Notes under the pieces: model-generated
Database searches by the model: none
What the model saw: the letters and a program-made list of their open reading frames with translations, nothing else
Told to the model about the DNA's origin: nothing
NCBI RefSeq assembly: GCF_054482595.1
Contig: NZ_CM137008.1
Reading direction: 5' to 3' (one strand)
DNA: 64,000 nt
Shown: positions 1 to 64,000 of the stretch, one piece after another
How positions within the stretch are numbered: the stretch's first letter is position 1
How the letters are laid out: each line of letters starts with the position of its first letter
Position numbers and translations under genes: made by a program

Positions 1-664
1 CATTCTCCATTCACGTCTCGAAGAGATGAACGGCGTTCCGGTGGTGCCGCTGTATGACACGCCGCTTTCCGGGGTTAACCGCCTGCTAAAACGTGCGGAA
101 GACATTGTGCTGGCGACGCTGATCTTGCTGCTGATCTCCCCGGTGCTGTGCTGTATTGCGCTGGCGGTGAAACTCAGTTCACCTGGGCCGGTTATTTTCC
201 GCCAGACTCGCTATGGCATGGATGGCAAGCCGATCAAAGTGTGGAAGTTCCGTTCCATGAAAGTGATGGAGAACGACAAAGTGGTGACTCAGGCGACGCA
301 GAACGATCCGCGCGTCACCAAAGTGGGGAACTTTCTGCGCCGCACCTCGCTGGATGAACTGCCGCAGTTTATCAATGTGCTGACCGGGGGGATGTCGATT
401 GTCGGTCCACGTCCGCACGCAGTAGCGCATAACGAACAGTATCGCCAGCTCATTGAAGGCTACATGCTGCGCCACAAAGTGAAACCGGGCATTACCGGCT
501 GGGCGCAGATTAATGGCTGGCGCGGCGAAACCGACACGCTGGAGAAAATGGAAAAACGCGTCGAGTTCGACCTTGAGTACATCCGCGAATGGAGCGTCTG
601 GTTCGATATCAAAATCGTTTTCCTGACGGTGTTCAAAGGTTTCGTTAACAAAGCGGCATATTGA
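1..664 (+). CDS. wcaJ: Colanic acid undecaprenyl-phosphate glucose phosphotransferase WcaJ, C-terminal part (5' end outside window)
   Basis: Reading frame is open to the window start; the 26..664 ORF is an internal Met. C-terminal sugar-transferase domain (SIVGPRPHAVAHNEQY, GWAQINGWRGET). Sits directly upstream of wzxC as in the colanic-acid cluster. Confidence 0.88.
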   Translation, partial: ILHSRLEEMNGVPVVPLYDTPLSGVNRLLKRAEDIVLATLILLLISPVLCCIALAVKLSSPGPVIFRQTRYGMDGKPIKVWKFRSMKVMENDKVVTQATQNDPRVTKVGNFLRRTSLDELPQFINVLTGGMSIVGPRPHAVAHNEQYRQLIEGYMLRHKVKPGITGWAQINGWRGETDTLEKMEKRVEFDLEYIREWSVWFDIKIVFLTVFKGFVNKAAY

Positions 665-665
665 T

Positions 666-2144
666 ATGAGCTTACGTGAAAAAACCATCAGCGGCGCGAA
701 GTGGTCGGCGATTGCCACGGTGATCATCATCGGCCTCGGGCTGGTGCAGATGACCGTGCTGGCGCGGATTATCGACAACCACCAGTTCGGCCTGCTGACT
801 GTGTCGCTGGTGATTATCGCGCTGGCAGATACGCTTTCTGACTTCGGTATCGCTAACTCGATTATTCAGCGAAAAGAAATCAGTCACCTTGAACTCACCA
901 CGTTGTACTGGCTGAACGTCGGGCTGGGGATCGTGGTGTGCGTGGCGGTGTTTTTGTTGAGTGATCTCATCGGCGACGTGCTGAATAACCCGGACCTGGC
1001 ACCGTTGATTAAAACATTGTCGCTGGCGTTTGTGGTGATCCCCCACGGGCAACAGTTCCGCGCGTTGATGCAGAAGGAGCTGGAGTTCAACAAAATCGGC
1101 ATGATCGAAACCAGCGCGGTGCTGGCGGGCTTCACTTTTACGGTGGTTAGCGCCCATTTCTGGCCGCTGGCGATGACCGCGATCCTCGGTTATCTGGTCA
1201 ATAGTGCGGTGAGAACGCTGCTGTTTGGCTACTTTGGTCGAAAAATTTATCGCCCCGGTCTGCATTTCTCGCTGGCGTCTGTGGCACCAAACTTACGTTT
1301 TGGTGCCTGGCTGACGGCGGACAGCATCATCAACTATCTCAATACCAACCTTTCAACGCTGGTGCTGGCGCGTATTCTCGGCGCGGGCGTGGCAGGGGGA
1401 TACAACCTGGCGTACAACGTGGCCGTTGTGCCGCCGATGAAGCTGAACCCAATCATCACCCGTGTGTTGTTTCCGGCGTTTGCCAAAATTCAGGACGATA
1501 CCGAAAAGCTGCGCGTCAACTTCTACAAGCTGCTGTCGGTGGTGGGGATTATCAACTTTCCGGCGCTGCTCGGGCTGATGGTGGTGTCAAATAACTTTGT
1601 ACCGCTGGTATTTGGCGAAAAGTGGAACAGCATTATTCCGGTGCTGCAATTGCTGTGTGTGGTGGGGCTACTGCGCTCCGTGGGTAACCCGATTGGTTCG
1701 CTGCTGATGGCGAAAGCGCGGGTCGATATCAGCTTTAAATTCAACGTATTCAAAACATTTCTGTTTATTCCGGCGATTGTTATTGGTGGGCAGATGGCGG
1801 GCGCAATCGGCGTCACGCTCGGTTTCCTGCTGGTGCAGATTATCAACACCATTCTGAGTTACTTCGTGATGATTAAACCGGTTCTTGGTTCCAGTTATCG
1901 CCAGTACATCCTGAGTTTGTGGCTGCCGTTTTATCTCTCGTTGCCGACGCTGGTGGTCAGTTATGCGCTGGGCATTGTGCTGAAAGGGCAACTGGCGCTG
2001 GGGATGCTGCTGGCGGTGCAAATAGCCGCGGGCGTGCTGGCGTTTGTGGTGATGATTGTGCTGTCGCGCCATCCGCTGGTGGTGGAAGTGAAGCGTCAGT
2101 TTTGTCGCAGCGAAAAAATGAAAATGCTTTTACGGGCGGGGTGA
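666..2144 (+). CDS. wzxC: Colanic acid repeat-unit flippase (polysaccharide exporter family)
   Basis: 492-aa polytopic membrane protein; gene order wcaJ-wzxC-wcaK-wcaL-wcaM matches the E. coli colanic-acid cluster. Confidence 0.88.
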   Translation: MSLREKTISGAKWSAIATVIIIGLGLVQMTVLARIIDNHQFGLLTVSLVIIALADTLSDFGIANSIIQRKEISHLELTTLYWLNVGLGIVVCVAVFLLSDLIGDVLNNPDLAPLIKTLSLAFVVIPHGQQFRALMQKELEFNKIGMIETSAVLAGFTFTVVSAHFWPLAMTAILGYLVNSAVRTLLFGYFGRKIYRPGLHFSLASVAPNLRFGAWLTADSIINYLNTNLSTLVLARILGAGVAGGYNLAYNVAVVPPMKLNPIITRVLFPAFAKIQDDTEKLRVNFYKLLSVVGIINFPALLGLMVVSNNFVPLVFGEKWNSIIPVLQLLCVVGLLRSVGNPIGSLLMAKARVDISFKFNVFKTFLFIPAIVIGGQMAGAIGVTLGFLLVQIINTILSYFVMIKPVLGSSYRQYILSLWLPFYLSLPTLVVSYALGIVLKGQLALGMLLAVQIAAGVLAFVVMIVLSRHPLVVEVKRQFCRSEKMKMLLRAG

Positions 2145-2190
2145 GTTGTTGTTTTCGGTTCCGACAACGGTTGCCGGGTGCAGCGTAAAA

Positions 2191-2358
2191 CGCCTTATCC
2201 ATCCTACGGTTCTGTGCTCGGGTCTTGTAGGCCTGATAAGACGCGTCAGCGTCGCATCAGGCACTGAATGCCGGATGCGGCGTGAACGCCTTATCCGGCC
2301 TACGGTTCTGTGCTCGGGTCTTGTAGGCCTGATAAGACGTGCCAGCGTCGCATCAGGC
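2191..2358. repeat. REP/BIME palindromic units (two ~72-bp copies)
   Basis: Two near-identical units, cgccttatcc(a/g)(t/g)cctacggttctgtgctcgggtcttgtaggcctgataagacg...cgcatcaggc, at 2191-2262 and 2287-2358, containing the classic REP palindrome gcctgatgcgacgc; intergenic between wzxC and wcaK. Confidence 0.75.
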
Positions 2359-2419
2359 AAAAAACGGCAACGAACACAACAAACACAGCCTCACCTGGCA
2401 TCAAATTTATGAGGAAAAA

Positions 2420-3700
2420 ATGAAATTACTTATTCTGGGCAACCACACTTGCGGCAACCGCGGCGACAGCGCCATCCTGCGCGGCTTACTTGATGCCATC
2501 AACATCCTCAATCCACACGCCGAAGTGGACGTGATGAGCCGCTATCCGGTCAGTTCTTCCTGGCTGCTCAACCGCCCGGTAATGGGCGATCCGCTGTTCC
2601 TGCAAATGAAACAACACAATAGCGCGGCGGGCGTTGTCGGGCGCGTTAAAAAAGTCCTCCGTCGCCGCTATCAACACCAGGTACTGCTCTCACGCGTCAC
2701 CGACACTGGCAAGCTGCGCAATATCGCCATCGCCCAGGGATTCACCGACTTCGTGCGCCTGCTGTCAGGTTACGACGCCATTATTCAGGTCGGCGGATCG
2801 TTTTTTGTCGATCTCTATGGCGTGCCGCAGTTTGAACATGCACTTTGCACGTTTATGGCGAAAAAGCTGCTGTTTATGATTGGTCACAGCGTCGGTCCCT
2901 TCCAGGATGAGCAATTTAACCAACTGGCGAACTATGTCTTTGGTCATTGCGACGCGCTGATCCTGCGCGAATCGGTCAGCCTCGATCTAATGAAACGCAG
3001 CAATATCACTACCGCAAAAGTGGAACATGGCGTTGATACCGCGTGGCTGGTCGATCACCACACCGAAGATTTCACCGCCAGCTATGCCGTCCAACACTGG
3101 CTGGACGTTGCCGCACAACAGAAAACGGTGGCAATTACCCTGCGCGAACTGGCACCGTTCGACAAACGTCTCGGCACCACTCAACAAGCGTATGAAAAAG
3201 CCTTTGCCGGGGTGGTCAATCGCATTCTCGATGAAGGGTATCAGGTGATTGCGCTCTCCACCTGTACGGGCATCGACAGCTATAACAAAGACGACCGCAT
3301 GGTGGCGCTCAATCTGCGCCAGCACATCAGCGATCCTGCCCGTTACCACGTAGTGATGGATGAATTCAACGATCTGGAAATGGGCAAAATTCTCGGTGCC
3401 TGTGAACTCACCGTCGGTACGCGCCTGCACTCTGCCATTATCTCGATGAATTTTGCCACTCCGGCAATTGCCATCAACTACGAACATAAATCCGCCGGGA
3501 TTATGCAGCAGCTGGGACTACCGGAGATGGCAATTGATATCCGTCATTTATTAGACGGCAGCCTGCAAGCGATGGTTGCGGATACCTTAGGCCAGCTTCC
3601 GGTGCTGAACGCTCGACTTAACGAAGCCGTCAGTCGCGAACGTCAGACGGGAATGCAGATGGTGCAATCTGTGCTTGAACGCATCGGGGAGGTGAAATGA
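2420..3700 (+). CDS. wcaK: Colanic acid biosynthesis pyruvyl transferase
   Basis: ORF 2339..3700; start reassigned to the internal ATG at 2420 (MKLLILGNHTCGNRGDSAIL), giving 426 aa; position in cluster. Confidence 0.85.
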   Translation: MKLLILGNHTCGNRGDSAILRGLLDAINILNPHAEVDVMSRYPVSSSWLLNRPVMGDPLFLQMKQHNSAAGVVGRVKKVLRRRYQHQVLLSRVTDTGKLRNIAIAQGFTDFVRLLSGYDAIIQVGGSFFVDLYGVPQFEHALCTFMAKKLLFMIGHSVGPFQDEQFNQLANYVFGHCDALILRESVSLDLMKRSNITTAKVEHGVDTAWLVDHHTEDFTASYAVQHWLDVAAQQKTVAITLRELAPFDKRLGTTQQAYEKAFAGVVNRILDEGYQVIALSTCTGIDSYNKDDRMVALNLRQHISDPARYHVVMDEFNDLEMGKILGACELTVGTRLHSAIISMNFATPAIAINYEHKSAGIMQQLGLPEMAIDIRHLLDGSLQAMVADTLGQLPVLNARLNEAVSRERQTGMQMVQSVLERIGEVK

Positions 3701-4917
3701 AGGTCGGCTTCTTTTTACTGAAATTTCCGCTGTCTTCGGAAACCTTCGTCCTCAATCAAATTACCGCGTTTATTGATATGGGCTTTGAGGTGGAGATTGT
3801 CGCGCTGCAAAAAGGCGACACCCAGAACACCCACGCGGCATGGACGAAATACAACCTTGCCGCAAGAACCCGTTGGTTACAGGACGAACCTACGGGCAAA
3901 GTGGCGAAGCTACGCCACCGTGCCAGCCAGACGTTACGAGGCATTCATCGTAAAAATACCTGGCAGGCGCTCAACCTCAAACGCTATGGCGCAGAGTCGC
4001 GGAATCTGATTTTGTCTGCCATTTGCGGCCAGGTCGCAACACCGTTTCGCGCCGATGTGTTCATCGCTCATTTTGGTCCAGCGGGGGTAACCGCAGCAAA
4101 ACTCCGCGAACTGGGTGTCATTCGCGGCAAAATTGCCACCATTTTCCACGGCATTGATATTTCCAGTCGGGAAGTGCTCAACCACTACACTCCCGAATAT
4201 CAGCAACTGTTTCGCCGTGGCGACCTGATGTTACCGATAAGCGATCTGTGGGCCGGAAGGCTGCAAAAAATGGGCTGCCCGAGGGAAAAAATCGCCGTAT
4301 CGCGCATGGGCGTAGATATGACGCGCTTTAGCCCGCGTCCCGTGAAAGCGCCCGCAACGCCGCTGGAGATTATTTCCGTCGCACGCTTAACCGAGAAAAA
4401 AGGCCTGCATGTGGCGATCGAAGCCTGCCGTCAGTTGAAAGAGCAGGGCGTGGCATTTCGCTATCGCATCCTCGGCATTGGCCCGTGGGAAAGACGCCTG
4501 CGTACCCTCATCGAACAATATCAACTCGAAGATGTGGTGGAGATGCCGGGCTTTAAACCGAGCCACGAAGTGAAAGCGATGCTCGACGACGCGGATGTTT
4601 TCTTGTTGCCATCGGTAACGGGTGCGGATGGCGATATGGAAGGTATTCCGGTGGCGCTAATGGAAGCGATGGCGGTCGGTATTCCGGTGGTTTCTACTCT
4701 GCATAGCGGAATACCGGAACTGGTGGAGGCCGATAAATCCGGCTGGCTGGTGCCTGAGAACGATGCTCGCGCACTGGCGCAACGACTGGCGGCGTTTAGC
4801 CAACTGGACACCGACGAATTGGCTCCGGTCGTCAAACGCGCGCGCGAAAAAGTCGAACACGATTTTAACCAGCAGGTGATTAACCGAGAACTCGCCAGCT
4901 TGCTGCAGGCTTTATAG
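3697..4917 (+). CDS. wcaL: Colanic acid glycosyltransferase (GT4 family)
   Basis: 406-aa ORF whose start overlaps the wcaK stop; GT-B-type C-terminal motif region ([20 protein letters not shown]); position in cluster. Confidence 0.85.
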
Positions 4918-4927
4918 AGGAGAACGT

Positions 4928-6322
4928 ATGCCATTTAAAAAACTCTCCCGACGCACCTTCCTGACGGCAAGCTCGGCGCTTGCCTTCCTCCATACCCCTT
5001 TCGCTCGCGCACTTCCTGCTCGACCAAGCGTTAATATCAACGATTACAATCCGCACGACTGGATCGCCTCATTTAAACAAGCTTTTAGTGAAGGGCAAAC
5101 GGTCGTCGTGCCTGCCGGATTGGTTTGTGACAATATCAACACCGGCATCTTCATTCCTGCAGGTAAAACGTTACACATCCTTGGAAGCCTGCGCGGCAAC
5201 GGCAAAGGGCGATTTGTTTTACAGGACGGCAGCCAGGTGACAGGGGAGGAGGGCGGCAGTATGCATAACATCACCCTGGATGTGCGCGGCTCTGACTGCA
5301 CCATCAAAGGGCTGGCGATGAGCGGCTTTGGCCCGGTAACGCAGATTTATATCGGCGGCAAAAACAAACGGGTCATGCGCAACCTGACCATCGATAACCT
5401 CACTGTCAGCCACGCTAATTACGCCATCTTACGCCAGGGATTTCATAACCAGATTATCGGTGCCAACATCACCAATTGTAAGTTCAGCGACTTACAGGGG
5501 GACGCTATTGAATGGAACGTGGCGATTAACGACAGTGATATTTTGATCTCCGACCATGTCATCGAGCGCATCAACTGTACTAACGACAAAATCAACTGGG
5601 GCATCGGCATAGGTCTTTCGGGTAGTACCTACGATAACAACTACCCGGAAGACCAGGCAGTGAAAAACTTTGTCGTGGCGAATATCACGGGATCGGATTG
5701 TCGGCAGTTGATCCATGTTGAAAATGGTAAACATTTTGTTATTCGTAATATCAAAGCCCGCAATATCACACCGGATTTCAGTAAGAAAGCAGGTATTGAT
5801 AACGCGACAGTCGCTATTTACGGTTGTGACAATTTCGTGATTGATAATATTGAAATGATTAATAGCGCCGGGATGTTAATCGGTTATGGGGTAATTAAAG
5901 GCAAATATCTCTCGATACCGCAAAATTTCCGAGTGAATAATATTCAACTGGATAATACCCACCTTGCTTACAAATTGCGCGGTATCCAAATCTCCGCCGG
6001 GAATGCTTTCTCCTTTGTGGCGCTGACTAACATTGAGATGAAGCGTGCCTCGCTGGAGCTTCACAATAAACCGCAACATCTTTTTATGCGAAATATCAAT
6101 GTGATGCAGGAATCCTCAGTTGGACCCGCATTGAGCATGAACTTCGACATGCGCAAAGACGTTCGCGGCGTCTTTATGGCGAAAAAAGAAACGCTGCTTT
6201 CACTCACGAATATTCATGCCGTGAATGAAAAAGGGCAAAGCACCGTCGATATCGACAGGATAAATCACCATATTGTTAATGTGGAAAAGATTAACTTTAA
6301 ATTGCCGGAACGGAGGGAGTAG
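4928..6322 (+). CDS. wcaM: Colanic acid biosynthesis protein WcaM (signal peptide, beta-helix-like)
   Basis: 464 aa with an N-terminal twin-arginine-like leader ([13 protein letters not shown]); last gene of the colanic-acid cluster by position. Confidence 0.8.
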
Positions 6323-6479
6323 ATTTGCGACCATTCATAAACTTACTGGATATAATGTTCTAAAAGATTATAATCCTTACGCTAACTGTTAAAGCTGGGG
6401 CTGGGCAGCATTGACTACTCAGGGAAGATACTCATCTTTATCTTGTGTTTCTTACGTAACAACCAGACTAAAGTGATTT

Positions 6480-7475
6480 ATGAACGATAACGTTTTGCTC
6501 ATAGGAGCTTCCGGATTCGTAGGAACCCGACTACTTGAAACGGCAATTGCTGACTTTAATATCAAGAACCTGGACAAACAGCAGAGCCACTTTTATCCAG
6601 AAATCACGCAGATTGGTGATGTTCGTGATCAACAGGCACTCGACCAGGCGTTAGCCGGTTTTGACACTGTTGTACTACTGGCAGCGGAACACCGCGATGA
6701 CGTCAGCCCTACTTCTCTCTATTATGATGTCAACGTTCAGGGTACCCGCAATGTGCTGGCGGCCATGGAAAAAAATGGCGTTAAAAATATCATCTTTACC
6801 AGTTCCGTTGCTGTTTATGGTTTGAACAAACACAACCCTGACGAAAACCATCCACACGATCCTTTCAACCACTACGGCAAAAGTAAGTGGCAGGCAGAGG
6901 AAGTGCTGCGTGAATGGTATAACAAAGCACCAACAGAACGTTCATTAACCATCATCCGTCCTACCGTTATCTTCGGTGAACGGAACCGCGGTAACGTCTA
7001 TAACTTGCTGAAACAGATCGCTGGCGGCAAGTTTATGATGGTGGGCGCAGGGACTAACTATAAGTCCATGGCTTATGTTGGAAACATTGTTGAGTTTATC
7101 AAGTACAAACTGAAGAATGTTGCCGCAGGTTATGAGGTTTATAACTACGTTGATAAGCCAGACCTGAACATGAACCAGTTGGTTGCTGAAGTTGAACAAA
7201 GCCTGAACAAAAAGATCCCTTCTATGCACTTGCCTTACCCACTAGGAATGCTGGGTGGATATTGTTTTGATATCCTGAGCAAAATTACGGGCAAAAAATA
7301 CGCTGTCAGCTCAGTGCGCGTGAAAAAATTCTGCGCAACAACACAGTTTGACGCAACGAAAGTGCATTCTTCAGGTTTTGTGGCACCGTATACGCTGTCG
7401 CAAGGTCTGGATCGAACTCTGCAGTATGAATTCGTTCATGCCAAAAAAGACGACATAACGTTTGTTTCTGAGTAA
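6480..7475 (+). CDS. gne: NAD-dependent epimerase, UDP-GlcNAc/GalNAc 4-epimerase-like (Gne family)
   Basis: 331 aa with an N-terminal Rossmann motif (LLIGASGFVGTRL) and a YxxxK active-site motif (YGKSK); lies between wcaM and galF, where gne is found in several E. coli serogroups. Confidence 0.65.
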   Translation: MNDNVLLIGASGFVGTRLLETAIADFNIKNLDKQQSHFYPEITQIGDVRDQQALDQALAGFDTVVLLAAEHRDDVSPTSLYYDVNVQGTRNVLAAMEKNGVKNIIFTSSVAVYGLNKHNPDENHPHDPFNHYGKSKWQAEEVLREWYNKAPTERSLTIIRPTVIFGERNRGNVYNLLKQIAGGKFMMVGAGTNYKSMAYVGNIVEFIKYKLKNVAAGYEVYNYVDKPDLNMNQLVAEVEQSLNKKIPSMHLPYPLGMLGGYCFDILSKITGKKYAVSSVRVKKFCATTQFDATKVHSSGFVAPYTLSQGLDRTLQYEFVHAKKDDITFVSE

Positions 7476-7717
7476 TGCAGACGAGTCAGAGAAAAAAGGA
7501 CCAGGTTGGACTACGATTATTCGGAAAGAGGTACTGATTAAATTATCAGTATGCGGAATTCCGAGTAATCCGAGTAACCCAGATGCTGATGGTGTGTAGT
7601 GTTATCCTAAGGTTTAAGCAAAGTTTTGCGGAACTAAGCTTTGGTATATAGCCATAACGTTTGGCTAACCTATGGCAATAATTTACGCACTATCAGCCAC
7701 TTAGAGGTAGGAAAAGA

Positions 7718-8611
7718 ATGACGAATTTAAAAGCAGTTATACCGGTAGCAGGTCTTGGGATGCATATGTTGCCTGCCACTAAGGCGATTCCCAAAGAGAT
7801 GCTACCGATCGTCGACAAGCCAATGATTCAGTACATTGTTGACGAGATTGTGGCTGCAGGGATCAAAGAAATCCTCCTGGTGACTCACGCGTCCAAGAAC
7901 GCGGTCGAAAACCACTTCGACACCTCTTATGAATTAGAATCTCTCCTTGAACAGCGCGTGAAGCGTCAACTGTTGGCGGAAGTGCAGTCTATCTGTCCGC
8001 CTGGCGTGACCATTATGAACGTGCGTCAGGGCGAACCTTTAGGTTTAGGCCACTCCATTTTATGTGCACGACCCGCCATTGGCGACAACCCATTTGTCGT
8101 GGTACTGCCAGACGTAGTGATCGACGACGCCAGCGCTGACCCGCTGCGCTACAACCTTGCTGCCATGATTGCGCGCTTCAATGAAACGGGCCGTAGCCAG
8201 GTGCTGGCAAAACGTATGCCGGGTGACCTCTCTGAATACTCTGTCATCCAGACCAAAGAACCGCTTGATCGTGAAGGTAAAGTCAGCCGCATTGTTGAAT
8301 TTATCGAAAAACCGGATCAGCCGCAGACGCTGGACTCAGACATCATGGCTGTTGGTCGCTATGTGCTTTCTGCCGATATTTGGCCGGAACTAGAACGTAC
8401 TCAGCCTGGTGCATGGGGACGTATTCAGCTGACTGATGCAATTGCTGAGCTGGCGAAAAAACAGTCCGTTGATGCCATGCTGATGACCGGCGACAGTTAC
8501 GACTGCGGTAAAAAAATGGGTTATATGCAGGCGTTTGTGAAGTATGGGCTTAGGAATTTAAAGGAAGGTGATAAGTTCAGGATGAGTGTAAAAAAATTGT
8601 TAGAAATCTAA
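7718..8611 (+). CDS. galF: UTP-glucose-1-phosphate uridylyltransferase paralog GalF
   Basis: 297 aa with a nucleotidyltransferase N-terminus ([35 protein letters not shown]); immediately precedes the O-antigen cluster. Confidence 0.9.
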
Positions 8612-8842
8612 CTCCGAACTATTAACGCGTTCCTTGGGCGATAGGGGACTTAATACGATTGTAATGGTTAATCGTGTTTCCCCTTTTTTAGATTGATTGG
8701 TAGTTGGAATGGAAATTTTATATTGAGCAAAATATGGGGAAAATATATTTTAGTTAGTTATTAAGAGTACAATCTGTTGAATACTTGTTTCGCTAAATAA
8801 TTGAGTTTTAGGTTTTTATTAAAATTTATAACTATTAATGAG

Positions 8843-8883
8843 CATAGTGCACTGGTAGCTATAGAGCCAGGGGCGGTAGCTTG
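8843..8883 (+). promoter_or_regulatory. JUMPstart element with ops (GGCGGTAG) antitermination site upstream of the O-antigen operon
   Basis: cactggtagctatagagccaggggcggtagcttg; ops core ggcggtag at 8872-8879, about 80 bp upstream of wzx; RfaH-dependent operons carry this element. Confidence 0.65.
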
Positions 8884-8960
8884 TTTAGTGTTAGGTATTC
8901 TGGTTTTAAAAGCATAAAACTCTCCAGTATTTTCATTGCATACATAATATTATTCATTAA

Positions 8961-10208
8961 ATGTCATTAAAAAAAAATGTTATATATCTAGTGTTGATGC
9001 AAGCGGTTAATTATATTGCTCCTCTTGTTTTAGTACCATATTTAACGCGAATCCTTGGAGTGGAAAAATATGGCGTTCTAGGTCTTGCTATTACGGTTAG
9101 CCAGTACTTAATTTTGTTGACGGATTTTGGTTTTAATTTTACTGCCAGTAGAAAAATAGCTCAATTTAAAGATAGTAAAGTCAGGGTTAGTCAAATATTT
9201 TGGACTATCATCTCAGCAAAATTTTTAATGATGATAGTATCATTCGGTTTAATTGTCCCTTTTGTTGTGTTTTCAGAAAAATTAAATCCCTTAAAATGGG
9301 AAATATTTTTAGTTTCGCTATCTGTAGTTGCGAGTGTGATTATTCCATCTTGGTTGTTTCAGGGGCTTGAAAAGGTTACAGTTTTTTCCGGCATCAATAT
9401 TTTTTCTAAGATTTTGATTGTGCCTCTTGTCTTTATTTTTGTGAAATCTAAGGAGGATTTACTGATTGCCTGCTTATTACAAGGTGGAGTGCAAGTATTT
9501 TCTGGAATAATATCCATATTGTATGTTAAGTATAATAAGATTATTTCATTTAAAGTTGTGAGGCCAAAATTAATCTTTATATATTTAAAAGAGTCTCTAT
9601 CAGTATTTTTAGGTAATTTATCTATTTCTTTATATACTCTCAGTACGCCCTTAGTTTTAGCTCTTATGGGGACAACGTATCAAGTTGGGCTTTATAGTGC
9701 CACTGATAGAATCAGAGGGGCTGCAATTGGTATCTTTATAGTTGTTGGATATGCAATTTTCCCCAGAGTAAGCTATTTGTTTAAAAAAAATCCCTTAGAA
9801 GCTAATGTTTTGCTTAAAAAAATAATATTTATCTTCTCGATTCTGGGATGTTTAGGTGGAGTACTTGTATATAGTATTGCTGATGAGATTGTTTTAGTTG
9901 CATTTGGTAATCAATATTTAGATTCTGCCATTCTTTTGAAAATAATGGCGCCTATGTTTTTACTCATTCCTCTTTCAATAATTATGGCAAACTACTTATT
10001 ATTGCCAAATGGTTTTAAAAAAGAGTATGCAAAAAATTCTGTGATAGTATGCTTATTGCATATGACATATGTTTTCCCTCTTTGTAAATACTATGGTGCA
10101 GTTGGCGGTAGTTATTCGATTCTTATTTCAGAGATAATAAGCTTTATTTTATTAATTTTTTGGACGATAAAAAATAATTTATTGAAGAAGGTTTTTTATG
10201 CAAGATAA
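8961..10208 (+). CDS. wzx: O-antigen flippase
   Basis: 415-aa highly hydrophobic polytopic protein; AT-rich codon usage typical of O-antigen clusters; first gene after JUMPstart. Confidence 0.7.
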   Translation: MSLKKNVIYLVLMQAVNYIAPLVLVPYLTRILGVEKYGVLGLAITVSQYLILLTDFGFNFTASRKIAQFKDSKVRVSQIFWTIISAKFLMMIVSFGLIVPFVVFSEKLNPLKWEIFLVSLSVVASVIIPSWLFQGLEKVTVFSGINIFSKILIVPLVFIFVKSKEDLLIACLLQGGVQVFSGIISILYVKYNKIISFKVVRPKLIFIYLKESLSVFLGNLSISLYTLSTPLVLALMGTTYQVGLYSATDRIRGAAIGIFIVVGYAIFPRVSYLFKKNPLEANVLLKKIIFIFSILGCLGGVLVYSIADEIVLVAFGNQYLDSAILLKIMAPMFLLIPLSIIMANYLLLPNGFKKEYAKNSVIVCLLHMTYVFPLCKYYGAVGGSYSILISEIISFILLIFWTIKNNLLKKVFYAR

Positions 10209-11199
10209 TAAAAGTATAAAACTAAGCGTTATAATACCATGTTGGAACTGTAGTAAATATATCACAAAAACATTGGATTCTATCAAATATTCATATTATA
10301 TGTCTAGAAAGCCAATTTTAGAGATTATTTTAGTGGATGATGGCTCTACAGACTTAACAAGCAAAATAATCAAAGCGTATGACTTCGGAACTCGAGCGGT
10401 TAATGTTAAATATCATTTTCAAAATAACGCCGGTCCTAGTAAGGCACGAAATCAAGGAATTAAATTAGCGCAAGGTAGGTATGTGACTTTCTTGGATTCG
10501 GATGATATATGGAGTCCAGATTACCTTAGAATCATAGAGTCTATAATGGACAAATATGATTCTGAAATTATTGAATTTAATGCCGTTAGGTTTATTGAAG
10601 AAAATGCCAATTTAAAAATTCATAATAATTATACATTAGTGGACGAGGAGTATCATGGTCCTATAAATGAACGTATTCTTTCTGAGGTTTTTATAAAAAG
10701 CGAGTGGTATGTTTGGGCTCGTGTTTACAAAAAAAAACTTTTGGAAGGAGAGTCCTTCAATGAAAATATTACACATCATGAAGATGCTGAATTTCTACCA
10801 CGGATTTATCTTACAGCTAAATCAATCAGCAGAATTACTTCCCAGTTAATTTATTATAGATTAACGCAGAATAGTATTACAACAAAACCAAAAATTAGTA
10901 GCATCAAAGATCTCACTTTAGTATGCGAATTGTATTATGAAAATATCAATGGGCCAAATGACAAATATTATAAGGCTGCAATGATCAACTGTCTCTGGGG
11001 TTTAAAAAGACTAATCCTTGATAAAGGAGAATTTAGTTATATAAAAAAAAGTAGAATATTATATTACTGCCATATTGCTAGAAATAGTTCACAACTTTTT
11101 AATATGTTAAGTTGGAAAAAAAGATTATTTGTTTATCTTCCTCGAACCTATATATTTTTAAATTCCCTTAAATATAAGCTGTCAAAACGTGGTGCATAA
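10198..11199 (+). CDS. Glycosyltransferase family 2
   Basis: 333 aa with N-terminal GT-A signature (LSVIIPCWNCSKYI ... LVDDGSTD ... DSDD). Confidence 0.7.
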   Translation: MQDNKSIKLSVIIPCWNCSKYITKTLDSIKYSYYMSRKPILEIILVDDGSTDLTSKIIKAYDFGTRAVNVKYHFQNNAGPSKARNQGIKLAQGRYVTFLDSDDIWSPDYLRIIESIMDKYDSEIIEFNAVRFIEENANLKIHNNYTLVDEEYHGPINERILSEVFIKSEWYVWARVYKKKLLEGESFNENITHHEDAEFLPRIYLTAKSISRITSQLIYYRLTQNSITTKPKISSIKDLTLVCELYYENINGPNDKYYKAAMINCLWGLKRLILDKGEFSYIKKSRILYYCHIARNSSQLFNMLSWKKRLFVYLPRTYIFLNSLKYKLSKRGA

Positions 11200-12131
11200 T
11201 GGAAATATCAATAGTAATTCCACTGTATAACAAAGAGAATTATATCAAGAGGACGTTGCTTTCAATAATTGATACTTTTGGGAGAGTCTATAACGAGAAA
11301 GAGTATGAAATAGTCATCGTGGATGATGGGTCAAAAGATAAAAGTGTAAGTGTAGTAGAAAGTATAAATAGTAATGTTGTAAAACTCTACAAACAAGAAA
11401 ATGGCGGTCCTTCAAAAGCAAGAAATAATGGTGTAAATTTCAGTGATGGAAAATATGTCATTTTTTGTGATGCTGATGATATTATTTTGCCAAATTATGG
11501 TGATTATATAAAATATTCCATTGATAATTATCCTGACCATGATGTATTTGTTGCATTTAGCCGTGTTTTAAGAAACAGTAAAGAAAATTATAGCATACCT
11601 CTTTTTGACCCCGTGGATGTTTCTATTGTTGATGATTTTTTCTATGAGTGGGATAAGAGAAAGTTTTTTAGTGCATCGTCAATTTGTATAAAAAAACATT
11701 TCTTTATACAAAATGACTTGTATTTTGATGAAACGATTTCATCAGGTGAAGATTTATTGATGTTTTATAAAGCTGCGATTAAAACTAAATATGTTGCCTA
11801 TAGTCAACCGGCAGTATTATATGATAAAACAGTAGATTCGCAGTTAAGTTCTAATCCTGATTTGAAAATTGGTGCACATACTTATTTTTTAATAAAAGTC
11901 TACAAAACAGAGAATTTATCAGTCAAAGATAAAACTGCAATAAATCGAATTATCGATAAACAAATATGCTTTGTTGCAGTGGATAATCTCTTACGTAAAA
12001 AGTATGCAAATTCGTTAAATATAGTATTGTTCCGCAAACGAATGCTTTTACAACCTAAATTAGCTATAAAATTAATTATAGCCAGTATTTCGTATAAACT
12101 TTTTACTAAAATATCTAGTCTACTAAGATGA
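11199..12131 (+). CDS. Glycosyltransferase family 2
   Basis: 310 aa with GT-A signature (ISIVIPLYNKENYI ... VDDGSKD ... CDADD). Confidence 0.7.
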   Translation: MEISIVIPLYNKENYIKRTLLSIIDTFGRVYNEKEYEIVIVDDGSKDKSVSVVESINSNVVKLYKQENGGPSKARNNGVNFSDGKYVIFCDADDIILPNYGDYIKYSIDNYPDHDVFVAFSRVLRNSKENYSIPLFDPVDVSIVDDFFYEWDKRKFFSASSICIKKHFFIQNDLYFDETISSGEDLLMFYKAAIKTKYVAYSQPAVLYDKTVDSQLSSNPDLKIGAHTYFLIKVYKTENLSVKDKTAINRIIDKQICFVAVDNLLRKKYANSLNIVLFRKRMLLQPKLAIKLIIASISYKLFTKISSLLR

Positions 12132-13228
12132 TCATAGAGAATAATAAAGTGAGTTCACATAGCTATTTATGGGTTCTTTTCCAATCCTTTATATTTTATT
12201 ACAAATTCATGCTCCAAAGTTGGGACGGTGATGAACAGATTGTAAATGTAATATCTATCATCTTAACCTTACTTCTTTTATGTGGTACGATTAGTGCTTT
12301 TATAATCTCAAATATTAAAGAGAAATGTATATTTTTAATAATTTTCATTTTTGTTGCCTTGAACATAATTATAGCAGATAACAAATCTGTCTTTTGGATG
12401 GTGACGGCGTTCACTTTCTTGATACTCTTTTCAACGTTAACCATTAAAAATAGAATTAGGATATTGGTTTTCTCTTTTATAATTGCATGGTGTTTCTTTT
12501 TACCACTACAAATATTTTTCTCCAATTCCTATACATATATTGATGATCGATATTTAAGATATACATTTGGATTTTTAAATCCTAATGGATTAGGGATGTT
12601 TCTATTACTGTTGCAGACACTTTTATATTATTGGATATGGACTTCAATAAAAGCAACAATAATCGTGAAGCAAATGATTACAATAATTTTGGGTGGATCT
12701 ATCATATGCATAATATTTTTAAGTGAATCAAGAACATATATATTACTATCCTTTTTATTACTGATTTTAACTGTAATATACGGATTTAAGAAATTTAAAT
12801 TCTCATCACGACTTCTATTTATATATTTACTGTTTGTTATGCTTTTACAATGGCTTTCTGTAAAAGGTTTTGAGAATTACCTCATATTTCAAGATATGAA
12901 CGCATATATGAGTGGGCGAGTCTGGTTTTCCTATAATTTACTAAGCCAAATGGGAGAACCGAAATTCTTTATTGGTAGTGATATTTCATTGTATCAACCG
13001 ATAGACTTCTTCTTTATATCACTATTATATAATAATGGGATACTGGCTTCGTTAATATTGTTATACTGTAACTATATCTTTCTAAAAAAGTTAGACAACT
13101 CTACGAAATATGAAAGTATATTAGCTTTTATATTTATTACAGTAAGTTTCACAGAAGCTGTATATAATATTCCTCTGTTGAATTTCTTCTTTTTGCTGTT
13201 ATATAAAAAGGAATTGAGGTTTTCATGA
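12128..13228 (+). CDS. wzy: O-antigen polymerase
   Basis: 366-aa very hydrophobic, low-complexity membrane protein with about 10 predicted TM segments and a larger loop; position in the O-antigen cluster. Confidence 0.6.
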   Translation: MIIENNKVSSHSYLWVLFQSFIFYYKFMLQSWDGDEQIVNVISIILTLLLLCGTISAFIISNIKEKCIFLIIFIFVALNIIIADNKSVFWMVTAFTFLILFSTLTIKNRIRILVFSFIIAWCFFLPLQIFFSNSYTYIDDRYLRYTFGFLNPNGLGMFLLLLQTLLYYWIWTSIKATIIVKQMITIILGGSIICIIFLSESRTYILLSFLLLILTVIYGFKKFKFSSRLLFIYLLFVMLLQWLSVKGFENYLIFQDMNAYMSGRVWFSYNLLSQMGEPKFFIGSDISLYQPIDFFFISLLYNNGILASLILLYCNYIFLKKLDNSTKYESILAFIFITVSFTEAVYNIPLLNFFFLLLYKKELRFS

Positions 13229-14244
13229 AAGTTGATGCAGTAATCTTATGGGTAGATGGTAATGATCCAAAATGGCAGGAAGAATACAATAAATATTGTA
13301 AGCCGGCCTCTCGAATTGAGAATGGTGTACAAAGATATAGAGATTGGGATACACTACGATATGTAATTCGTGGAATAGAATATAACCTTCCTTGGATTGA
13401 CAAAATACATTTTGTGACATGTGGTCAAAAGCCAAGTTGGATGGTTGGATATCATCCAAAACTCAATTTTGTACATCATAACGATATTTTTGAGAATGAT
13501 ACATTTTTACCCACATTTAATTCAAGTGCAATAGAGTTAAATCTGTCAAGGATAAAGGGATTAAGTGAGAGGTTTATATATTTTAATGATGATATGCTTG
13601 TGCTTAAAAACACTCCTCTTCAGAGGTTTTTTGTAAATGATTTACCGGTGGATTTTTTAATTGAAGCTTTCCCACGGCGTGGGTTATTGTATGAAAAAAT
13701 ACGTTCCAACTCAACTTGGGTTTCAATGATAAATAATTGCACTTCGCTCATAAATAGAGTGTATCACAAGAATAAATATATACAGGATAATCGTAATTTA
13801 TATTATAACATGAACTATGGACGACATGTCATTGCTAATGTACTGGCGTCCCCTTTTAAGCAGTTTTTGGCTTTTAAACACTATCATCATCCTCAAGCAT
13901 ATCTTAAAAAGACATTACAATCCGTTGAGCGTGAGTTCCCAGTGGAGTTTAACTTAACATGCAAATCTAGATTCCGAGAACATGATAATATCTCACAGGC
14001 GTTGTTTAGATATTACCAATTGGTAACTGGTAGTTTTTATCCGTGCTATTATAATGATCATGCCTGTGTTAATGTAGTAAATAAAAAATCTGCAAGCCAG
14101 TGTATTGAAGCTCTTCATCAAAAACGATTTGTGTGTATAAATGATGAGATTAATGACGACTTAGATGATAGTTCAATTTTAATAAATGATATAATTAAAG
14201 AGTTGGATTTGATTCTTCCAAATAAATCAAGTTTTGAGATCTAA
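13225..14244 (+). CDS. Stealth-family sugar-1-phosphate (hexose-phosphate) transferase
   Basis: N-terminal DAVILWVDGNDP matches Stealth conserved region 1; downstream LRYVIRG...PWIDKIHFVTCGQKP...LPTFNSSAIELNL...GLSERFIYFNDDM matches CR2. Confidence 0.6.
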   Translation: MKVDAVILWVDGNDPKWQEEYNKYCKPASRIENGVQRYRDWDTLRYVIRGIEYNLPWIDKIHFVTCGQKPSWMVGYHPKLNFVHHNDIFENDTFLPTFNSSAIELNLSRIKGLSERFIYFNDDMLVLKNTPLQRFFVNDLPVDFLIEAFPRRGLLYEKIRSNSTWVSMINNCTSLINRVYHKNKYIQDNRNLYYNMNYGRHVIANVLASPFKQFLAFKHYHHPQAYLKKTLQSVEREFPVEFNLTCKSRFREHDNISQALFRYYQLVTGSFYPCYYNDHACVNVVNKKSASQCIEALHQKRFVCINDEINDDLDDSSILINDIIKELDLILPNKSSFEI

Positions 14245-14250
14245 ATTAAT

Positions 14251-15069
14251 ATGAATTCGTTTGATGAGTTTAATGTGCTACTATCTCTTTATAAAAATGA
14301 GAGCCCCGATAATCTGGATGCGTGTTTTCAAAGCATAAGCACTCAATCTTTGAAAAGATTTAAAATAATACTTGTCATAGATGGTCCTATTTCTTCTGAG
14401 TTAAATGAGGTTGTCGGAAAGTGGAAGTCACTATTACCTATTAAAATTATCAATCTCGAACGTAATGTTGGCTTAGGTAATGCTTTAAATATAGGTTTGA
14501 AATATTGCAGTTGTGATTATGTGTTTCGTATGGATACAGATGATATTTGTCATCCGGATAGGTTTTCCATACAATTTAGTTATCTGAGGAAACACCCCGA
14601 TATTGATTTGCTTGGTGGACAGATTGTAGAATTCCATGAATGCATAGAGGAGCCTAACGGTATGCGGTTAGTACCTTCTAAATATGAGGAAATTCTTCAG
14701 TATTGTAAACTTAAAAACCCATTTAATCATATGACAGTTGTGTTTAAAAGAGAGAGTGTACTTAAGGTCGGTGGATATAAACATCATTTATATATGGAGG
14801 ATTATAATCTTTGGCTTCGTATGATATCAATTGGTTGCAAAGTGGAAAATTTAGATGATGTGATTGTTTTTGCCCGAACAGACGTGAATTCATTAATGAG
14901 ACGTAGAGGGTGGCAATATGTTAAAAGTGAATGGAAATTAGCACTGTTAAAAATAAAGTTAAGAATAAATAATCCTATTGTTTCTTTATCTGTTTTTATC
15001 CTCCGATCTATACCTCGATTATTACCTATTATGTTGATTCGTAGAATTTATGCCCACAACCGCAAGTGA
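14251..15069 (+). CDS. Glycosyltransferase (GT-A fold, GT2-like)
   Basis: 272 aa; N-terminal NVLLSLYKNE and DxD-like FRMDTDD motif; last gene before gnd. Confidence 0.55.
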   Translation: MNSFDEFNVLLSLYKNESPDNLDACFQSISTQSLKRFKIILVIDGPISSELNEVVGKWKSLLPIKIINLERNVGLGNALNIGLKYCSCDYVFRMDTDDICHPDRFSIQFSYLRKHPDIDLLGGQIVEFHECIEEPNGMRLVPSKYEEILQYCKLKNPFNHMTVVFKRESVLKVGGYKHHLYMEDYNLWLRMISIGCKVENLDDVIVFARTDVNSLMRRRGWQYVKSEWKLALLKIKLRINNPIVSLSVFILRSIPRLLPIMLIRRIYAHNRK

Positions 15070-15217
15070 ATTTTTTTAAGTCATATTGAGTAATTGAGTA
15101 ATAGTTTTCCTATGTAATCAAAATTAACTATCAGTTTTATTATTAGTTGGGTAATATCTCTCTATATCTCAACCAGTGCAGTCATTGCATGGTGAACACC
15201 CCTGACAGGAGTAAACA

Positions 15218-16624
15218 ATGTCAAAGCAACAGATTGGCGTCGTCGGTATGGCAGTGATGGGGCGCAACCTTGCGCTCAACATCGAAAGCCGTGGTTATAC
15301 CGTCTCTATTTTCAACCGTTCCCGTGAAAAGACGGAAGAAGTGATTGCCGAAAATCCAGGCAAAAAACTGGTTCCTTACTATACGGTGAAAGAGTTTGTT
15401 GAATCTCTGGAAACGCCTCGTCGCATCCTGTTAATGGTGAAAGCAGGTGCAGGCACGGATGCTGCTATTGATTCCCTCAAGCCATACCTCGATAAAGGTG
15501 ACATCATCATTGATGGTGGTAATACTTTCTTCCAGGACACCATTCGTCGTAACCGTGAACTTTCTGCCGAAGGCTTTAACTTCATTGGTACCGGTGTTTC
15601 CGGTGGTGAAGAAGGCGCGCTGAAAGGGCCTTCCATTATGCCTGGTGGCCAGAAAGAAGCCTATGAACTGGTTGCACCGATCCTCACCAAAATCGCCGCA
15701 GTGGCTGAAGACGGTGAGCCATGCGTTACCTATATTGGTGCCGATGGAGCAGGTCACTATGTGAAGATGGTTCACAACGGTATTGAATACGGCGATATGC
15801 AGCTGATTGCTGAAGCCTATTCTCTGCTTAAAGGTGGCCTGAATCTTTCCAACGAAGAACTGGCGCAGACGTTTACCGAGTGGAATAACGGTGAACTGAG
15901 CAGCTACCTGATCGACATCACCAAAGATATCTTCACCAAAAAAGATGAAGACGGTAACTACCTGGTTGATGTGATTCTGGATGAAGCAGCAAACAAAGGT
16001 ACGGGCAAATGGACCAGCCAGAGTGCGCTGGATCTCGGCGAACCGTTGTCGCTGATTACCGAGTCTGTGTTTGCTCGTTATATCTCTTCTCTGAAAGATC
16101 AGCGTGTTGCCGCATCTAAAGTTCTCTCTGGCCCGCAAGCACAGCCAGCAGGCGACAAGGCTGAGTTCATCGAAAAAGTTCGTCGTGCGCTGTATCTGGG
16201 CAAAATCGTTTCTTACGCCCAGGGCTTCTCTCAGCTGCGTGCTGCGTCTGAAGAGTACAACTGGGATCTGAACTACGGCGAAATCGCGAAGATTTTCCGT
16301 GCTGGTTGCATCATCCGTGCGCAGTTCCTGCAGAAAATCACCGATGCATACGCCGAAAATCCGCAGATCGCTAACCTGCTGCTGGCTCCGTACTTCAAGC
16401 AAATTGCCGATGACTACCAGCAGGCGCTGCGCGATGTCGTCGCTTATGCGGTACAGAACGGTATCCCGGTTCCGACCTTCGCCGCTGCGGTTGCCTATTA
16501 TGACAGCTACCGCGCCGCAGTTCTGCCTGCGAACCTGATCCAGGCACAGCGTGACTATTTCGGTGCGCATACTTATAAGCGCATTGATAAAGAAGGTGTG
16601 TTCCATACCGAATGGTTGGATTAA
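15218..16624 (+). CDS. gnd: 6-phosphogluconate dehydrogenase, decarboxylating
   Basis: 468 aa; NADP-binding N-terminus ([16 protein letters not shown]) and 6PGDH signature region; conserved position downstream of the O-antigen cluster. Confidence 0.95.
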
Positions 16625-16650
16625 TCTGATCTAACCAACAATAAATTTAG

Positions 16651-16679
16651 GCCCGGCGTATATTGCGCCGGGCTTTTTG
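16651..16679 (+). terminator. Rho-independent terminator-like hairpin after gnd (or left-end hairpin of the IS200-like element)
   Basis: ggcccggcg-tatatt-gcgccgggc followed by ttttt. Confidence 0.45.
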
Positions 16680-17390
16680 TGCACAGAAAACCCCCAGCTA
16701 GGCTGGGGGTTCCGGAAAGCTATCAGCTTTGAGCCAGTTATTAAAACCCCTTTTGATTTGTTAAAACACCTTGCGGTCTGGCAACTGCAAGTGTCAAACA
16801 AGAAATCAAAAGGGGGTCCCAATGGGGAACGAAAAGAGCTTAGCGCACACCCGATGGAACTGTAAATATCACATAGTTTTTGCGCCAAAATACTGAAGAC
16901 AAGTGTTCTACAGAGAGAAACGTAGAGCAATAGGCAGTATTTTGAGAAAGCTGTGTGAGTGGAAAAGCGTACGGATTCTTGAAACTGAATGCTGTGCAGA
17001 TCATATCCATATGCTTGTGGAGAGCCCGCCCAAAATGAGCGTATCCGGCTTTATGGGATATCTGAAAGGGAAAAGCAGTCTGATGCTTTACGAGCAGTTT
17101 GATGATTTGAAATTCAAATACAGGAACAGGGAGTTCTGGTGCAGAGGGTACTACGTCGATACGGTGGGTAAGAACACGGCGAAGATACAGGATTACATAA
17201 AGCACCAGCTTGAAGAGGATAAAATGGGAGAGCAGTTATCGATTCCCTATCCGGGCAGCCCGTTTACGGGCCGTAAGTAACGAAGTTGGATGCAAATGTC
17301 AGATCGTGTGCGCCTGTTAGGGCGCGGCTGGTAAGAGAGCCTTATAGGCGCATTTGAAAAACCTCCGGCTATGCCGGAGGATATTTATTT
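16680..17390 (+). mobile_element. IS200-like insertion sequence (IS200/IS605 family), about 710 bp, ends approximate
   Basis: Encodes an IS200-type TnpA; the gnd-ugd spacer is about 958 bp, roughly 710 bp longer than the approximately 250-bp spacer recalled for K-12; hairpins near both ends (aacccccagc-tag-gctgggggtt at about 16689-16711; cctccggc-tat-gccggagg at about 17361-17379). Boundaries uncertain by about 40 bp. Confidence 0.7.
16822..17280 (+). pseudogene. tnpA: IS200 transposase TnpA (HuH Y1 family) with in-frame TGA at codon 25
   Basis: Translation from ATG 16822 gives MGNEKSLAHTRWNCKYHIVFAPKY then TGA (16894-16896), then RQVFYREKRRAIGSILRKLCEW...HIHML... in the same frame to 17280. 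Canonical IS200 TnpA has Arg at this position, consistent with CGA to TGA. Confidence 0.7.
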
Positions 17391-17573
17391 TTGCCAATTA
17401 TCTTATAGACTAAATTTCACTGCTTAATATTAACTTAATAAATATCAGCTATTCTTATAAAGAAAATCTGAATTGTTTTTCGTTGCGTTGACCATCTGAC
17501 AACGTAGCGTTAAAACTTTTAGCTCTTATCAGGATGCTAAAAACATCATGATTCACAGTTAAGTTAATTCTGA

Positions 17574-18749
<1,176 letters not shown>

Positions 18750-18895
18750 CATCCTGTTATCAGGGCGATTTTCGCCCTGATTCTCTTATGTTCCCTTTGT
18801 AATAATTCATTATTTTTATCATTTATCCTATAGCATTCATGGCGATTATCGCTAAACTATGGCGACTTAAAATTATTTCGTCCGTTAGGGTAATG

Positions 18896-19876
18896 ATGAG
18901 AGTAGAAAATAATAATGTTTCTGGGCAAAACCATGACCAGGAACAGATTGATTTGATTGATTTACTGGTGCAGTTGTGGCGTGGCAAGATGACAATTATC
19001 ATCTCTGTCATTGTTGCTATTGCCCTGGCTATTGGGTATTTGGCGGTAGCGAAGGAGAAATGGACGTCAACAGCAATTATCACTCAGCCTGACGTGGGGC
19101 AAATTGCTGGCTATAACAATGCCATGAATGTTATCTATGGTCAGGCTGCACCTAAAGTGCCGGATTTACAGGAGGCGTTAATTGGTCGCTTCAGTTCTGC
19201 CTTCTCTGCATTAGCAGAAACGCTGGATAATCAGAAAGAACCAGAAAAACTTACCATCGAACCTTCTGTAAAGAACCAGCAATTACCATTGACTGTTTCT
19301 TATGTTGGGCAAACTGCAGAGGACGCACAAATGAAATTGGCCCAATACATTCAGCAAGTTGATGATAAAGTAAATCAAGAGCTAGAAAAGGATCTCAAGG
19401 ACAACCTTGCTTTGGGACGGAAAAACTTGCAGGACTCTTTAAGAACTCAGGAAGTGGTTGCGCAGGAGCAGAAAGATCTGCGTATCCGTCAGATTCAGGA
19501 AGCGTTGCAGTATGCGAATCAGGCGCAGGTGACAAAACCGCAGATTCAACAGACTGGCGAAGATATCACACAAGATACGTTGTTCCTTTTGGGGAGCGAA
19601 GCGCTGGAGTCGATGATTAAGCATGAGGCAACTCGTCCGTTGGTGTTTTCGCCAGACTACTATCAGACTCGTCAAAACCTGCTGGATATCGAAAACTTAA
19701 AGGTTGACGATCTTGATATTCATGCTTACCGTTATGTGATGAAACCGACGTTACCTATTCGTCGCGATAGCCCGAAAAAGGCAATTACCTTGATTCTGGC
19801 GGTGCTGCTGGGCGGCATGGTTGGCGCGGGGATTGTGTTGGGGCGTAATGCTCTGCGTAATTACAACTCGAAGTAA
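18896..19876 (+). CDS. wzzB: O-antigen chain-length determinant (polysaccharide co-polymerase)
   Basis: ORF 18839..19876; start reassigned to MRVENNNVSGQNHD (326 aa). Two TM segments flank a coiled-coil periplasmic domain; conserved position between ugd and hisI. Confidence 0.88.
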   Translation: MRVENNNVSGQNHDQEQIDLIDLLVQLWRGKMTIIISVIVAIALAIGYLAVAKEKWTSTAIITQPDVGQIAGYNNAMNVIYGQAAPKVPDLQEALIGRFSSAFSALAETLDNQKEPEKLTIEPSVKNQQLPLTVSYVGQTAEDAQMKLAQYIQQVDDKVNQELEKDLKDNLALGRKNLQDSLRTQEVVAQEQKDLRIRQIQEALQYANQAQVTKPQIQQTGEDITQDTLFLLGSEALESMIKHEATRPLVFSPDYYQTRQNLLDIENLKVDDLDIHAYRYVMKPTLPIRRDSPKKAITLILAVLLGGMVGAGIVLGRNALRNYNSK

Positions 19877-19892
19877 TCTTTTCGGTTTTAAA

Positions 19893-19931
19893 GAAAATGG
19901 GCAGGGTGGTGACACCTTGCCCGTTTTTTTT
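19893..19931. terminator. Bidirectional terminator-like hairpin between wzzB and hisI
   Basis: gggcagggtggtgacaccttgccc followed by gtttttttt on the plus strand; an adjacent 9-bp inverted repeat cggatgcga...tcgcatccg is REP-like. Confidence 0.4.
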
Positions 19932-19972
19932 GCCGGATGCGACGACAATATCGCATCCGCTTACCCCGCAAC

Positions 19973-20577
19973 TCACTGATGCCGTTTACGCAGGTTCTCA
20001 ATCACCGTCGTTAAGTCCAGATCCTGATCCTGCAATAGCACCAGCAGGTGATACATCAAATCAGATGCCTCGTTGGTCAGCTCAAAGCGGTCATGTACTG
20101 TCGCTGCCAGTGCGGTTTCCACGCCTTCTTCGCCCACTTTCTGCGCAATGCGCTTGGTGCCGCTGGCATACAGTTTGGCGGTATAGGAGGTTTCCGGGTC
20201 GGCAGATTTACGTTCGGCGAGCAGTTGTTCCAGTTGATACAGGAACAGCCACTGGTGAGCGGTGTCGCCGAAGCAGCTGCTGGTGCCTTTGTGGCAGGTC
20301 GGGCCGATGGGATTCGCCAGCAACAGTAACGTGTCGTTGTCGCAGTCCGGCGTAATATTTACTACGTTGAGGAAATTGCCCGACGTTTCGCCTTTGGTCC
20401 ACAGTCGCTGTTTAGTGCGCGAGAAGAAGGTGACTTTGCCGCTTTCGATGGTTTTGTCCAGGGCTTGCGGGTTCATATAGCCCAGCATTAACACTTCACC
20501 GGATACCGCGTGTTGCACAATCACCGGCATAAGTCCGTCGGTTTTTTCCCAGTCCAGTTCGCGACGTTGTTGTTCTG

Positions 20578-20584
<7 letters not shown>
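19973..20584 (-). CDS. hisI: Bifunctional phosphoribosyl-AMP cyclohydrolase / phosphoribosyl-ATP pyrophosphatase
   Basis: 203 aa; last gene of the his operon; overlaps the hisF stop. Confidence 0.93.
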
Positions 20585-22662
<2,078 letters not shown>

Positions 22663-22663
<1 letters not shown>

Positions 22664-23729
22664 TACAGCACTCCTTTCGACGAGGGCAGGGTATCGCCTT
22701 CCACGCGGATGGCCTGGCGCAGGGTGCGACCAAAAGCTTTGAACAGGCTCTCTACACGGTGATGATCGTTTTTACCTTTGGTTTTCAGGTGCAACGTCAC
22801 GCCCATGGTGTAAGAGAGCGAACGGAAGAAGTGCTCGATCATTTCAGTGCTGAGATCGCCCACGCGCTGGTAGGTAAATTCAGCTTTATATTCCAGGTGC
22901 GGGCGACCAGAGATATCCAGTGCGCAGCGGGCAAGGCATTCGTCCATCGGCAGCACAAAACCAAAGCGGCAAATACCGCGTTTGTCGCCAAGAGCAATTT
23001 TTAACGCTTCGCCCAGCGCCAGGCCGGTATCTTCGACGGTGTGGTGATCGTCGATATAGAGGTCGCCTTTGACGTTGATTTCCATCCGGAAACCGCCGTG
23101 GGTGGCGATCTGATCCAGCATGTGATCAAAGAAGCCAACGCCGGTGTTAATCTTGCTGCCACCTTCGCGATCCAGCCACACCTGGACGTCAATTTGCGTC
23201 TCTTTGGTGTTGCGCACCACATGGGCGTAACGGTCTCGTTTAGTGAGCTGCTCGCCAATCATTGGCCAGTTCAGGGTTTCGCGGTCATAGCGTAAACCAT
23301 TAATGCCCATGTTTTCCGCCAGTTGAATGTCGGTCGCGCGATCGCCAATCACATAACTGTTGGCACGGTCCATCGCTTGCTCAGCCAGATAACGCTCTAC
23401 CAGTTTTACTTTCGGCTTACGGCAGTCGCACTCATCGGCGGGCAGGTGCGGACAAATCAGCACTTCATCAAACTGCACGCCTTGCGAGGTGAAGATCTGC
23501 ATCATCAGGTTGTGCGGGCCATCAAAATCCGCCTGCGGGAAACTTTGTGTTCCCAGACCATCCTGATTAGTGATCATCACCAGCTTGTAGCCCGCTTTTT
23601 GCAGCTTCAGTAGCTCCGGGATCACGCCCGGTTCAAAGGCGAGTTTGTCAAAACGGTCCACCTGAAAATCACTCGGCGGTTCGCTAATCAGGGTTCCATC
23701 GCGATCGATAAAAAGATACTTCTGACTCA

Positions 23730-23730
<1 letters not shown>
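22663..23730 (-). CDS. hisB: Bifunctional histidinol-phosphatase / imidazoleglycerol-phosphate dehydratase
   Basis: 355 aa from [15 protein letters not shown] (HAD phosphatase N-terminus); start overlaps the hisC stop. Confidence 0.93.
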
Positions 23731-26101
<2,371 letters not shown>

Positions 26102-26106
26102 GGCGA

Positions 26107-27006
26107 TCACTCCATCATCTTCTCAATCGGCAGGACCAGGATTGAACTGGCACCCAGCGCTTTCAGTTTTTCCATGGTTTCCCAGAACAGGGTTTCGCTA
26201 CTGACCATGTGCATCGCTACGCGCTGTTGATCACCCGCCAGCGGTAGAATAGTTGGGCGTTCGGCACCTGGCAGCAGGGCGATGACTTCATCCAGACGTT
26301 CGGTCGGTGCGTGCATCATGATGTATTTTGATTCGCGCGCCTGGATCACACCCTGAATACGGGTCAGCAGTTTGTCGATCAGTTGCTGTTTGGATTCTTC
26401 CATTTCGCCATCGCGCTGGATCAGGCAGGCTTTCGAGCGGTAGATAACTTCGACTTCGCGCAGGCCGTTAGCTTCCAGCGTGGCACCGGTGGAAACCAGA
26501 TCGCAAATCGCATCCGCCAGTCCGGCACGCGGGGCGACTTCAACAGAACCGTTCAGTAAGCAGGATTTAAAAGAGATGCCTTTCTGGTCGAGATAACGCT
26601 TGAGCAGGTGAGGATAAGAGGTGGCGATACGTTTACCGTTTAAGGAGAGCGGGCCGTCCCAGGCTTCATCAACTGGCGTTGCCAGCGAAAGACGGCAGCC
26701 GCCGAAATCCAGACGACGCAGGGTAAAGTAGCGTGGATCTTCACCCTGGGCGCGGCGGTTAAGCAGCTCTTCTTCCAGCACGTTTTCGCCGATAATCCCA
26801 AGGTCTACCACGCCATCCATTACCAGACCGGGAATGTCGTCGTCACGCACGCGCAGAATATCAATCGGCATGTTTTCTGCCATCGCGATCAGGCGCTGGG
26901 TGTGAAGATTGATTTTAATGCCACAGCGCGCCAGCAATTCGCGTGAGTCATCACTTAAACGGCCGGATTTCTGCATAGCTATGCGTAAACGAGTGTTGTC
27001 TGTCAT
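26107..27006 (-). CDS. hisG: ATP phosphoribosyltransferase
   Basis: 299 aa from [17 protein letters not shown] (ORF 26107..27045, start trimmed). Confidence 0.93.
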
Positions 27007-27052
27007 TTTCTTATTCCTCTTTAAACCTGTCTGAACCGTTATCAACCGCGCA

Positions 27053-27088
27053 ATAAAAAAGCCCCCGGAAGGTGATCTTCCGGGGGCT
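27053..27088 (-). terminator. his attenuator terminator
   Basis: Plus strand aaaaaaaa-gcccccggaag-gtgat-cttccgggggc; on the minus strand an 11-bp GC-rich stem followed by a U-run, between hisL and hisG. Confidence 0.75.
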
Positions 27089-27151
27089 TTCTCATGCGTT
27101 CATGCACCACTGGAAGATCTGAATGTCTTCCAGCACACATCGCCTGAAAGA

Positions 27152-27202
27152 CTAGTCAGGATGATGGTGATGATGGTGGTGTTTAAATTGAACGCGTGTC
27201 AT
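27152..27202 (-). CDS. hisL: his operon leader peptide
   Basis: Reverse complement reads ATG ACA CGC GTT CAA TTT AAA CAC CAC CAT CAT CAC CAT CAT CCT GAC TAG = MTRVQFKHHHHHHHPD*, seven consecutive His codons. Confidence 0.92.
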   Translation of the reverse strand: MTRVQFKHHHHHHHPD

Positions 27203-27224
27203 AAAAGTCTCTGTGAATGTTTAT

Positions 27225-27290
27225 TCAACTGATGTCTTTTAACCTAAACCACTTTCACGTTAGAAAGCAAGGGCTTTTTTATATATTTTA
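27225..27290 (-). promoter_or_regulatory. Probable his operon promoter region
   Basis: AT-rich region 25-90 bp upstream of hisL on the minus strand (ggtttaggttaaaagacatcagttgaataaacattcacagagac); assigned by position only. Confidence 0.3.
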
Positions 27291-27485
27291 TGGCGATGGA
27301 TTTGTTTAATGAATGAGCGGGGAAAGGAGGGCGCTAAGAGGACTGTCCTCTAACCTGACGGTACCCAAAATAGCGAAGCCTGGATTTTTCGTCTCACTGA
27401 CAATGTCTTGATCTACAAACTAATTAATAAATAGTGAATCAACGTCTATCATTGTACAATAAGCTGTACAAAAGAGGAGATTGAC

Positions 27486-27737
27486 ATGCGTACAATTAGT
27501 TACAGCGAAGCGCGTCAGAATTTGTCGGCAACAATGATGAAAGCCGTTGAAGATCATGCCCCGATCCTTATTACTCGTCAGAATGGAGAGGCTTGTGTTC
27601 TGATGTCACTCGAAGAATACAACTCGCTGGAAGAGACGGCTTATCTACTGCGTTCCCCCGCTAACGCCCGGAGATTGATGGACTCAATCGATAGCCTGAA
27701 AGCAGGCAAAGGAACGGAAAAGGACATTATTGAGTGA
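27486..27737 (+). CDS. yefM: Type II antitoxin YefM (Phd family)
   Basis: 83 aa ([41 protein letters not shown]); 4-bp overlap with yoeB. Confidence 0.92.
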
Positions 27738-27988
27738 AACTAATCTGGTCTGAGGAGTCATGGGATGATTATCTGTACTGGCAGGAAACAGATAAGCGAA
27801 TTGTTAAAAAGATCAATGAACTTATCAAAGATACCCGCAGAACACCATTTGAAGGTAAGGGGAAGCCAGAACCCCTGAAGCATAATTTGTCAGGCTTCTG
27901 GTCCCGACGCATTACAGAGGAGCACCGTCTGGTATACGCGGTTACTGACGATTCACTGCTCATTGCAGCATGTCGTTATCATTATTGA
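27734..27988 (+). CDS. yoeB: Type II toxin YoeB (RelE-fold ribosome-dependent mRNA interferase)
   Basis: 84 aa ([22 protein letters not shown] ... [15 protein letters not shown]). Confidence 0.92.
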
Positions 27989-28070
27989 ACAGATTCATTC
28001 ATAGAATGAATTGTCAGTTTTGATACGCTAGCGTAGCCTTATAGATCTAAGGTGTATCAGGAGATAACGG

Positions 28071-28895
28071 ATGAAAAAGGTCGCAATTGTCGGGTTAGGG
28101 TGGTTAGGCATGCCGCTGGCGATGTCACTTTCAGCGCGAGGCTGGCAAGTCACCGGGAGTAAAACCACACAAGATGGTGTCGAAGCGGCCCGAATGAGTG
28201 GCATTGATAGCTATCTGCTTCGCATGGAGCCTGAGTTAGTTTGCAATTCTGACGATCTGGATGCCCTGATGGATGCCGATGCACTGGTCATTACGCTTCC
28301 GGCACGTCGTAGCGGCTCCGGCGATGAGTTCTATTTACAAGCGGTACAAGAGTTAGTGGATAGCGCGCTGGCCCATCGTATTCCCCGAATTATTTTTACC
28401 AGCTCAACATCTGTCTATGGCGACGCGCAAGGCACGGTGAAAGAAACCACCCCGCGTAATCCGGTAACCAACAGTGGACGAGTATTAGAAGAACTCGAAG
28501 ACTGGCTGCACAATTTACCCGGTACTTCGGTCGATATTCTGCGTCTTGCGGGGCTGGTCGGACCGGGACGTCATCCCGGACGCTTCTTTGCCGGAAAAAC
28601 CGCGCCTGATGGTGAACATGGTGTTAATTTAGTCCATTTAGAAGATGTTATTGGCGCTATCACTCTGTTGTTACAGGCACCTAAAGGCGGACACATCTAT
28701 AATATATGTGCGCCAGCTCACCCTGCGCGTAATGTTTTCTATCCGCAGATGGCCCGTTTACTGGGGCTGGAACCTCCGCAGTTCAGAAATAGTCTGGACA
28801 GCGGCAAAGGTAAGATTATTGATGGCAGTCGGATTTGTAATGAACTGGGGTTTGAATACCAGTATCCCGATCCGCTGGTAATGCCGCTGGAGTAA
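28071..28895 (+). CDS. yeeZ: NAD(P)-dependent epimerase/dehydratase-family protein
   Basis: 274 aa with Rossmann N-terminus (KKVAIVGLGWLGMPLA); conserved neighbour of yefM-yoeB. Confidence 0.85.
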   Translation: MKKVAIVGLGWLGMPLAMSLSARGWQVTGSKTTQDGVEAARMSGIDSYLLRMEPELVCNSDDLDALMDADALVITLPARRSGSGDEFYLQAVQELVDSALAHRIPRIIFTSSTSVYGDAQGTVKETTPRNPVTNSGRVLEELEDWLHNLPGTSVDILRLAGLVGPGRHPGRFFAGKTAPDGEHGVNLVHLEDVIGAITLLLQAPKGGHIYNICAPAHPARNVFYPQMARLLGLEPPQFRNSLDSGKGKIIDGSRICNELGFEYQYPDPLVMPLE

Positions 28896-28940
28896 ACGAT
28901 CACGCCAGCAGGACGCCGCATACACTGCAAGGGGGCGTGT

Positions 28941-29870
28941 ATGAAACCACTGCTGGATGTGTTGATGATCCTCGATGCCTTAGAAAAAGAAGGCAGTTTT
29001 GCGGCGGCGTCGGCCAAACTCTATAAGACGCCGTCCGCTCTGAGTTACACCGTTCACAAGCTGGAAAGCGACCTTAATATTCAATTGCTTGATCGTAGCG
29101 GTCACCGCGCTAAATTCACCCGTACCGGAAAAATGTTATTAGAGAAAGGGCGGGAAGTTCTGCATACCGTGCGGGAACTGGAAAAGCAGGCGATCAAACT
29201 GCATGAAGGCTGGGAAAACGAGCTGGTGATTGGCGTGGACGACACGTTTCCTTTTTCTCTGCTTGCGCCACTGATTGAAGCTTTTTATCAACATCATAGC
29301 GTGACGCGCCTGAAGTTTATCAATGGCGTACTCGGTGGTTCCTGGGATGCCCTGACTCAGGGGCGAGCGGATATTATTGTTGGCGCGATGCATGAGCCAC
29401 CATCTTCCAGTGAGTTTGGTTTCTCGCGGTTGGGCGATCTGGAACAAGTCTTTGCGGTCGTGCCTCATCATCCGTTAGCCCTGGAAGAAGAACCGTTAAA
29501 CCGTCGTATCATTAAACGATATCGGGCGATTGTGGTGGGGGACACTGCACAGGCCGGCGCTTCTACGGCCTCACAACTTCTCGACGAACAAGAAGCCATT
29601 ACCGTTTTCGATTTTAAAACCAAGCTGGAGCTGCAAATTAGCGGCCTTGGCTGCGGCTATTTACCCCGTTATCTGGCGCAACGTTTTCTCGATAGTGGCG
29701 CGTTAATCGAGAAGAAAGTAGTCGCCCAAACTCTCTTTGAACCCGTCTGGATTGGCTGGAACGAACAGACCGCAGGGCTTGCCAGCGGCTGGTGGCGAGA
29801 TGAAATTTTAGCAAATAGTGCGATCGCCGGTGTTTATGCAAAATCTGATGACGGAAAATCAGCCATTTAA
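28941..29870 (+). CDS. yeeY: LysR-family transcriptional regulator
   Basis: 309 aa; N-terminal LysR HTH (LLDVLMILDALEKEGSFAAASAKLYKTPSALSYTVHKLE) plus substrate-binding domain. Confidence 0.85.
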   Translation: MKPLLDVLMILDALEKEGSFAAASAKLYKTPSALSYTVHKLESDLNIQLLDRSGHRAKFTRTGKMLLEKGREVLHTVRELEKQAIKLHEGWENELVIGVDDTFPFSLLAPLIEAFYQHHSVTRLKFINGVLGGSWDALTQGRADIIVGAMHEPPSSSEFGFSRLGDLEQVFAVVPHHPLALEEEPLNRRIIKRYRAIVVGDTAQAGASTASQLLDEQEAITVFDFKTKLELQISGLGCGYLPRYLAQRFLDSGALIEKKVVAQTLFEPVWIGWNEQTAGLASGWWRDEILANSAIAGVYAKSDDGKSAI

Positions 29871-30136
29871 AGAAAAATTATTATGACAAGCCTCTCATTC
29901 TCTTGTCATTTCCCCCCCATTTAGGCACAATGCGCCGCTGTCAAAAAATGACTAAAAACCGACGTTTCATCAGCGTCGGTTATTTTTTGCTTCAAACCAA
30001 TCATTCATACCAAGAGGCCGGGCTTCGTACCGGATAGATATTTACTAAAAATCGACAGTTGTTGTCGCTGAGGAATCCAAAAAAATGGGGCAATTTTTTG
30101 CTTACGCGACGGTTATCACCGTAAAGGAGAATGACC

Positions 30137-31495
30137 ATGTCGCATAACGTTACTCCAAACACCTCTCGCGTGGAATTGCGTAAAACGCTTACGTTAGTTC
30201 CGGTTGTAATGATGGGTCTTGCCTATATGCAGCCGATGACGCTGTTTGATACATTTGGTATCGTTTCAGGCCTCACGGATGGTCATGTGCCGACAGCCTA
30301 TGCGTTCGCATTGATTGCGATCCTGTTTACGGCTCTGAGCTACGGGAAGCTGGTTCGCCGCTATCCTTCTGCTGGCTCTGCATACACTTACGCCCAGAAA
30401 TCCATTAGCCCGACTGTCGGCTTTATGGTGGGTTGGTCTTCTCTGCTCGACTATCTGTTCGCGCCGATGATCAACATTCTGCTGGCGAAAATCTATTTTG
30501 AAGCTCTGGTGCCTTCCATCCCATCGTGGATGTTTGTGGTGGCGCTGGTGGCCTTTATGACCGCCTTTAACCTGCGTAGTCTGAAATCCGTAGCGAACTT
30601 CAACACTGTAATCGTCGTGTTGCAGGTAGTGCTGATCGCGGTGATTCTGGGCATGGTTGTTTATGGCGTATTTGAAGGTGAAGGCGCGGGTACGCTGGCG
30701 AGCACTCGTCCGTTCTGGTCTGGCGATGCGCATGTTATCCCGATGATTACCGGGGCGACAATCCTGTGCTTCTCCTTTACCGGCTTTGACGGCATCAGCA
30801 ACCTGTCGGAAGAAACCAAAGATGCAGAGCGCGTGATCCCGCGTGCGATTTTCCTGACCGCGCTGATTGGCGGCATGATCTTCATCTTTGCAACTTACTT
30901 CCTGCAGCTGTACTTCCCGGATATCTCTCGCTTTAAAGATCCGGATGCGTCACAGCCTGAAATCATGCTGTACGTTGCGGGTAAAGCGTTCCAGGTTGGC
31001 GCGCTGATCTTCTCCACCATTACCGTACTGGCGTCCGGTATGGCGGCGCATGCAGGCGTAGCGCGTCTGATGTACGTAATGGGGCGTGACGGTGTGTTCC
31101 CGAAAAGCTTCTTCGGTTATGTACACCCGAAATGGCGTACTCCGGCGATGAACATCATCCTGGTTGGCGCGATTGCCCTGCTGGCAATCAACTTCGACCT
31201 GGTAATGGCTACGGCGCTGATTAACTTTGGTGCGTTGGTGGCGTTCACCTTCGTTAACCTGTCGGTTATCTCGCAGTTCTGGATCCGTGAGAAGCGTAAC
31301 AAGACGCTGAAAGATCACTTCCAGTATCTGTTCCTGCCGATGTGTGGTGCGCTGACCGTTGGTGCGCTGTGGGTTAACCTGGAAGAAAGCTCAATGGTTC
31401 TGGGTCTGATCTGGGCTGCTATCGGTCTGATTTACCTGGCTTGCGTCACCAAGAGCTTCCGTAACCCGGTTCCGCAGTACGAAGACGTAGCATAA
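30137..31495 (+). CDS. plaP: Putrescine importer (APC superfamily amino-acid/polyamine permease)
   Basis: 452 aa from [16 protein letters not shown]; 12-TM APC-type permease. Confidence 0.88.
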
Positions 31496-31673
31496 TCATC
31501 TTTTCTAATAATCAACCGGAGTCGAATGAATATTTGGCTCCGGTTTTTTTATTCTTTTTTATCGAAATCCTCATTAATAACCATTTGTTCTAATTTAGAG
31601 AATTTGGTTATTGGTCTGCATTCCACCAGTCATGAATAATTTCCTCATTAACATTCATCTGGTTAATTAATTT

Positions 31674-32732
31674 ATGTTTTCAATGATATTAAGCGGGCTA
31701 ATTTGTGGTGCTCTGCTGGGATTTGTCATGCAGCGTGGGCGTTTTTGCCTGACAGGTGGTTTTCGCGATATGTATATCGCGAAAAATAATCGCATGTTTT
31801 ACGCCCTGCTGATTGCAATTTCGGTACAAAGCGTGGGGGTTTTTGCGTTAATTCAGGCGGGCCTACTGACTTACGAAGCCGGGGCGTTCCCGTGGCTTGG
31901 TACTGTTATAGGTGGGTATCTTTTCGGGCTGGGAATTGTTCTGGCGGGTGGATGTGCCACCGGGACCTGGTATCGCGCGGGTGAGGGATTGATCGGCAGT
32001 TGGATCGCGCTTTTCACTTATATGGTGATGAGTGCGGTGATGCGTTCTCCACACGCCAGTGGTTTAAATCAAACCTTGCAGCACTACACTACTGAACATA
32101 ACTCTATTGCTGATACTTTTAATTTGTCTGTGTGGCCGTTGGTTGCCGTTTTGCTGGTGATAACGCTCTGGGTGGTGATGAAAGAGTTGAAGAAGCCAAA
32201 ACTCAAAGTCGCGACCTTACCGCCGCGCCGAACCGGGATCGCTCATATTCTGTTTGAAAAACGCTGGCATCCCTTTGTCACTGCTGTACTCATCGGTTTG
32301 ATTGCGCTTTTAGCCTGGCCCCTGAGTGAAGCAACCGGACGCATGTTTGGGTTAGGAATCACTTCCCCAACGGCCAATATTCTGCAATTTCTGGTCGCGG
32401 GTGACGTGAAATACATTAACTGGGGCGTTTTCCTGGTGTTAGGGATCTTCGTGGGGTCATTTATTGCAGCCAAAGGGAGCCGTGAGTTCCGCGTTCGCGC
32501 AGCTGATGCACAAACAACATTACGTAGCGGGTTAGGTGGTGTACTGATGGGCTTCGGTGCCAGTATTGCAGGTGGTTGCTCTATCGGTAATGGACTGGTT
32601 ATGACTGCAATGATGACCTGGCAGGGCTGGGTTGGCCTTGTATTTATGATTCTCGGTGTCTGGACTGCGTCCTGGCTTGTGTATGTTCGACCGCAGCGTA
32701 AGGCGCGACTGGCGACTGCTGCGGCAAATTAA
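31674..32732 (+). CDS. yeeE: Thiosulfate transporter (YeeE/YedE family)
   Basis: 352-aa polytopic membrane protein with duplicated Cys-containing GGCATG/GGCSIG motifs. Confidence 0.88.
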   Translation: MFSMILSGLICGALLGFVMQRGRFCLTGGFRDMYIAKNNRMFYALLIAISVQSVGVFALIQAGLLTYEAGAFPWLGTVIGGYLFGLGIVLAGGCATGTWYRAGEGLIGSWIALFTYMVMSAVMRSPHASGLNQTLQHYTTEHNSIADTFNLSVWPLVAVLLVITLWVVMKELKKPKLKVATLPPRRTGIAHILFEKRWHPFVTAVLIGLIALLAWPLSEATGRMFGLGITSPTANILQFLVAGDVKYINWGVFLVLGIFVGSFIAAKGSREFRVRAADAQTTLRSGLGGVLMGFGASIAGGCSIGNGLVMTAMMTWQGWVGLVFMILGVWTASWLVYVRPQRKARLATAAAN

Positions 32733-32745
32733 GTAAGGTGTAAAG

Positions 32746-32973
32746 ATGGCGATTAAAAAGCTGGATGTGGTGACGCAGGTCTGTCCGTTTCCACTCATAG
32801 AAGCAAAAGCAGCACTGGCAGAAATGACCAGCGGCGATGAGTTGGTAATTGAGTTTGATTGCACCCAGGCAACAGAAGCAATCCCACAATGGGCGGCAGA
32901 AGAAGGACATGCCATCACCGATTATCAGCAGATTGGCGATGCTGCGTGGAGCATCACCGTTCAAAAAGCCTGA
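32746..32973 (+). CDS. yeeD: TusA-like sulfurtransferase
   Basis: 75 aa with the TusA CPxP motif (LDVVTQVCPFPLIEAKAAL). Confidence 0.88.
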   Translation: MAIKKLDVVTQVCPFPLIEAKAALAEMTSGDELVIEFDCTQATEAIPQWAAEEGHAITDYQQIGDAAWSITVQKA

Positions 32974-33015
32974 CCCAACATTGTCCTCCGCCGTATCAGC
33001 GGCGGAGGCTTCAAA

Positions 33016-34443
33016 CTAGACAATCTCTTCCGCGTACTGCCAAAGCGCTTTTAACAGCGCCACTTTTTCTTTATCGTCGGCATACTGCTGCGCCAGCATC
33101 TGAATCTCTTCTGCATAGCCTTGTAAAAACTCGGGTGTGAATACCTGGCGGCGGTGCTCCAGCCAGCGTTGCTGCTCGGCATAATCCAGCGTCCCCGGGA
33201 AGTTGCGCGCCCGATAATTGAACAACAGCTTTTCAATCCGTTTATCGACAAAAGTGATATCCAGTGCCGGTAAATTACGCGGCTCGGTTTCCAGCACAAT
33301 TTTCATTGCTGCACGATCGGCGTCACTGAAAAAGCCGTTATAAAGCTGTGCATCCACGTTATCTGAAGGCGTAAACGGTTCGGCTTCCGCGAATATCGCC
33401 ACCACTTTTTCGCGCACTTGCGGATTTTCACGCAGAATTTTCAGGTTATCGAGGCAATGCTGACGATTAATTCCCAGTCGGTCGGCATCTTCCGGGCGTA
33501 GCGTATTCGCCTGGGCCAGCACCGGACATTTATTGATGTGCACCAGCTTAACCGGAACGGCGGCGTTATCGCCAAGATCGGTTTTTGCGGTATATAAACG
33601 CTCGCGCAATGTGTCGCTATCCAGTTCCAGTAATGGCGAAATGTCTCCTGCCAAATCCACCATAATTACGGCATTGCGATTTTCAGGATGCCACGCCAGC
33701 GGTGCCACCCAGCTGGTGTTGCCGCGCCATGCCCCAAACATTCCGGAAACGTGCACCAGGGGTTTCATCTGCGGAACATCAATCAACGCCATCAGTTTGT
33801 GTTTATTACGATGGGTAAAGAGATAATCAAACAGGCGTGGCTGACGCGTTTTTACCAGCTTTGCCATCGCAATAGTGGCGTACACATCAGCCATCGCATC
33901 GTGGGCGTTGCTATGTTCAATACCATTCGCTTTGGTTAAATGCTCAAGGCGAAAGCTCGGTAGACCGTCATCATTTTCAGGCCAGTTTATTCCTTCCGGG
34001 CGCAGGGCATAACAGGCACGCATAACATCCAGTAAATCCCAGCGCGAGTTATCATGCTGCCAGCTCCAGGCGTAAGGATCGTAGAAATTACGATAAAAAA
34101 CGTTGCGTGTGACTTCGTCGTCGAAACGCACATTGTTGTAGCCCAGAATACAGGTCTTCGGTACGGTAAAAAGCGAGTGAATACGGGCGGCAAACGCGGC
34201 TTCGTTTTCTCCTTTCGACCGTGCTTCCTGCGGGGTAATACCGGTAATTAATACTGCTCCAGGCTGGGGTAAATAGTCATCAGCGGGCTTGCAGTAAAAG
34301 ACTTCGGGTTCGCCGATGACATTGAATTCGCTATCGGTGCGAATGGCTGCGAACTGTGCAGGGCGATCTAACGCGGGGTGCGTGCCAAAGGTTTCGTAAT
34401 CGTGAAACAAAAAGGTAGATTGTTGCTTACCGTCATTCATCAT
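33016..34443 (-). CDS. sbcB: Exodeoxyribonuclease I
   Basis: 475 aa from MMNDGKQQSTFLFHDYETFGTHPALDRPAQFAAIRTD (DnaQ-like exonuclease fold). Confidence 0.93.
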   Translation of the reverse strand: MMNDGKQQSTFLFHDYETFGTHPALDRPAQFAAIRTDSEFNVIGEPEVFYCKPADDYLPQPGAVLITGITPQEARSKGENEAAFAARIHSLFTVPKTCILGYNNVRFDDEVTRNVFYRNFYDPYAWSWQHDNSRWDLLDVMRACYALRPEGINWPENDDGLPSFRLEHLTKANGIEHSNAHDAMADVYATIAMAKLVKTRQPRLFDYLFTHRNKHKLMALIDVPQMKPLVHVSGMFGAWRGNTSWVAPLAWHPENRNAVIMVDLAGDISPLLELDSDTLRERLYTAKTDLGDNAAVPVKLVHINKCPVLAQANTLRPEDADRLGINRQHCLDNLKILRENPQVREKVVAIFAEAEPFTPSDNVDAQLYNGFFSDADRAAMKIVLETEPRNLPALDITFVDKRIEKLLFNYRARNFPGTLDYAEQQRWLEHRRQVFTPEFLQGYAEEIQMLAQQYADDKEKVALLKALWQYAEEIV

Positions 34444-34651
34444 TAGGTTAAATCCGTTATTTCTGCTGTCTGCCAGAGTATCAAATATCACCGTGCTAAT
34501 CAGCTTTAGCGCCACAATTTGGCAGCGAGTGGCAACAGATCATGTCAGATAAAAATGAGAGGGTAGTCACATTTTCTTGCACTTTATTCCAGCCAGTTCA
34601 TAAGTATTTCCGTAAAAAGAACAGCTATTTGAAACTCCTGAGGGTTTGCTG

Positions 34652-35818
34652 TTGAAACGCCGTCTTATTATTGCTGCTTCTTTGTTCGTTTTTAACTTAT
34701 CGTCTGGTTTTGCGGCGGAAAACATTCCTTTTTCACCTCAGCCTCCAGAGATTCATGCCGGGTCCTGGGTATTGATGGATTACACCACCGGTCAGATCCT
34801 CACCGCGGGTAATGAGCATCAACAGCGCAATCCCGCCAGCCTGACAAAGCTGATGACGGGTTATGTCGTGGATCGCGCTATCGATAGTCATCGCATTACG
34901 CCAGACGATATTGTCACCGTGGGGCGCGATGCGTGGGCGAAAGATAATCCGGTGTTTGTCGGTTCTTCACTGATGTTTTTGAAAGAGGGCGATCGCGTAT
35001 CGGTACGTGATTTAAGCCGTGGTTTAATTGTGGATTCCGGAAATGACGCTTGTGTTGCTCTGGCTGACTATATTGCCGGTGGGCAACGGCAGTTTGTTGA
35101 AATGATGAACAACTATGCCGAGAAGCTGCATCTCAAGGATACGCATTTTGAAACAGTGCATGGTCTGGATGCACCTGGCCAGCATAGCTCGGCTTATGAT
35201 TTAGCTGTGCTTTCTCGCGCTATCATCCACGGCGAGCCCGAGTTTTATCATATGTACAGTGAGAAAAGCCTCACCTGGAACGGTATCACTCAGCAAAACC
35301 GTAACGGGTTATTGTGGGATAAAACCATGAATGTTGACGGCCTGAAAACGGGTCATACTTCTGGTGCCGGGTTTAATCTCATTGCTTCGGCTGTAGATGG
35401 GCAGCGTCGTCTCATTGCAGTGGTAATGGGGGCTGACAGTGCAAAAGGTCGTGAGGAAGAGGCAAGAAAATTACTGCGTTGGGGGCAACAAAACTTTACT
35501 ACGGTGCAAATTTTGCACCGTGGGAAAAAGGTCGGAACGGAACGCATCTGGTATGGCGATAAAGAAAATATCGCCCTGGGAACGGAACAAGAGTTCTGGA
35601 TGGTGCTACCGAAAGCCGAAATTCCACATATCAAAGCCAAATATACCCTTGATGGTAAAGAACTCACCGCGCCAATTAGCGCCCATCAGCGGGTAGGGGA
35701 AATTGAACTTTATGACCGTGATAAACAGGTGGCGCACTGGCCGCTGGTTACCCTGGAATCTGTCGGGGAAGGCAGCATGTTTTCCCGGCTGAGTGATTAT
35801 TTCCACCATAAGGCCTGA
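34652..35818 (+). CDS. dacD: D-alanyl-D-alanine carboxypeptidase (PBP6b)
   Basis: Signal peptide, SxxK (NPASLTKLM), SGN (VDSGND) and KTG (GLKTGHT) motifs. Probable TTG start at 34652 with GAGGG Shine-Dalgarno 8 nt upstream. Confidence 0.88.
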   Translation: MKRRLIIAASLFVFNLSSGFAAENIPFSPQPPEIHAGSWVLMDYTTGQILTAGNEHQQRNPASLTKLMTGYVVDRAIDSHRITPDDIVTVGRDAWAKDNPVFVGSSLMFLKEGDRVSVRDLSRGLIVDSGNDACVALADYIAGGQRQFVEMMNNYAEKLHLKDTHFETVHGLDAPGQHSSAYDLAVLSRAIIHGEPEFYHMYSEKSLTWNGITQQNRNGLLWDKTMNVDGLKTGHTSGAGFNLIASAVDGQRRLIAVVMGADSAKGREEEARKLLRWGQQNFTTVQILHRGKKVGTERIWYGDKENIALGTEQEFWMVLPKAEIPHIKAKYTLDGKELTAPISAHQRVGEIELYDRDKQVAHWPLVTLESVGEGSMFSRLSDYFHHKA

Positions 35819-35936
35819 CCTTTCTTTTGCAGCAGACTGGCAGGAGTGCGAGTCTGCTCGCATAATCAACACTCATTCCTTGTGGTTTTAATATTGCAAC
35901 TATACTGTATATAAAAACAGTGTTAGTGGAGGCGTC

Positions 35937-36410
35937 ATGAACTACGAGATTAAGCAGGAAGATAAACGTACCGTTGCAGGTTTCCATCTTGTTGGCCCGT
36001 GGGAGCAGACGGTAAAGAAAGGTTTTGAGCAGTTGATGATGTGGATAGATAGCAAAAATATTGTGCCGAAGGAGTGGGTTGCTGTCTATTACGACAATCC
36101 GGATGAAACACCCGCCGAAAAATTACGCTGCGACACCGTCGTGACGGTACCGAATAACTTTACGCTCCCCGAAAACAGTGAGGGCGTCATTCTGACAGAA
36201 ATTTCAGGTGGTCAGTATGCGGTGGCGGTGGCTCGTGTAGTCGGTGATGATTTTGCTAAACCCTGGTATCAGTTCTTTAATAGCCTCTTGCAGGACAGTG
36301 CCTATGAAATGTTACCAAAGCCCTGCTTCGAGGTTTACTTGAACAATGGCGCGGAAGATGGGTACTGGGATATCGAAATGTATGTTGCGGTGCAGCCAAA
36401 ACATCACTAA
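35937..36410 (+). CDS. sbmC: DNA gyrase inhibitor (GyrI-like domain)
   Basis: 157 aa ([30 protein letters not shown]). Confidence 0.9.
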
Positions 36411-36607
36411 TTCATCTCAGGGCGGTGTGTTGACGCGAAGACCACTCTTTTTTTGAAAGTGAAAAGAGTAAGATGCGCCTTTCAATTTTTTCGCTCCTGC
36501 CGGGAAATTACACTGTTCCCGGTTTGTCCGTCGGATAATTCAGAGGCGCGCCTTCTGGCCGACAGATGAGTTATGAGCGCTTTTAATCTTCATTACGGAG
36601 TTTCTGT

Positions 36608-37666
36608 GTGCGTGCCGATAAGTCATTAAGCCCGTTTGAAATCCGGGTATACCGCCATTACCGCATTGTGCATGGTACTCGGGTCGCGCTGGCATTCCTG
36701 CTCACTTTTCTCATTATCCGCCTGTTTACTATCCCGGAAAGCACCTGGCCGCTGGTCACCATGGTGGTGATTATGGGGCCAATCTCGTTCTGGGGGAACG
36801 TTGTCCCTCGTGCCTTCGAACGTATTGGCGGTACGGTGTTGGGTTCGATTTTAGGTCTTATCGCTCTGCAACTGGAGTTAATTTCGTTACCGCTGATGTT
36901 AGTCTGGTGCGCGGCGGCGATGTTTCTTTGCGGTTGGCTGGCGCTGGGCAAGAAACCGTATCAAGGATTATTGATTGGGGTGACGCTGGCAATTGTTGTG
37001 GGTTCCCCGACAGGTGAAATTGATACGGCGTTATGGCGAAGCGGCGATGTGATCCTCGGCTCTTTACTGGCAATGTTGTTTACCGGTATCTGGCCACAAC
37101 GCGCGTTCATCCACTGGCGCATTCAACTGGCGAAAAGTCTGACCGAGTATAATCGGGTCTATCAATCGGCATTCTCACCGAACTTACTCGAACGCCCACG
37201 TCTGGAAAGCCATCTACAAAAACTGCTGACCGATGCCGTGAAAATGCGTGGGCTGATTGCGCCCGCCAGCAAAGAAACCCGTATTCCAAAATCGATATAT
37301 GAAGGTATCCAGACCATTAATCGCAATCTGGTTTGTATGCTGGAGTTGCAAATCAATGCATACTGGGCCACGCGCCCCAGCCATTTCGTGTTATTGAACG
37401 CGCAAAAACTTCGTGATACCCAGCACATGATGCAGCAAATACTGCTGAGCCTTGTTCATGCGCTGTACGAAGGTAATCCGCAGCCGGTTTTTGCCAATAC
37501 GGAAAAATTGAACGATGCTGTGGAAGAGCTGCGTCAGTTGCTGAATAACCACCATGACCTGAAGGTTGTGGAAACACCAATCTATGGTTATGTGTGGCTG
37601 AACATGGAAACGGCACATCAGCTTGAGTTGCTATCGAGTCTGATTTGCCGGGCCTTGCGCAAATAA
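36608..37666 (+). CDS. yeeA: Inner-membrane protein, FUSC/ArAE-like family
   Basis: 352 aa; N-terminal TM bundle plus soluble C-terminal domain; conserved position. Confidence 0.8.
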   Translation: MRADKSLSPFEIRVYRHYRIVHGTRVALAFLLTFLIIRLFTIPESTWPLVTMVVIMGPISFWGNVVPRAFERIGGTVLGSILGLIALQLELISLPLMLVWCAAAMFLCGWLALGKKPYQGLLIGVTLAIVVGSPTGEIDTALWRSGDVILGSLLAMLFTGIWPQRAFIHWRIQLAKSLTEYNRVYQSAFSPNLLERPRLESHLQKLLTDAVKMRGLIAPASKETRIPKSIYEGIQTINRNLVCMLELQINAYWATRPSHFVLLNAQKLRDTQHMMQQILLSLVHALYEGNPQPVFANTEKLNDAVEELRQLLNNHHDLKVVETPIYGYVWLNMETAHQLELLSSLICRALRK

Positions 37667-37837
37667 TTCCTGAACTTCAGAATCATCTTGCTGCTGCTTC
37701 GATTCAGCAAGGATAAAGGGTATGATAGTGAAAAGGGATAAAAGCATTGTCATCTGCGGCAGCTATGAGTAATGTTGGCCCTAACGAATAGCGGTTGCTT
37801 AAACGAATCCGACTCTCACATTATCAGGGGTATAAAA

Positions 37838-38167
37838 ATGGAAACTACCAAGCCTTCATTCCAGGACGTACTGGAATTTGTTCGTCTGTTCCGTCGTAAG
37901 AACAAACTGCAACGTGAAATTCAGGACGTTGAGAAAAAGATCCGTGACAACCAGAAGCGCGTCCTGTTGCTGGACAACCTGAGCGATTACATCAAGCCAG
38001 GGATGAGCGTTGAAGCAATCCAGGGCATCATCGCCAGCATGAAAGGTGACTATGAAGATCGCGTTGACGATTACATCATCAAAAATGCCGAGCTCTCCAA
38101 AGAACGCCGCGATATCTCCAAAAAGCTGAAAGCTATGGGCGAAATGAAAAACGGCGAAGCGAAGTAA
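37838..38167 (+). CDS. yeeX: UPF0265 protein YeeX
   Basis: 109 aa from [41 protein letters not shown]; start trimmed from ORF 37772. Confidence 0.88.
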
Positions 38168-38267
38168 TTCCTGTTTTATTCAATGAGGGTTGCCCGGCAA
38201 CCCTCAGTGCTCATTGATTCTTATCTGTGTATCACCGTCATCATTCTCATCTGAGAACCTATCGAAA

Positions 38268-38480
38268 TTAGCGACAGCCTTCTTCTGTATGCAGCAAGGC
38301 AAAAACTTCTGTAACTCCATTGTTATTAACCGCACTGGTTACTAACACGTTGTGCGCTCCAGCTTCCCGTAACCAACATTTCACCAAAGATGTTTGTTCC
38401 ATACTGGCTAAATCTGCTTTGGTTACTACTCCAATGACCGGGTGATTCATGGCCCGGTAGGGCGTTTTTACCTCTAATTC
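38268..38480 (-). pseudogene. yoeF-like fragment (C-terminal remnant of a possible small GTPase; family assignment weak)
   Basis: C-terminal about 65 codons (HPVIGVVTKADLASMEQTSLVKCWLREAGAHNVLVTSAVNNNGVTEVFALL) look like the end of a small GTPase; the N-terminal part of the 118-aa ORF is just the antisense of the IS66 remnant. Confidence 0.35.
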
Positions 38481-38482
38481 CT

Positions 38483-38650
38483 GCTTCAGCGCTGAGATTC
38501 CTGCTTGTTGCCGGAAAAGCAGGCACCTGCCGTCTGAACGGTATCGATCCGGAAGCGTATCTGCGCCATATTCTGAGCATACTGCCGGAATGGCCCTCCA
38601 ACCGTGTTGACGAACTCCTGCCATGGAACGTAGTTCTCACCAATAAATAA
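38483..38650 (+). mobile_element. IS66-family transposase C-terminal remnant
   Basis: Plus-strand frame encodes ...FLLVAGKAGTCRLNGIDPEAYLRHILSILPEWPSNRVDELLPWNVVLTNK*, the conserved C-terminus of IS66 TnpC with an internal deletion; no upstream transposase body. Confidence 0.5.
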
Positions 38651-39064
38651 GCGTCAATACGGTGCTCCGTTGACGCTTACTTTAATCCGTTTTCTGAGCT
38701 TAGATTTTTCTGTTCCTACCCAGACCGTGGATTTGGAATTCATTTTTTGTCAGGTCAATGCTAATCGTTAAAACGGCCATAACGCACCTCCACTGGAAGG
38801 TTTATCAGTAATATCCTACCGTTGCTTCATGGTCGGGGCGTCCATTCCATTATTATCGGTTTTCCTTTCTGTTTATAAATGAAAACGCCAGCTGTATTCA
38901 GGCTGGCGTCAGGGGAAATGAAGCCTGTTGAGTGAGATTCACCGGTTCTGGTGCAGAAGCTGCAGATGGCGCAGGGTAAGGACATCTTCTCTTGCCTGCT
39001 TAATACAGGACAACAGTGCTGTTTCTGTGGTTAATGGCACTATACCCTGCATCACTGCATTGTC

Positions 39065-39259
39065 TTACAGCAACTGGTGAGGGCTGGCATAAGTTGCCGG
39101 TGTTTCGGTAGAGTCACGGTCATCCACCACGCGGAGTGAATAACCGTTTTCAGCGGCCTTATTAATCAGTTCAGTGATATTAACACCATCAATGTCAACG
39201 ACAATGTGCCCCATATCCAGCGCCTGTACGTTAACGCTGTCGGCTTCCAGTGTCATCAT
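39065..39259 (-). CDS. yeeW: YeeW-like small protein
   Basis: 64 aa; start ATG overlaps the cbtA-frame stop (ATGA); last gene of the CP4-44-type backbone. Confidence 0.55.
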   Translation of the reverse strand: MMTLEADSVNVQALDMGHIVVDIDGVNITELINKAAENGYSLRVVDDRDSTETPATYASPHQLL

Positions 39260-39629
39260 TTCGCCTCCGGATACTTACCCAGGGTAATGTTATTTACCGT
39301 TCTGTAATTGTCGCGGGTCATCAGGCCGGTCGCCCTGCGAGCCCGGAGGATATCGATGCTGTTTATTAACTGAGAGCGGGTACAGGCGCTGAATCCCGGC
39401 TGGTCGGTAGCACCAGCGCGTATTTTTCCACGAGAAAGTTCACCGCATCACACAGTGAAATGCCTGCCTCAATATGCTGCTCAATCACACGTTCATCGGC
39501 AAAAGGTGTGTCATTCTGTGTGAGGCCATAGTGCTGGTCCAGCAGTCGGGACAGCAGTATCTGCCAGATTTCAACAGGAGACGGGCGAGAACTGGCCGCC
39601 TGCCCGGGTAATACAGGTAATGTTTTCAT
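39256..39629 (-). pseudogene. cbtA: CbtA (YeeV) cytoskeleton-binding type IV toxin, disrupted by a -1 frameshift
   Basis: N-terminus [36 protein letters not shown]...FLVEKYALV reads for 73 codons and stops at codon 88 (39366). The next frame encodes [50 protein letters not shown] with no stops, ending in the ATGA overlap with yeeW; consistent with a 1-bp deletion near 39409-39411. Confidence 0.75.
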
Positions 39630-39717
39630 ACTGAAGATTTTCCTGATATGCAGATATAAAAATGGAAAAGTGGCGTGGTGAAAACACCAGGCCGTAGCAG
39701 AAGGCTATTCTGGAGAG

Positions 39718-40086
39718 TTAATTTTTCATTTCGGGCGTCGGATAAACAGCCAGATAAACGTAACCACAACTGCTGAGGGTATCGGCTTTGCAGGTCAGCC
39801 CTTTTGCATACAGCGTGACGGTATGCTGATGGCGGGGATTCAGTTCACCGCTGGTGAGCATGAGTTCCAGTTGTTTCATCAGCAGCGGAAAGGCCTGGTC
39901 CAGGTGGTACGCATCTGCATCGCTGAACAGGCCTCTGATACCGGCGCGGTCGGCAAGGTAATGCAACCGGTTACCCTCCTGCACCAGACGTGCCCCGAAA
40001 CAGGGCGTCACGGTGCAGGGCAGCCCCCACCAGGGGCGGTCGTGATTGTCGTCGGGAAGTGTTGTCCCGGGGAGTGTGTCTGACAC
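39718..40086 (-). CDS. cbeA: CbeA (YeeU) type IV antitoxin
   Basis: 122 aa (MSDTLPGTTLPDDNHDRPWWGLPCTVTPCFGARLVQEGNRLHYLADRAG); immediately upstream of cbtA. Confidence 0.85.
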   Translation of the reverse strand: MSDTLPGTTLPDDNHDRPWWGLPCTVTPCFGARLVQEGNRLHYLADRAGIRGLFSDADAYHLDQAFPLLMKQLELMLTSGELNPRHQHTVTLYAKGLTCKADTLSSCGYVYLAVYPTPEMKN

Positions 40087-40159
40087 GATAAAATCCTTAC
40101 AGAAAATCGGCTAAGAATGGTCCGGTAGTGGCGATAATTCTGCTCATCAGAATTCCCAC

Positions 40160-40381
40160 TCAGTTCAGGGTGACGCTCATCAGCCGGACATACGGACCAA
40201 AACTGTCCTTACGGCGTTCAGCAAACACGGCCAGCACACCGGGAATATCCTGCACTTCACGACCGGTATACGCTTCAGCACTGCCGTGCCAGCGGTATTT
40301 ACCGGTACAGAACGGAAAAAGACGGGATGTCGGATGTTGTTGGTGAATACGCATGGCTTCACCACGGGTGATAATTTTCAT
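40160..40381 (-). CDS. yeeT: YeeT-like protein (DUF987)
   Basis: 73 aa (MKIITRGEAMRIHQQHPTSRLFPFCTGKYRWHG); conserved backbone gene. Confidence 0.8.
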   Translation of the reverse strand: MKIITRGEAMRIHQQHPTSRLFPFCTGKYRWHGSAEAYTGREVQDIPGVLAVFAERRKDSFGPYVRLMSVTLN

Positions 40382-40443
40382 AATGGGATACCTCTGAAGA
40401 CAGAAGATAAAAGTGAAAACAGGTGTGATGTGGTTGTGAAGGG

Positions 40444-40935
40444 TTAAAGCAGACCATGTTCGGCAAAGGAGAAAACCTGGTTGCCACCGACTATCAGATG
40501 GTCCGGCACCCGGATATCCACCAGGCCCAGTGCCTGTACCAGACGTTCGGTGATAAGCCGGTCTGCCTTACTGGGTGTGACTTCACCGGACGGGTGATTG
40601 TGTGCCAGTACCACGGCAGCGGCATTGTGGTACAGGGCGCGTTTAATCACTTCCCGGGGATGGACTTCCGTGCGGTTGATGGTGCCGGTGAAGAGGGTTT
40701 CACCGGCAATCAGCTGATTCTGGTTGTTCAGATACAGCACCCGGAATTCTTCACGCTCCAGTCCCGCCATGTTCAGAATCAGCCATTCCCGTGCTGCACG
40801 GGTGGAGGTGAAGGCCACGCCGGGTTCATGAAGATGGCGGTCCAGGGTTTTCAGGGCCCGTTGAATGAGGCTGCGCTCGCCGGGCGTCATCTCTCCGGGC
40901 AGAAAGGAAAGTTGTTGCATTGTGCTTCTCTCCAT
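40444..40935 (-). CDS. yeeS: RadC-like JAB-domain protein (YeeS family)
   Basis: JAMM-type HNHPSG motif (VVLAHNHPSGEVTPSKAD); start may be the internal MQQLSFLPGE. Confidence 0.8.
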   Translation of the reverse strand: MERSTMQQLSFLPGEMTPGERSLIQRALKTLDRHLHEPGVAFTSTRAAREWLILNMAGLEREEFRVLYLNNQNQLIAGETLFTGTINRTEVHPREVIKRALYHNAAAVVLAHNHPSGEVTPSKADRLITERLVQALGLVDIRVPDHLIVGGNQVFSFAEHGLL

Positions 40936-41415
40936 TCAGTCGATGATGCGCATAATGGCGCTGCATTCCGGATGCTGCAGGGCGTAATCCCGCAACCGGT
41001 AATAATGGACCGTCATGGCATAATTCTCCGTACGACAGGCATGATGACTGTACGTCATCAGACAGGCGGCAATACCGGCGGCTTCCGGGCTCATTTCTGC
41101 GCGGTTACCGTTCATGGCATTGAACAGTACCCATGTTTCGTCATCATCGTCATCCGGTTCGGGTGCCATAAATGCCCCGCCGTTGTTCAGGGTGTACAGA
41201 TTCCAGATACCACCGCAGTAGTCTTCGCACAGACGGTCCATCCAGCCGAAGACACGGGGCTCCAGGGTCACCCACTGTGGAATGAGGCCAAAATGCTGCG
41301 GCCAGAAGCTGATGCGCTGTTCATCAGGGACGAGGCTGGCAACCAACTGAGGCGGATTATTCTCTGGTGTTGTAGCTGAATAAATTGTGGGGGTATTCTG
41401 AGAAACGGTTTTCAT
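40936..41415 (-). CDS. Antirestriction protein (ArdB/KlcA-like; YfjX/YafX family)
   Basis: 159-aa acidic protein (DDDDDE patch) in the conserved slot upstream of yeeS in CP4-type islands. Confidence 0.65.
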   Translation of the reverse strand: MKTVSQNTPTIYSATTPENNPPQLVASLVPDEQRISFWPQHFGLIPQWVTLEPRVFGWMDRLCEDYCGGIWNLYTLNNGGAFMAPEPDDDDDETWVLFNAMNGNRAEMSPEAAGIAACLMTYSHHACRTENYAMTVHYYRLRDYALQHPECSAIMRIID

Positions 41416-41496
41416 GAGATAACTCCTTAAATAACAAATAAATGTGTGTTTTTCAGGAACGAAAGCTGAATGATTCCCTCACTCAGGGAAACGGCA

Positions 41497-42315
41497 TCAG
41501 CGCAGGCTCTCCAGCATCGTTTCTGCCATCACCCACAATGCGCGATTGAGCTTAATGTCGGTATCAATGCTGTGAATGGCCCGGGTATGGATACGTTTTC
41601 CTTTTGCACTGCGACCGGAAATCCCGCCTTTCAGCATATTCTCCTGGATGGTCTGATATGCGCTCCACAGGTCCTTACCGTAATCCTCCCGGCGTCGCGG
41701 CGTCAGAATGTCGGCGGTGGTGACGGGCTGATGTTCGTCACCATAACGGTAAGTCAGTGCCGCCTGTGCCAGCGCCTGGCGTGCCGGTGGCGGCAGGACC
41801 AGCGACTGCATGGCATCACGCTTCTCCTCTATCCGGTCAAACACGCCCACCACCTCGTAAGCCCCTTCGATAACTTTCTCCACTACATTTCCCCGGTGTG
41901 GAACACGCACTTCCCCCAGAGACTGGCCACAGACGCACCCGTTCTGGCAGACGAACCTGAAGTAACCCGGCAGCATCTGGTAGCTGGAGGTACCGTCATG
42001 AGAGTTGAGCAGAATAATTTCAGGGACATGTTCTCCGTTTATCTCTCCGGCCCGCCGCAGACGCAGCATGTGTTTTGTGTATCCCCGGCGGCCCGGGTCG
42101 CGCACACGGGTCTGGCAGGCGAAGAACGGCTGAAAGCCTTCCCGCTGCAGATTTTCCAGGACGGTAATGGTGGGAATGTACGCATACCGTTCACTGCGGG
42201 AGGTATGCCGGTCTTCCCCAAAAATACTGGGTACATAGTGCATCAGTTCTTCGTGTGTCAGCGGACGGTCACGGCGTATCTGGTTTACATGACCAAAACG
42301 ACTTGCTAATCGCAT
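41497..42315 (-). CDS. DUF932-family protein (YafZ/YfjQ-like island backbone protein)
   Basis: 272 aa; position and composition match the DUF932 gene of CP4-6/CP4-57-type islands; assigned from memory of the family. Confidence 0.55.
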   Translation of the reverse strand: MRLASRFGHVNQIRRDRPLTHEELMHYVPSIFGEDRHTSRSERYAYIPTITVLENLQREGFQPFFACQTRVRDPGRRGYTKHMLRLRRAGEINGEHVPEIILLNSHDGTSSYQMLPGYFRFVCQNGCVCGQSLGEVRVPHRGNVVEKVIEGAYEVVGVFDRIEEKRDAMQSLVLPPPARQALAQAALTYRYGDEHQPVTTADILTPRRREDYGKDLWSAYQTIQENMLKGGISGRSAKGKRIHTRAIHSIDTDIKLNRALWVMAETMLESLR

Positions 42316-42349
42316 GATTTGCTCCTTATGAATGAGTTAGCGGTATAAA

Positions 42350-42381
42350 TGAAAAAGCTGCGTCTCCCGGAGAAGACGCGG
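42350..42381 (-). terminator. Rho-independent terminator downstream of the cargo operon
   Basis: Minus strand gcgtcttctccgggagacgc followed by agcttttt; separates the cargo genes from the DUF932 backbone gene. Confidence 0.45.
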
Positions 42382-42525
42382 CCTGACGGGTGAAATGAAT
42401 AAGGTTTATTGTCTGAGAGGCCTTTCACTGGCGAGCCACGCATTAAGCGGCTTTCCGGTAACAATGGCTGGGGCTGTATTTACCTTTGATATTAATAATG
42501 TGCAGAGAAACGCATGGTTTACTCC

Positions 42526-42936
42526 TTAGATTTTAAGTTTGTCCTGGGCTACAACGACAGGTTTTCCGGATGTGTCGATGACTCCTACCGTCGGTACGCC
42601 ATTTTTGATTTCGAAGAACGGTTTGTTGCTACCTGAGCACAGTTGATTGTCCCCGTATTCAATCATTTGTGCTTTCCCGGTTTTCAGGTTAACTACCGAG
42701 ACAGTGTAGTCGTAGCACCAGGCACCACCACGTTCAAGCACGAAAACATAGCTGTTATCTTTATAGTTGAACTGATTCTTTGTCTGGCAATTCATACCGT
42801 CAATCTCAGTACAGGAAAACGCTTCTGTAGTATTAACGTATTTGATGTTATTTGGCAGTTTTACTTGTTTCGCAGTAGCGAAGACAGAGAACAGAATAGT
42901 TACAGCAACGAGTAAAGTTTTGATAAAAGTTTTCAT
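42526..42936 (-). CDS. Small exported protein with signal peptide, unknown function
   Basis: 136 aa; N-terminal signal peptide (MKTFIKTLLVAVTILFSVFATA), 5 Cys, AT-rich codon usage unlike the flanking genes. Confidence 0.5.
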   Translation of the reverse strand: MKTFIKTLLVAVTILFSVFATAKQVKLPNNIKYVNTTEAFSCTEIDGMNCQTKNQFNYKDNSYVFVLERGGAWCYDYTVSVVNLKTGKAQMIEYGDNQLCSGSNKPFFEIKNGVPTVGVIDTSGKPVVVAQDKLKI

Positions 42937-42951
42937 GATAGACTCCTTAAA

Positions 42952-43440
42952 TTAGTTAACCGCAGCTACGTAGTTTTTCACCAGATACGCGAATTCATGC
43001 ACGCCAATTTCACCGAACCAAACCAGGTAGGCCGGGTCATCTAAACCAAAGTAACGGTAGCCAACAACTTCATGGGTTTTTGGGTTATAGAGTGTTACGA
43101 TAAAGTCCCAGCCGCAGGTATTGGCTTTGCAACCGTCGCCCTGGAGCCAGACTGTACCGTTAATGTTTACTGGCGTGATACCTCCACCAGGGCCATCCAT
43201 ATAGCCGCCTTTACCGAACATGCCGCTCAGTCCGACCGGTTTTAATGCTTTGTCGATAGCGGCTTTGTAGGTAGCGTCACCTTCGTACAACTCGTACGTT
43301 GATGGACACGCTCCAGGTTGTTCAGCCCAGGCTTCCGGGTTACAACTAAGTGCTTGTTTTACGGTAGCCGCTTCTGCGTTAAAGTTAAAGCCCGTGAACA
43401 GAACCGCCAGAAATAACATAAGGGTATGTAAACGTTTCAT
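42952..43440 (-). CDS. Exported protein, possible Ivy-family (inhibitor of vertebrate lysozyme-like) protein
   Basis: Start set at MKRLHTLMLFLAVLFTGFNFNAEA (signal peptide). Motif GCKANTCGWDFIVTLY resembles the Ivy CKPHDCG loop but lacks the His. The same frame stays open upstream to 43743 with a second signal-like segment from 43635. Confidence 0.4.
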   Translation of the reverse strand: MKRLHTLMLFLAVLFTGFNFNAEAATVKQALSCNPEAWAEQPGACPSTYELYEGDATYKAAIDKALKPVGLSGMFGKGGYMDGPGGGITPVNINGTVWLQGDGCKANTCGWDFIVTLYNPKTHEVVGYRYFGLDDPAYLVWFGEIGVHEFAYLVKNYVAAVN

Positions 43441-43770
43441 TGTAAATATTCTTCCGTTGTAAATGGCGCTGGAAAATTTCTCATCAGTGAAACCTTCCGG
43501 AAGTTTCCCCCCCTTGTATGATGTATATCGCCAGTATTTTATTTCATCCCGGCTGTAATTTTTATATTCCCCGGCACGTGCAATAACGCTGACCAGAGAT
43601 ATAAGGCTCATTAATAACTTTACAGGTAATTTCATAATTAAATTTCCAGTGAGTGAATTGACAGGTGAGGGGTAAAACTTTCTCTCAGGTAATATATATC
43701 TGAAAATATTTTCAATAACACCAGACAGGAAAAACACCACCACAGGCGGTGGCGTTTCTTTGGGGCGTCT

Positions 43771-44841
43771 TTATTTAATCCGGGCCATCGCGTTTCTCAG
43801 TGCCAAATCTGCCTCTTCCGTTATATCCAGGCTTTTCTGCAATACCGCCTCTGACCGGGTCAGTGCCTGACGTGCTGCCAGCGGTTTCCGGATATGCTCC
43901 ATCGCCAGCATCGTGTCTTCATAGCCCTGCTGACGCCAGGCGTCGGTATGTGCCGATGTAAAACTGAGCAGACCGCCGCTGTTGCCACCATCACCTGCAT
44001 ATTTCAGCCTTTTCCGGGGACGGATCTCAAGGATTGTGGTGTCCGGAAAAGCCTGGCGATCCCATAAAGAACCGTCACTCAGATGCGTCACAATCACCAT
44101 ATTGCATCCGGCATCGACCAGAGGCGTCACAGGGGTATTTCCCTGCATATTTCGCCATCCTCCCATACCACCATCACCGAACATTGTCCCCTGAACCTCA
44201 CGGGGACGGAACAGCAGGGGCAGCGCGGCTGACGCAAGCAGAGCCTCTTTCTGCTGTCCGCGGGGCAGGCTCTGGATATGCTGAAAAACGGCGTTTTTCG
44301 TGGTTCCGACACCCAGTTCAGCACGAATGCAGTCAATAATATCCTGCATGCCCCCTTCTGTGGGGTACAGCGACACATACAGCGGTAGCCCGTCTGCCAG
44401 AGCATCAGTATCAAGATAATGATCCATCAGCGCTGTCAGGGGCTCATCTGACAACAACGGCTGAGCCATCAGATTGTCAAACCCGTTGATTGTCGATATA
44501 TGGCGAAGAAGCGTCGTAAGCAGTGCTCCTGCACGTCCGGGGATCTGGCAGAGGTTCATTGCCTGGAACAATTTTTTCAGCAATGAAAAGTAAACCAATC
44601 TGTTTACCGACAGCACCTGATTATTCCCCAGATGATCCCAGAGCGCCTCCAGGCGTACGGCAGCTTCTGACAGATCGGGAGAGGCCGCGATAATGGCACC
44701 ATTGAATGCGCCAATGCTGGCCCCTGAAACCATGCTGATCTGTGTACCACACTCTGCCAGTGCCTTAACCACTCCCGCCTGATAAGCGCCCACCGCCCCG
44801 CCACCGGACAGCACCAGCCCCGTTTTCATTTCTGTACTCAT
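43771..44841 (-). CDS. Patatin-like phospholipase
   Basis: 356 aa; Gly-rich oxyanion loop LVLSGGGAVGAYQAG, nucleophile elbow VSGASIGAF (GxSxG), catalytic Asp in FGDGGM (DGG); no signal peptide; start ATG overlaps the upstream stop (ATGA). Confidence 0.8.
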   Translation of the reverse strand: MSTEMKTGLVLSGGGAVGAYQAGVVKALAECGTQISMVSGASIGAFNGAIIAASPDLSEAAVRLEALWDHLGNNQVLSVNRLVYFSLLKKLFQAMNLCQIPGRAGALLTTLLRHISTINGFDNLMAQPLLSDEPLTALMDHYLDTDALADGLPLYVSLYPTEGGMQDIIDCIRAELGVGTTKNAVFQHIQSLPRGQQKEALLASAALPLLFRPREVQGTMFGDGGMGGWRNMQGNTPVTPLVDAGCNMVIVTHLSDGSLWDRQAFPDTTILEIRPRKRLKYAGDGGNSGGLLSFTSAHTDAWRQQGYEDTMLAMEHIRKPLAARQALTRSEAVLQKSLDITEEADLALRNAMARIK

Positions 44842-45743
44842 GCAGCCCCCTTCTGAAATATTTCATCGACCATACTTTCAGAGAGGCGTTCTGCAGAGCA
44901 GAGGCGAGGCATGCGAACCGGTAAGTGTTCTGCAGCCTGCGTGGTTGACCAGATCACCGGATGCTGCTCTTCACTGCACCAGTCTCCCAGCCAGTTAATC
45001 GCGTCATGCCACTCGTTATCTGCCTGCTCCCGGCCCTGACCACCAAGCCAGTCCAGAGTGTTCAGACGCACGGTTGCACTACCGCCACTCTCCTGTGCCA
45101 TCTGCGTTAATGCTTTATGTCTGAGAATATCCAGTAGCTGGTTAACCTGGCCTGTTTCGCCCTGACGTATCACATCACCAAACGCGCCCCAGCGAAGCTC
45201 TTCAAGTGCCACATAACAACGTCCGGCAGGGGAAAATGACGCATATCGCCCGGCGCTCCACCATGAGAATATCTGCTCAAGATGTAACTGCGCCCGCTGA
45301 ACCTGGTCAACACGGTGGAGTTTTTCTTCAAGATGATTCAGTTTATGGTGAACCTGATCGGCCAGGGTGAGTAACTGCTCCCGCGTATCTGCGGAATAAT
45401 GCGCCAGCCTGGCTGTATCACTGACCAGTGAACTGACCCTGTCGTTTACCCGGGTAATCGCGTAGTTTGTGGTGGCAAGTGACGTTGTCATCTCCGTCAG
45501 CCAGCGCAGGGACGCCTCAACGCCCTGTGCAAGCGACGCATTGATGGCATTCTGCCGTGCAGCGCCTTCGCCGGTCAGCCCCTCTTTTAAACGCCGGAAG
45601 AACGTGCGCTCTCCGGCCGTGCGGATATGCTCCTGTGCAACATCGATTCCGTTTGCGAAATCAACCACAAATTTTTCAGGAAGACAGGTGAGTACCTGAC
45701 ATACCCGGTTATCAGCAATTTGTTGAATAAATGGTGAAGTCAC
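44838..45743 (-). CDS. Helical/coiled-coil protein of unknown function, translationally coupled partner of the dynamin-like GTPase
   Basis: 301 aa, no nucleotide-binding motif; ATGA overlaps at both ends (45740-45743 and 44838-44841). Confidence 0.6.
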   Translation of the reverse strand: MTSPFIQQIADNRVCQVLTCLPEKFVVDFANGIDVAQEHIRTAGERTFFRRLKEGLTGEGAARQNAINASLAQGVEASLRWLTEMTTSLATTNYAITRVNDRVSSLVSDTARLAHYSADTREQLLTLADQVHHKLNHLEEKLHRVDQVQRAQLHLEQIFSWWSAGRYASFSPAGRCYVALEELRWGAFGDVIRQGETGQVNQLLDILRHKALTQMAQESGGSATVRLNTLDWLGGQGREQADNEWHDAINWLGDWCSEEQHPVIWSTTQAAEHLPVRMPRLCSAERLSESMVDEIFQKGAA

Positions 45744-48136
45744 AGCATTGTCTCCAGCTCTTCCCTCAGCGCCTTACTGTCAGTAATGAGCTCAGGAACC
45801 CTTTCATTTAATGCCTGAAGTCGCCCGGTAAGTCGTTCCTGCGCCTGCTGATCGCGTTTATGATCCTCAGAGCTCTGAATCAGCGTGTTACGCAGTTGTT
45901 CAACTTTCTCCCTGAATGCGCAGAAAAAGGCATCGATTTCCTGGCGGACGGGCTGGTTAATATCCTGCTCAATGGATGCCTGCAGCTCCCCGAAATATGC
46001 CCGGGTCAGTGACATAACTTCCTCTCTGACCTTGTTGATATTGATCACGCTGCGACTCACATCCTCGTCATAGTTTTCCCAGCCCAGGTCACTGGTGCCA
46101 AACCATCGACAAACGGTTCCCCATACGCCACTCTGCCGACGGCGACGGGTGACGGTCTCCGTTCTTTCCTCCATAAGCGCACTCAGATTTATTTTTACCG
46201 CGAGCCGGGTCTGTAACTGGCTGACTGCCGGAAAACTGATTTTTACGGTAAAGCCCTCATCCTCCAGGCGGGCATTGATGCGACCGGCAATGTTTTCTGT
46301 GGCGTACAGGGCCGTGCCACGAAAACCTGTTTCAATCCCGCTGACGATTTTCTCCAGCTCAGGCCGGAACTGTGCTTCAGCCTCACGGTGCAGGCTGGTC
46401 ACGGTCGATTCGATTTGCGTCATCAGTTCAAGGGCTTCCCTGCGATCACTGAATTTTATTTCGGGGCTGTCCGGGGCAAAATCTCGTTTCCTGTAATCCT
46501 CCCGGCCCTGGTTGTTGATACCGGACCATTGAGAAATTTTCCCCCATAATCCGGACTGAGACCTTCGTTGTTCTGCGTCTTCTTCCTCCAGCATTTGCTG
46601 TTCTTTGCGTTTACCGCTTCTGAAATAGTCATTCAGCTCCTCTTCCAGTGAGGTGCAGACCCCCGTCAGTAATTCCCGGGTTTTAGTATCGATCTCCTCC
46701 ATGGCCATTCTGACATCAGTGGTCATCTGCTCCTGACAGTCCGCGATTTCCCGGATATCCGCAAGCAGGCTGGTGATATGCGACTGCAGTGACTGAATGC
46801 TTTGCTGTAGCCCCTGATGGCGTAACAACAGGTATTCACTGATATTTTCTGCATTCTGCATCAGTTTTGCGGCGGCAGAGTCAACCGCCAGTGCCGCAGC
46901 TCTGGAATGTGAGCTCTGTATGACTTCCGTTATCAGTTGATCGATAAGTGAGCCTTCCCACAGGTCTGTCGCCCCTTCAGTTGCCAGTTCACTGTCTTTA
47001 CAGACGTATTCTTTTTTCATGCAACCGAAGGCACCTCTGATAAAATCATCGACCCAGGCTTCATCAACAGGAAGGGTTCCGTTTTTCCGTAACTCATGAA
47101 GCGCACGGTTAGCCAGGTATGCCTGGCGTGAGGATCCGGGATAAACGCGGGAGGCGGGCAGCACATCGCTGTTCAGCATTGCCGGAACTTTCTGGCGTAC
47201 GGCATCTGCCCCATCGCCATTGCGGTCTTTCTCATCAAATTTATTGACCAGTACAAACAGGCGGCCGGCTGATACGTCAGCAATGGCATTAAGCTCTTTA
47301 CGGACGTCTTCATCCGCTTTTGAGTTCATCTGGGTGTAATCCATCACAGCCAGAACCGCAGAGGCTTTCTGCAGTTGATCCCGCATCATCACTTCCATCT
47401 GCGGTTGTCCGGCCTCATTAGGGCCGGGGGTATCCAGCAGTGTGAGTGTTCCCTGGCATGCATCCATCCCCACCAGATGGCTGAATTCCACGTCGATCAC
47501 CGGCAGTTTCTGCACTTCTGCGTATTCATCAAAAGGAAATTCAGTCCCCATTGCCGCAGCAAGACGAACCAGATCGTTTAACGATGCCAGTCCGGTAAAG
47601 ATTTCCTCCTCCCCGTGGTATTCATTTTTGAGCCAGCCATCATCCGTCAGAATATCCAGCAGTTCGCGGGTATCCCCGGTTTGCTGCAGGGTCTGTGCGA
47701 CCTGCTGTCCTGCCGGGGTGGCGAGTTTTTCCTGCAGTGTGATTAATAAATTGCGGACAGGCTGAATATGTTCCAGATGGAGAACCGGCTCAGTTTTTCC
47801 GGGAACGTGGCGGATGAGCGTCGGTACAGAGGTCATGGGGCGGTTACGGTTAGGCAGAATTTCCTGCCCCACAATGGCATTGATGGTGGTTGATTTGCCT
47901 GCTTTCATCGTGCCGACAACAGCCAGCACCATCTCCCTGCGGGCGGTTTTGATTTGTTCGCCCTCCAGCTCCTCAATTCTTTTCAGTGCTTTCTGTTTAT
48001 CAAAAAGCAGTCTGTTTTCGTTCTTACTGTCAGATAACACATCTGGCTCCTCAACCATTTGCCGGAGCAGATTAATGTTCAGTTGCAAAAGTCGGTCGGC
48101 TTCATCACAAAGCAGGGCGATGTTCTTTTCGTGCAT
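45740..48136 (-). CDS. Dynamin-like large GTPase (bacterial dynamin-like protein family)
   Basis: 798 aa; G1 P-loop VVGTMKAGKSTTINAI, G3 LLDTPGPNE, G4 VLVNKFDEK, then about 500 aa of helical/coiled-coil sequence; AGGAAGG Shine-Dalgarno 7 nt upstream of the ATG. Confidence 0.8.
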   Translation of the reverse strand: MHEKNIALLCDEADRLLQLNINLLRQMVEEPDVLSDSKNENRLLFDKQKALKRIEELEGEQIKTARREMVLAVVGTMKAGKSTTINAIVGQEILPNRNRPMTSVPTLIRHVPGKTEPVLHLEHIQPVRNLLITLQEKLATPAGQQVAQTLQQTGDTRELLDILTDDGWLKNEYHGEEEIFTGLASLNDLVRLAAAMGTEFPFDEYAEVQKLPVIDVEFSHLVGMDACQGTLTLLDTPGPNEAGQPQMEVMMRDQLQKASAVLAVMDYTQMNSKADEDVRKELNAIADVSAGRLFVLVNKFDEKDRNGDGADAVRQKVPAMLNSDVLPASRVYPGSSRQAYLANRALHELRKNGTLPVDEAWVDDFIRGAFGCMKKEYVCKDSELATEGATDLWEGSLIDQLITEVIQSSHSRAAALAVDSAAAKLMQNAENISEYLLLRHQGLQQSIQSLQSHITSLLADIREIADCQEQMTTDVRMAMEEIDTKTRELLTGVCTSLEEELNDYFRSGKRKEQQMLEEEDAEQRRSQSGLWGKISQWSGINNQGREDYRKRDFAPDSPEIKFSDRREALELMTQIESTVTSLHREAEAQFRPELEKIVSGIETGFRGTALYATENIAGRINARLEDEGFTVKISFPAVSQLQTRLAVKINLSALMEERTETVTRRRRQSGVWGTVCRWFGTSDLGWENYDEDVSRSVININKVREEVMSLTRAYFGELQASIEQDINQPVRQEIDAFFCAFREKVEQLRNTLIQSSEDHKRDQQAQERLTGRLQALNERVPELITDSKALREELETML

Positions 48137-48193
48137 TATTTAACCTTCCTAAGACGCATTTTCATGACAACCACGGAGGAGGTCATTCACTAC

Positions 48194-48236
48194 AAACGAT
48201 CGTTTATAACGATCGATATGATAGTAACGATCGATG
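48194..48236. promoter_or_regulatory. Cluster of three GATC-containing AACGATCG boxes upstream of the dynamin operon (candidate Dam/OxyR phase-variation switch)
   Basis: aaacgatcgttt-ataacgatcgat-atgatagtaacgatcgatg; GATC at 48198, 48211 and 48229, 60-100 bp upstream of the dynamin start codon, in the slot corresponding to the yeeP-flu intergenic region. Confidence 0.4.
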
Positions 48237-48353
48237 TATTCTATTAACTTGAGAAACACAACGCAAGGGGACAACCCGGGTATGGCTGCGTTTGCATAGT
48301 GTTTTCATGGAGTTAAAAATCTGTAACAACAGCCTGGTACATCACCACCGGGT

Positions 48354-49226
48354 TCAGAAGAAAATCCAGTTCCATACCGCGCGGGCAACAGAGACCACCG
48401 AGTCACGGACGGCGCGCAGAACCGTGCGTGCAACAGAGGCAATGCAGACGCTCTCCGCCGTGTCAAATATCCGGTCCACCGCACCGGTAAACTGTTCACG
48501 GGCCTGAGACCGGACAGACTCCGTGCGCAGCTCGTCCTGCAGGCGGGTCATCAGGGGACTGGCGGCATGGTCGGGAAGTGCTGTCATGAGCGCACTGACC
48601 AGCGTATCCAGTTCCCAGCCGGTGCGGGCCGATACGGCAACAACCCGATGTACGGGCCGGAACAGACGGAATACCGCCTCCGTTTTTTCGCGAATGTTCT
48701 GTGCCTGTGCGGGAGAAGGCTGAATACCGGCCATATCCCATTCATGGCAGGGCTCCGTTTTATCGGCCTGCATCACCACAAACAGTACCCGCTGATGTCC
48801 CCGGTGCAGGATGTGTCGCCAGAAATACTCATCCACAGACAGGGCACGGTCATCGGCTTTAATCAGCCACAGTACCAGGTCCAGTTCGGGCAGAATGTCA
48901 CGGTACAGGGCTTCATACTCTGCATCCCTGTCCCGGCTCTCGCCCACCCCGGGCAGGTCAGTGATAACCATGCTGTGACCATGGCCATTCAGACGGAAGC
49001 GCTGCACTTCCCGGGTGCCGGCGTGAACATCACTGACCGGGGTGACCTCCCCCTGAAACAGCGCATTACAGAGTGAGGATTTACCGGCCCCGCTTTTCCC
49101 CATAATGCCAATCACGGGTTCGTGACTGGTGAGTTTGCGCAGATGTTCCAGGATGTGACGGGAAAGTGAGTAAGGCAGGGAGGAGAGCGGTTTTTCGATT
49201 GCCTCAATGGCATCAGACGGATTCAT
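48354..49226 (-). CDS. yeeP: YeeP/YfjP/YkfA-family small GTPase (island backbone)
   Basis: P-loop GIMGKSGAGKSSLCNAL, G3 ITDLPGVGE, G4 VMQADKTE; start set at MNPSDAIEAIEK (GGGAA Shine-Dalgarno), about 290 aa. Confidence 0.7.
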   Translation of the reverse strand: MNPSDAIEAIEKPLSSLPYSLSRHILEHLRKLTSHEPVIGIMGKSGAGKSSLCNALFQGEVTPVSDVHAGTREVQRFRLNGHGHSMVITDLPGVGESRDRDAEYEALYRDILPELDLVLWLIKADDRALSVDEYFWRHILHRGHQRVLFVVMQADKTEPCHEWDMAGIQPSPAQAQNIREKTEAVFRLFRPVHRVVAVSARTGWELDTLVSALMTALPDHAASPLMTRLQDELRTESVRSQAREQFTGAVDRIFDTAESVCIASVARTVLRAVRDSVVSVARAVWNWIFF

Positions 49227-49309
49227 ACATGTATTCCCGGTGAAAAAAGACAAAACCCCGCGCACCGGAAAGGTGGCGGGGGATTCACGGAAATAATATC
49301 TGTCTGAAA

Positions 49310-50473
49310 TTATCTGGAATCGATTTGGCTGTTCTGCCTGGTTGCCACCAAATCATGGTACGCCTGCTCAATCATTTCATTCAGCAGTTTTTTTGGGAGG
49401 ACACCACGACTTCGGGCAATACTTTCAAGCTGTTTGTGGATTTTTCCGGACAGTTTCAGAGGGACGGAACCATCAGCACGTTCATCACGCCTTTTTTGTT
49501 GCTCCCGGGCACTTTTCAGCTCATCAAGAAGAATCGCTTTATGCTGAATCCTGGGGGCCTGGAAGGAGACCTGCGTAAACTTCGCTCTGTTCCGTCTGGG
49601 ATTACTTTCCAGTAAAAACTGTACCTGTTGCTCATTCCAGCCCTCCCAGTTATCAAACGTGGCGCAGGCAAACCAGTATTTCTGCTCCGGGGTAAGGGGA
49701 TTCAGCGGGGTTCCCACACACCGGACCTGCATGGCGTTCCATAACCAGTCACACTGTTCACTGTCCCTGCTGTCCACCCACGAAAAGGGGGAGGGGTAAT
49801 CATTGTTTATGCTGGCCCATTCAGAGAATACTGAGTTGATAATCGTCCTCGTAGCCTCTGGTCCGGATTTCAGCAGGTAACTGGAGCAGAACCATATAAT
49901 TTCACGGTAGATTTTATCCGGATGCACGGTGCGCATCGGCTTTTCTCTGGGACCGGCAATCTTCGGTTGCGATGGAAACCCCGTGGCAAACCGCAGATGT
50001 TCCGGGGGCATTCCTGAACGTTTTTCAGGAATGGGTGTGAGTCCTGCGTTTCTGGTCTTTTCCGCTTGTCCGGTATTGCCTCCGGCCGGAGTGTTGTCGG
50101 GAGTATCTTCCGGAGGCGAGGTGTTTTCATTAGTTGGGGGAACAACAGCAGAACTGTCCATCTCCGGAATGGGTTGAGGGGCATAATCACTGTGGTAGCC
50201 AGGGGAAAGCGTTAAGTCCCGAAGGGTGACATCAGGTTCCGGGCAGTGAGTGCCACCGGGAGTGAACGGGAGTTGTTGCTTTTGGGAGAAAAATGTATTG
50301 TGAATGCGGGTATACAGCTGGAACAGAAAAAAATAAGATGCCCGTGGTTCTTTTTTTAACCACTGTGTATATTCCTCTATGGCACCGAGCTGTTGTTTGT
50401 GCCGTTTTACAGCATCGATATACGGACAGCTGGTGCAGATATCATCCAGTTCCTTTCCCACAATACACCTCAC
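49310..50473 (-). CDS. Hypothetical protein (Pro/Thr-rich linker; basic C-terminal helical region)
   Basis: 387-aa ORF with no recognisable family; no canonical ATG near the 5' end (the listed start is GTG), so the start is uncertain. Confidence 0.35.
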   Translation of the reverse strand: MRCIVGKELDDICTSCPYIDAVKRHKQQLGAIEEYTQWLKKEPRASYFFLFQLYTRIHNTFFSQKQQLPFTPGGTHCPEPDVTLRDLTLSPGYHSDYAPQPIPEMDSSAVVPPTNENTSPPEDTPDNTPAGGNTGQAEKTRNAGLTPIPEKRSGMPPEHLRFATGFPSQPKIAGPREKPMRTVHPDKIYREIIWFCSSYLLKSGPEATRTIINSVFSEWASINNDYPSPFSWVDSRDSEQCDWLWNAMQVRCVGTPLNPLTPEQKYWFACATFDNWEGWNEQQVQFLLESNPRRNRAKFTQVSFQAPRIQHKAILLDELKSAREQQKRRDERADGSVPLKLSGKIHKQLESIARSRGVLPKKLLNEMIEQAYHDLVATRQNSQIDSR

Positions 50474-51993
50474 CTGCTTTTCTCACATTTGCAGATTTTA
50501 AAAAAGCAAACAAAAACCTCCGTACATGATGTACAGAACAATCTACCAGGTAGTGGCGTCAGAAAACCTCCGGGCCGCCTGCACTTTCCGGAATGCGCCG
50601 GTTATGAAAAACCGGAAATTCAGTCTCTGTTGTAAGATGTACCCTCTGATACTACGTTTTCTCTGTGTATTTAACTCACTGTATTTATTGTCTTTTTAAG
50701 CTTGACTAATATTCTCCGGTCATAGTGTGCCGGATACACATCCCGTAAACTTCTCATTTTTATATAAAAATACCTGCACTCTCTTCAGCGCATCTGTCTC
50801 CTTTAAGTAAAAAATGTTTTTACGTATTGCTGTAAATTCATTTTAAATCAGTATATTACCTTGATATTGCTGTCTCCTGGTTTGATGCGTAATCGTTCTG
50901 CCTTTCTGGATGATTCTGGTGCTTCCGGGTGCATTCTCCTCTGCACATGCAACAGTTCGTCATCGCCACGCTCCCAAAAAGCATATAAAAACGAATCGAA
51001 TTTGATATTTTTTTCAATCGTTTTTCATAGGAATTTCGTAGGGTATTCTCCGCTATAACCTCCATATTTGCTGTCTTTTTCTTCATAAATCGTATGCAAT
51101 GTAGCCTGTCTGTCAAGACCTCTTCTCTGCTGTTGAGGAGACGATCTCATTTTTGGTCTTTTCCGGGAGAGAGGCTGTCAGATGAGCGAGCCGGATATAC
51201 TGTCAGAGGTACACCCCGTAGCAGACCTGTGCTCCCATTTCCGCGATCCGGAACCAACAACACCCTACGGTTAATACCATTTGAAGCGTCAGGTACTGCA
51301 GGAAGTTCCCCCCTGCGCGGACATCGGTTCCTGCCGACATCTCACAATACGGCCAGACTGTCATGCAGTAACACCCGCATGCGGTCTGCGGTTTTAAGCG
51401 CACTCTCCCGTTTTCAGTGCATCGATAATGCGTCATAGTAAGTCTGGGGGAAGTTACGGAATGCCTGTTAAGTGGTGCCGTGGGTGGAGACAGCTTACTT
51501 TTCTACAGCAACTGCAGTCATTCAGGATGATCAGGAGATATTCTGTCAATGTCACGATCCTGCCATTTTCGTACCCGCTAAGATACTTCCGTTACTGATG
51601 CTGTCCGCTTTTCACCATTTCATCCTCACTGACAGGCGTTGCGTTTTGGGTCATCACCACAGCTTTACGTTTCTCTTTTAACCGGTAACGCTCTCCTTTG
51701 ATATTCAGCGTGGTTGAGTGATGCAGCAGTCAATCCAGGAGCGCTGTTGTCCGGCAACCACCATATCAACTTCTTCCCGGGTGTGGCGGAGAGGTGGTAT
51801 CCTGGCTGAGTTTCGAAGCGAACCGTTCTTTTTGACGGGCGCATTTTACGTCCGGGCTGAATGTAGTAACGCGGCATGGAACGTCGGCCCGTATACCATT
51901 GCCTTAATCTCCGCAAAGATAACCTCGTCATTCCGGACATTCTCTGCCAGGCATATGTCGATGTAATCCATAAACGATTTCAGCTTACCCCTT

Positions 51994-53951
<1,958 letters not shown>

Positions 53952-54813
53952 TTTGTGGCCAGTCTTTCTGGCTGGCGGTTCAGGGGATGTTTTCTGGTTA
54001 TCGTGTACCACAAAGCAGGGATATTGCCCCGATAGTCACATTTCAGATTGATCGCGGTCTGAAGATGTGGCACTGAGGTAACGTGCTGGTGTCACTGGTA
54101 TTGCTGAAGTTATGGTTTTTCGGGGTCAGGTGAGCCTGTTGTGTGTATGCTTTTTGTTCAGGTCAGAGGGGGACTGTGTGGACAGCGGCTTTTGTCTCCG
54201 GGCATTCACGCCTGAACGATGAATGCGATTTTCAGCAATATTTGTCTTTGTGACACTCTCTGGTTGAGAAGCTAATGCGCGCCCCTGTTTCCACAGAGAA
54301 TGAGGCTTGCCATCAGCCGAAACATCAGTATTCCACGCCATACAGACGGCGCCTGACCATGTGCTGATGCAGGTAAAATGTTTCACTACAACTGTTCGGG
54401 TTGCTATGCAACGAAACAGCGATTCTCACGATCTTTAACTGCAACGTTTTTCCGCCTGAAAGCTGACTGCCTCCTGCTGAGGTGGGAGGCTATGATTCAG
54501 TGCGTTTATAGTCTCCGGGGTATGCATGTACCGGAGCATACCATTTCTGGTGGATAACAAGCCGGCACATTCAGACTGCAGTGAAGATGGAGGCACCTGG
54601 TTGTGAAGAACGTTTCTGCCCGTGGCTGCTTCGCATCATCAATGGTATTCATACCCGCTCAGAAATGACCGGGTGCTGAAGCCCTCCGTTATCGCGCAGT
54701 ATAATGACGTATATGATCTGTGGACGAGTGAGCGGCGTGCCTGATGTACGCCGCTATTACTGTATTTTACCACAGGGCTGGTTTTCTGCTGCCAGCCCTG
54801 TGGTTCTCAGACA

Positions 54814-55416
54814 TCAACTGTGAGCGGCATCAACCGATGTACGGTATGCCATAAGCACGTACTGATCCATCAGATTTGTCAGTGGTTCACTCTGACCCTG
54901 ACGTGCAATGATCCATTGCTCCAGATCTTTTTCTGATTTGTGTTTCAGGTTTTTCGTCCAGTCGTCAAGGCTGTTTCCGGTCATTAAGTCAAGCCAGCAG
55001 AGCCAGACCAGTTTGAGACGTAACTCCGTGCCGCCAAACTGACGGAAGAGGCTGATCAGTTTGTTTGCCAGAGAATGTTGCTTCAGGCGCTCACATTCAG
55101 ACAGCAGGATCCCTTCCAGCATCGGATGATGAACCAGCAGGTGTTCGCTGGTGCATAAATTCACCACCAGATCATCATCCAGGGACGGGGAGCTCCGTTT
55201 GTCCGGACCATAAATCAGCCGGTGCAGACTCTGGGGAACGATGGCAATCTCCGGTTTTTCGCCATTGAATGACACCCACCCGGGCGTCAGATTATGGAAA
55301 TAGTAGATATTCGGATGACACACGCCCCATGATACGGCGTGCCGGGTGAAGCCGGTCAGCCATTTCTGGTAGTTTTCATGGAGCAGCTCGTAACGGGTCT
55401 GATACTGTTGTTTCAT
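54814..55416 (-). CDS. Hypothetical protein
   Basis: ORF 54814..55431; likely start MKQQYQTRYELL with GAGGAA Shine-Dalgarno; no family recognised. Confidence 0.35.
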   Translation of the reverse strand: MKQQYQTRYELLHENYQKWLTGFTRHAVSWGVCHPNIYYFHNLTPGWVSFNGEKPEIAIVPQSLHRLIYGPDKRSSPSLDDDLVVNLCTSEHLLVHHPMLEGILLSECERLKQHSLANKLISLFRQFGGTELRLKLVWLCWLDLMTGNSLDDWTKNLKHKSEKDLEQWIIARQGQSEPLTNLMDQYVLMAYRTSVDAAHS

Positions 55417-55509
55417 TTTCATATTCCTCACGGGGGATAACAGGCAGCAGAGCGCCGCCGGCAGGCCGGAGATTGCGTCTGCTGTGGGCGAAGGGTTAGT
55501 GGTTAAAAA

Positions 55510-55716
55510 TTACAGACGGGACTGTGCAATACGCGCCTGCAGCCAGGCTTCCACTTCACTTTTCAGCCAGCGGGAGCTGCGCCCCATTTTGATGGGCGCA
55601 GGAAAGCCCCCATCTTTGATGAGTTTGTCAAACCACTTATCGGTAAGGCCGGTCAGTTGAGTGATAAACGCCATGTCGACCATCTGGTCATCCATCAGCG
55701 AAACTGGGGTAGCCAT
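55510..55716 (-). CDS. alpA: AlpA-family phage/island transcriptional regulator (HTH)
   Basis: 68 aa from MATPVSLMDDQMVDMAFITQLTGLTDKWFDKLIKDGGFPAPIKMGRSSRWLKSEVEAWL, the AlpA signature; the longer ORF to 55920 is an upstream extension through a poly-C tract. Confidence 0.6.
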   Translation of the reverse strand: MATPVSLMDDQMVDMAFITQLTGLTDKWFDKLIKDGGFPAPIKMGRSSRWLKSEVEAWLQARIAQSRL

Positions 55717-55880
55717 GAGAATGTTCCTCCGGATGTTGTTAAACCAGCCGGTGTGGTCATGAAAACAGCGCGCCACCTTCACCGGCATAACAACCGGGGA
55801 GAAACGTAAAAAATAATCGGGAATGTGGCTGTCCGGAGATAAACGGGGGGATTGCGATGGCAGAGCCGTAGCGGAATCCC

Positions 55881-55894
55881 GGGGGGGGGGGGGG
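55881..55894. repeat. Homopolymeric G tract, 14 nt (C14 on the minus strand)
   Basis: cccgggggggggggggggttgcg at 55878-55900, about 165 bp upstream of the alpA-like start. Confidence 0.9.
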
Positions 55895-56845
55895 TTGCGA
55901 AAAGATGCTTCCGCACGCACGCGCGATAAAGAGGGGATAGTTTTCGTGAGGACAGGGAGAGAAGCAGGCGTTCTGATAATTGCAGAGTTGTTTTCGGAGG
56001 TGGTTACAGTGAGTCAGCCCGTTCCTGGCGAGCAGGAGACTGATATCACCGATGGGATAAGGTTGTCTGATTGGTATTATAAATATAAGAAGTCATCAGA
56101 GAGTAACGTAAAGGATTTGCCAGAATAACCTAAGAGAGTAAATCTCTCCGGTAACAGAGCGCTGTGAAGCATTCTGTATTAGAGTGCAGATACATGAACG
56201 CTGATGCGTAAAATCAGCAGTGACACGCCAGCTCCCCCTATGCCCATTCCTGTATAAGACATGAACTGAGTGTATTAATGCTTCTGCCCTGAGACTGAGC
56301 CGGTGAGTGAGGGGCTGAGAAATCCCTCTTGACACAGCTCTAACCAGAAATACTTCCCCGGTTGTTGCGGTGCGTCCGGATCCCCGATAACGGAACACTA
56401 AGGCTGTATTGCGGGACACCGGGTAAGTAGCAGCCCGTAAGGCGTTCTGTCAACGCCAGAAAAAATGATTTCCCACACGCGTTATAGACTCACTCCTGTG
56501 GACCTGGAAGCCCGTAACTCTGCGGTTGCCCACTGACTGACGGAACTGACCGCAAATTTTACGAGTGCGTGCTGGGCTTCAGTCTGGTCACCTGAGCGTT
56601 CGGTAACGGAGGCGCGGGCGGTAATAGGCTGATTTTCAGGTATTACCGGCTTACAGCGTGTGGTTGATATTGAGGGGCTGTGAGTTTCGCGTATTTGTCA
56701 GAAACCCAGACGAGTTTTCCTGTATGGGACGAAATAAGGCAGCGGCAATACCTGGAAAAATTTAATATGGTATGAAGGAGAACCTGTCGGTTACGCTTAA
56801 TATACCCGGTACACTGTCAGCTCAGGGGATACATGAACCGTTATC

Positions 56846-57049
56846 TCACCAGCTACACAGTATATACACACTGACGCTGACAGTAGTCAGCAGGACCACA
56901 ATAATCAGTGCCAGCAGTATGGTAACGATACGGTCTGTATTCCGGTAATAGCCGAAGGGGTCGACAGAACCACAATACGGGCAACACACTGTATTATGAG
57001 TAATCGCGTTTCCACAGTCCCTGCACTTCTTTTTGCGTATCACCATCAC
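56846..57049 (-). CDS. Small zinc-ribbon membrane protein (hypothetical)
   Basis: 67 aa; CRDCGN...CCPYCGS zinc-ribbon pair then one TM helix (IVTILLALIIVVLLTTVSVSVYIL); GGAGG Shine-Dalgarno 6-7 nt upstream of the ATG. Confidence 0.3.
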   Translation of the reverse strand: MMVIRKKKCRDCGNAITHNTVCCPYCGSVDPFGYYRNTDRIVTILLALIIVVLLTTVSVSVYILCSW

Positions 57050-57245
57050 TCCCTCCTCACAGCCTTACCCGTAACCGGTTTTTTACATTAAAAAAACAAC
57101 GCTGAAAATTCAACCGTCAGTCCGGAGACGACCGTTCGGGTTATCACAGAGTGCCTGAGACAGTGTCCTGCCGGAGGTCACTTCAGGGACTCTGCGCATT
57201 TTTTACGACGTGGCTATTCCGTATGAACCATACGGAGATTTAACC

Positions 57246-57815
57246 ATGACCTACAAATACAACCCCTTCTGGCAGCAACGTATTCGTGAGACGGTGCGGC
57301 ACGCACTGAATGTTCATCCCCGCCTGACGGCATTGCGGGTTGACCTGCGTTTCCCGGATGTACCGGCAGCAACGGACGCAGCTGTGATATCCCGCTTCAT
57401 CAATGCCCTGAAAGCCCGAATCGACGCTTACCAGAAACGTAAGCATCGGGAAGGTAAACGCGTGCATCCCACAACCCTGCATTACGTCTGGGCCCGGGAG
57501 TTTGGGGAGTGCAAAGGTAAAAAACACTATCACCTGATGCTGCTGGTTAACCGGGATACCTGGTGTCGTGCCGGTGATTACCGTGCTCCGGGATCACTGG
57601 CCGGGATGATTAAACAGGCGTGGTGCAGTGCCCTGGGAGTGGATGTCGGGTGCCATGCCACGCTGGTGCATTTCCCGGCCTGGCCGGCGGTGTGGCTGGA
57701 ACGCGATGATGACACTGGCTTTCAGCAGGTGCTGGAACGTGCTGACTATCTGGCGAAGGAACATACCAAAGCTCACTGCACCGGTGAGCGCAATTTTGGC
57801 TGTAGCCGGAGTTGA
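57246..57815 (+). CDS. YagK/YfjJ-family protein (inovirus Gp2-like domain)
   Basis: 190 aa from MTYKYNPFWQQRIRETVRHALNVHPRLTALRVDLRFPD; GGAG Shine-Dalgarno 8 nt upstream; family assigned from memory. Confidence 0.5.
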   Translation: MTYKYNPFWQQRIRETVRHALNVHPRLTALRVDLRFPDVPAATDAAVISRFINALKARIDAYQKRKHREGKRVHPTTLHYVWAREFGECKGKKHYHLMLLVNRDTWCRAGDYRAPGSLAGMIKQAWCSALGVDVGCHATLVHFPAWPAVWLERDDDTGFQQVLERADYLAKEHTKAHCTGERNFGCSRS

Positions 57816-58074
57816 GCACGACTGGCGCGCCAATACCCGGCAAACCAAAAGTATGGGTTGTTGTCTGGCGGCAACGATGTATCCACTCGCCCACTGACTG
57901 TTTTTTACGTCAGTGTTCCATTGTGTGACAACCACAGTGCTGTAACAGCAACCAGCCTGCTTTACCCAAACTCCAGTCCAGATTTTAACTGAACCGCCAT
58001 TCACACCCTGACCACGCTGCCCGTACCGGGACGGCTGTTGCCTGCGTGTCGTCTGGCGGCTGAGGAATATGACT

Positions 58075-58476
58075 ATGTACGCAAAATCCTTTATCGCTCT
58101 TGATGGCAACGGACGTCTGACGGGCGCCCGTACTGCACAGGCCGCACCTTATGCTAACTACACCTGCCACTTGTGTGGCAGTGCACTCAGATACCATCCG
58201 CAATACGACACTGAACTTCCCTGGTTTGAACACACTGACGACAGGCTGACAGAGCACGGTCAACAGTGCCCTTATGTCAGGCCGGAGCGCAGAGAAATAC
58301 AGTTGATTAAACGTCTGCAGCAATTCGTACCGGATGCCTTACCCGTGGTGCGTAAAGCCAGCTGGCACTGCAGACAATGTCACCACGATTATTATGGGGA
58401 GCGGTACTGCACACACTGCCAGACCGGAGGATTCAGTATTCCCCGGACAACTCAGGAGGAAATATGCGAATTCTGA
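58075..58476 (+). CDS. Zinc-ribbon protein, paralog 1 (hypothetical)
   Basis: CHLCGS...PWFEH...CRQCHH...CTHCQTG; two CxxC pairs and a shared PWFEH motif. Confidence 0.4.
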   Translation: MYAKSFIALDGNGRLTGARTAQAAPYANYTCHLCGSALRYHPQYDTELPWFEHTDDRLTEHGQQCPYVRPERREIQLIKRLQQFVPDALPVVRKASWHCRQCHHDYYGERYCTHCQTGGFSIPRTTQEEICEF

Positions 58477-58871
58477 ACTGTTATATGGCGAATGACAGCA
58501 AAGGCCATTTTGTTACGGCGAAAGAAGCAGCGAAGCACAACCGCCAGGACGTTTTGTGCTGTGTGTCCTGTGGATGCCCGTTAACACTTCAGCGGGGCAA
58601 TGACGGACAACCACCGTGGTTTGAACATGACCAGATGACTGTCGCTGAGAAAATCCTGCTGCGATGCACCTGGCTTGACCCGGCAGAGAAAGAGGCCCGT
58701 CGTTTGCATCTGCAGGGTATGACGGTTCCGGATTATACGGTGAAGGTGAGAAAGTGGTTTTGTGTGATGTGTGACGAAAATTATGAGGGGGAAAAGTGCT
58801 GCCCGAGTTGTGGTACCGGGGTATACAGCAGGGAGGGGGGGCAGGAGGGCAACTGGAAGGATAGGAACTGA
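58464..58871 (+). CDS. Zinc-ribbon protein, paralog 2 (hypothetical)
   Basis: From MRILNCYMAND; CVSCGC...PPWFEH...CVMCDE...CPSCGTG; same motif architecture as the upstream gene; 13-nt overlap. Confidence 0.4.
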   Translation: MRILNCYMANDSKGHFVTAKEAAKHNRQDVLCCVSCGCPLTLQRGNDGQPPWFEHDQMTVAEKILLRCTWLDPAEKEARRLHLQGMTVPDYTVKVRKWFCVMCDENYEGEKCCPSCGTGVYSREGGQEGNWKDRN

Positions 58872-59154
58872 GCGGTTCAGTCGCGGAAATCAGTTGCAGA
58901 GCTGTAATGATATCTCCGGGAGTGCTGCGTTGGTAGGGGCATCCCGGGATAGAGAAATTTTAGCACTTTGCCCTGAATGATTGTAGACGTCCCGAGTACT
59001 CGTACCGGTCTGAGTTATTACAGTTAGATATTCACTTTTTCTCCCGCATACTTCACATCTGTCAACGACGGATGAAAAGTGGTTCTTCCGCAACCTGGGT
59101 GGAAGAAAATGGATGAAACTTTCTGGCGAACAAGGATCTAAGCTGTTTTAAGTT

Positions 59155-60774
59155 ATGGGCAACGCAATGCACTCTCTTAAGACACTTCTACAGTTACCTT
59201 GCGGATGGCGATGCAGTCGACAAATTATTAGCTCTGACGGTATAACCCTCCATCTCCACGGAAAACGCAAAACAGCACAATGTCCTGAATGCTTTAAGCG
59301 TAGCGACTCTGTTCATAGTTGTCGTCGGCGCCGGATACAGCATCTACCCTGCTCAGGGCAGACGCTATGGCTTGTATTTTCCGTCCGCCACTGGTACTGC
59401 CGTAACCCGGCTTGTTCACGTAAAATTTTTGCCGAGTCGCTTGCTCCCTTCGCCAGTTCACACCAGCAGTCTTCACAGGCGTTACAAAATTAACAACGTC
59501 AACTGGGATTAATAGCTGGAGGTGAGGCTGGAAAACGGGCTGCAACGGCAGTGGGTCTCCGTTGCAGTGCTGATACTCTTCTTCGCAGGCTTATCAATAC
59601 CCCGGAGACGAAACAGTCAGGCGCGCCTCATGTCGGTATTGATGAGTGGGCGTGGCATCGGGGCCACTGCTGCGGTATGTTAATAGTCAATCCTGATACT
59701 CACCGTCCCCTCGTCCTGCTTCCCGGCCGTGATCAGCGTACGCTGGCGACCTGGTTCAGAAAATATCCGGAAATACAGGTTGTCTCGCGTGATCGCAGTG
59801 GAGTCTATGCGACAGCAGCACGTGAAGGTGCACCTCAGGCCAGACAGGTGGCCGATCGATGGCACCTGCTAAAAAATATTGGTGATGAGCCTGAACGAAT
59901 GATGTACAGACATATGCCTCTGATACGTCTTGTTGTCAGAGAGTTATCACTGAAGAAATCACCTGAGCCAGAAATATCTGTGCCTGTAGCATCGCTCCGT
60001 CGTCTGGAACGCCTTAAACAGCACATCCGCAAAAAACGGCATCAGCGTTGGACAGAGGTTATGGCCCTGCATAACAAGGGATGTAGTTTCAGGGAAATAT
60101 CCCGTATTACAGGCCTGTCGCGAGTGACAGTCAGTCGCTGGGTGGGTTCAGGAACATTCCCTGAAATGTCAACCAGGCCTCCAAAGCGAGGGCTTCTGGA
60201 CCCATGGAGGGAGTGGTTAAAAGAGCAACGAGAATGTGGTAATTATAACTCCGGCCGGATATGGCGGGAAATGGTGGCCAGGGGGGTTACAGGCAGTGAA
60301 ACCATCGTCAGGGATGCTGTTGCCAAATGGCATAAAGGCTGGATCCCACCGGTTACTACTGCCGCAAGACTTCCTTCAGTGTCACGGGTAAGCCGCTGGT
60401 TGATGCCCTGGAGAATAATCAGGGGTGAAGAAAATTATGCTTTCCGATTTATTAGTCTGATGTGTGAAAAAGAACCGGAGTTGAAAATAGCGCAGCAACT
60501 GGTACTCGAGTTCTACCGTATTCTGAAAACCTAAAATAAATCACAGCTAAGCAGCTGGTTCACTCGGGTCCACGAAAGCGGCTCAGCAGAACTTCGGTGC
60601 GTAGCTGCGGGGATGGAAGCTGATGCTGCGGCTATATGTGAGGCAATCAGCAGTCGCTGGAGTACTGGTGTTGTCGAAGGTCATGTAAATCGCCTGAAGG
60701 TGCTGATACGCCAGATGTATGGTCGAGCCGGACTTGAACTACTTAGGCGGAGGGTAATGAGTCCACTGGCATGA
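59155..60774 (+). pseudogene. ISL3-family transposase, degenerate (split over three reading frames)
   Basis: Fragment 1 (59155-59493) zinc-finger N-terminus (CPECFKR...RRIQHLPCSGQ...RHWYCRNPACSRKIFAE); fragment 2 (59551-60534) DDE region (VGIDEWAWHRGHCCGML...VVSRDRSGVYA...ADRWHLLKN); fragment 3 (about 60540-60774) C-terminus (VVEGHVNRLKVLIRQMYGRAGLELLRRRVM). Confidence 0.5.
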
Positions 60775-60844
60775 AAATCTTCACCTAGGTTGAGGAAGAG
60801 CCACTTTTGCACTGTTCGTGACAGTATGGCCTTTATGTACTCAC

Positions 60845-61146
60845 TTTGTTACCGGTAGCTGGATCATCACTACCGTGCCGCAAATGGTGGTGAACAGCAT
60901 CAATTGTGGAATGAATGTTGCCGAAGCGACCAATGCGCCTCGTTTCCACCATCAGTGGTTGCCGGACGAGCTGCGTGTTGAAAAGGGTTTAGTCCGGATA
61001 CGCTCAAGCTGCTGGAAGCAAAAGGTCAGAAAGTGGCGCTGAATGAGGCGATGGGCAGCACGCAAAGCATTATGGTTGGGTCGGATGGTGAGTTGTACGG
61101 CGCATCCGACTCGCGCTTGGTGGATGATTTAACGGCGGGGTATTAA
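60845..61146 (+). pseudogene. ggt: Gamma-glutamyltranspeptidase 3' remnant with internal frameshift
   Basis: Encodes ...VTGSWIITTVPQMVVNSINCGMNVAEATNAPRFHHQWLPDELRVEKG, then after a 1-bp frame change FSPDTLKLLEAKGQKVALNEAMGSTQSIMVGSDGELYGASDSRLVDDLTAGY*; abuts the ISL3 remnant. Confidence 0.65.
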
Positions 61147-61153
61147 TTGACAT

Positions 61154-61176
61154 CCCCCGGCGCAATGTGCCGGGGG
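61154..61176. terminator. Bidirectional terminator-like hairpin between convergent genes
   Basis: cccccggc-gcaatgt-gccggggg, 8-bp GC stem. Confidence 0.4.
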
Positions 61177-61185
61177 ATAATGGTT

Positions 61186-62220
61186 TTATGCGGTCAATAA
61201 TCGTCCGGGATTATCGATACAGAGTTTTTTGAGGATCGTTTTATCGACGCCGCGCTCCGCCAGATAGGCCAGAAAAACATCTGGAACAAATCCCCAGCCA
61301 TTACCGCCATTTTTAGCCCACATTTGTTTAAGGAAGACATCGTGGCTGAGAACAAGCTGATCGGCGTATCCCAACTCAATGAGATGAGCGACGGCATCGG
61401 CAGTCTCCTGCACCCCTGGCGCTATTCCCTCTTTCGGGAAGGTAATGTCTAGGCCAATCATGTCGAATTCCAGCCAGACACCTTTATCAAGCATTTTCCG
61501 CTGATACGCCACGTCTTTTCCTGACGGATCCGAGTGTGCGAGAGAGACTTTATTTGGCGAGACGCCCATTTCACCTAACACAATGTCGAGTACTTCATCA
61601 CCGCGACGAAGCCAGCCCGGCATGTGAATATTCATCGCCACATGAGGATTGTTAATCTGTGCCAGCGAGGCAGCCCGCAAGCTGTTATGCTCGGCTTCGG
61701 TAAATGTCGGTGAGACACCTATTTCACCGATCATTCCGGCACGAATATCCGTATCGCCAATCCCTTGATTCAATTCTTTATCGATCGTTGTCGCTAGTTC
61801 ATCAACCGTTTTATGAATTCTCTGGCTTTCAAATTTTTCCAGGTAGGGACCGGAGGAAGCAACAATATTCAGACCTGTTTTTAATGCGACTTCTCGTAAT
61901 GCCTGCGCATCTCGTCCGATAGACTCAGACCCTGTGGCATCAACAATGGTGCGACCACCGAGCGAGATAAAGTTATTAATTTCGAAGATCACATCTTCAA
62001 TAGGTTTGCGGTCCATATTATCAGCGCAGCAATAAGGATCGTGTTTTAATGCCCACTGGATTTCTGCCGTGACTTTTTTATCAACAAGCCGTTGTGAAAA
62101 AGGATAGCAAGGAGCATCCACAACAGAGGAAAGATCGTTGAACAGATGTTCATGAGGAAGTGTTAGCCCCATATCTTCACGGGCGACGGGGCCCGTCACA
62201 GTTTGTAGATAATCTTTCAT
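61186..62220 (-). CDS. Phosphotriesterase-family (PTE/Php-like amidohydrolase) protein
   Basis: 344 aa; N-terminal metal-binding HxH (GLTLPHEHLF) and TIM-barrel hydrolase layout. Confidence 0.6.
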   Translation of the reverse strand: MKDYLQTVTGPVAREDMGLTLPHEHLFNDLSSVVDAPCYPFSQRLVDKKVTAEIQWALKHDPYCCADNMDRKPIEDVIFEINNFISLGGRTIVDATGSESIGRDAQALREVALKTGLNIVASSGPYLEKFESQRIHKTVDELATTIDKELNQGIGDTDIRAGMIGEIGVSPTFTEAEHNSLRAASLAQINNPHVAMNIHMPGWLRRGDEVLDIVLGEMGVSPNKVSLAHSDPSGKDVAYQRKMLDKGVWLEFDMIGLDITFPKEGIAPGVQETADAVAHLIELGYADQLVLSHDVFLKQMWAKNGGNGWGFVPDVFLAYLAERGVDKTILKKLCIDNPGRLLTA

Positions 62221-62222
62221 GA

Positions 62223-63188
62223 TTATACCTCCATTTTCTTCATTGTTTTCGAGGCTCTGTATTCCGGAATAGTGGTAACAATTGCACCGACCAGTGCAAA
62301 CAGTGTTCCGATGATCGTGACCAGATAAACGGTATTGCCCAGCGATGGAATTAATACGTCAATCAATACTGATCCCAGTAACTGGCCCGCCGTTGAAGCA
62401 ACCCCCAGCATCAGTAACCCAAGACCTCTGACCAAAATGGCCATTAAACCGATAGACATTAGTCCAAGCGGGCCGCCAAGATACATCCACCAGACATCTG
62501 GTAATTGAACAGTGACGTGCCCTAATGCGACACGAATAGCTAGCGCTGTGCCTAAAACACAAAATCCAACGATGAAATTCCAGGTGATTGAAACCAGCAT
62601 GGATCCCGTAGCTTCAGCTACTTTTGCATTTCCAGCGGGCTGCCATCCTGCAAGCAAACCAGCTAAGAACGGAAGAATGGCAAGTAAAATGAAAGAGGTA
62701 GAATGCCACTGCGGTGACACAACAAAAATCGTAGCAATAACCGCAAATAATGCACCGATGATGCGATAAGGGGTAAAGTATTTTTTCTCGTCGACACCGA
62801 TACCAAAGCGATCGCAAAGTAAACCAGACAGCAATAGCGCGGAGATCAGTGCGGTCTGAAACGTTGCGACCCCGAGTGCGCTGGCTGATGCGCCTTCAGA
62901 AAATACCACCATCGCTCCACAGAGACCGGCAAACCAGTTCCAGAGAGGAACTTTTCGGTTTTTAATCAGAGAAGGAATTGCCGCAAATTGTTGCCGGGTT
63001 TCTTTTCGCGCCATAATAATAAAAAACATCACGACTAAACCACTGGCAAAGGAGATAACTGCGCATGCATTACCGTCCTGTAACCAGTGACCTAATTGAC
63101 CATTCACCGCTGATTGCATAGGGGAGAGCATACCCGCAAGAATCGTGGCAAGCATCCATAAGGGAGTTGAGTACTTATTCTTTTTCAT
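62223..63188 (-). CDS. Polytopic inner-membrane protein (putative transporter)
   Basis: 321 aa, about 10 hydrophobic segments, internally duplicated appearance; 2-bp gap to the upstream gene. Confidence 0.5.
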   Translation of the reverse strand: MKKNKYSTPLWMLATILAGMLSPMQSAVNGQLGHWLQDGNACAVISFASGLVVMFFIIMARKETRQQFAAIPSLIKNRKVPLWNWFAGLCGAMVVFSEGASASALGVATFQTALISALLLSGLLCDRFGIGVDEKKYFTPYRIIGALFAVIATIFVVSPQWHSTSFILLAILPFLAGLLAGWQPAGNAKVAEATGSMLVSITWNFIVGFCVLGTALAIRVALGHVTVQLPDVWWMYLGGPLGLMSIGLMAILVRGLGLLMLGVASTAGQLLGSVLIDVLIPSLGNTVYLVTIIGTLFALVGAIVTTIPEYRASKTMKKMEV

Positions 63189-63244
63189 ACATCAATCCTT
63201 CTATTATAGTAAATGGAGTAACTGGTGTTACCCCATTATTATTA

Positions 63245-63976
63245 TTATCTTGCAATATGAGTCAGTATATTTACCCACAACGCGGTATAGAACGGCCAGG
63301 ACATAAACTGCTGTGTACCCCAGTGCGGTGAACAGTCACTCATAAAGCAGGCTATTTTCCCGTTGTGATAGTTACCAAAGACCAGTAATGGATCGTTGTT
63401 TATTGTTAATACCACCTCAGCATTTTCTTTAGCGATCGCCCGGTTATAACCTAGGAAAAAAGGATATTCAGAGAACCCTTTAATAACCGGATGGTCAGGT
63501 TGTGATGGCTGTGCAATAACCCCCTCTGGTTTTTCGACACGATCGTCACCATCTAACATCGTAACCGGGAGCACATCAGCCAGAACTGTATTTTTATAAT
63601 TGGCTTTTGCTTCAATTCCCATGAATGAGAGATAGCCGCCAATCATCAATAACCCACCACCGTTATTCACATATTCTTTAATCAGTTCGAGAGCGTTTGG
63701 TTTTATGCGAAGCTGATAAAAAGTATCATTTTGTAGCAGGAAAGTATTACTACCAATATCACTAATAACGATGGCATCATATTGTTCTAACTGTGCCACA
63801 TCTTCAGGGAAGGCAATTTGTACCGTATGTGCCGGCATATAGGTGACATCTACCTGACTATTTTTCAGACATTGGAGTAACCAGGTCGCACCTTCTTCAT
63901 ATTTACTTGAGGTAAAACTGTCATATCCTTTTGAATGAATCATATGAATATGCCAGGATTCTCCAATAAAGAGCAC
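63245..63976 (-). CDS. Hypothetical protein, possible class-I glutamine-amidotransferase-like fold
   Basis: 243-aa ORF with YDAIVISD...GGGLLMIGG; frame is open to the window end, so the true start may be GTG 63976, ATG 63943 or beyond the window. Confidence 0.35.
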   Translation of the reverse strand: MLFIGESWHIHMIHSKGYDSFTSSKYEEGATWLLQCLKNSQVDVTYMPAHTVQIAFPEDVAQLEQYDAIVISDIGSNTFLLQNDTFYQLRIKPNALELIKEYVNNGGGLLMIGGYLSFMGIEAKANYKNTVLADVLPVTMLDGDDRVEKPEGVIAQPSQPDHPVIKGFSEYPFFLGYNRAIAKENAEVVLTINNDPLLVFGNYHNGKIACFMSDCSPHWGTQQFMSWPFYTALWVNILTHIAR

Positions 63977-64000
63977 CTTTAGTGATTTTTTGGTGTTATT

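Follow-up and report, generated by a model that had tools for sequence, protein, structure and literature searches.

The Stealth polymerases of Neisseria meningitidis serogroups A and X belong to ABC-transporter capsule systems and are processive enzymes, larger than the protein described here. They have the CR1-CR4 catalytic core in common with it; their donor is a UDP-sugar, from which hexose-1-phosphate is transferred and UMP is released (family description in PMC9388126). The closest solved structures are those of M. tuberculosis CpsY (8j2n), whose acceptor is a glucan, and the vertebrate GlcNAc-1-phosphotransferase GNPTAB (7s6n, 7sj2), whose acceptor is N-glycan mannose on lysosomal enzymes; in both proteins residues have been mapped whose mutation lowers or abolishes activity. 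[quoted passage not shown] The term 'phosphate-containing' has been applied to the O160 O-polysaccharide (Perepelov et al. 2015, Carbohydr Res 417:89-93, as cited in PMC7685785), in which, according to the literature, two sugars are joined through a phosphodiester and GalNAc and GlcNAc each occur once. The O181 polysaccharide contains alpha-D-Glcp-(1->P-4)-L-QuiNAc (PMC4380953), and its genes (strain 2015C-3905) also form a Wzx/Wzy cluster between galF and gnd with one Stealth gene.

The locus analysed here lies in a 64,000-nucleotide stretch of DNA from contig NZ_CM137008.1 (the window), in the order wcaM-gnu-galF-(six genes)-gnd-ugd-wzzB-hisIE (Table 1). The segment from 8961 to 15069 is filled exactly by six same-strand open reading frames in the ORF listing of the window, and the GC content of these genes is 0.28-0.33 as against ~0.53 in the flanks, which confirms the AT-rich six-gene block, with its genes and coordinates, that had been proposed from a sequence-only reading. 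Neighbouring genes overlap by 1-11 nt at the first four of the five junctions and are separated by a 6-nt gap at the fifth, an arrangement that fits a single translationally coupled operon. The JUMPstart/ops element that had been placed before wzx was also borne out: the ops core, GGCGGTAG, is an exact 8-nt match on the coding strand upstream of the first gene, and the surrounding element agrees at 33 of 39 positions with an uncurated JUMPstart consensus, so that this agreement counts as a lead. This element is expected to be the RfaH-dependent antitermination signal of the operon.

Table 1. Coordinates of the O-antigen locus and its flanking features within the window
Feature	Position	Strand	Evidence
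gnu, SDR-family 4-epimerase (Und-PP-GlcNAc to Und-PP-GalNAc by annotation)	6480..7475	+	SDR/GalE-like NCBIfam matches; upstream of galF
galF	7718..8611	+	Conserved 5' flank of O-antigen locus; TIGR01105 681.5 bits, above curated cut-off 659.2
JUMPstart element	8845..8883	+	ops core at 8872-8879 inside; ~80 nt before wzx
wzx, O160 O-unit flippase, 415 aa	8961..10208	+	Pfam Polysacc_synt PF01943 2.3e-41; RefSeq 'O160 family O-antigen flippase'
GT2 number 1, 333 aa	10198..11199	+	PF00535 5.4e-30; GT2-type NCBIfam matches
GT2 number 2, 310 aa	11199..12131	+	PF00535 2.8e-27; GT2-type NCBIfam matches
wzy, predicted O160 O-antigen polymerase, 366 aa	12128..13228	+	RefSeq 'O160 family O-antigen polymerase'; 100% identical to NCTC11023
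Predicted Stealth-family hexose-1-phosphate transferase, 339 aa	13225..14244	+	Pfam CR1-CR4; catalytic residues conserved
GT2 number 3, 272 aa, EpsE/AmsE-like	14251..15069	+	PF00535 3.4e-21; NF053739 EpsE 8.6e-25; last glycosyltransferase before gnd
gnd	15218..16624	+	Conserved 3' flank of O-antigen locus; gndA in NCTC11023, 99.9% identical
wzzB	18899..19876	+	Chain-length regulator; named from collinear NCTC11023 locus

On sequence identity and in silico typing, the six-gene block is the E. coli O160 O-antigen gene cluster, of the Wzx/Wzy-dependent type. Over its 6109 bp it shares 99.7-100% identity with each of 14 complete genomes, in which RefSeq labels wzx and wzy as "O160 family", and the published O160-specific wzx primers find their sites at 9071-9091 and 9706-9725 with no mismatches and a predicted product of 655 bp, the published size; the same in silico PCR approach typed the O181 and O174 control loci correctly. 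The serogroup, which had been said not to be nameable from sequence alone, is named once wzx and wzy are compared with reference data, and that comparison leads to a phosphate-containing polysaccharide, hence not to a phosphate-free serogroup. The prediction of a phosphodiester-containing O-unit is upheld by the published description of O160 as phosphate-containing and by its place among the six phosphodiester serogroups (PMC7685785; PMC9912281).

Strain NCTC11023 (NZ_LS483297.1), an example of the O160 cluster, matches the window in the content and order of the six genes from galF to gnd, with 99.7-100% nucleotide identity per gene and the same O160 PCR amplicon. Its Wzy, Stealth, GT number 2, GT number 3 and Gnu proteins are identical to those of the window, and Wzx and GT number 1 each differ at two amino-acid positions. 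The genomic background is less similar (wcaL/wcaM 95%, wzzB 86% and hisIE 97% identical), and because wzzB is just 86% identical to its NCTC11023 counterpart it lies outside the co-transferred segment. The wzzB product is a functional partner of Wzy, yet the gene is no member of the O160-specific block.

Within the block, Wzx is of the Polysacc_synt (MOP) type with ~12 hydrophobic segments. Wzy has 10-11 hydrophobic segments and a 47% identical orthologue in another enterobacterium, whose cluster is syntenic, and it matched no Pfam or NCBIfam profile. Wzy proteins are highly divergent, and the absence of a profile match is common among them. All three glycosyltransferases match PF00535 over the N-terminal nucleotide-sugar-binding domain, and the third is 47.5% identical to the final glycosyltransferase of the O174 cluster, which is likewise preceded by gnu. 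The only block gene besides wzx, wzy and those for GT2 enzymes is the Stealth gene; as had been claimed, no gene for nucleotide-sugar synthesis was found inside the block by NCBIfam profiles or in the NCTC11023 annotation.

The 339-aa protein had been called a Stealth protein from two motifs, and it matches all four Pfam profiles of the family (PF17101/PF11380/PF17102/PF17103) in order along the reading frame: CR1 at residues 1-24 (8.4e-11), CR2 at 37-138 (1.2e-38), CR3 at 221-262 (4e-8) and CR4 at 299-338, the last a weak match (E = 0.0081). The CR1 motif, DAVILWVDGNDP, occupies residues 4-15, and no membrane segment is predicted in the protein. Its relatives in the PDB are CpsY (8j2n, 1.4e-30) and GNPTAB (7s6n, 2.1e-27). 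In sequence alignments, residues E104, N121, D122, D123, H221 and R251 align with E305, N322, D324 and R419 of CpsY and with E389, D407, D408, H956 and R986 of GNPTAB, so that all of the catalytic, metal-binding and phosphate-binding residues mapped in these two enzymes are conserved in O160 Stealth. GNPTAB, unlike the O160 protein, has large insertions and regulatory domains, and the O160 protein also differs from the capsule polymerases in consisting of a minimal 339-aa core.

Taken with the chemistry of O160, these features lead us to infer that its sugar-phosphate-sugar diester is made by this Stealth protein. The possibility that the gene is an inactive passenger, and that the diester is made by a GT2 protein or by a gene outside the cluster, gains something from the fact that the function of this protein is deduced from sequence and that a search of the available literature found no paper in which Stealth is mentioned alongside one of the five other serogroups with a phosphodiester. 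GT2 enzymes, however, transfer sugars and not sugar phosphates, and the mapped catalytic residues are all intact. The Stealth reading frame is also intact in 15 O160-cluster genomes (100% identical in 14 of them and 99.9% in the remaining one), and its position is kept in the syntenic cluster of another enterobacterium, whose proteins are just 47-60% identical. O181 likewise pairs a Stealth gene with a diester, and a passenger gene is very unlikely. It is more improbable still that the block directs a capsule (K antigen) or other exopolysaccharide and not the LPS O-antigen. Capsule polymerases make up most of the bacterial Stealth enzymes that have been characterised, and a related glycosyltransferase occurs in a group 1 capsule-type locus of strain LZYWN_4; against this, the export genes wza, wzb, wzc and wzi are absent from the block by ORFs and NCBIfam profiles, its site between galF and gnd is typical of O-antigen loci, as are the JUMPstart element and a wzzB gene close by, and its wzx and wzy are those used for typing O160.

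The sequence-only reading had spoken of a sugar-1-phosphate substituent; the phosphate stands, and the bridge that is described joins two monosaccharides of the repeat and is not necessarily pendant (PMC9912281). [quoted passage not shown] The phosphodiester bridges listed for six serogroups including O160 speak for the main chain and are compatible with a branch (PMC9912281); the diester of O181 lies in the main chain, and as a single comparator it too is compatible with a branch in O160.

GalNAc, which had been expected in the repeat unit, is part of it, and because gnu lies upstream of galF, as named for O160 in a review of E. coli O-antigens, GalNAc has been deduced to be the initiating sugar (PMC7685785). 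The epimerase of the window has the same protein sequence (100% identity) as WP_000999466.1 of NCTC11023, to which PGAP gives the name Und-PP-GlcNAc 4-epimerase (Gnu), so the GalNAc route is annotated as lipid-linked epimerisation by Gnu and not as supply of UDP-GalNAc by Gne. The earlier proposal of a gne-like epimerase upstream of galF was thus right in position, and annotation and review both replace Gne by Gnu. It is rather unlikely that the enzyme is nevertheless a Gne that interconverts UDP-GlcNAc and UDP-GalNAc, with GlcNAc as the initiating sugar and GalNAc added internally by a GT2 enzyme. The substrate of Gnu-type epimerases, lipid-linked or UDP-linked, is debated in the literature; this protein is a GalE-like SDR with matches to UDP-glucose 4-epimerases, a level of similarity that is blind to the difference between UDP- and Und-PP-linked substrates, and its identity to a protein named Gnu points the other way.

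With Gnu as the epimerase, an O160 Wzx/Wzy cluster whose pathway includes a Stealth-made diester is very probably the best explanation of the locus. Und-PP-GlcNAc would be made by WecA, encoded elsewhere, and converted by Gnu to Und-PP-GalNAc, the putative initiating sugar, and the three cytoplasmic family-2 glycosyltransferases would draw on housekeeping pools of UDP-sugars to attach common sugars. Because GT2 enzymes invert configuration, these linkages are expected to be beta. The soluble Stealth protein would transfer one hexose-1-phosphate from a UDP-hexose to a hydroxyl on the lipid-linked unit as this grows, with release of UMP, probably in one Mg2+/Mn2+-dependent step in which the beta-phosphate is attacked, as has been proposed for GNPTAB; the C1-O-P bond would be untouched, so the glycosyl phosphate should retain the alpha configuration of the donor. 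An initiating sugar and four transfers (three by glycosyltransferases and one by Stealth) imply a unit of five residues, and this count, the beta-linkages and the alpha-glycosyl phosphate are offered as predictions for O160 from its gene content. The unit would then be flipped by Wzx, polymerised by Wzy to a length set by WzzB and ligated to lipid A-core by WaaL, and transcription is predicted to start from a promoter that lies ahead of JUMPstart/ops, with read-through aided by RfaH.

In a Wzy-dependent pathway the O160 enzyme should catalyse a single transfer for each repeat, with an Und-PP-linked oligosaccharide as acceptor. The O181 Stealth protein is just 41% identical to that of O160, and the O181 cluster, unlike that of O160, has L-QuiNAc synthesis genes and retaining GT4 transferases, is without gnu and is GlcNAc-initiated. 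A further relative is found on the plasmid pCUWW10B (NZ_CP182147.1), and also in Enterobacter cloacae (AP022136.1) and Citrobacter (NZ_CP056402.1); it has the same six-gene set with an identical wzy-Stealth-GT sub-order, but the overall order is permuted (GT2-GT-wzx-wzy-Stealth-GT) and the terminal glycosyltransferase is different, and its proteins are 56% (Stealth), 46% (EpsE-like GT) and 30% (Wzy-like) identical to those of O160. This cluster is carried on small IS26/IS1-flanked plasmids in Escherichia, Enterobacter and Citrobacter and is absent from the 64,000-nt window. In this genome collection two E. coli have both the O160 cluster and such a plasmid, and in both of them the chromosomal O160 wzx is inactivated by an IS element, which hints that the O-antigen encoded on the chromosome may be replaced or overridden by the plasmid cluster. 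It can tentatively be suggested that O160 Stealth represents a minimal, non-polymerising 339-aa sub-class that acts once per repeat on Und-PP-linked oligosaccharide, that the wzy-Stealth-GT2 module is mobile, and that its plasmid form may displace a resident O-antigen, though this combined proposal is more doubtful than not.

Glycosyl-phosphate links are acid-labile, and this matters for extracting or conjugating the O160 antigen. The strain from which the window derives can be typed as O160, a serogroup reported among the STEC of cattle and beef (PMC7403468). As a discovery this is minor, since both the O160 gene cluster and the phosphate-containing polysaccharide of this serogroup have been in print since 2015 and the genes are already labelled by RefSeq. 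The presence of a Stealth gene among O-antigen genes did, however, correctly predict a sugar-phosphate-sugar linkage, so the same rule can be applied to untyped clusters, for example that of E. coli strain 2017.06.04CC, whose O-type is unassigned.

The region 8961-15069 is filled exactly by six same-strand open reading frames, and its GC content is 0.28-0.33 as compared with ~0.53 in the upstream colanic-acid genes and 0.50 in the downstream gnd. At four of the five junctions neighbouring block genes overlap by 1-11 nt, and a 6-nt gap separates the last pair, a layout expected of one translationally coupled operon. The block and its coordinates, the upstream epimerase and galF, the JUMPstart/ops element and the Stealth motif had all been described in the sequence-only reading, and each was borne out by ORF, GC, profile and motif checks; as also stated there, the six genes include none for sugar-nucleotide synthesis. 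The 415-aa protein, which matches PF01943 in Pfam (2.3e-41), has ~12 hydrophobic segments and gives only sub-threshold matches in NCBIfam, is identified on sequence grounds as the Wzx flippase, while all three glycosyltransferases match PF00535 (family 2; 5.4e-30, 2.8e-27 and 3.4e-21). The 366-aa putative Wzy protein has no match in Pfam or NCBIfam; it contains 10-11 hydrophobic segments and is labelled O160 polymerase in RefSeq.

Features of the O-antigen block, its flanks, the downstream island and a plasmid-borne relative
Feature	Coordinates	Location	Basis or further detail
SDR epimerase	6480-7475	upstream of block	
galF	7718-8611	upstream of block	TIGR01105, 681.5 bits vs cut-off 659.2
JUMPstart element	8845-8883	galF-wzx spacer	ops core exact at 8872-8879
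wzx, 415 aa	8961-10208	block, same strand as other five	ORF call
GT2 no. 1, 333 aa	10198-11199	block, same strand	ORF call
GT2 no. 2, 310 aa	11199-12131	block, same strand	ORF call
wzy, 366 aa	12128-13228	block, same strand	ORF call
Stealth, 339 aa	13225-14244	block, same strand	ORF call
GT2 no. 3, 272 aa	14251-15069	block, same strand	ORF call
yeeS/yeeT, cbeA/cbtA toxin-antitoxin genes, antirestriction protein	~38500-64000	island	
Operon: dynamin-family protein, RdcB-family protein, patatin-like phospholipase	~38500-64000	island	
IS100, ISL3 pseudogene, inovirus Gp2-like gene, zinc-ribbon gene	~38500-64000	island	
Plasmid cluster	3616-10125	pCUWW10B, NZ_CP182147.1	also NZ_CP196745.1, NZ_CP180599.1, AP022136.1, NZ_CP056402.1

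The JUMPstart element agrees at 33 of 39 positions with its consensus. Exact copies of GGCGGTAGY are also found on the plus strand at 10104-10112, near the 3' terminus of the wzx coding sequence, and at 19042-19050, within wzzB; the window holds four matches against 0.73 expected, at least four were obtained in 4 of 100 shuffles, and the additional copies in wzx and wzzB may be due to chance. Consensus scans for promoters (40 promoter-like sites, 42 expected by chance) and terminators (a single weak site, inside the Stealth gene) were uninformative.

When the 6109-bp block was compared by megablast with 5,426 complete E. coli genomes, full-length matches of 99.7-100% identity were found in 14, all annotated with both an 'O160 family O-antigen flippase' and an 'O160 family O-antigen polymerase'. 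A 15th genome with this cluster matches only 73% of the block (99.8% identity), the match being interrupted by an IS1-family element, and two of the 14 full-length matches carry ISApl1 in wzx, so the cluster is disrupted in 3 of the 15 genomes. As an independent check, published O160-specific wzx primers (supplement of PMC7403468) were used in silico and found sites at 9071-9091 and 9706-9725 with zero mismatches, predicting an amplicon of the published size, 655 bp; the same procedure correctly typed control loci of O181 (595 bp) and O174 (317 bp). Together, the identity to O160 genomes and the primer product allow the serogroup to be named O160, so that the earlier statement that it could not be named from sequence alone does not hold once reference genomes and primers are brought in. 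A capsule locus was also considered as a reading of the block and was rejected because wza, wzb and wzc are absent from it.

The prediction of a phosphodiester-containing O-unit from the Stealth gene agrees with published O160 chemistry, as only six E. coli serogroups (O84, O152, O160, O172, O173 and O181) have two repeat monosaccharides joined by a phosphodiester (2023 Chemical Reviews, PMC9912281). The earlier reading placed the sugar-1-phosphate as a 'substituent'; the phosphodiester itself stands, and that wording is perhaps too narrow because in the reviews the phosphate bridges two sugars. The block is therefore real and correctly delimited, and its main point was correctly read and was already known.

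Assignment of the 339-aa protein to the Stealth family was confirmed by both profile and active-site comparisons. The CR1 motif quoted earlier, DAVILWVDGNDP, forms residues 4-15, and the protein matches Stealth CR2 (1.2e-38), CR1 (8.4e-11), CR3 (4e-8) and, weakly, CR4 (0.0081) in Pfam; searches gave no NCBIfam match, and no membrane segment was predicted. Its nearest solved structures are M. tuberculosis CpsY (8j2n, 1.4e-30) and GNPTAB, the vertebrate GlcNAc-1-phosphotransferase (7s6n, 2.1e-27). When both alignments were compared with the residues probed in the structural studies of these enzymes, E104 (CpsY E305, GNPTAB E389), N121-D122-D123 (CpsY N322-D323-D324, GNPTAB N406-D407-D408, among them the Mg-binding aspartate), H221 (GNPTAB H956) and R251 (CpsY R419 and GNPTAB R986, the latter holding the transferred phosphate) were all found to be conserved.

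Several observations suggest that this protein makes the O160 diester. It is the product of the sole block gene that is not a GT2, Wzx or Wzy gene, and every one of the 15 genomes with the O160 cluster carries it at 99.9-100% identity. In addition, its position is kept in another enterobacterium (GCA_965119215.1, CBCPKK010000001.1, 1407-11472), where the order gnu-galF-wzx-GT2-GT2-wzy-Stealth-GT2-gnd is fully syntenic with O160; the six cluster proteins are 47-60% identical to those of E. coli as compared with 83-92% for housekeeping proteins, cluster GC is 0.30 as in O160, and the cluster is probably an old orthologue. Finally, O181, which is in the same list of six serogroups and whose polysaccharide contains alpha-D-Glcp-(1->P-4)-L-QuiNAc (PMC4380953), likewise carries a Stealth gene; the O181 and O160 Stealth proteins share 41% identity.

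In the pathway proposed here, Und-PP-GalNAc would be produced by WecA and Gnu, common sugars would be added by the three inverting GT2 enzymes from housekeeping UDP-sugar pools, and the Stealth enzyme would add one hexose-1-phosphate from a UDP-hexose, releasing UMP, possibly by a one-step metal-dependent attack on the beta-phosphate like that proposed for GNPTAB. Four transfers plus the initiating sugar would therefore give a five-residue unit; the three glycosidic bonds formed by the inverting enzymes are predicted to be beta, and an alpha-glycosyl phosphate is predicted because C1 is untouched during phosphosugar transfer. Wzx, Wzy, WzzB and WaaL would complete the pathway.

The identity of the first step depends on the 331-aa upstream epimerase, which had been called 'gne-like' and a supplier of UDP-GalNAc. 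It matches WP_000999466.1 at 100% identity, a protein to which PGAP gives the name N-acetyl-alpha-D-glucosaminyl-diphospho-undecaprenol 4-epimerase, or Gnu; the sequence of the epimerase by itself indicates a GalE-like SDR and nothing more specific, making the choice between Gnu and Gne a biochemical question. An E. coli O-antigen review that cites Perepelov et al. (2015, Carbohydr Res 417:89-93) on O160 lists one GlcNAc and one GalNAc in O160 and, from the position of gnu directly upstream of galF, deduces that GalNAc initiates the unit (PMC7685785). On current view, GalNAc would thus be the first sugar, made by epimerization of Und-PP-GlcNAc rather than supplied as UDP-GalNAc.

Gene-by-gene comparison of the window with NCTC11023, a collinear annotated O160 genome, showed 99.7-100% identity from gnu through ugd, as opposed to ~95% for wcaL and wcaM, 97% for hisIE and 86% for wzzB. 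This contrast indicates that the O160 determinant moves as a ~12-kb block (roughly 6480-18749) in which gnu, galF, gnd, an IS200-family tnpA pseudogene and ugd apparently travel along, as is usual when serotypes are exchanged through recombination in flanking DNA. The IS200/IS605-family tnpA remnant (ORF 16903-17280), kept within this block between gnd and ugd, is, according to the annotation of collinear genomes, a pseudogene interrupted by an internal stop. Strains XH989 (NZ_CP102679.1, 31000-46109) and XH987 carry a 100% identical O160 cluster and, between wzzB and hisIE, a second cluster of the O9-family ABC-transporter type (manC, rfbK, wzm, wzt, wbdA to wbdC and a group II intron), giving each genome two O-antigen loci. 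The window lacks this insert, on which ground XH989 was rejected as its source. From ~38500 to 64000 the window departs from NCTC11023 as a CP4-44-like island, whose contents were read by comparison with strain WP4-S18-ESBL-08. No mention of NCTC11023 or of the O160 type-strain name was found in the literature searched.

To see whether Stealth genes go with phosphodiesters in all six serogroups, the Stealth genes of O160 and O181 were used as blastn queries, and matches were found only in O160, O181, one unlabelled type and three plasmids. The small IS26/IS1-flanked plasmids bear a Wzx/Wzy-type cluster of six genes (GT2-GT-wzx-Wzy-like-Stealth-GT) related to that of O160 (Stealth 56%, EpsE-like GT 46% and Wzy 30% protein identity). 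It occurs in three strains of the E. coli collection, including CUWW10 and FXCREC004, which are two of the three with an interrupted chromosomal O160 cluster (by an IS1-family element in the former and by ISApl1 within wzx in the latter). Plasmids of Enterobacter cloacae and Citrobacter carry the same cluster at 99.7% identity.

At the DNA level, this search gave no match to O84, O152, O172 or O173; the collection may lack these serogroups, their genes may have diverged too far, or they may use another enzyme. No paper pairing 'Stealth' with any of these four serogroups or O181 was found in the literature searched. The unlabelled type is a galF-gnd O-antigen cluster in E. coli 2017.06.04CC (NZ_AP025209.2, 5519-15702) that also contains L-FucNAc/QuiNAc-type synthesis genes and an acyltransferase, and whose Stealth-like gene, annotated 'hypothetical protein', has 67.7% nucleotide identity to the O181 gene. 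In-silico PCR of this cluster was negative with O172, O152, O84, O173, O181 and O160 primers, and its suspected identification as O172 was dropped on this result. By the Stealth rule, this cluster is a candidate for a further phosphodiester O-antigen.

Follow-up and report, generated by a model that had tools for sequence, protein, structure and literature searches.

A copy of IS200C with an interrupted transposase gene lies at the E. coli O160 O-antigen locus, between gnd (15218-16624) and ugd (17583-18749), in the window, the 64,000-nucleotide stretch of DNA that was analyzed. Judged on its sequence, the element is an ordinary IS200C copy whose transposase gene has been broken by one CGA-to-TGA change. 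The reading preferred here, given a probability of roughly 93%, is that IS200C inserted 3′ of the gnd terminator hairpin, that a CGA-to-TGA change in the O160 lineage killed tnpA, that the surrounding block was spread by recombination and that the copy is non-autonomous.

Identity, ends and insertion site of the element

The element is 711 bp long and occupies 16679-17389 on the + strand, starting with GTGCACAG and ending with GATATTTATT. Its ends were set by comparison with ∼16 independent insertion sites and with an empty site; the sequence common to the copies at ∼16 chromosomal sites started with GTGCACAGAAAACC and stopped with GGAGGATATTTATT in every case. The earlier note had placed the element between gnd and ugd, where it was found, and had given its ends as 16680 and 17390, which were within 1 bp of the refined values. 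The two ends are not complementary when read directly, and terminal inverted repeats are thus absent. Subterminal hairpins were located at both ends instead, both of the terminal hairpins previously claimed being recovered by folding.

The 711-bp stretch was matched by megablast in 3,098 of 5,426 complete E. coli genomes. Identity to copies named "IS200/IS605-like element IS200C family transposase" in RefSeq was 98.9-99.2%, above the isoform threshold of about 95% nucleotide identity; RefSeq-named copies, on which the assignment is based, showed 6-11 differences in 711 bp. Six differences, one of them at codon 25, were counted in an alignment with an intact copy located between cheW and tar in strain PT62. 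A single Y1_Tnp frame (tnpA) and no tnpB were found in the 711 bp, a size that fits the IS200-group range of about 700-710 bp. Every defining feature of the IS200 group of the IS200/IS605 family that was tested was present, as were the left-end terminator, the Shine-Dalgarno-sequestering 5′UTR stem and the STnc490/art200 region that characterize IS200 proper (Salmonella/E. coli type). The uninterrupted transposase ORF of an autonomous insertion sequence was absent, the frame being broken by TGA at codon 25.

The Rho-independent terminator of gnd (16649-16678, + strand) was the target of the insertion. It consists of a GC-rich hairpin (16649-16675; −21.8 kcal/mol, z −4.4) with a T-run of which the left 5 T (16674-16678) precede the element and the right-hand 3 T (17390-17392, + strand) follow it. 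Comparison with strains lacking the insertion had been suggested, and the gnd-ugd spacer was found without the IS in 3,548 genomes. In strain XJ34 the empty spacer reads GCGCCGGGC-T8-GCCAATT; in the window the occupied spacer reads GCGCCGGGC-T5, IS200C, T3-GCCAATT. The 8 T of the empty site are therefore divided into 5 T and 3 T, which places the element inside the gnd T-run with no duplicated bases; the earlier note, too, had assumed that no duplication is made. Insertion with no target duplication is usual for the IS200/IS605 family. The element would have entered by the single-strand mechanism usual for the family, directly 3′ of the gnd hairpin and T-run.

The same arrangement was seen elsewhere. 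At all of ∼16 distinct IS200C sites the element was immediately preceded by a GC-rich hairpin and a T-run with TT as its last bases (left junctions L002, L009-L018 and L021-L025), and tnpA was co-oriented with the upstream gene at the 10 retrieved loci and at the gnd and cheW sites. The left junctions of IS200C look like the product of terminator-specific targeting. Terminator-like sequences have previously been reported to be in excess just 5′ of IS200/IS605 elements (bioRxiv 10.1101/2025.07.22.666184). Separately, a 391-aa open frame runs antisense within gnd (15431-16606, − strand); it is probably a shadow ORF of a highly expressed, codon-biased gene and not a real gene.

Another 81 complete E. 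coli genomes were found to have intact IS200C at the identical gnd T-run and in the same orientation. Strain 7/2 (L004, 3701-4411) was the one examined among them, and it has a different, galE-containing O-antigen cluster. The 7/2 copy carries I68/G94 and nt 371G/485A, markers that recur in near-identical copies at five further loci; the O160 copy is of the S68/D94 sublineage. The comparison favours two independent insertions, of the O160 and the 7/2 copies, into one hot spot. Gene conversion between IS copies would give a matching sublineage picture, from either one old insertion or several. A broader proposal, in which the gnd T-run is a recurrent hot spot for the two IS200C sublineages (S68/D94 in O160 and I68/G94 of the 7/2 type) and the dead O160 copy is kept as an RNA/terminator module affecting ugd, wzz or other host genes, is considered quite improbable.

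The tnpA frame and the stop at codon 25

The tnpA pseudogene (16822-17280, + strand) has 152 codons and corresponds to a Y1 HUH transposase. It starts with ATG at 16822-16824, continues with MGNEKSLAHTRWNCKYHIVFAPKY, is interrupted by TGA at 16894-16896 (codon 25) and then reads RQVFYREKRR... and remains open to TAA at 17278-17280. The H61-I-H63 (HUH) motif and the catalytic Y125 are still in frame 3′ of the stop. Substitution of this tyrosine (Y125F) served as the catalytically dead control in Ellis et al. 2015 (PMC4513863). A continuous TnpA frame with a single TGA defect, as described in the earlier note, was thus read directly. The 99.2% identity to annotated intact IS200C shows that the frame is not due to chance.

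The inactivating lesion on the + strand is a C-to-T change at the first base of codon 25 (IS nt 216, R25 to stop). CGA (Arg) was present at this codon in 14/14 intact copies compared base by base, among them the RefSeq-annotated IS200C with 99.2% identity. Alignment to related elements had been suggested as a check, and the proposed change of an Arg codon from CGA to TGA was borne out by it. Arg25 falls within a YH(I/F)V(F/W).PKYRR segment whose conservation extends to 2ec2 and 2f4f, archaeal homologues of solved structure; 2a6m and 2xm3 are further PDB homologues of the tnpA product.

The intact homologue matched Pfam Y1_Tnp (PF01797, "Transposase IS200 like") with 130.7 bits (E = 3.8e-38, cut-off 23 bits). 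The window ORF 3′ of the stop matched with 96.4 bits (E = 1.7e-27, cut-off 23) over profile positions 20-121 only. Together with the nucleotide identity, the Pfam match upholds the assignment to the IS200 family. The residual ORF of 125 aa (16903-17280, + strand) starts at GTG 16903, which is the sole other start in the tnpA frame, lacks Y1_Tnp positions 1-19 and has no upstream Shine-Dalgarno sequence. A truncated product from a downstream GTG, as anticipated earlier, is possible on paper. Reinitiation there is expected to be inefficient, since no Shine-Dalgarno sequence precedes the GTG.

Translation of tnpA would end after 24 residues. A product of reinitiation at GTG 16903 would lack the conserved YHIVFAPKYRR N-terminal segment, and active transposase would not be expected from it. 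Of the stop codons in E. coli, UGA is the one most prone to read-through. Trace amounts of full-length TnpA, with Trp at position 25, may thus be made. The element would remain autonomous if the stop were bypassed in function, whether full-length TnpA were produced by read-through or recoding of the UGA, or an active, shortened transposase by a fresh start at GTG 16903. Three features are in keeping with such a bypass: the UGA is followed by A, a relatively weak terminator in E. coli, an in-frame GTG lies 7 nt downstream of the stop, and the HUH motif and Y125 are kept 3′ of it. Against this, only 15 of the ∼1,340 genomes carrying a matching IS segment have the TGA, all of them at one locus, and it is therefore no conserved design feature. 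The GTG is without a Shine-Dalgarno sequence, and the shortened product would lack Pfam positions 1-19, including the conserved YH.V..PKYRR residues. Wild-type IS200 TnpA is already expressed at a very low level (PMC4513863), so a bypass of roughly 1% would be negligible, and read-through would yield only traces of a protein that is very poorly expressed to begin with. An autonomous element by this route is very improbable. Selenocysteine insertion or programmed recoding was rejected in view of the restriction of the TGA to one locus.

Loss of autonomous transposition is consequently the preferred outcome. The TGA copy was the sole IS200 detected in at least 10 of the 15 carriers, and strain KKo009 has ten copies. 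The copy would be non-autonomous, and in effect unable to move in genomes without another IS200 as a source of TnpA, as is the case in most carriers. The earlier description of the copy as immobile applies in effect to genomes in which it is the sole IS200; the ends are intact, so "non-autonomous" is the better term, and mobilization of the copy by TnpA in trans would be possible in principle.

Age and spread of the interrupted allele

Among 5,426 complete E. coli genomes, 15 matched a 61-bp query centred on the TGA exactly; the match lay between gnd and ugd in each of them, and the TGA allele was seen at no other locus in the 5,426. In these 15 genomes, identity was 99.8-100% over a segment that begins in the 3′ end of gnd, includes the IS and finishes in the 5′ end of ugd. 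Four of the 15 carriers were inspected (EC71, KKo009, NCTC11023 and CUWW10). Their sources, spread over four countries, were human urine, river water, faeces and wastewater, and all four strains have a cluster with an "O160 family O-antigen polymerase" upstream. Their RefSeq tnpA entries (LJN53_RS08670, L6L68_RS14490, DQM98_RS09425 and ACNHKS_RS13365, respectively) are all annotated 'IS200/IS605 family transposase, pseudo, internal stop'. The elements of NCTC11023 and CUWW10 differ from that of the window by 2 nt and 1 nt, respectively.

Two public assemblies, L019 (1600-2310) and L020 (2858-3568), have CGA at codon 25 of the same gnd-IS-ugd copy; both are short-read or metagenome assemblies and may be chimeric with other IS200 copies. 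The 217-kb contig of L020 also has the upstream Stealth and glycosyltransferase genes of an O160-type cluster; the 2,955-bp contig of L019 is limited to gnd, the IS and the first part of ugd. These alleles give some support to the reading that the TGA arose by an error of sequencing or assembly, the true codon being CGA and the copy intact. That reading is nevertheless extremely improbable. Fifteen independent complete genomes, which differ in laboratory, host and country, have the identical TGA at the same site, a recurrence that excludes sequencing error for practical purposes, and the four inspected carriers were each annotated with the internal stop.

With the TGA taken as genuine, its age was considered from the remaining differences. 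Further amino-acid differences from intact IS200C are A55T, I68S and G94D. Codon 55 (16984-16986, + strand) is ACT (Thr) for GCT (Ala); A55T is present in most TGA-carrying genomes and is polymorphic among them, CUWW10 having GCT. Exact-sequence look-ups found intact 152-aa proteins with S68, with D94, with S68+D94 and with T55+S68+D94, and genes for the intact S68/D94 protein were found at four other loci. Decay of the gene after inactivation was thereby rejected as the source of these three differences, since S68, D94 or both occur in intact proteins. An initial pattern in which all changes were non-synonymous and none synonymous came from a biased comparison set, chosen by identity to one protein. 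Among five same-site alleles the variants at IS nt 216, 224, 242, 302, 306, 614 and 671 form a mosaic, which would be produced either by gene conversion with other IS200 copies or, in the two short-read assemblies, by chimeric assembly.

On these comparisons the copy is a young single-hit pseudogene and not a fossil, the TGA being its only inactivating change and a recent one. The earlier note had called the copy fossilised and immobile: tnpA is dead as proposed, and "fossilised" goes too far as to age in view of the one lesion, the intact cis elements, the sublineage polymorphisms and the apparently intact same-site CGA alleles. Arg codon 25 would have gone from CGA to TGA by a single C-to-T transition in the lineage that carries the O160 O-antigen block.

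As far as about 18.5 kb, the block comprising the O160 cluster, gnd, the IS and ugd was near-identical to its counterpart in five other strains or contigs. A sharp recombination boundary was seen in the 3′ part of ugd and wzzB (∼18500-19950), beyond which wzzB had >100 mismatches per 500 bp against all five. Near-identity of the block beside a diverged wzzB indicates that the O160 cluster-gnd-IS-ugd segment was moved between strain backgrounds by recombination together with the dead allele. Recombination evidently carried the O160 block and the TGA allele in this way, on the strength of the sequence comparison, and the block would have entered several strain backgrounds once the transition had occurred. 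A search of the literature returned no specific report of IS200 at gnd or within the O160 cluster.

Non-coding parts and comparison with known IS200 elements

The left-end hairpin (16689-16711, + strand; −18.7 kcal/mol) is the counterpart of the bidirectional terminator at IS200 nt 12-34 (PMC4513863). Overlapping it, the left end and the tnpA 5′UTR (16689-16812, + strand) matched the Rfam STnc490 model over its full length (144.4 bits, gathering score 56, E = 4.4e-31). A 5′UTR stem (16747-16815, + strand; −38.5 kcal/mol, z −3.9), in which the GGGGG Shine-Dalgarno sequence is buried, matches IS200 nt 69-138 in position (PMC4513863). A putative antisense feature over the tnpA 5′UTR/art200 region was placed at approximately 16741-16830 on the − strand by homology only (PMC4513863, Fig. 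1 legend). The right-end subterminal hairpin (17362-17380, + strand; −15.9 kcal/mol, z −4.3), which is also terminator-like for tnpA, folds far beyond the shuffled controls.

Three further observations were made in this region. The Rfam STnc490 match is on the tnpA-sense strand, whereas STnc490/art200 is described as antisense to the tnpA 5′UTR (PMC4513863); the Rfam model seems to represent the sense-strand left end and 5′UTR. At 16722 (IS nt 44), A replaces T in the loop of a small hairpin, AAAGCT-N-TCAGCTTT, just 3′ of the expected tnpA transcription start, and this A is common to all O160-site alleles, those with CGA included. A sigma-70 promoter scan of 16560-17620 found none. Rfam matches to Ysr202, Leu_leader, isrJ and PsrR1 were below their gathering scores, lay on terminator hairpins and were rejected.

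In Salmonella IS200, the left-end terminator (nt 12-34), the Shine-Dalgarno-sequestering stem (nt 69-138) and Y125 have been described, and the STnc490 region yields 5′tnpA sRNAs with art200 on the opposite strand (PMC4513863). The 5′tnpA sRNAs derive from roughly the first 110 nt of the transcript (PMC5435999), 5′ of the mutation at IS nt 216, which therefore lies outside both 5′tnpA and art200. Folding and model matches show the non-coding parts to be intact throughout: the hairpins at both ends, the terminator at the left end, the stem over the ribosome-binding site and the 5′UTR/STnc490 region. The small RNAs could still be made.

Preservation of the RNA and terminator elements beside a dead ORF would also be expected if the copy had been domesticated, with the left-end terminator, 5′tnpA and art200 serving the host by insulating ugd/wzz from O-antigen operon read-through or by regulation in trans. 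The 5′tnpA RNA regulates more than 70 genes in Salmonella (PMC5435999), and IS200C is kept at exactly the gnd-ugd site in 96 genomes. A pseudogene one substitution away from an intact gene is, however, so young that intact non-coding parts are expected without selection, the 3,548 genomes with an empty site do not need the element there, and the gnd hairpin with 5 T is still upstream. In addition, the invF target belongs to Salmonella SPI-1, which is absent from E. coli. Domestication is accordingly given only a slim chance, and the preferred reading remains that of a recently inactivated, non-autonomous IS200C copy with its cis elements unaltered.

In practical terms the element can serve to trace the lineage of the O160 gnd-IS-ugd block. 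It also provides a clean natural example of IS200C insertion into a terminator T-run with no target duplication, and for annotation it should be described as non-autonomous and not as degraded.

The closest known system is IS200C itself, for example the copy encoding WP_000526135.1, which has the same 711 bp, the same ends, both hairpins and the same 152-codon tnpA frame at 99.2% nucleotide identity. The preference for insertion after a hairpin and T-run is likewise that of IS200C generally. The window copy differs from typical IS200C by the C-to-T change at nt 216 (R25 to stop), A at nt 44, I68S and G94D, with A55T in most carriers; the sublineage markers also occur in intact copies. The four RefSeq pseudogene entries (EC71, KKo009, NCTC11023 and CUWW10) represent the same allele at the same locus with no difference of substance. 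Salmonella IS200 (Lam and Roth; PMC4513863, PMC5435999) has the same left-end terminator, Shine-Dalgarno-sequestering stem, STnc490/art200 region and Y125; it is a different species variant, given as 707 bp in comparison with 711 bp here. The RNA functions (invF/SPI-1) are those shown for Salmonella IS200. Nothing in the window copy departs from known IS200 biology, and the allele is already present in RefSeq as a pseudogene.

Follow-up and report, generated by a model that had tools for sequence, protein, structure and literature searches.

At the right-hand side of a CP4-44-type island in Escherichia coli, several short gene fragments lie between the core gene tmaR (yeeX) and the first recognisable island genes. 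They raise the question of where the core chromosome ends and the island begins, and of what the fragments once were. We addressed this in a window of 64,000 nucleotides (contig NZ_CM137008.1, assembly GCF_054482595.1), to which all positions refer unless another record is named. The initial annotation, made from the sequence alone, had read positions 38268–38650 as the right edge of the island beside yeeX, marked by the scar of an old IS66 insertion and by a fragment of a small GTPase. Our analysis leads to a different anatomy. With a probability of about 0.88, which covers the proposed origin as well, the interval represents a stack of four truncated, non-functional sequences at the junction of the core chromosome and the CP4-44-type island. 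Judged from the alignments described below, the order from tmaR inward is a 3' stub of pduV, a stub of a DUF4942 gene, the end of an IS66 element and the end of an IS110-family element (Table 1). The interval named at the outset takes in the first two of these and the transposase tail of the third, and omits the terminal inverted repeat of the IS66 element and the whole IS110-family relic.

PGAP gene calls were read from the record of E. coli ATCC 11775 (NZ_CP033092.2), which is 100% identical around 38268–38650. On the core side, the TmaR protein (WP_000450409.1) is annotated identically in every strain inspected. On the island side, a DUF957 fragment and a short yeeW are the first recognisable genes inward of the relics, and DNA homology to paralogous islands picks up again at about 38852. 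According to PGAP and to comparison with the island at tRNA-Ile, the window has the CP4-44-type order of antirestriction gene, radC/yeeS, yeeT, cbeA, cbtA, yeeW, DUF957 and DUF4942, with DUF957 and DUF4942 present as fragments only. The yeeW product in the window is 64 residues long and comprises only the N-terminal domain of DUF5983, compared with 163 residues in the tRNA-Ile island. Of the toxin–antitoxin pair, the CbtA toxin gene (39256–39629, minus strand) carries a frameshift in this strain according to the annotation, and the CbeA antitoxin gene (39718–40086) is intact.

Table 1. Sequence features at the right-hand end of the island, in order of position in the window.
Feature	Position	Strand	Basis or remark
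tmaR (yeeX), core gene flanking the relics	37840–38167	+	PGAP; convergent with the pduV stub
pduV 3' stub, codons 88–147 and stop of the 147-aa PduV	38268–38450	-	Read as native chromosomal DNA; homologous part of K-12 yoeF
Mechanical 118-aa ORF, equal to K-12 'YoeF'	38268–38624	-	ORF list and translation
71-bp stub of DUF4942 (codons ~38–61), last gene of the island	38451–38521	-	In-frame fusion to pduV codon 88
IS66-family transposase (TnpC) tail, last 42 codons and stop	38522–38650	+	Equal to K-12 pseudogene yoeD
IS66 right terminal 30 bp, including the terminal inverted repeat ending ...GACGCTTAC	38651–38680	+	ISEc47 match
171-bp transposase-proximal end of a degenerate 1370-bp IS110-family element	38681–38851	-	H19 alignment
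DUF957 fragment, inward island gene	38939–39031	-	PGAP
Short yeeW	39065–39259	-	PGAP; Pfam DUF5983_N, E = 2e-29

The fragment next to tmaR had been recognised from the beginning as the C-terminus of a small GTPase on the opposite strand, and profile searches bear this out. Residues 57–112 of the 118-aa ORF match positions 86–142 of the 143-position Pfam profile PduV-EutP (PF10662) with an E-value of 2.1e-11. NCBIfam TIGR02528 agrees (E = 6.8e-10), with a score under its full-length cutoff, and PGAP calls a 60-aa EutP/PduV protein for the stub. Among named proteins, the nearest relatives are the PduV of Citrobacter, Salmonella and E. coli, and E. coli has a 147-aa form. In the pdu+ strains E2348/69 and 98208, an intact 147-aa pduV (WP_001189429.1 in E2348/69) occupies this very place, convergent to tmaR and separated from its stop codon by 100 bp, as the last gene of a complete operon (pduO, pduP, pduQ, pduS, pduT, pduU, pduV). 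The stub shares this position, orientation and 100-bp spacing. It is identical to the 3' end of the intact E2348/69 gene in 180 of 183 nt, all three differences being non-synonymous, and the spacer is identical in 99 of 100 positions. Intact PduV opens with MQRMMLIGPSQCGKTS; the stub sets in at residue 88 and thus has neither the P-loop (GxxxxGKT) nor the rest of the N-terminal 87 residues needed for a full GTPase fold; what remains is residues 88–147, and the rest of the pdu operon is gone. A PDB sequence search with intact PduV returned no solved relative.

The origin of the fragment is illuminated by two strains that have no island. D8 and EC16 both keep the GTPase fragment, directly between tmaR and cobU; D8 retains 98 codons, which are plainly PduV-like. 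Similarity of the window to D8, like that to pduV, stops at 38450. Since the stub is found in strains devoid of the island, it is not an island feature, and we regard it as native pduV at its original chromosomal position. The stubs differ in length, with 294 nt in D8 (L003 5119–5415), 183 nt in the window and about 177 nt in EC16 (L004 5119–5295). This indicates at least three independent pdu deletions, all of which stopped short of the tmaR flank.

The pduV stub is joined in frame to a 71-bp sequence which we assign to DUF4942. Taken alone, the 23-residue piece in the window matches DUF4942 with a non-significant E-value of 0.022. The assignment is made because the window (38100–38521) is collinear with strain H19 (L008 5951–6372; 98.3% identity). 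In H19, DJH_137urine, A65EC and 120899, the 71-bp sequence runs 112 bp further to an ATG, which results in a 121-aa ORF, and H19 keeps all 61 N-terminal DUF4942 codons. Over its first 57–59 residues, the H19 ORF shares 61% identity (E = 5e-18) with the N-terminus of the full DUF4942 protein from the paralogous CP4-like island at tRNA-Ile (strain IGC_RcoliRes_1.1). In that island, the order is cbtA, a yeeW-like gene, DUF957 and, as the last gene, DUF4942. The stub occupies the same position downstream of cbtA, yeeW and DUF957. In contrast to the full gene, it comprises only about 24 codons and none of the Pfam DUF4942 domain (residues 87–275).

We also considered that the 71 bp and the sequence that follows them in A65EC and H19 might be the 3' end of the IS110 element. 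This was rejected, as the uninterrupted paralogous island shows the DUF4942 N-terminus there; in the alignment to that island, the IS110 element begins only beyond the DUF4942 ATG. PGAP annotates the 121-aa product as 'EutP/PduV family microcompartment system protein' in H19 (L008 6119–6484) and at loci L002, L009, L010, L012 and L016; in the underlying gene, 61 codons of DUF4942 are joined in frame to 60 codons of PduV.

The comparisons place the true right edge of the island at 38450|38451, the DUF4942'::pduV' fusion. The annotated right edge of CP4-44 in K-12 (2078748) corresponds to window position 38451. The edge had thus been sought within the correct interval; the GTPase fragment, which had been counted as part of it, lies outside the island as judged from D8 and EC16. 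Because the edge is a fusion of two genes, the original island terminus would have been deleted and there is no attachment-site end. Neither an attachment-site repeat nor a tRNA marks the edge, and the PGAP annotation has no tRNA between tmaR and the island. At the junction we noted a TTCAT microhomology, which is consistent with an illegitimate deletion; the precise crossover point and the 5 bp are approximate, because the DUF4942 parent used in the comparison is a paralogue with 76% DNA identity.

The third segment is the IS66 piece. Its plus-strand translation is GTCRLNGIDPEAYLRHILSILPEWPSNRVDELLPWNVVLTNK followed by the stop, 43 codons in all. It matches Pfam DDE_Tnp_IS66_C (PF13817) with an E-value of 8.9e-16 (58 bits against a cutoff of 30; profile positions 4–39 of 39), so that the TnpC-like C-terminus described initially is confirmed; like the GTPase match, this is far beyond chance. 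PGAP annotates a pseudogene at 38513–38650 as 'transposase domain-containing protein, missing N-terminus'. At the DNA level, 38522–38680 corresponds to positions 2382–2540 of the 2540-bp ISEc47 with 98.1% identity (96.9% to ISEc23). The match to ISEc47 stops exactly at the tip of the inverted repeat, and the tip ...GACGCTTAC at 38680 is identical to that of complete ISEc47 and ISEc23 copies. The reference copy of ISEc47, from plasmid p204446_92, is 2540 bp long with GTAAGCG...CGCTTAC ends and is flanked by an 8-bp target duplication (CAGTGCCG).

The likeness to ISEc47 and ISEc23 is thus confined to the terminal 159 bp, with the C-terminal domain of the transposase and the inverted-repeat tip. 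Unlike these elements, the window has no tnpA, no tnpB, no catalytic DDE core, no left inverted repeat and no 8-bp target duplication. We consider the piece a relic incapable of transposition. An internal deletion upstream of the tail had been suggested. The piece is instead a 5' truncation, with 159 of 2540 bp (6%) left, because the sequence to the left of 38522 is the relic of a different gene and not a second IS66 segment. Further IS66 similarity was found nowhere in the 64-kb window, either by blastn with the whole 2540-bp element or by tblastn with TnpA, TnpB and TnpC. A 9-residue upstream extension of the tblastn match (38495–38521) was dismissed as a chance similarity, this stretch being DUF4942-derived DNA that is identical in strains without IS66. 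In strain AVS0969 (L005 5519–8091), a further layer of nesting is present: the IS66 relic has itself been hit by the IS21-family element ISEc12, in the region of its terminal inverted repeat, and the window sequence 38656–38667 flanks the insert on both sides.

The sequence that adjoins the IS66 tip is the fourth segment. Positions 38681–38851 are 99.4% identical to positions 1200–1370 of an element in H19 (L008 6485–7854). They contain a 71-bp leader and the first 26 codons of the transposase, followed by a stop, and the AT core dinucleotide follows at 38852–38853. Exactly where the window has the 159-bp IS66 piece, H19 and DJH_137urine have 1311 bp, and on either side they are collinear with the window (38681–39300 corresponds to L008 7684–8315 in H19). 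PGAP labels the copy in both strains as an IS110 family (RNA-guided) transposase pseudogene. The C-terminal ORF of the H19 copy matches Pfam Transposase_20 (PF02371; E = 8.7e-11); the 26-codon N-terminal piece in the window has no Pfam match, and the domain is seen in the collinear H19 copy.

The ends of the element were set by comparison with the uninterrupted paralogous island at tRNA-Ile. The 1370-bp insert sits at GAC[AT]TATCGG, directly upstream of the DUF4942 ATG, with AT on both sides. In the full H19 copy, inverted repeats (ATGGTCGCCCC / ATGGACGCCCC) lie sub-terminally, and the transposase is followed on its 3' side by a non-coding stretch of about 270 bp. In Transposase_20, sub-terminal repeats, flanking AT and the long 3' non-coding region, the H19 copy resembles the IS1111-like subgroup of the IS110 family. 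It differs from known members of the family in that the element carries many stops and frameshifts, being degenerate wherever examined, and is found in E. coli at this single locus only; the window keeps no more than 171 bp. When the H19 locus was scanned against Rfam, neither a guide RNA nor another RNA family matched at E ≤ 1, and the non-coding end that would be relevant to a guide (bridge/seek) RNA is deleted in the window.

Taken at face value, the nested alignments mean that IS66 went into a degenerate IS110-family element and now lies 71 bp from the edge, on the island side. The old IS66 scar proposed initially is thus real and only its placement at the boundary has to be revised. If IS66 had inserted at the boundary itself and decayed by internal deletion, with the GTPase fragment as part of the island edge, one would understand why the two pieces lie so close together beside yeeX and why the K-12 literature puts yoeF among the CP4-44 genes. 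However, the GTPase fragment is kept in island-free strains, and pdu+ strains have intact pduV at the same site. In addition, IS66 is flanked by the DUF4942 stub on the left and by the IS110 end on the right, both of them inside the island, and the second IS66 segment that an internal deletion would leave is absent from the window. We therefore give an insertion at the boundary very little credence.

The same locus in K-12 carries the annotated genes yoeD and yoeF. Alignment to yoeF, which had been named as a check on the initial reading, identified the locus directly: K-12 is 98.8% identical to the window over 38100–39300, with a few substitutions and no structural difference. The yoeD gene (b4642; 2078549–2078677) corresponds to 38522–38650, and yoeF (b4538; 2078575–2078931) is the same 357-nt CDS as the mechanical ORF of the window. 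Residues 1–34 of this 118-aa ORF are antisense to the IS66 tail, with the start codon an ATG on that antisense strand; residues 35–58 come from the DUF4942 stub and residues 59–118 from the pduV stub. The overlap of IS66 and GTPase sequences that had been reported holds for the mechanical ORF alone, whereas the homologous segments (38268–38450 and 38522–38680) are 71 bp apart. PGAP calls only the 60-aa pduV part. By its composition, the yoeF ORF is a three-part chimera arising from accidental read-through of unrelated pieces, and we would not expect it to have a function.

There are arguments for a genuine protein gene, either as the 118-aa ORF or as a 60-aa C-terminal PduV peptide. K-12 RefSeq lists a CDS for a 'putative uncharacterized protein YoeF', the 60-aa version has a PGAP protein accession, and the stub occurs in 5410 of 5426 genomes. 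The 60-codon stub keeps its ATG and is free of stops and frameshifts in all of the nine stubs examined except that of EC16. However, the N-terminus varies with the strain: the ORF has 118 aa where it is antisense to IS66 and 121 or 141 aa where it begins in DUF4942, D8 has 98 codons without a start, and EC16 has a start-less 177 nt. Absence of the P-loop and of the N-terminal 87 residues, and the non-synonymous nature of all three differences in the window, also speak against a functional product, and the near-universal presence of the stub is equally explained by its abutting the conserved 3' flank of tmaR. A functional yoeF is thus highly improbable in our view. Synonymous and non-synonymous counts in ten strains (3–14 differences) are too small for conclusions on selection; an intact gene shows two synonymous and three non-synonymous differences.

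A related idea is that the stub is kept for a reason: it might protect tmaR as a 3' buffer, supply terminator context for that gene, or be expressed as a micro-protein from the PduV C-terminus. It arises because at least three deletions stop short of the tmaR flank and because the 60-codon ORF is so widely intact. We would attach hardly any weight to it. Expression of a small peptide from the stub is possible, and the low divergence makes the open frame uninformative in this respect.

The distribution of the relics was determined in 5426 complete E. coli genomes. Besides the nearly ubiquitous pduV stub, at least 80% of the 297-nt D8-type pduV fragment, indicating a pdu+ or D8-like state, was detected in 845 genomes. 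The DUF4942'::pduV' junction is present in 4180 genomes; the 71-bp sequence 38451–38521 occurs once in each of these, always at this locus. The IS66-relic state was found in 3177 genomes, K-12, O157:H7 and B2 strains included, and the near-complete IS110 state in about 586. Given this wide distribution and the differing lengths of the pduV stub, the relic stack is either old or has been widely spread by recombination.

Recombination bears on how the individual strain came to have the junction. It is conceivable, if rather unlikely, that the strain received the stub when homologous recombination replaced its tmaR flank with that of a lineage whose junction was already fused. Strains of phylogroups A, B2 and E share the junction, B2 also includes pdu+ and island-free strains, and such patchiness is typical of recombination in this region. 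Repeated gain and loss of pdu, which points in the same direction, has been inferred for ST372 (PMC9997745). However, an imported junction would alter only the route of the strain to the junction and not the identity of the pieces, and even then a deletion must once have created the fusion in a genome containing pduV as well as the island.

From the segments and junctions shown by the alignments, we infer the following order and mechanism of events. In the ancestral lineage, pdu would have been located beside tmaR, and the island came to adjoin pdu. The rest of DUF4942, the island end and the pdu operon may then have been lost in an illegitimate deletion that reached from codon ~61 of DUF4942 to codon 88 of pduV. 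Before or after this deletion, the IS110-family element would have entered at its GAC[AT]TATCGG site. IS66 could then have entered the IS110 transposase gene at codon ~33, with TTTAATCC at 38681–38688 as target. A last deletion would have taken 2381 bp of IS66 together with 1311 bp to its left, of which 1199 bp belonged to IS110 and 112 bp to the start of DUF4942'. This order is based on parsimony over a handful of genomes rather than on a phylogeny, and recombination between lineages could mix the states.

If this history is correct, the island displaced the pdu operon in a lineage from which most E. coli would descend or with which they would have recombined. The right edge of the CP4-44-type island is pinned to the DUF4942'::pduV' fusion rather than to an attachment site. 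In the K-12 annotation, yoeF counts as a CP4-44 protein, whereas the part of it that has homologues is native pduV, and neither yoeD nor yoeF is given a product or origin. Curated E. coli databases have described both as C-terminal pseudogene fragments. The components themselves (IS66, IS110, EutP/PduV, DUF4942 and CP4-like islands) are already known, and the locus is annotated in K-12 and by PGAP. Still listed among the uncharacterised CP4-44 y-genes (PMC11551758), yoeF otherwise appears in the literature as a marker between yeeA and cobU, and the CP4-44 site is labelled 'cobU-yeeX'. The literature searched for yoeF, pduV and CP4-44 contained gene lists and the site label only, and nowhere an account of where yoeF or yoeD came from. 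The anatomy resolved here refines the annotation to a modest extent, which is useful for reconstructing the gain and loss of pdu in E. coli and for curation of the y-ome; otherwise it is annotation hygiene and unsurprising.

Two observations concern the surroundings of the stack. Between the convergent stop codons of tmaR and pduV, a perfect inverted repeat with a 10-bp stem (GAGGGTTGCC..GGCAACCCTC) is located at 38181–38209 and is conserved in all strains compared. A promoter and terminator scan of 38100–39100 gave no terminator-like site and promoter-like sites at chance level; the inverted repeat is not called by this simple terminator scan because it has no T-run. The opposite end of the island, near cobU, is located beyond the end of the window (L006 20070–20430 and 22488–22828; record 2006869–2009627). 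It contains a second C-terminal fragment of an IS66 transposase, IS4 fragments and the stub of a truncated cobalamin-biosynthesis (cbi) gene, which is the cobU-side counterpart of the pduV stub.

Follow-up and report, generated by a model that had tools for sequence, protein, structure and literature searches.

The type IV toxin gene cbtA at 39256-39629 on the minus strand of the window, i.e., the whole 64-kb stretch of DNA (64,000 nucleotides) analyzed here, is very probably a genuine, heritable frameshift pseudogene allele that represents ordinary decay of the toxin. One base has been lost from codon 74, and the same loss is shared by a large part of the E. coli genomes that carry this locus. 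The elements of the module are arranged as follows:

39256..39629, minus strand: cbtA pseudogene (CP4-44 type IV toxin gene with a 1-bp deletion), 374 nt
Between 39409 and 39410: cbtA deletion site as placed by alignment; a plus-strand C, the coding-strand G of codon R74, is absent
39366..39629, minus strand: truncated cbtA open reading frame (ORF), 87 codons plus stop, from the ORF listing and its translation
39256..39408, minus strand: untranslated remnant of cbtA codons 75-124 with the original TGA, in the -1 frame relative to the start codon
39065..39259, minus strand: yeeW, 64 aa, 100% identical to K-12 YeeW
39718..40086, minus strand: cbeA (yeeU) antitoxin gene, 122 aa, 99.2% identity to K-12 CbeA (D108G); WP_001285585.1 in identical sequence
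40160..40381, minus strand: yeeT (DUF987), identical to K-12
40444..40935, minus strand: yeeS (RadC-like JAB domain), 100% match to K-12 residues 1-148

Nucleotide alignment of 39256-39629 with cbtA of K-12 MG1655 (99.5% identity) contains a single substitution and a single gap. The substitution at alignment column 113 turns CTG into CAG and thereby L38 into Q, and the gap at column 221 falls on the G of the CGT codon for R74. A tblastn search with K-12 CbtA places residues 1-73 at 39629-39411 (98.6% identity) and residues 75-124 at 39408-39259 (100% identity), with an E-value of 2e-65 for the CbtA match, and it detects no second cbtA copy in the 64-kb window. From 39414 down to 39256, the adjacent frame is translated without a stop, and the original TGA (39256-39258) overlaps the yeeW start codon (39257-39259) in an ATGA that can be read directly from the sequence. 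The initial annotation had claimed that cbtA carries a 1-bp deletion, that a CbtA-like C-terminus continues in the adjacent frame to the ATGA junction, and that the sequence 'ggtacgcac' would repair the gene. The one gap and the two-frame tblastn match bear out the first of these, the translation and the 100% tblastn match the second, and the proposed repair does restore the frame exactly, with the missing C lying between 39409 and 39410. Homology that continues in another frame after an indel, together with a premature stop, is what the RefSeq pipeline takes as a frameshift pseudogene, and cbtA has both. The gene thus reads as a CbtA family member by descent, but as a pseudogene.

Single-base indels are the commonest assembly error and cbtA is intact in K-12, and the initial annotation had offered a sequencing indel as an alternative to decay, in which case the real gene would be an intact 124-codon cbtA. 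We consider this next to impossible. At the site, the context changes from GTGCGTACC to GTGCTACC and contains no homopolymer. Complete E. coli records with an exact match to a 61-mer centered on the deletion number 1,503 and originate from many laboratories, compared with 1,814 records for the corresponding 62-mer in which the base is restored, and RefSeq describes the gene as 'frameshifted'. The exact 87-aa product is encoded on at least 1000 public contigs from several archives and has GenBank accessions of its own (e.g., ABJ01408.1). In a sample of 36 CP4-44-type loci, taken at even spacing down the ranking of full-length matches (≥98.9% identity) to a query of 941 nt extending over the CP4-44 junction, 17 have the deletion (941-nt span) and 19 are intact (942 nt). 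Sequencing error was rejected on these population data, namely the 61-mer counts, the 17 of 36 loci and the contigs with the truncated product. The comparisons that the initial annotation had proposed, with K-12 and with other strains, thus yielded one SNP and one gap in the former case and a widely shared deletion in the latter. Its reading of natural decay is supported by the identical deletion in many independent complete genomes and by the RefSeq flag; the decay is real, but it is a common, species-wide allele and not particular to one strain.

Approximately 45% of CP4-44-type loci, and some 28% of complete E. coli genomes, have the deletion allele. Among the matches listed for window positions 39060-40090 against complete genomes, the cbeA-cbtA-yeeW segment (1031 nt) is 100% identical in at least 30, including ATCC 11775 and APEC O1. 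Carriers comprise these two strains, O157:H7, ATCC 8739, IAI39 and an O111:H2 strain. The lesion is already known in the sense that every carrier examined has a RefSeq frameshift annotation: identical sequence with the same 374-nt extent is flagged 'cbtA, frameshifted', with cbeA and yeeW annotated as normal genes in ATCC 11775 and APEC O1, and the flag stands at the tmaR/yeeA-flanked locus in ATCC 11775, APEC O1, O157:H7 PV15-279, ATCC 8739, WP4-S18-ESBL-08 and strain 133. No discussion of the frameshift polymorphism was found in the literature searched. As a discovery, the frameshift of an ordinary and common allele is of little importance. It does matter for the assumption that every E. coli has a functional CbtA, which is wrong for nearly half of the carriers of the CP4-44 locus, among them the type strain ATCC 11775, APEC O1, O157:H7 and ATCC 8739.

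Starting at the same codon as before, ribosomes reading the gene without the G of codon R74 would produce CbtA residues 1-73 followed by 14 unrelated residues, and in the conceptual translation the 14 out-of-frame residues are indeed followed by a stop. Pfam PF06755 matches this 87-aa ORF at model positions 1-73 of 112 only, which falls short of the whole-domain match in one frame by which the CbtA family is recognized. Alignment of 27 family members with 69-94% identity to repaired CbtA gives 43 invariant columns, 20 of which fall within residues 74-124. The invariant block after the frameshift (R74-T75-D76, S91-IDILRAR-98, G102-L103, Y109, I115, and G118) is not translated in frame, and the C-terminal block characteristic of the family is consequently missing from the 87-aa product. 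As the truncated product is missing residues 74-124, where conservation within the family is highest (RTD, SIDILRAR, GL), a loss of toxicity appears likely, and the product would most likely fail as a competent toxin against both FtsZ and MreB.

A residual division-inhibiting activity of the 87-aa product is nevertheless possible. R15 and F65 have been mapped genetically as the contact residues for MreB and FtsZ, respectively (Heller et al., 2017; PMC5624674). Both contact residues are kept in the product. The AlphaFold2 model of repaired CbtA contains three helices (18-34, 46-55, and 59-69) with pLDDT values of 75-88, all of which are retained upon truncation, and residues 78-124 are modeled at a pLDDT of 40-50. 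No solved structure matches CbtA by sequence, and NCBIfam holds no HMMs for CbtA, CbeA or YeeW. C-terminal truncations of YeeV reportedly still gave cell elongation. The word 'inactivated' in the initial annotation therefore holds for the frame, which is broken, but the loss of activity is what we infer for a gene in which the predicted folded N-terminal domain, with R15 and F65, is preserved.

It is rather unlikely that the 87-aa product goes beyond such residual activity and represents a functional, attenuated or re-purposed N-terminal CbtA domain, binding FtsZ and/or MreB and kept by selection within a working toxin-antitoxin pair. Such a role would be compatible with the retention of R15, F65 and the whole confidently folded helical core, with the filamentation that C-terminally truncated YeeV is said to cause, and with the high frequency of an allele that keeps cbeA beside it. 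The start codon, upstream region and cbeA are also unchanged with respect to K-12, and the stretch 38500-40896 differs only by five SNPs and the deletion. However, 20 of the 43 invariant family positions are lost, and the locus has decayed further in strain LR-33, where cbeA is gone and an IS1 lies beside the cbtA remnant. The common variants, moreover, alter invariant or near-invariant residues, which is more in keeping with relaxed constraint than with maintenance. Among the variants of the truncated product are D40N (418 contigs), L38Q (at least 1000 contigs), V19I, and R15H, and in other deletion carriers the downstream substitutions in the old frame are R96L and A97T, two of two at invariant residues. 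Because R96L and A97T fall on such residues and upstream variants (D40N, V19I, L38Q, and R15H) occur as well, there is a weak indication, from the few distinct alleles compared, that constraint may be relaxed in deletion carriers.

The frame could also be restored at the ribosome. In that case, low-level -1 frameshifting would regenerate a near-full-length toxin and the deletion would act as an expression attenuator, a proposal that we regard as very improbable. The direction needed is indeed -1. Five codons ahead of the deletion there is an A5 run (GAA-AAA-U), at which the -1 frame is open, and 5 nt beyond this run begins a 6-bp inverted repeat (GCUGGU...ACCAGC). No canonical X XXY YYZ heptamer is present, however, the local RNA fold is no better than that of shuffled sequence (z = -0.17), and the inverted repeat also occurs in the intact K-12 allele. 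A shift at the A5 run would further replace YALVR, including the invariant R74, by IRAGA, and the substitutions R96L and A97T at invariant residues are what is expected if the old frame is no longer read. The candidate programmed -1 frameshift site in cbtA was rejected, as only the A5 run and the weak 6-bp inverted repeat were found.

On the plus strand, and hence antisense to cbtA, the same inverted repeat forms a terminator-like hairpin at 39399-39417 (GCTGGT-CGGTAGC-ACCAGC followed by GCGTATTTTT) whose loop holds the deletion site. The stem is shared by the intact allele, where the loop measures 8 nt, and the position of the hairpin around the deletion site is probably coincidental. A scan of the whole 64-kb window at gathering thresholds found no Rfam family near 39-40 kb, and a scan of the window for tRNA genes found none.

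As to the origin of the decayed allele, the gap occupies the same alignment column throughout a set of at least four haplotypes, distributed over at least three chromosomal islands. The first haplotype, found in O157:H7 and ATCC 8739, has the deletion and is otherwise identical to K-12 cbtA. The second combines the deletion with L38Q and is that of the 64-kb window, ATCC 11775 and APEC O1. The third carries D40N among five substitutions and sits outside the CP4-44 locus. The fourth carries T24/T27, and its 13 differences all lie upstream of column 187, with 10-11 of the 13 being synonymous; it looks like a recombination tract derived from a paralogue. The islands with the deletion allele have tmaR, the gsp type II secretion genes or cadCBA as neighbors. 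Those with the D40N haplotype are complete and include one by the gsp cluster and another by cadC-cadB-cadA; their gene order is Ag43-like autotransporter, DUF905, DUF932, antirestriction, RadC, DUF987, CbeA, frameshifted CbtA, full-length DUF5983, DUF957, and DUF4942.

In GCA_047262375.1 and GCA_900449145.1, the cbtA deletion was observed in paralogous and more complete islands, one by the gsp cluster and one by cadC-cadB-cadA, each with an Ag43-like autotransporter upstream.

Given this distribution, the base might have been lost repeatedly at a mutational hotspot, independently in different lineages and islands, which the number of haplotypes (at least four) and islands (at least three) would allow, as would the position of the site within the loop of a short inverted repeat. 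We judge this improbable. No repeat or homopolymer favors the loss of exactly that base, and among the sampled matches of the 61-mer search those with a flanking mismatch (91.9-98.4% identity) all keep the base, whereas those with 100% identity all lack it; the more divergent cbtA paralogues among the sampled matches have kept it in every case. The T24/T27 haplotype is free of differences around the deletion and has them exclusively upstream of column 187, a pattern expected of a recombination tract. Because the same gap column recurs on several haplotypes and islands, and matches with mismatched flanks keep the base, the deletion most likely originated once and was then spread by homologous recombination or gene conversion. 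The deletion allele would accordingly be old, or mobile between paralogous islands by means of homologous recombination and gene conversion.

The island end between 38500 and 40896, from yeeS to an IS66 fragment, differs from K-12 by 5 SNPs and the deletion (approximately 0.2% divergence). Divergence changes abruptly near 38500 and amounts to 1-3% in the adjoining core genes at 30000-38500 (yeeA, sbmC, dacD, and others), which points to recent recombinational exchange or homogenization of the island end across E. coli lineages.

The initial annotation described cbeA and yeeW as intact, which is correct for cbeA in that the gene is complete and for yeeW in that it equals the K-12 copy, but the K-12 yeeW is itself already truncated. 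Its product corresponds to the N-terminal DUF5983 domain only, the full-length gene of less decayed islands encoding 162 aa, and by this homology yeeW is a remnant of the 162-aa DUF5983 gene. A Shine-Dalgarno sequence (GGAGG) can be read just upstream of its ATG on the minus strand (...CCGGAGGCGAAATGATG...). Translation of the frameshifted cbtA ends 107 nt upstream of yeeW, and therefore translational coupling via the ATGA overlap is lost. A possible programmed frameshift has been described for the full-length DUF5983/yeeW genes located beside cbtA, and not for cbtA (2026; PMC13294457). Further remnants lie between yeeW and the core genome:

38939..39031, minus strand: DUF957 gene fragment; coordinates from the annotation of ATCC 11775 (100% identical over 39060-40090)
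38513..38650, plus strand: C-terminal fragment of an IS66-family transposase at the island/core junction; coordinates from annotation transfer
About 38268-38450: EutP/PduV fragment at the junction

The DUF957 fragment is homologous to a gene of 80 aa that follows full-length DUF5983. From 38268 to 39259, the right end of the island is a string of remnants, with an internal deletion between yeeW and the DUF957 fragment. In LR-33 (NZ_AP027523.1), the frameshifted cbtA remnant is down to 293 nt and abuts IS1A, and cbeA, yeeT, yeeS and yeeW have disappeared, which is a further stage of decay at the same CP4-44 locus.

The cbeA gene lies 88 nt upstream of cbtA in the same orientation, which is the layout of a type IV module, and matches Pfam PF06154 over positions 1-100 of 101 (E = 5e-53). 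Next to the frameshifted cbtA, cbeA is an orphan antitoxin. Since the island end has diverged from K-12 by only about 0.2%, the intact state of cbeA and yeeW needs no selective explanation. We infer that cbeA may either simply not yet have decayed or be useful in trans, as CbeA neutralizes the paralogous toxins YkfI and YpjF. CbeA-family antitoxins neutralize non-cognate CbtA-family toxins, and CbeA, YafW and YfjZ each neutralize all three K-12 toxins (PMC5371832). A role of CbeA in trans is thus plausible, with a median of 3 cbeA/cbtA-type segments per genome.

The CP4-44 locus of E. coli strain 133 (NZ_CP028638.1; 2019900-2022360) has a frameshifted cbtA and an intact cbeA. A second island of this strain (132500-138500) has an intact 124-aa CbtA-family toxin (WP_000854712.1) with 110 of 124 residues identical to K-12 CbtA, and the antitoxin belonging to this toxin is cut to 54 aa by an ISEc31 insertion. 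This reciprocal arrangement, in one genome, supports the proposed action of CbeA in trans.

A more elaborate scenario can be built on the same observations, in which the deletion would be a favored 'disarmed toxin' allele that is gene-converted between islands and across phylogroups, with CbeA as a guardian in trans and possibly with a residual FtsZ/MreB-binding 87-aa domain. We consider this scenario unlikely. Even so, an allele occurring on multiple haplotypes and islands, together with strain 133, provides a natural system in which to test whether orphan type IV antitoxins are retained for protection in trans.

The window is collinear with K-12 2076.3-2099.8 kb, running through yeeS, tmaR, yeeA, sbmC and dacD on to the his operon, and therefore the cbtA copy described here is the true CP4-44 copy and not a paralogue. 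The right end of CP4-44 is recognizable by the passage from yeeS/yeeT to tmaR-yeeA, the yeeW remnant, and the IS66 and EutP/PduV fragments, as in K-12 and ATCC 11775.

The window aligns to K-12 over 17385-40896 (from the gnd end of the gnd-ugd-wzzB-his stretch to yeeS) and over 15191-16678 (within K-12 gnd). Upstream of 15191 there is no K-12 alignment, consistent with a different O-antigen cluster. Matches at Rfam gathering thresholds are naRNA4 (2230-2300), JUMPstart (8845-8883), STnc490 (16689-16812), the histidine operon leader (27053-27176), and STnc240 (29916-29990). Over 40100-64000, the best match in the genome collection is 99.8%, and none reaches 100% in the island interior. Transfer from a 99.8%-identical genome places DUF932, antirestriction, two hypothetical proteins, a patatin-like phospholipase, RdcB-family, dynamin-family and GTPase genes in this interior (approximately 41400-64000), along with IS100 (istAB), an inovirus Gp2-family protein, zinc-ribbon proteins, and a defective ISL3 transposase.

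Among known systems, the cbeA-cbtA pair of the K-12 CP4-44 (yeeU-yeeV; b2004/b2005) occupies the same locus in the same order, yeeS-yeeT-cbeA-cbtA-yeeW, and is 99.7% identical from cbeA to yeeW (1022 nt). YeeS, YeeT and YeeW are identical between the two and CbeA differs by one residue, whereas cbtA of the window lacks one base in codon 74, leaving an 87-codon ORF, and carries L38Q in addition. The island interior also differs, as the window lacks flu and yeeR of K-12 and instead contains DUF932, antirestriction, patatin-like, RdcB and dynamin-family genes. The RefSeq pseudogenes EAS44_RS10510 (ATCC 11775), APECO1_RS11150 (APEC O1), ECpv15279_RS14500 (O157:H7 PV15-279) and F1719_RS08970 (ATCC 8739) share the identical deletion, the 374-nt extent and the locus; those of O157:H7 and ATCC 8739 have L38, in contrast to Q38 in the window.

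YagB, encoded in CP4-6, has been described as an orphan antitoxin of K-12 (Wen et al., 2017; PMC5371832) and is likewise a CbeA-family antitoxin with no working cognate toxin beside it. The two cases differ in that the toxin gene is absent beside YagB, whereas here it is still present as a pseudogene with one lesion. Finally, ykfI-yafW (CP4-6), ypjF-yfjZ (CP4-57) and the CbtA copies of other islands belong to the same Pfam families and follow the order DUF932-antirestriction-RadC-DUF987-antitoxin-toxin-DUF5983. The toxins of these paralogous modules are mostly intact, but the copies by gsp and cadCBA have the same 1-bp deletion as the cbtA gene of the window.

Follow-up and report, generated by a model that had tools for sequence, protein, structure and literature searches.

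On its minus strand, the window (a 64,000-nt stretch of contig NZ_CM137008.1, RefSeq assembly GCF_054482595.1) carries genes for a dynamin-like GTPase (DLP), an RdcB/YjcZ-family partner and a cytoplasmic patatin-like phospholipase (PLP), which, judging by gene order and conservation, most likely form one translationally coupled functional unit. By analogy with characterized systems, we give about an even chance to the reading that this module works as a GTPase-gated phospholipase switch that resides on mobile islands and plasmids, abortive-infection-type defence being its likely use.

Relisting the open reading frames of the window returned the same three co-directional genes as an earlier note on this DNA. 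The DLP gene (45740..48136, 798 aa, ATG start) encodes a paralog of RdcA/CrfC according to NCBIfam, Pfam and BLASTP and is followed by the genes for the YjcZ-family partner (44838..45743, 301 aa, GTG start; Pfam PF13990) and the PLP (43771..44841, 356 aa, ATG start; Pfam Patatin). Neighboring genes overlap by 4 nt at both junctions. The earlier note read both overlaps as ATGA. This is true of the YjcZ/PLP junction (GCATGAGT, 44838-44841), but at the DLP/YjcZ junction (...CTGTGACTT, 45740-45743) the TGA stop of the DLP gene and a GTG start share GTGA. The upstream intergenic region (48137..48353, minus strand) contains, as consensus matches only, a candidate sigma-70-like promoter TTAATA-18-TATCAT 5′ of the DLP gene (48247..48218) and three copies of (T/A)AACGATCG(A/T)T that form a candidate operator (48194-48235); a Shine-Dalgarno sequence AGGAAGG precedes the DLP ATG. 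Just 3′ of the patatin stop codon lies a terminator-like hairpin with a T-run (43735..43751, minus strand) that the earlier note had missed and that probably marks where the conserved three-gene unit ends. Read-through is possible there and termination may be partial, since five co-up-regulated genes were reported for the operon (PMC12922286).

A second terminator-like hairpin (42360..42379, minus strand), matching a terminator previously placed at about 42350-42381, closes the cargo block before a DUF932 backbone gene (41497-42315); the opposite border is a YeeP-like GTPase gene (48354-49265). RefSeq annotation of a near-identical region in E. coli ATCC 11775 and of the K-12 CP4-44 gene order yeeP′-isrC-flu-yeeR-yeeS confirms the Ag43-slot context proposed earlier: the module fills a swappable cargo slot that is held by flu in K-12. 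Two small predicted secreted proteins do follow the patatin gene, as the earlier note had it, on the same strand: S1 (42952..43635, 227 aa as annotated in RefSeq; the mechanical ORF reaches 43743) and S2 (42526..42936, 136 aa), both with a hydrophobic, signal-peptide-like N-terminus as judged from sequence only. They do not belong to the conserved unit, however. S1 had no match in Pfam, NCBIfam or PADLOC, and S2 had no family match in profile searches. The S1/S2 block was found in 1880 of 5426 E. coli genomes, but tblastn detected no homologs in 80 non-E. coli loci, and both genes are missing even in E. albertii. Given this distribution, the lower local GC content (∼0.45 at S1 versus ∼0.53 for the three-gene unit) and the intervening hairpin, S1 and S2 are best regarded as E. 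coli-specific add-ons that adjoin the module outside its conserved core.

The earlier note proposed co-occurrence of homologs as a test, and the operon does recur elsewhere with tight junctions. A patatin-anchored search of 100,044 species genomes yielded 80 loci, and the order DLP, YjcZ, PLP was found in 68 of them, most exceptions being contig ends. The operon is present in Gamma- and Betaproteobacteria, Cyanobacteria, Desulfocapsa, Victivallales and one Neomarinimicrobiota genome, and free-living environmental carriers (Gallionella, Allochromatium, Scytonema, Methylococcales) are common. Dozens of distant genomes share the three genes and their order, so that the association goes beyond chance. 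The DLP and YjcZ genes overlap or abut in 36/59 loci and the YjcZ and PLP genes in 52/68, the latter gap never exceeding 30 nt. Distance matrices of the three proteins correlate pairwise (r = 0.87-0.91, Mantel p ≤ 0.001); the three proteins thus co-diverge.

The translated DLP contains the GTPase motifs GTMKAGKST (G1), DTPG (G3) and NKFD (G4) and matches the Pfam Dynamin_N profile (residues 71-299, E = 1.6e–17), in agreement with the initial assignment. A G domain (approximately residues 68-350) is followed by a long helical stalk (AF2 model, pLDDT 80.3). Neither the G1-G4 motifs nor the switch-1 Thr vary among the DLP sequences compared (G75, K78, G80, K81, S82, T83, T102, D235, T236, G238, N298 and D301 across 50 sequences). 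The NCBIfam CrfC model NF007368 is covered along its whole length (E = 1.2e–166), at a score of 556 bits that lies below the equivalog cut-off of 1146 bits, and identity to K-12 RdcA is 33% (BLASTP). The 301-aa partner matches Pfam YjcZ over its full length (E = 3.2e–70), is 30% identical to K-12 RdcB (BLASTP, E = 2e–38) and is named 'diguanylate cyclase regulator RdcB family' in RefSeq; its AF2 model is all-helical (pLDDT 78.8, pTM 0.74), and no sequence relative was found in the PDB. The resemblance to the CrfC(YjdA)/YjcZ pair suspected in the earlier note therefore amounts to full-length paralogy. Operon-linked DLPs also share a conserved basic and Trp-rich hairpin motif, RRRRQSGVWGxxCxWF..DWGWExY (residues 664-690), and a hydrophobic insert, ∼55 aa long in the module DLP (residues 510-565). 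Both are candidate membrane-binding elements; they are intact in the module DLP, whereas in K-12 RdcA the hairpin is degenerate and the insert is missing.

The patatin assignment likewise stands (Pfam Patatin, E = 7.4e–24). The translation contains SGGGAVG, GASIG and DGG, and the corresponding residues G13-G14-G15, G40-A-S42-I-G44 and D223-G-G225, which include the oxyanion loop and the Ser/Asp dyad, do not vary among 15 diverse homologs. With its motifs intact, the PLP is predicted to be catalytically competent. A C-terminal helical tail (approximately residues 322-356) is kept in operon-linked homologs and missing in stand-alone Synergistaceae relatives. As a rule, patatins stay latent until a cofactor is supplied: Rab5 for VipD, ubiquitin for ExoU and cGAMP for CapV.

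Known systems provide partial likenesses. Like CBASS with CapV, the module would combine a latent cytoplasmic patatin as presumptive suicide effector with a sensor encoded upstream in the operon; in contrast, its presumptive activator is a protein GTPase complex and not a small molecule. CBASS was rejected as its identity, as the module lacks a CD-NTase or cyclic-nucleotide gene and the PLP scores 18.3 bits against the NCBIfam CBASS_lipase (CapV) cut-off of 200. Eleos (LeoA plus LeoBC) also relies on a bacterial dynamin-superfamily GTPase with motifs expected to be essential, and lies in islands next to defence genes. However, it has two dynamin-like proteins and no phospholipase, whereas the module combines a single DLP with a patatin and a helical partner that is not a GTPase. 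This identity was discarded as well: PADLOC LeoBC matched the P-loop region only (E = 8.6e–5, no significant stretch), and LeoA gave no match. In Legionella, the phospholipase A1 site of the patatin VipD is opened by the GTPase Rab5, which is a likeness in concept (VipD structures 4kyi and 4akf are among the nearest solved), but VipD is secreted and activated by a host small GTPase, and its sequence likeness is limited to the N-terminal oxyanion-loop region. The membrane-remodelling dynamins DynA of B. subtilis, BDLP of Nostoc and SynDLP of Synechocystis work singly or in DLP pairs, and no coupling of any of them to a YjcZ partner or a phospholipase is known.

The description of the module as undescribed thus holds in part. 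It falls outside Eleos and CBASS, and no PADLOC 2.0 model detects it; on the other hand, RefSeq already names all three products, and a 2026 transcriptome paper reported strong up-regulation of the dynamin/RdcB-family/phospholipase operon in Kapi1 lysogens of E. coli MP1 and described it as a putative defence system (PMC12922286). We count this up-regulation in favor of defence. No experimental phenotype was found in the searchable literature.

Our proposal for the mechanism follows from the paralogs. RdcA dimerises, binds to RdcB and switches on DgcE through direct contact, and its effect needs GTP hydrolysis (T103D is inactive, K82A is active; PMC6510439); whether the GTPase, with its partner bound, engages and activates a second enzyme is set by its nucleotide state. 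By extension, the DLP and the YjcZ-like protein would form a cytoplasmic complex that holds or releases the phospholipase according to GTP state, and membrane contact through the basic and Trp-rich hairpin may also be needed. Phage or mobile-element attack perturbing the GTP pool or the inner membrane would be the likely trigger, upon which the patatin would hydrolyse inner-membrane phospholipids, and growth would stop or the cell would die. We infer complex formation, trigger, lethal outcome and defence role alike, and for the direction of GTP control we extrapolate from a paralog that has 33% identity and acts on another target.

Neighborhoods of the module are mobile and defence-type, on partly anecdotal grounds. 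In 13/43 testable loci, a WYL-domain regulator is encoded within 2.5 kb upstream, and such regulators also occur at loci of V. vulnificus, P. aeruginosa and Pseudomonas; the E. coli copies lack one, which counts against defence. BREX genes adjoin the module, as do SIR2, BrxR and an ADP-ribosylglycohydrolase gene, type I R-M genes are nearby in 4 loci, and integrases or CP4-like backbone are found near it. This setting, together with a patchy, HGT-like distribution bound to mobile elements, argues against a non-immune role in membrane remodelling or repair, to which we assign perhaps one chance in five. Here the DLP would tether, fuse or tubulate the inner membrane where it is damaged, in the manner of B. 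subtilis DynA, or vesiculate it as proposed for LeoABC, while the patatin provides lysophospholipids or clears damaged lipids locally and YjcZ serves as an assembly factor. The genuine dynamin/mitofusin-like fold with its candidate membrane paddle is consistent with such a role, as are the membrane surveillance and vesicle formation known for bacterial DLPs (PMC12922286, PMC12998192) and non-defence surroundings at some loci (between ECF-sigma/FecR/TonB genes in Methylomonas; an IncF plasmid accessory region), which also count against defence. The nearest characterized paralog, RdcA, is however a regulator reported as soluble in K-12 (PMC6510439) and not a membrane remodeller. The module is not rare: ∼45% of complete E. 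coli genomes contain it, in up to 5 copies each. This prevalence is high for a costly suicide system, which counts against defence, and would fit a mildly beneficial, housekeeping-like accessory function.

A further possibility, rather improbable in our estimate, is selfishness or competition among mobile elements, with a patatin toxin restrained by DLP/YjcZ that stabilises the island or plasmid by addiction or serves as a weapon against incoming plasmids and ICEs, phages not being the primary target. The module adjoins the cbtA/cbeA toxin-antitoxin pair on CP4-like islands, occurs in 44 plasmid records, conjugative or mobilizable ones among them, and was found in none of 50,697 phage records and essentially nowhere in IMG/VR. 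E. coli often carries truncated patatin alleles, which suggests that the effector is costly. An addiction module would nevertheless not typically comprise three large proteins, one of them a GTPase motor, and the WYL/BrxR and BREX/R-M surroundings look like those of anti-phage islands. In practice, this alternative overlaps with the preferred switch, being the same mechanism aimed at a different target.

Slightly less probable still is RdcAB-like signalling, in which the island DLP/YjcZ docks on a membrane sensor enzyme of MASE1 or another type, be it DgcE or a different one, and adjusts c-di-GMP and biofilm behavior, the patatin being auxiliary or separate. Such a role is implied by the RefSeq name of the partner and by what RdcA and RdcB do to DgcE. 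The two pairs share both protein families at full length, the invariant G motifs including the switch-1 Thr, and gene order with a 4-nt overlap (rdcA 3136-5364, rdcB 5361-6239 in locus L088). The K-12 genome contains rdcAB, and E. coli island hosts presumably also carry core rdcAB and dgcE. However, the core genes lie next to proP, belong to the flagellar regulon and act on an unlinked enzyme, whereas the module is mobile-island cargo whose coupled patatin co-diverges with the pair in nearly all lineages, including cyanobacteria, Desulfocapsa and Victivallales, where one would not expect a DgcE partner. At 30-33% identity and a DLP score far under the equivalog cut-off, canonical RdcAB was ruled out as the identity of the module. 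Host-directed virulence, with the patatin delivered into eukaryotic cells in the ExoU/VipD manner, is very unlikely: VipD and ExoU follow PlpD as nearest solved structures and the islands include those of pathogenic E. coli such as O157:H7, but the patatin shows neither a secretion signal nor linkage to a secretion system, its likeness to ExoU and VipD is confined to the 50-60 N-terminal residues at the oxyanion loop, and the operon is common in environmental bacteria.

K-12 RdcAB nests inside the patatin-linked clade (96% bootstrap with Budvicia and Serratia operons), which further speaks against RdcAB-like signalling: core rdcAB appears to be a derived, effector-less form of the module. Overall, we suggest that the GTPase-gated phospholipase switch would likely serve as an Abi-type defence of the host and of the island that carries it.

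The module lies on the minus strand and comprises three genes, encoding a 798-aa dynamin-like GTPase (DLP, 45740-48136), a 301-aa RdcB-family partner (the YjcZ-like protein, 44838-45743) and a 356-aa patatin (PLP, 43771-44841). A Shine-Dalgarno sequence with a good match, AGGAAGG, is found 5' of the DLP ATG. The earlier note had described both gene junctions as ATGA overlaps. When the junction sequences are read directly, this holds for the YjcZ/PLP junction, which is a genuine ATGA (44838-44841), but at the DLP/YjcZ junction the TGA stop overlaps a GTG start, giving GTGA (45740-45743). Apart from this GTG start, the sequence description and context in that note were correct. The block ends in a terminator-like hairpin (42379..42360, minus strand), a second one lies directly 3' of the PLP gene (43751..43735, minus strand), and genes for a YeeP-like GTPase and a DUF932 protein form the borders of the block. 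E. coli ATCC 11775 carries this region at 99.8% identity, its copy lying in the CP4-44 site between yeeA/tmaR and cobU; the equivalent slot of K-12 holds isrC-flu-yeeR. Upstream of the DLP gene, at 48194-48235 on the minus strand, the sequence (T/A)AACGATCG(A/T)T occurs three times with spacings of 13 and 18 nt, and these repeats overlap the sole sigma-70-like promoter match (TTAATA-18-TATCAT, 48247..48218). They look like a candidate operator for some regulator, judging from their sequence and position; the WYL regulator of other genera is absent beside the E. coli copies.

DLP matches Pfam Dynamin_N (E-value 1.6e-17, residues 71-299) and carries the G1-G4 motifs, in agreement with the dynamin-like layout first proposed for it. 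Across 50 DLP sequences GTMKAGKST, T102, DTPG and NKFD are invariant or at least 90% conserved, and little or no variation is seen in the G1 loop, switch-1 PNRNRPMT, G3 DTPGPNE and G4 NKFD. Thr102 is the counterpart of the catalytic Thr103 of RdcA (YjdA/CrfC). The AlphaFold2 model of DLP (50 orthologs, pLDDT 80.3) shows very long helices (413-527, 565-626 and 700-797) after the G domain, as in a dynamin-type helical bundle or stalk. The NCBIfam CrfC/RdcA model NF007368 aligns end-to-end (DLP 1-797 on model positions 1-736 of 742, E-value 1.2e-166), and K-12 RdcA is 33% identical over residues 57-798 (BLASTP). The score of 556.2 bits is far under the curated whole-protein equivalog cut-off of 1146 bits, so DLP is an RdcA paralog, and an RdcAB equivalog was rejected (556 versus 1146 bits). 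Operon-linked DLPs have in common a basic, Trp-rich motif, RRRRQSGVWGxxCxWF..DWGWExY (conserved hairpin at residues 664-690, modelled as a beta-hairpin plus short helix at 656-699), and an insert of ~55 residues (510-565) in which a short stretch is hydrophobic and Gly-rich; RdcA has the motif and the insert in degenerate form or not at all. We infer that the hairpin and the hydrophobic insert are a candidate membrane paddle of DLP. RdcA itself was reported to be soluble (PMC6510439). Two-headed DLP variants reminiscent of B. subtilis DynA were also seen: a fused double DLP of ~1,690 aa upstream of YjcZ-patatin in a Synergistaceae MAG (L054, 1290-6356), and tandem DLP genes in Acinetobacter chengduensis (L033, 4930-6525 and 6559-9042).

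The 301-aa protein is a full-length member of Pfam YjcZ PF13990 (E-value 3.2e-70, residues 26-296 on model positions 1-272 of 272), is 30% identical to K-12 RdcB (YjcZ) and has an all-helical predicted structure (pLDDT 78.8). The likeness to the CrfC(YjdA)/YjcZ pair, suspected at first from the layout, is thereby extended to the sequences: both proteins align near full length with the RdcA and RdcB families. The patatin signature read from the sequence was confirmed as well. PLP matches Pfam Patatin PF01734 (E-value 7.4e-24), and G13-15 of the GGG oxyanion loop, S42 of GASIG and D223 of DGG are invariant across homologs at 46-66% identity (alignment A1 of 15 diverse PLP homologs). No signal peptide is present in PLP. 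Its closest solved relatives are PlpD, VipD and ExoU, the match being limited to the surroundings of the N-terminal loop.

The three genes recur together and in the same order in distant genomes, as an operon of the kind proposed should. A patatin profile scan of one genome per species (100,044 species) yielded 436 relatives, the best 80 loci were fetched, and their gene order was determined by tblastn and iterated HMM searches. Among these best 80 of 436, a YjcZ gene lies directly 5' of the patatin gene in 68 and a DLP gene lies 5' of the YjcZ gene in 64; loci without YjcZ or DLP are mostly contig ends. The operon is found in Enterobacterales, Pseudomonas, Acinetobacter, Moraxella, Betaproteobacteria, purple sulfur bacteria, methanotrophs, several cyanobacteria, Desulfocapsa, Victivallales and a Neomarinimicrobiota MAG. 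DLP and YjcZ genes overlap or abut in 36 of 59 loci, and YjcZ and PLP genes in 52 of 68, with a gap that is always at most 30 nt. Pairwise distance matrices of the three proteins are strongly correlated (r = 0.87-0.91, Mantel P-value ≤ 0.001), which indicates that the proteins were inherited together. We conclude that DLP, YjcZ and PLP form one co-functional module, a statement much better supported than the combined defence claim discussed below. The true exceptions, in which upstream DNA is present without a YjcZ or DLP gene, are nine Synergistaceae loci, L059 (Brasilonema, with a broken patatin gene) and L064 (Neomegalonema). The stand-alone Synergistaceae patatins lie among metabolic genes and are shorter, without a C-terminal helix of about 35 residues. 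Because these stand-alone patatins lack it, the tail is a candidate docking element of PLP. In the reverse direction, each of the best 120 of 438 matches to the YjcZ profile is a protein of ~300 aa with a single domain, like those linked to the operon, and K-12 rdcAB is the only DLP-YjcZ pair without an effector among those examined.

Additional genes accompany the operon in places. Methylomonas koyamae (L092, 9617-9916) has an extra 99-aa ORF between the DLP and YjcZ genes. A protein recurs directly 3' of the patatin gene (L008 10452-11315, L058 11381-12061, L067 11109-11765), at a median distance of about 61 nt and with called ORF lengths of 218-287 aa. An RNQLMHG motif in this protein resembles the HEPN Rx4-6H signature. 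PADLOC and NCBIfam gave no match for it, and some lineages could have it as an accessory fourth member of the operon.

In E. coli, two small predicted secreted proteins, S1 and S2, are encoded 3' of the PLP gene. Their membership in the operon was rejected: tblastn found no S1 or S2 homologs in the 80 loci outside E. coli, E. albertii included, and Pfam, NCBIfam and PADLOC gave no family match. Both genes have a lower GC than the three-gene operon (about 0.45 locally for S1 versus about 0.53). S1 and S2 are an E. coli-specific addition, with the counterpoint that five co-induced genes were reported in Kapi1 lysogens (PMC12922286). In the S1 ORF (42952-43743), the annotated protein of 227 aa has two signal-peptide-like segments that share a frame, MKLPVKLLMSLISLVSVIARA at its start and MKRLHTLMLFLAVLFTGFNFNAEA about 65 residues in. 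S1 may be a fusion of two small secreted proteins or may use an internal start.

The three-gene unit is present at a coverage of at least 80% in 2,442 of 5,426 complete E. coli genomes, in up to five places per genome, and carriers include the type strain, APEC O1 and O157:H7. Plasmids of Klebsiella, Enterobacter and E. coli (44 records) carry a variant with 62.5% identity, one copy being in an IncF accessory region. No copy was found in 50,697 phage records (INPHARED, tblastn). In IMG/VR the YjcZ profile had no match and the patatin profile gave one close partial match and seven distant patatins, the module being essentially absent. Many large E. coli patatin clusters consist of truncated alleles with lengths of 203-262 aa, some of them annotated in error as 'ferredoxin reductase' (P0017, P0019, P0023, P0026, P0041, P0062), and RdcB-patatin or dynamin-patatin fusion ORFs with 95-100% identity also occur (P0004, P0056, P0081, P0028, P0054, P0071). 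These alleles suggest recurrent inactivation or deletion inside the E. coli operon, some of them being contig-end partials.

The module was compared with named systems. PADLOC 2.0 gave no system-level match for the five cargo proteins and YeeP, in line with the initial failure to recognise the combination. Eleos was rejected, since DLP matches PADLOC LeoBC with an E-value of 8.6e-5 over residues 29-89 only, the P-loop region, and LeoA gave no match; moreover, Eleos has two dynamins, whereas the second gene of the module encodes no GTPase. CBASS was rejected as well: there is no cyclase in the operon or its flanks. PLP scores 18.3 bits against NF041079 (CapV-type lipase, cut-off 200), and PADLOC phospholipase effector models reach only E-value 1e-4 with no significant stretch. 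The YeeP-like GTPase of the window (48354-49265) matches LeoBC better than DLP does (E-value 8.6e-9), and YeeP-like GTPases recur near the operon in Pseudomonas and Pectobacterium islands (L082 11915-12889, L086 423-1298). The earlier note had called the module a candidate for an undescribed system. Full-text literature searches found no experimental study of the operon, phage protection included, but the operon itself has already been noticed. A 2026 transcriptome study reported induction of dynamin / RdcB-family / phospholipase operons in Kapi1 lysogens, raised defence as a speculative role and noted that a link between dynamins and phospholipases was not known (PMC12922286), and a 2026 STEC genome paper named the module genes in an island (PMC13182975). 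In its architecture the module is therefore a new variant of known parts, not categorically new and no longer wholly unnoticed. What appears to be new here is the cross-phylum operon conservation, the WYL association, the exclusion of S1/S2 from the core, the candidate paddle and tail, and the nesting of RdcAB in the patatin-linked clade.

This nesting was seen in a neighbor-joining tree of concatenated DLP and YjcZ sequences, in which K-12 RdcA/RdcB (L088) fall inside the patatin-linked clade (versus L002-L081). They are sister to the Budvicia and Serratia oryzae operons (bootstrap 96% concatenated, 99% for DLP alone) and never group with cyanobacterial or other deep branches; the tree is distance-based and built on patatin-anchored loci only, with RdcAB on a long branch. 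The position points to RdcAB being a derived form minus the effector, and suggests that core rdcAB descends from the three-gene module, with the phospholipase lost and DgcE gained as target. RdcA binds RdcB and dimerises (Pfiffer et al., PMC6510439), and in DgcE activation it docks onto the MASE1 domain (PMC6510439). RdcA T103D, which binds GTP and hydrolyses it very poorly, is inactive, while K82A is active (PMC6510439); these phenotypes suggest that the GTP-bound form of RdcA is the off state.

Genomic neighbourhoods were compared for hints of function. In Pseudomonas fluorescens the operon is preceded by SIR2, AAA ATPase, ankyrin, BrxR and ADP-ribosylglycohydrolase genes and followed by a YeeP-like GTPase, integrase, RadC and DUF932. 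In Vibrio vulnificus a WYL protein is encoded directly upstream and BrxL/PglZ 3 kb downstream; the element that carries them also encodes a relaxase and a resolvase. The Pectobacterium operon lies at the end of a CP4-like island with CbtA/CbeA, Plesiomonas has an integrase and an excisionase-type HTH protein, and another Pseudomonas lineage has a divergent WYL-WCX regulator and integrases. In P. aeruginosa (L089-L091) the operon is directly 3' of recC-recB-recD. On its own 3' side a 253-aa gene comes first, then a WYL-WCX regulator, several large genes without annotation and a regulator of the BrxR type; the recCBD site looks like a chromosomal defence hotspot. Clustering of flanking ORFs returned three WYL-domain regulator families as the only strongly recurrent neighbours (E-value 1e-18 to 1e-25 against PADLOC WYL models); 13 of the 43 testable loci have one no more than 2.5 kb upstream (raw count). 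Type I R-M genes occur at four loci, and individual loci also have BREX, SIR2 or BrxR neighbours. Other contexts are neutral, such as the IncF plasmid and Methylomonas, where the surroundings are iron-uptake genes (ECF-sigma/FecR/TonB), not mobile or defence genes. WYL and BrxR regulators are typical of defence islands. The neighbourhood pattern supports a defence reading without proving it, as these are raw counts and not a background-corrected defence score.

Patatins are commonly latent and cofactor-dependent, as are VipD with Rab5, ExoU with ubiquitin and CapV with cGAMP. In the proposed mechanism, DLP and the YjcZ-like protein would form a complex whose nucleotide state, probably together with membrane engagement, would control access to or activation of the patatin, and the activated patatin would degrade inner-membrane phospholipids. 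The combined claim, a GTPase-controlled patatin with abortive-infection-type defence of host and island as its most probable role, is in our judgement evenly poised between right and wrong. Three rivals are to be weighed against it. The module might serve membrane repair or vesiculation outside immunity. [quoted passage not shown] It might also act in addiction or competition of mobile genetic elements. Host-directed virulence is unlikely and was set aside, PLP having no secretion signal and the taxa being largely environmental. Returning to defence, a broader version is one we put forward tentatively and with more doubt than belief: the operon would be a widespread bacterial immune system in which the dynamin complex senses, in the course of an infection, the GTP pool or the integrity of the inner membrane and then licenses the patatin for membrane destruction, and RdcA/RdcB, the well-studied c-di-GMP regulators of E. 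coli, would be its domesticated, effector-less descendant.

If the module is a GTPase-gated phospholipase, it would represent a new sensor-to-effector wiring in immunity or stress suicide, from a dynamin-like sensor to a patatin effector, and within bacteria it would parallel the activation of VipD by Rab5. Its scale is considerable, as it occurs in roughly 45% of complete E. coli as well as on Klebsiella/Enterobacter plasmids and in Pseudomonas, Vibrio, Acinetobacter, methanotrophs and cyanobacteria; small (4.4 kb) and absent from K-12, it is directly clonable and testable. The current view of RdcA/RdcB is of a biofilm regulator peculiar to E. coli, with a contested part in replication. In the present analysis they look like a derived offshoot of an ancient mobile module, and their nesting suggests a route from a defence-type switch to second-messenger signalling, as well as a clue to the signal that RdcA senses.

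Follow-up and report, generated by a model that had tools for sequence, protein, structure and literature searches.

There is continuing debate about the physiological role of Ivy-type inhibitors, and a phage-linked clade of such proteins therefore offers a useful new angle on the question. Lytic transglycosylases are among the enzymes that Ivy proteins inhibit in vitro (PMC10139938; PMC3660660), the E. coli Ivy being only a weak inhibitor of these enzymes in such assays (PMC10139938). As the case of T4 Spackle demonstrates, superinfection exclusion can be brought about by a periplasmic inhibitor of lysozyme that is encoded by a phage (PMC7677548). An Ivy-like protein with a 'CKANTC' loop has been described in E. 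coli O121, where its CRISPRi knockdown raises T7 plating (bioRxiv 10.1101/2024.04.20.590424). This phenotype, which comes from a preprint, could also be polar on the adjacent gene (gene B, below) and on the genes downstream of it.

Here we report on a locus in a 64,000-nucleotide stretch of E. coli DNA (hereafter the window, meaning the whole stretch analyzed), in which two small genes, A and B, lie between a patatin gene and a DUF932 gene of a CP4-44-type island. With moderate confidence we interpret the interval from patatin to DUF932 as a degraded fragment, now in the cargo slot of the island, of a jumbo-phage array whose genes encode small exported proteins (order Y-A-B-C). This interpretation is meant jointly with the proposed start of gene A, its export, its Ivy fold, its presumed inhibitory activity and the loss of function of the upstream remnant X'. 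The features of the interval are as follows.

43735..43751, minus strand: terminator-like hairpin and T-run directly 3' of the patatin stop; it contains the GTG that opens a 263-codon frame.
43441..43635, minus strand: X' remnant of an independent gene for a 180-aa exported protein, comprising ~65 codons from its start that encode the signal peptide and ~40 further residues.
42952..43440, minus strand: gene A, 162 aa, divergent Ivy-family protein with predicted export; true start at ATG 43440 (MKRL...).
43369..43440, minus strand: predicted signal peptide of gene A, residues 1-24, MKRLHTLMLFLAVLFTGFNFNAEA then ATVK; low pLDDT in the model.
43111..43131, minus strand: loop CKANTCG of gene A, residues 104-110, the counterpart of the Ivy inhibitory loop CKPHDCG.
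42526..42936, minus strand: gene B, 136 aa, all-beta, predicted to be exported, with 4 conserved Cys; phrog_8968; strong AAGGAG ribosome-binding site.
42492..42515, minus strand: remnant of gene C (C'), with AAGGAG, ATG and 7 codons (MRFSAHY*).
42360..42379, minus strand: closing terminator-like hairpin, which ends the cassette upstream of the DUF932 gene.

Both minus-strand reading frames named in the preliminary description of the window, of 162 aa (42952-43440) and 136 aa (42526-42936), are present, and so are their signal-peptide-like N-termini. These begin with MKR or MK, continue with a 12-residue hydrophobic core (Kyte-Doolittle mean of 2.5-2.9) and end in a cleavage motif, after AEA and before A or after ATA and before K; the calls are rule-based (hydrophobic core plus AXA motif). 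Both genes had also been taken as AT-rich, which is correct for gene B (41.1% GC) but not for gene A, whose 48.9% GC equals the window mean (48.4%). Compared with the patatin gene (54.7%) and the RdcB-like gene (54.1%), AT-richness is confined to gene B, the upstream extension (39.0%) and the intergenic stretch (40%).

Gene A taken alone had no match in Pfam even at E<=10, reached the NCBIfam Ivy model at E=0.19 and returned only noise in a phmmer search of PDB sequences. A profile of its E. coli clade reached Ivy (1GPQ) in the PDB only at E=1, so that intermediate homologues are needed to establish the link. The same clade profile picks up distant homologues with E-values down to 1e-21, and 26 of the 33 aligned family members match Pfam Ivy (PF08816). 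The joint profile including the intermediate homologues (A3) finds the E. coli Ivy structures 1GPQ/1XS0 at E=1.8e-13 and the P. aeruginosa Ivy at E of about 1e-9, in both cases with the loops aligned. The best eight Foldseek matches of the AF2 model (pLDDT 90, pTM 0.82) in the PDB are all Ivy (4PS6, 1UUZ, 1XS0, 1GPQ; probability 1.0, TM 0.63-0.72), and the first non-Ivy match appears only at E=1.0. The transitive profile homology (to both Pfam Ivy members and Ivy structures) and the exclusive fold match agree with the Ivy-like reading proposed earlier for the 162-aa protein, and they indicate that gene A is a true, albeit very divergent, member of the Ivy family.

The CKANTCG loop, on which that proposal had been based, is indeed found at residues 104-110. 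As noted at the time, it resembles the CKPHDCG loop of Ivy without the histidine: both cysteines, the lysine and the glycine are kept, and Pro, His and Asp are replaced. The HMM alignment places the C-x-x-H-N-C-G of the gene A family on the CKPHDCG of 1GPQ. Across 33 sequences C104 and C109 are invariant; the residues between them vary among alleles (KANT, KANA, KAHA, KSNA, KSDA), with the histidine restored in the common allele P0014 (CKAHACG). In Ivy, the loop histidine reportedly contacts the catalytic residues of lysozyme. A loop devoid of the Pro, His and Asp of CKPHDCG would point to a target of gene A other than c-type lysozyme; by the same token, the protein may inhibit nothing.

Homologous arrays in phage genomes point to the source of both genes. 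One E. coli 'plasmid' of 221,873 bp, which encodes SLT transglycosylases and an S80 prohead protease, contains the order Y-A-B-C-158-202-SMC, and this order is also seen in IMG/VR genomes of 220-225 kb (E. coli jumbo phages). Three loci (L006, L015 and L023) read YfjT-Y-A-B-C-158-202-SMC, and Salmonella phage SPFM16 and Erwinia phage pEa_SNUABM_29 have the order Y-slot-B-C-166-208-SMC, including a B homologue. Of this array, the present stretch has kept A and B, plus 7 codons from the start of C. A separate acquisition, which the preliminary description had suspected, is thus supported: jumbo-phage genomes with a similar base composition contain the A-B(-C) array too, the GC content being closer to phage than to island. 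Overall, gene order and homology indicate that genes A and B derive from a giant-phage gene array.

Gene A itself is not core to the phage module, because canonical Seoulvirus phages carry a nonhomologous gene at its position. The slot between Y and B encodes in them an unrelated 163-aa membrane-anchored protein, whereas in the E. coli arrays it is filled by the Ivy-like gene A. The possibility that the Seoulvirus slot gene is a hidden Ivy homologue was considered and rejected (hhalign probability <1%). A tblastn search with mature gene A gave no match in a set of 50,697 phage records, the A-carrying E. coli jumbo phages being located outside this set, in IMG/VR. In one phage-like replicon the native short form of gene A carries a pseudogene flag.

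For the 136-aa product of gene B, five cysteines had been counted and a comparison with the MliC/PliC families proposed. It shows no likeness to Ivy, MliC or PliC by sequence or fold, and its cysteines number four (42, 50, 74, 100). The search of Pfam gave noise only (E>=0.3), that of NCBIfam nothing relevant, and a combined profile of B and C found no PDB chain at E<=10. Both the MliC/PliC and the Ivy folds were rejected for gene B, the eight-stranded beta-barrel of MliC/PliC not being found. Its match is to phrog_8968 (E=2.6e-45), an orphan family found in Seoulvirus jumbo phages; gene C, a paralogue of B, matches phrog_5248, and the neighbor Y matches phrog_9424, all three being phage families of unknown function (Seoulvirus/SPN3US-like jumbo phages). 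Peptide patterns of gene B retrieved no relatives from 100,044 genomes (one genome per species). Alignment to the B-C junctions of L015 and L006 identifies C' as the truncated start of the 129-aa B paralogue that follows B in the phage array, intact C being present in L006, L015, L023 and SPFM16. The C-terminal Cys-rich domain of the Ivy-like proteins P0088/P0089/P0124 was also compared with gene B, since homology between the two would have coupled A to B in the Rosetta-stone manner: the hhalign probability was 0.3%, and with deeper profiles the four Cys aligned at E=0.006 with a probability of only 6%.

Of 5426 complete E. coli genomes, 1880 contain the cassette at a coverage of at least 80%, and the exact sequence is found in APEC O1 and in many human and avian isolates. 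Divergence between alleles is high (dS up to 1.5), and the dN/dS values between them are 0.14-0.26 for the cassette genes and 0.16-0.20 for gene A. Genes A and B are both real genes, and they are under purifying selection.

The cassette is flanked on both sides by terminator-like hairpins. For the one at 43735-43751, whose sequence is identical in L003, the consensus scan gives 7 pairs followed by TTTTTCC and RNAfold a 12-bp stem (-17.0 kcal/mol); for the one at 42360-42379, which is kept in L003, the scan gives 8 pairs followed by a T-run and RNAfold -18.3 kcal/mol. Since the former sits directly past the patatin stop, membership of the two genes in the preceding operon, to which they had been described as appended, is questionable. 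The interval between the patatin hairpin and the cassette was scanned for a sigma-70-like promoter, and none was found. Neither gene A nor gene B matched any defence-system family in a PADLOC scan. For the neighboring genes the same scan returned weak matches only, of the dynamin to LeoBC (8e-5) and of the patatin to an effector (1e-4).

Some of these observations would suit an inert, decaying cargo, that is, phage-derived genes turning into pseudogenes with no present function in E. coli. Gene remnants (X' and C') lie on both flanks, Y and most of X have been deleted, B has been lost from other islands, and the promoter scan of the segment behind the patatin hairpin found none. Still, we consider such an explanation unlikely, for about 1880 complete genomes carry both A and B in intact form, the two genes evolve under constraint (dN/dS of 0.14-0.26) right next to a remnant that is not under purifying selection, and a knockdown phenotype has been reported for what is probably the same locus (bioRxiv 10.1101/2024.04.20.590424).

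Under the interpretation that we prefer, that of a decayed array, the likeliest function of gene A, judged by analogy, is the inhibition of periplasmic peptidoglycan glycosidases, possibly for phage exclusion. Translated from ATG 43440 and exported via its own signal peptide, the protein would consist of an Ivy-type domain from which the CKANTCG loop, closed by a disulfide, protrudes and to which a further, disulfide-stapled segment is added at the N-terminus. By analogy with Ivy, it may bind the active-site cleft of a periplasmic peptidoglycan glycosidase (lysozyme or lytic transglycosylase), and its likeliest targets would be phage-borne muralytic enzymes, resulting in a Spackle-like exclusion. 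Gene B would be a phage protein inherited along with gene A, and the 65 upstream in-frame codons a dead N-terminus of gene X that gives no functional isoform. The sharing of gene A and its neighbor with jumbo phages, together with the T7 knockdown phenotype, thus leads to a concrete hypothesis of periplasmic inhibition of phage muralytic enzymes. We extend it only tentatively to the full scenario, in which gene A (possibly with B) would be a periplasmic anti-phage factor captured by E. coli islands from jumbo phages. It would plug the active sites of virion and lysis muralytic enzymes of incoming phages, with the fast-evolving loop (in the allelic forms KANT, KANA, KAHA, KSNA and KSDA) setting which enzymes are blocked.

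A more conventional role would be that of a classical host-lysozyme inhibitor, a virulence or colonisation factor that shields ExPEC/APEC from vertebrate c-type lysozyme in the way of chromosomal Ivy. The Ivy fold and family membership are consistent with this role, as are the exact sequence in APEC O1 and in many human and avian isolates and the return of the histidine in the common P0014 allele (CKAHACG). However, the allele of the present stretch has lost the His, Asp and Pro of CKPHDCG, lytic jumbo phages carry the gene as well and would gain nothing from opposing an animal lysozyme, and E. coli already possesses ivy and mliC, all of which makes the host-lysozyme role distinctly unlikely.

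We rate as very unlikely a role of A and B as orphan immunity proteins directed at competitors' toxins that act in the periplasm (type VI muramidase effectors, lysozyme-like bacteriocins), the two genes having accumulated on mobile islands like acquired interbacterial-defence clusters. Such a role would agree with proteins that are small, disulfide-bonded and predicted to be periplasmic, and whose genes lie in a variable array of a mobile island, with a family fold of peptidoglycan glycosidase inhibitors and with strongly divergent alleles (dS up to 1.5), but toxin, Rhs, VgrG or bacteriocin genes adjoin none of the examined loci, and the other home of the array is in lytic jumbo phages.

Returning to the phage-array interpretation, its assignment of the start of gene A depends on the upstream extension. 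As previously described, the frame of gene A is open up to GTG 43743 (27 nt from the patatin stop; 263 codons in full), and a second signal-like stretch (MKLPVKLLMSLISLVSVIARA) begins at 43635, which is the start used by RefSeq/PGAP for the 227-aa model WP_001361977.1. BLASTP aligns X' with the intact gene X (L003:5098-5640) at 49% identity (E=4e-18), the X/gene A junction was compared by DNA alignment with L003, and no intact copy of this particular X allele was found among the database matches. The Shine-Dalgarno sequence AAGGAG of X is changed to TGGAAA in X', and gene A retains GGAAG. Between alleles, X' has 0 synonymous versus 6-7 nonsynonymous differences, and the MKRL start is shared by all short-form homologues, including the jumbo-phage copies. 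Taken together, these comparisons indicate that X' is the leftover start of the neighboring gene X, that a deletion has fused it in frame with gene A, and that the true start of gene A is 43440, the 227-aa RefSeq model being over-extended. The start-choice isoforms suggested earlier are not supported, X' being what is left of the N-terminus of an independent 180-aa gene, with a lost Shine-Dalgarno sequence and exclusively nonsynonymous change.

In the Sec pathway, a second hydrophobic segment would be a stop-transfer anchor after the first signal peptide has been cleaved. The four-cysteine Ivy domain would consequently be left in the cytoplasm, which counts against a long product. We give the lowest probability of all to the 227-aa protein or the full 263-codon frame as a real product (a two-signal or membrane-anchored Ivy-like protein with isoforms by start choice): although the frame is open and annotated by RefSeq in its 227-aa form, the fusion is retained in about 1880 genomes and in alleles that share no more than 72-77% identity in their A part, and a helical 'transmembrane' domain has been modelled (bioRxiv 10.1101/2024.04.20.590424), X' is a fragment of another gene with its Shine-Dalgarno gone, all of its 6-7 substitutions are nonsynonymous, GTG 43743 is inside a terminator-like hairpin, and phages natively carry the short form of the gene. 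With gene A read from 43440, a RefSeq-propagated model is corrected, the 227-aa 'hypothetical protein' becoming a 162-aa Ivy-like protein with predicted export plus a dead gene fragment, and a family assignment is gained for a protein encoded by roughly one in three complete E. coli genomes.

Among described proteins, Hypo_04657 of E. coli O121 (PHAGEPACK, bioRxiv 10.1101/2024.04.20.590424), Ivy-like with a helical 'transmembrane' part, fits the annotated 227-aa form, and its loop motif and architecture suggest that it represents the gene A locus; in the preprint the extra part is not recognised as a gene remnant, the link to jumbo phages is absent and no biochemical test is given. In Gram-negative bacteria, MliC/PliC, PliG and PliI are beta-rich proteins of small size that are exported or lipid-anchored (PMC2267010), and gene B is likewise small, beta-rich and predicted to be exported.

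Ivy (YkfE 1GPQ/1XS0; Ivyp1/PA3902 1UUZ/4PS6; PF08816) shares with gene A a central antiparallel sheet with flanking helices (AF2/Foldseek, TM of about 0.7) and a disulfide-closed C-K-x-x-x-C-G loop at the same site between two strands; it is a periplasmic protein with a signal peptide, as gene A is predicted to be, and relatives of gene A are Pfam Ivy members. On the other hand, gene A is only 16-20% identical to these proteins and has an additional N-terminal segment with a second Cys pair (C33/C45, 'CPY' motif) that is nearly invariant in the subfamily. Ivy occupies a core chromosomal locus, whereas gene A is found in jumbo phages and on a mobile island.

T4 Spackle (gp61.3), a small periplasmic inhibitor of the gp5 tail lysozyme (PMC7677548, PMC7650644), serves as the model for the proposed action of gene A. 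The parallel lies in function alone, with no sequence or fold likeness detected between the two, and it compares a demonstrated activity of Spackle with a presumed one of gene A. Should the anti-phage scenario be true, gene A would be an Ivy-fold chromosomal counterpart of T4 Spackle, and Ivy-type inhibitors would gain a third physiological role beside host-lysozyme evasion and autolysin control.

The source of the window is Escherichia coli, and genes A (Ivy-like, 162 aa) and B (136 aa) are situated there in a CP4-44-type island, flanked by gene remnants with which they form a cassette:

43771-49226 (-): YeeP-like GTPase, dynamin-family, RdcB-family and patatin-like phospholipase (43771-44841) genes, in that order, 5' of A and B
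43441-43635 (-): X', 65 codons in frame with gene A
42952-43440 (-): gene A
42526-42936 (-): gene B
42492-42515 (-): C', the truncated start (MRFSAHY, then a stop) of the 129-aa gene C, with a strong AAGGAG; C is intact in phage arrays
41497-42315 (-): DUF932, followed by antirestriction, yeeS, yeeT, cbeA and cbtA genes, in that order, 3' of A and B

The 1.4-kb region is 100% identical in the chromosome of the type strain ATCC 11775, in APEC O1 and in many other strains, and copies at ≥80% coverage were found in 1880 of 5426 complete genomes. RefSeq labels both products 'hypothetical protein' and starts gene A at 43635, giving 227 aa. The preliminary description had the pair appended to the upstream operon. 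In fact, A and B are bracketed by terminator-like hairpins, one (-17 kcal/mol, with a T-run) directly 3' of the patatin stop and the other (-18.3 kcal/mol) 3' of gene B, and no sigma-70-like promoter was detected between the two. The upstream GTPase-dynamin-RdcB (RdcB/YjcZ-family)-patatin genes, whose downstream cassette differs from strain to strain, gave weak PADLOC matches only (LeoBC, 8e-5; phospholipase effector, 1e-4) and may constitute an uncharacterised membrane-remodelling or defence module.

The Ivy-like character of the 162-aa protein, proposed from its CKANTCG loop (residues 104-110), was borne out by distant homology and structure prediction. The protein alone had no Pfam match even at E≤10, an E-value of 0.19 with the NCBIfam Ivy model and no phmmer match in PDB; its close homologues (identity down to 57%) are all from E. 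coli. A clade profile of 12 close homologues, searched against 1.84 billion representative proteins, returned 58 matches at E≤0.001, including full-length distant relatives (E=1e-21 to 1e-4) with the loop C-[EKQ]-x-H-[ND]-C-[GSP]. Among the 33 aligned sequences C104 and C109 are fully conserved and C33, C45, G83, Y118, G127 and G143 nearly so, and 26 of the 33 members independently match Pfam Ivy (PF08816). With the joint profile, E=1.8e-13 was obtained for E. coli Ivy (1GPQ, 1XS0) and about 1e-9 for P. aeruginosa Ivy (1UUZ, 4PS6), and the family loop falls on CKPHDCG of Ivy; deprived of the intermediates, the E. coli-clade profile gets no closer to Ivy than E=1, a sign of the extent to which the clade has diverged. 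For the AlphaFold2 model of gene A (pLDDT 90, pTM 0.82), the PDB structures ranked first to eighth by Foldseek are all Ivy (probability 1.0, TM 0.63-0.72 on target), the ninth having E=1.0. The joint profile, the PF08816 members and the predicted structure thus establish the predicted Ivy fold of gene A and, by a transitive link, its family membership.

Ivy-like domains also occur joined to other modules. In P0088, P0089 and P0124 the domain is fused to a C-terminal four-Cys domain with the Cys spacing of gene B (weak hhalign match, E=0.006, probability 6%); one of these proteins is encoded in another CP4-like island (L014:3795-4745) adjoining RadC, CbeA/CbtA, DUF4942 and DarT/Macro, and P0088 lies between DUF932 and RadC in another island type. 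Other fusions are, judged by eye, P0119 (a caspase-like domain) and P0129 (DnaJ, zinc ribbon and a membrane segment), and also P0125, P0127 and P0131, which have large N-terminal domains. It seems that the Ivy fold serves as a periplasmic binding module of general use.

Both ORFs and the CKANTCG loop agree with the preliminary description, and so does the frame upstream of gene A, which is open to a GTG at 43743; this codon falls inside the patatin hairpin. The second signal-like stretch, MKLPVKLLMSLISLVSVIARA, begins at 43635; like the N-termini of A and B (3 of 3) it has a basic start, a hydrophobic core and an AXA site. The suggestion that alternative starts yield isoforms is contradicted by the origin of this extension. 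Islands L002-L005 have, between patatin and A, an independent gene, X, for a 180-aa signal-peptide protein, followed by a decayed 128-aa Y. X' and the N-terminal part of X share 49% identity over 63 residues (E=4e-18), and the X-bearing and X' arrangements have near-identical DNA between the patatin stop and the end of the hairpin, from which it follows that a deletion occurred at the X/A junction. This event fused X, at codon ~60-64, to a site some 10-15 nt 5' of the gene A start, by chance keeping the frame and leaving GGAAG ahead of the ATG. The Shine-Dalgarno sequence of X, AAGGAG, reads TGGAAA in the window. Across three alleles all 6-7 differences in X' are non-synonymous, with 0 synonymous; in the same comparisons dN/dS is 0.16-0.20 for mature A and 0.14-0.26 for B. 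By our calculation, 7 of 7 changes being non-synonymous has a chance of about 0.2 under neutrality and about 0.003 under A-like constraint. No intact copy of the window's X allele was found among database matches, and every short allele and every phage copy of gene A begins MKRL. With a start at 43635 the first signal peptide would be lost during Sec export and the second hydrophobic segment would become a stop-transfer anchor, stranding the four-cysteine Ivy domain of the 227-aa form in the cytoplasm. From the X homology, the lost Shine-Dalgarno, the substitution pattern, the MKRL starts and the Sec topology we conclude that the extension is a remnant of X, that gene A starts at 43440 and that the 227-aa RefSeq model is over-extended. 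At L015:7400-7900 the short native gene A is flagged by RefSeq as a pseudogene 'missing N-terminus'; our guess is that the flag comes from comparison with the over-extended chromosomal model, in which case the annotation error is propagating.

Gene B contains four cysteines rather than the five first counted. Similarity to a known inhibitor was not borne out: no significant match was found in Pfam or NCBIfam and a profile of B with its paralogue C found no PDB chain; instead, B matches phrog_8968 (E=2.6e-45). Its model (pLDDT 72, moderate) is all-beta with seven strands, and the AFDB50 matches are only uncharacterised 'secreted proteins' of E. coli and Salmonella. Nearly every homologue found by word search comes from E. 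coli; one partial entry is from Proteus mirabilis. By tblastn, proteins 35-37% identical occur in 40 phage records (233-249 kb in all 12 records listed); two inspected matches, a Salmonella and an Erwinia phage, are assigned to the genus Seoulvirus. Gene A is widespread also without gene B and so does not require it.

The intact array YfjT-Y-A-B-C-158aa-202aa-SMC-like ATPase is present on a metagenome scaffold (L006) and on a 221,873-bp E. coli 'plasmid', NZ_CP173450.1 (L015). The latter looks like a phiKZ/SPN3US-like jumbo-phage genome, since it encodes an S80 phage prohead protease, a 2377-aa SLT transglycosylase, a 228-aa SLT protein, thyA and RNase H. This replicon (L015, L018; strain 98232), deposited as a plasmid, is syntenic with Seoulvirus phages and is perhaps carried as a pseudolysogen. 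Related IMG/VR viral genomes of 220-225 kb have the same array, with gene A 59-76% identical. Salmonella phage SPFM16 and Erwinia phage pEa_SNUABM_29 have the order Y-slot-B-C-166-208-SMC with a slot gene unrelated to Ivy, which makes the Y-B slot look exchangeable; the Seoulvirus slot gene (L016:3487-3978; L017:3491-3988) encodes a protein of 163-165 aa that is membrane-anchored and contains Cys. Gene A of the window shares 74% identity with the L015 copy and 57% with that of L006; for gene B the values are 76% (L015), 65% (L006) and 36% (SPFM16). Downstream of B the window retains the B-C spacer, AAGGAG, and the ATG plus seven codons of C.

Separate acquisition of the pair, first proposed from AT-richness, is upheld by these phage arrays. 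The compositional argument holds for gene B (41.1% GC) and the upstream stretch (39-40%) and fails for gene A (48.9%, equal to the window mean; patatin, 54.7%), but phage GC (0.44-0.47) fits the cassette and not the island. Because of the shared gene order, the GC match and the C remnant, the cassette is best read as a decayed jumbo-phage array fragment in a variable cargo slot. In the phages the first one or two proteins of the array are signal-peptide proteins of the YfjT family (PF27224; L006:4598-5551; L023:5106-5567); E. coli K-12 has a yfjT gene in its CP4-57 prophage. This suggests that jumbo phages and CP4-type islands have repeatedly exchanged genes for small exported proteins. Five consecutive genes of a paralogous family (185-375 aa; L006:559-4468, also L015:2445-6393) lie 5' of the array and share a C-terminal motif, roughly G-W-x-x-V-x-x-x-G-x-Q-L-L-F-x-A-D.

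The Ivy family and fold were already known, and the Ivy-likeness of a CKANTC loop variant was noted in a preprint (bioRxiv 10.1101/2024.04.20.590424). What is new for gene A is its corrected gene model, an account of the extension and the transitive Pfam Ivy link, and for the cassette the placement of gene B in a phage family and an origin in jumbo phages. Gene A encodes an Ivy-fold protein under purifying selection, common to phages and islands and exported according to its predicted signal peptide; profile searches make it a divergent Ivy relative whose clade is newly linked to Pfam Ivy through intermediates.

As to function, Ivy proteins inhibit c-type lysozyme and, in vitro, also lytic transglycosylases (PMC3660660, PMC10139938), the latter only weakly in the case of E. 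coli Ivy (PMC10139938). Phage T4 encodes a periplasmic inhibitor of the gp5 tail lysozyme, Spackle, which mediates superinfection exclusion (PMC7677548). By analogy, we infer that gene A is a putative glycosidase binder that would engage a peptidoglycan glycosidase via its altered loop, the target being most plausibly a phage muralytic enzyme, and would hinder infection. The preprint's E. coli O121 'Hypo_04657', Ivy-like with a 'CKANTC' loop and a helical part, improved T7 plating when knocked down by CRISPRi (bioRxiv 10.1101/2024.04.20.590424), a phenotype that could be polar; we liken it to gene A by loop motif and described architecture. Compared with Ivy itself, the gene A clade lacks the Pro-His-Asp of the inhibitory loop CKPHDCG, carrying KANT, KANA, KAHA, KSNA or KSDA instead, and in its wider subfamily a further N-terminal segment contributes a second Cys pair.
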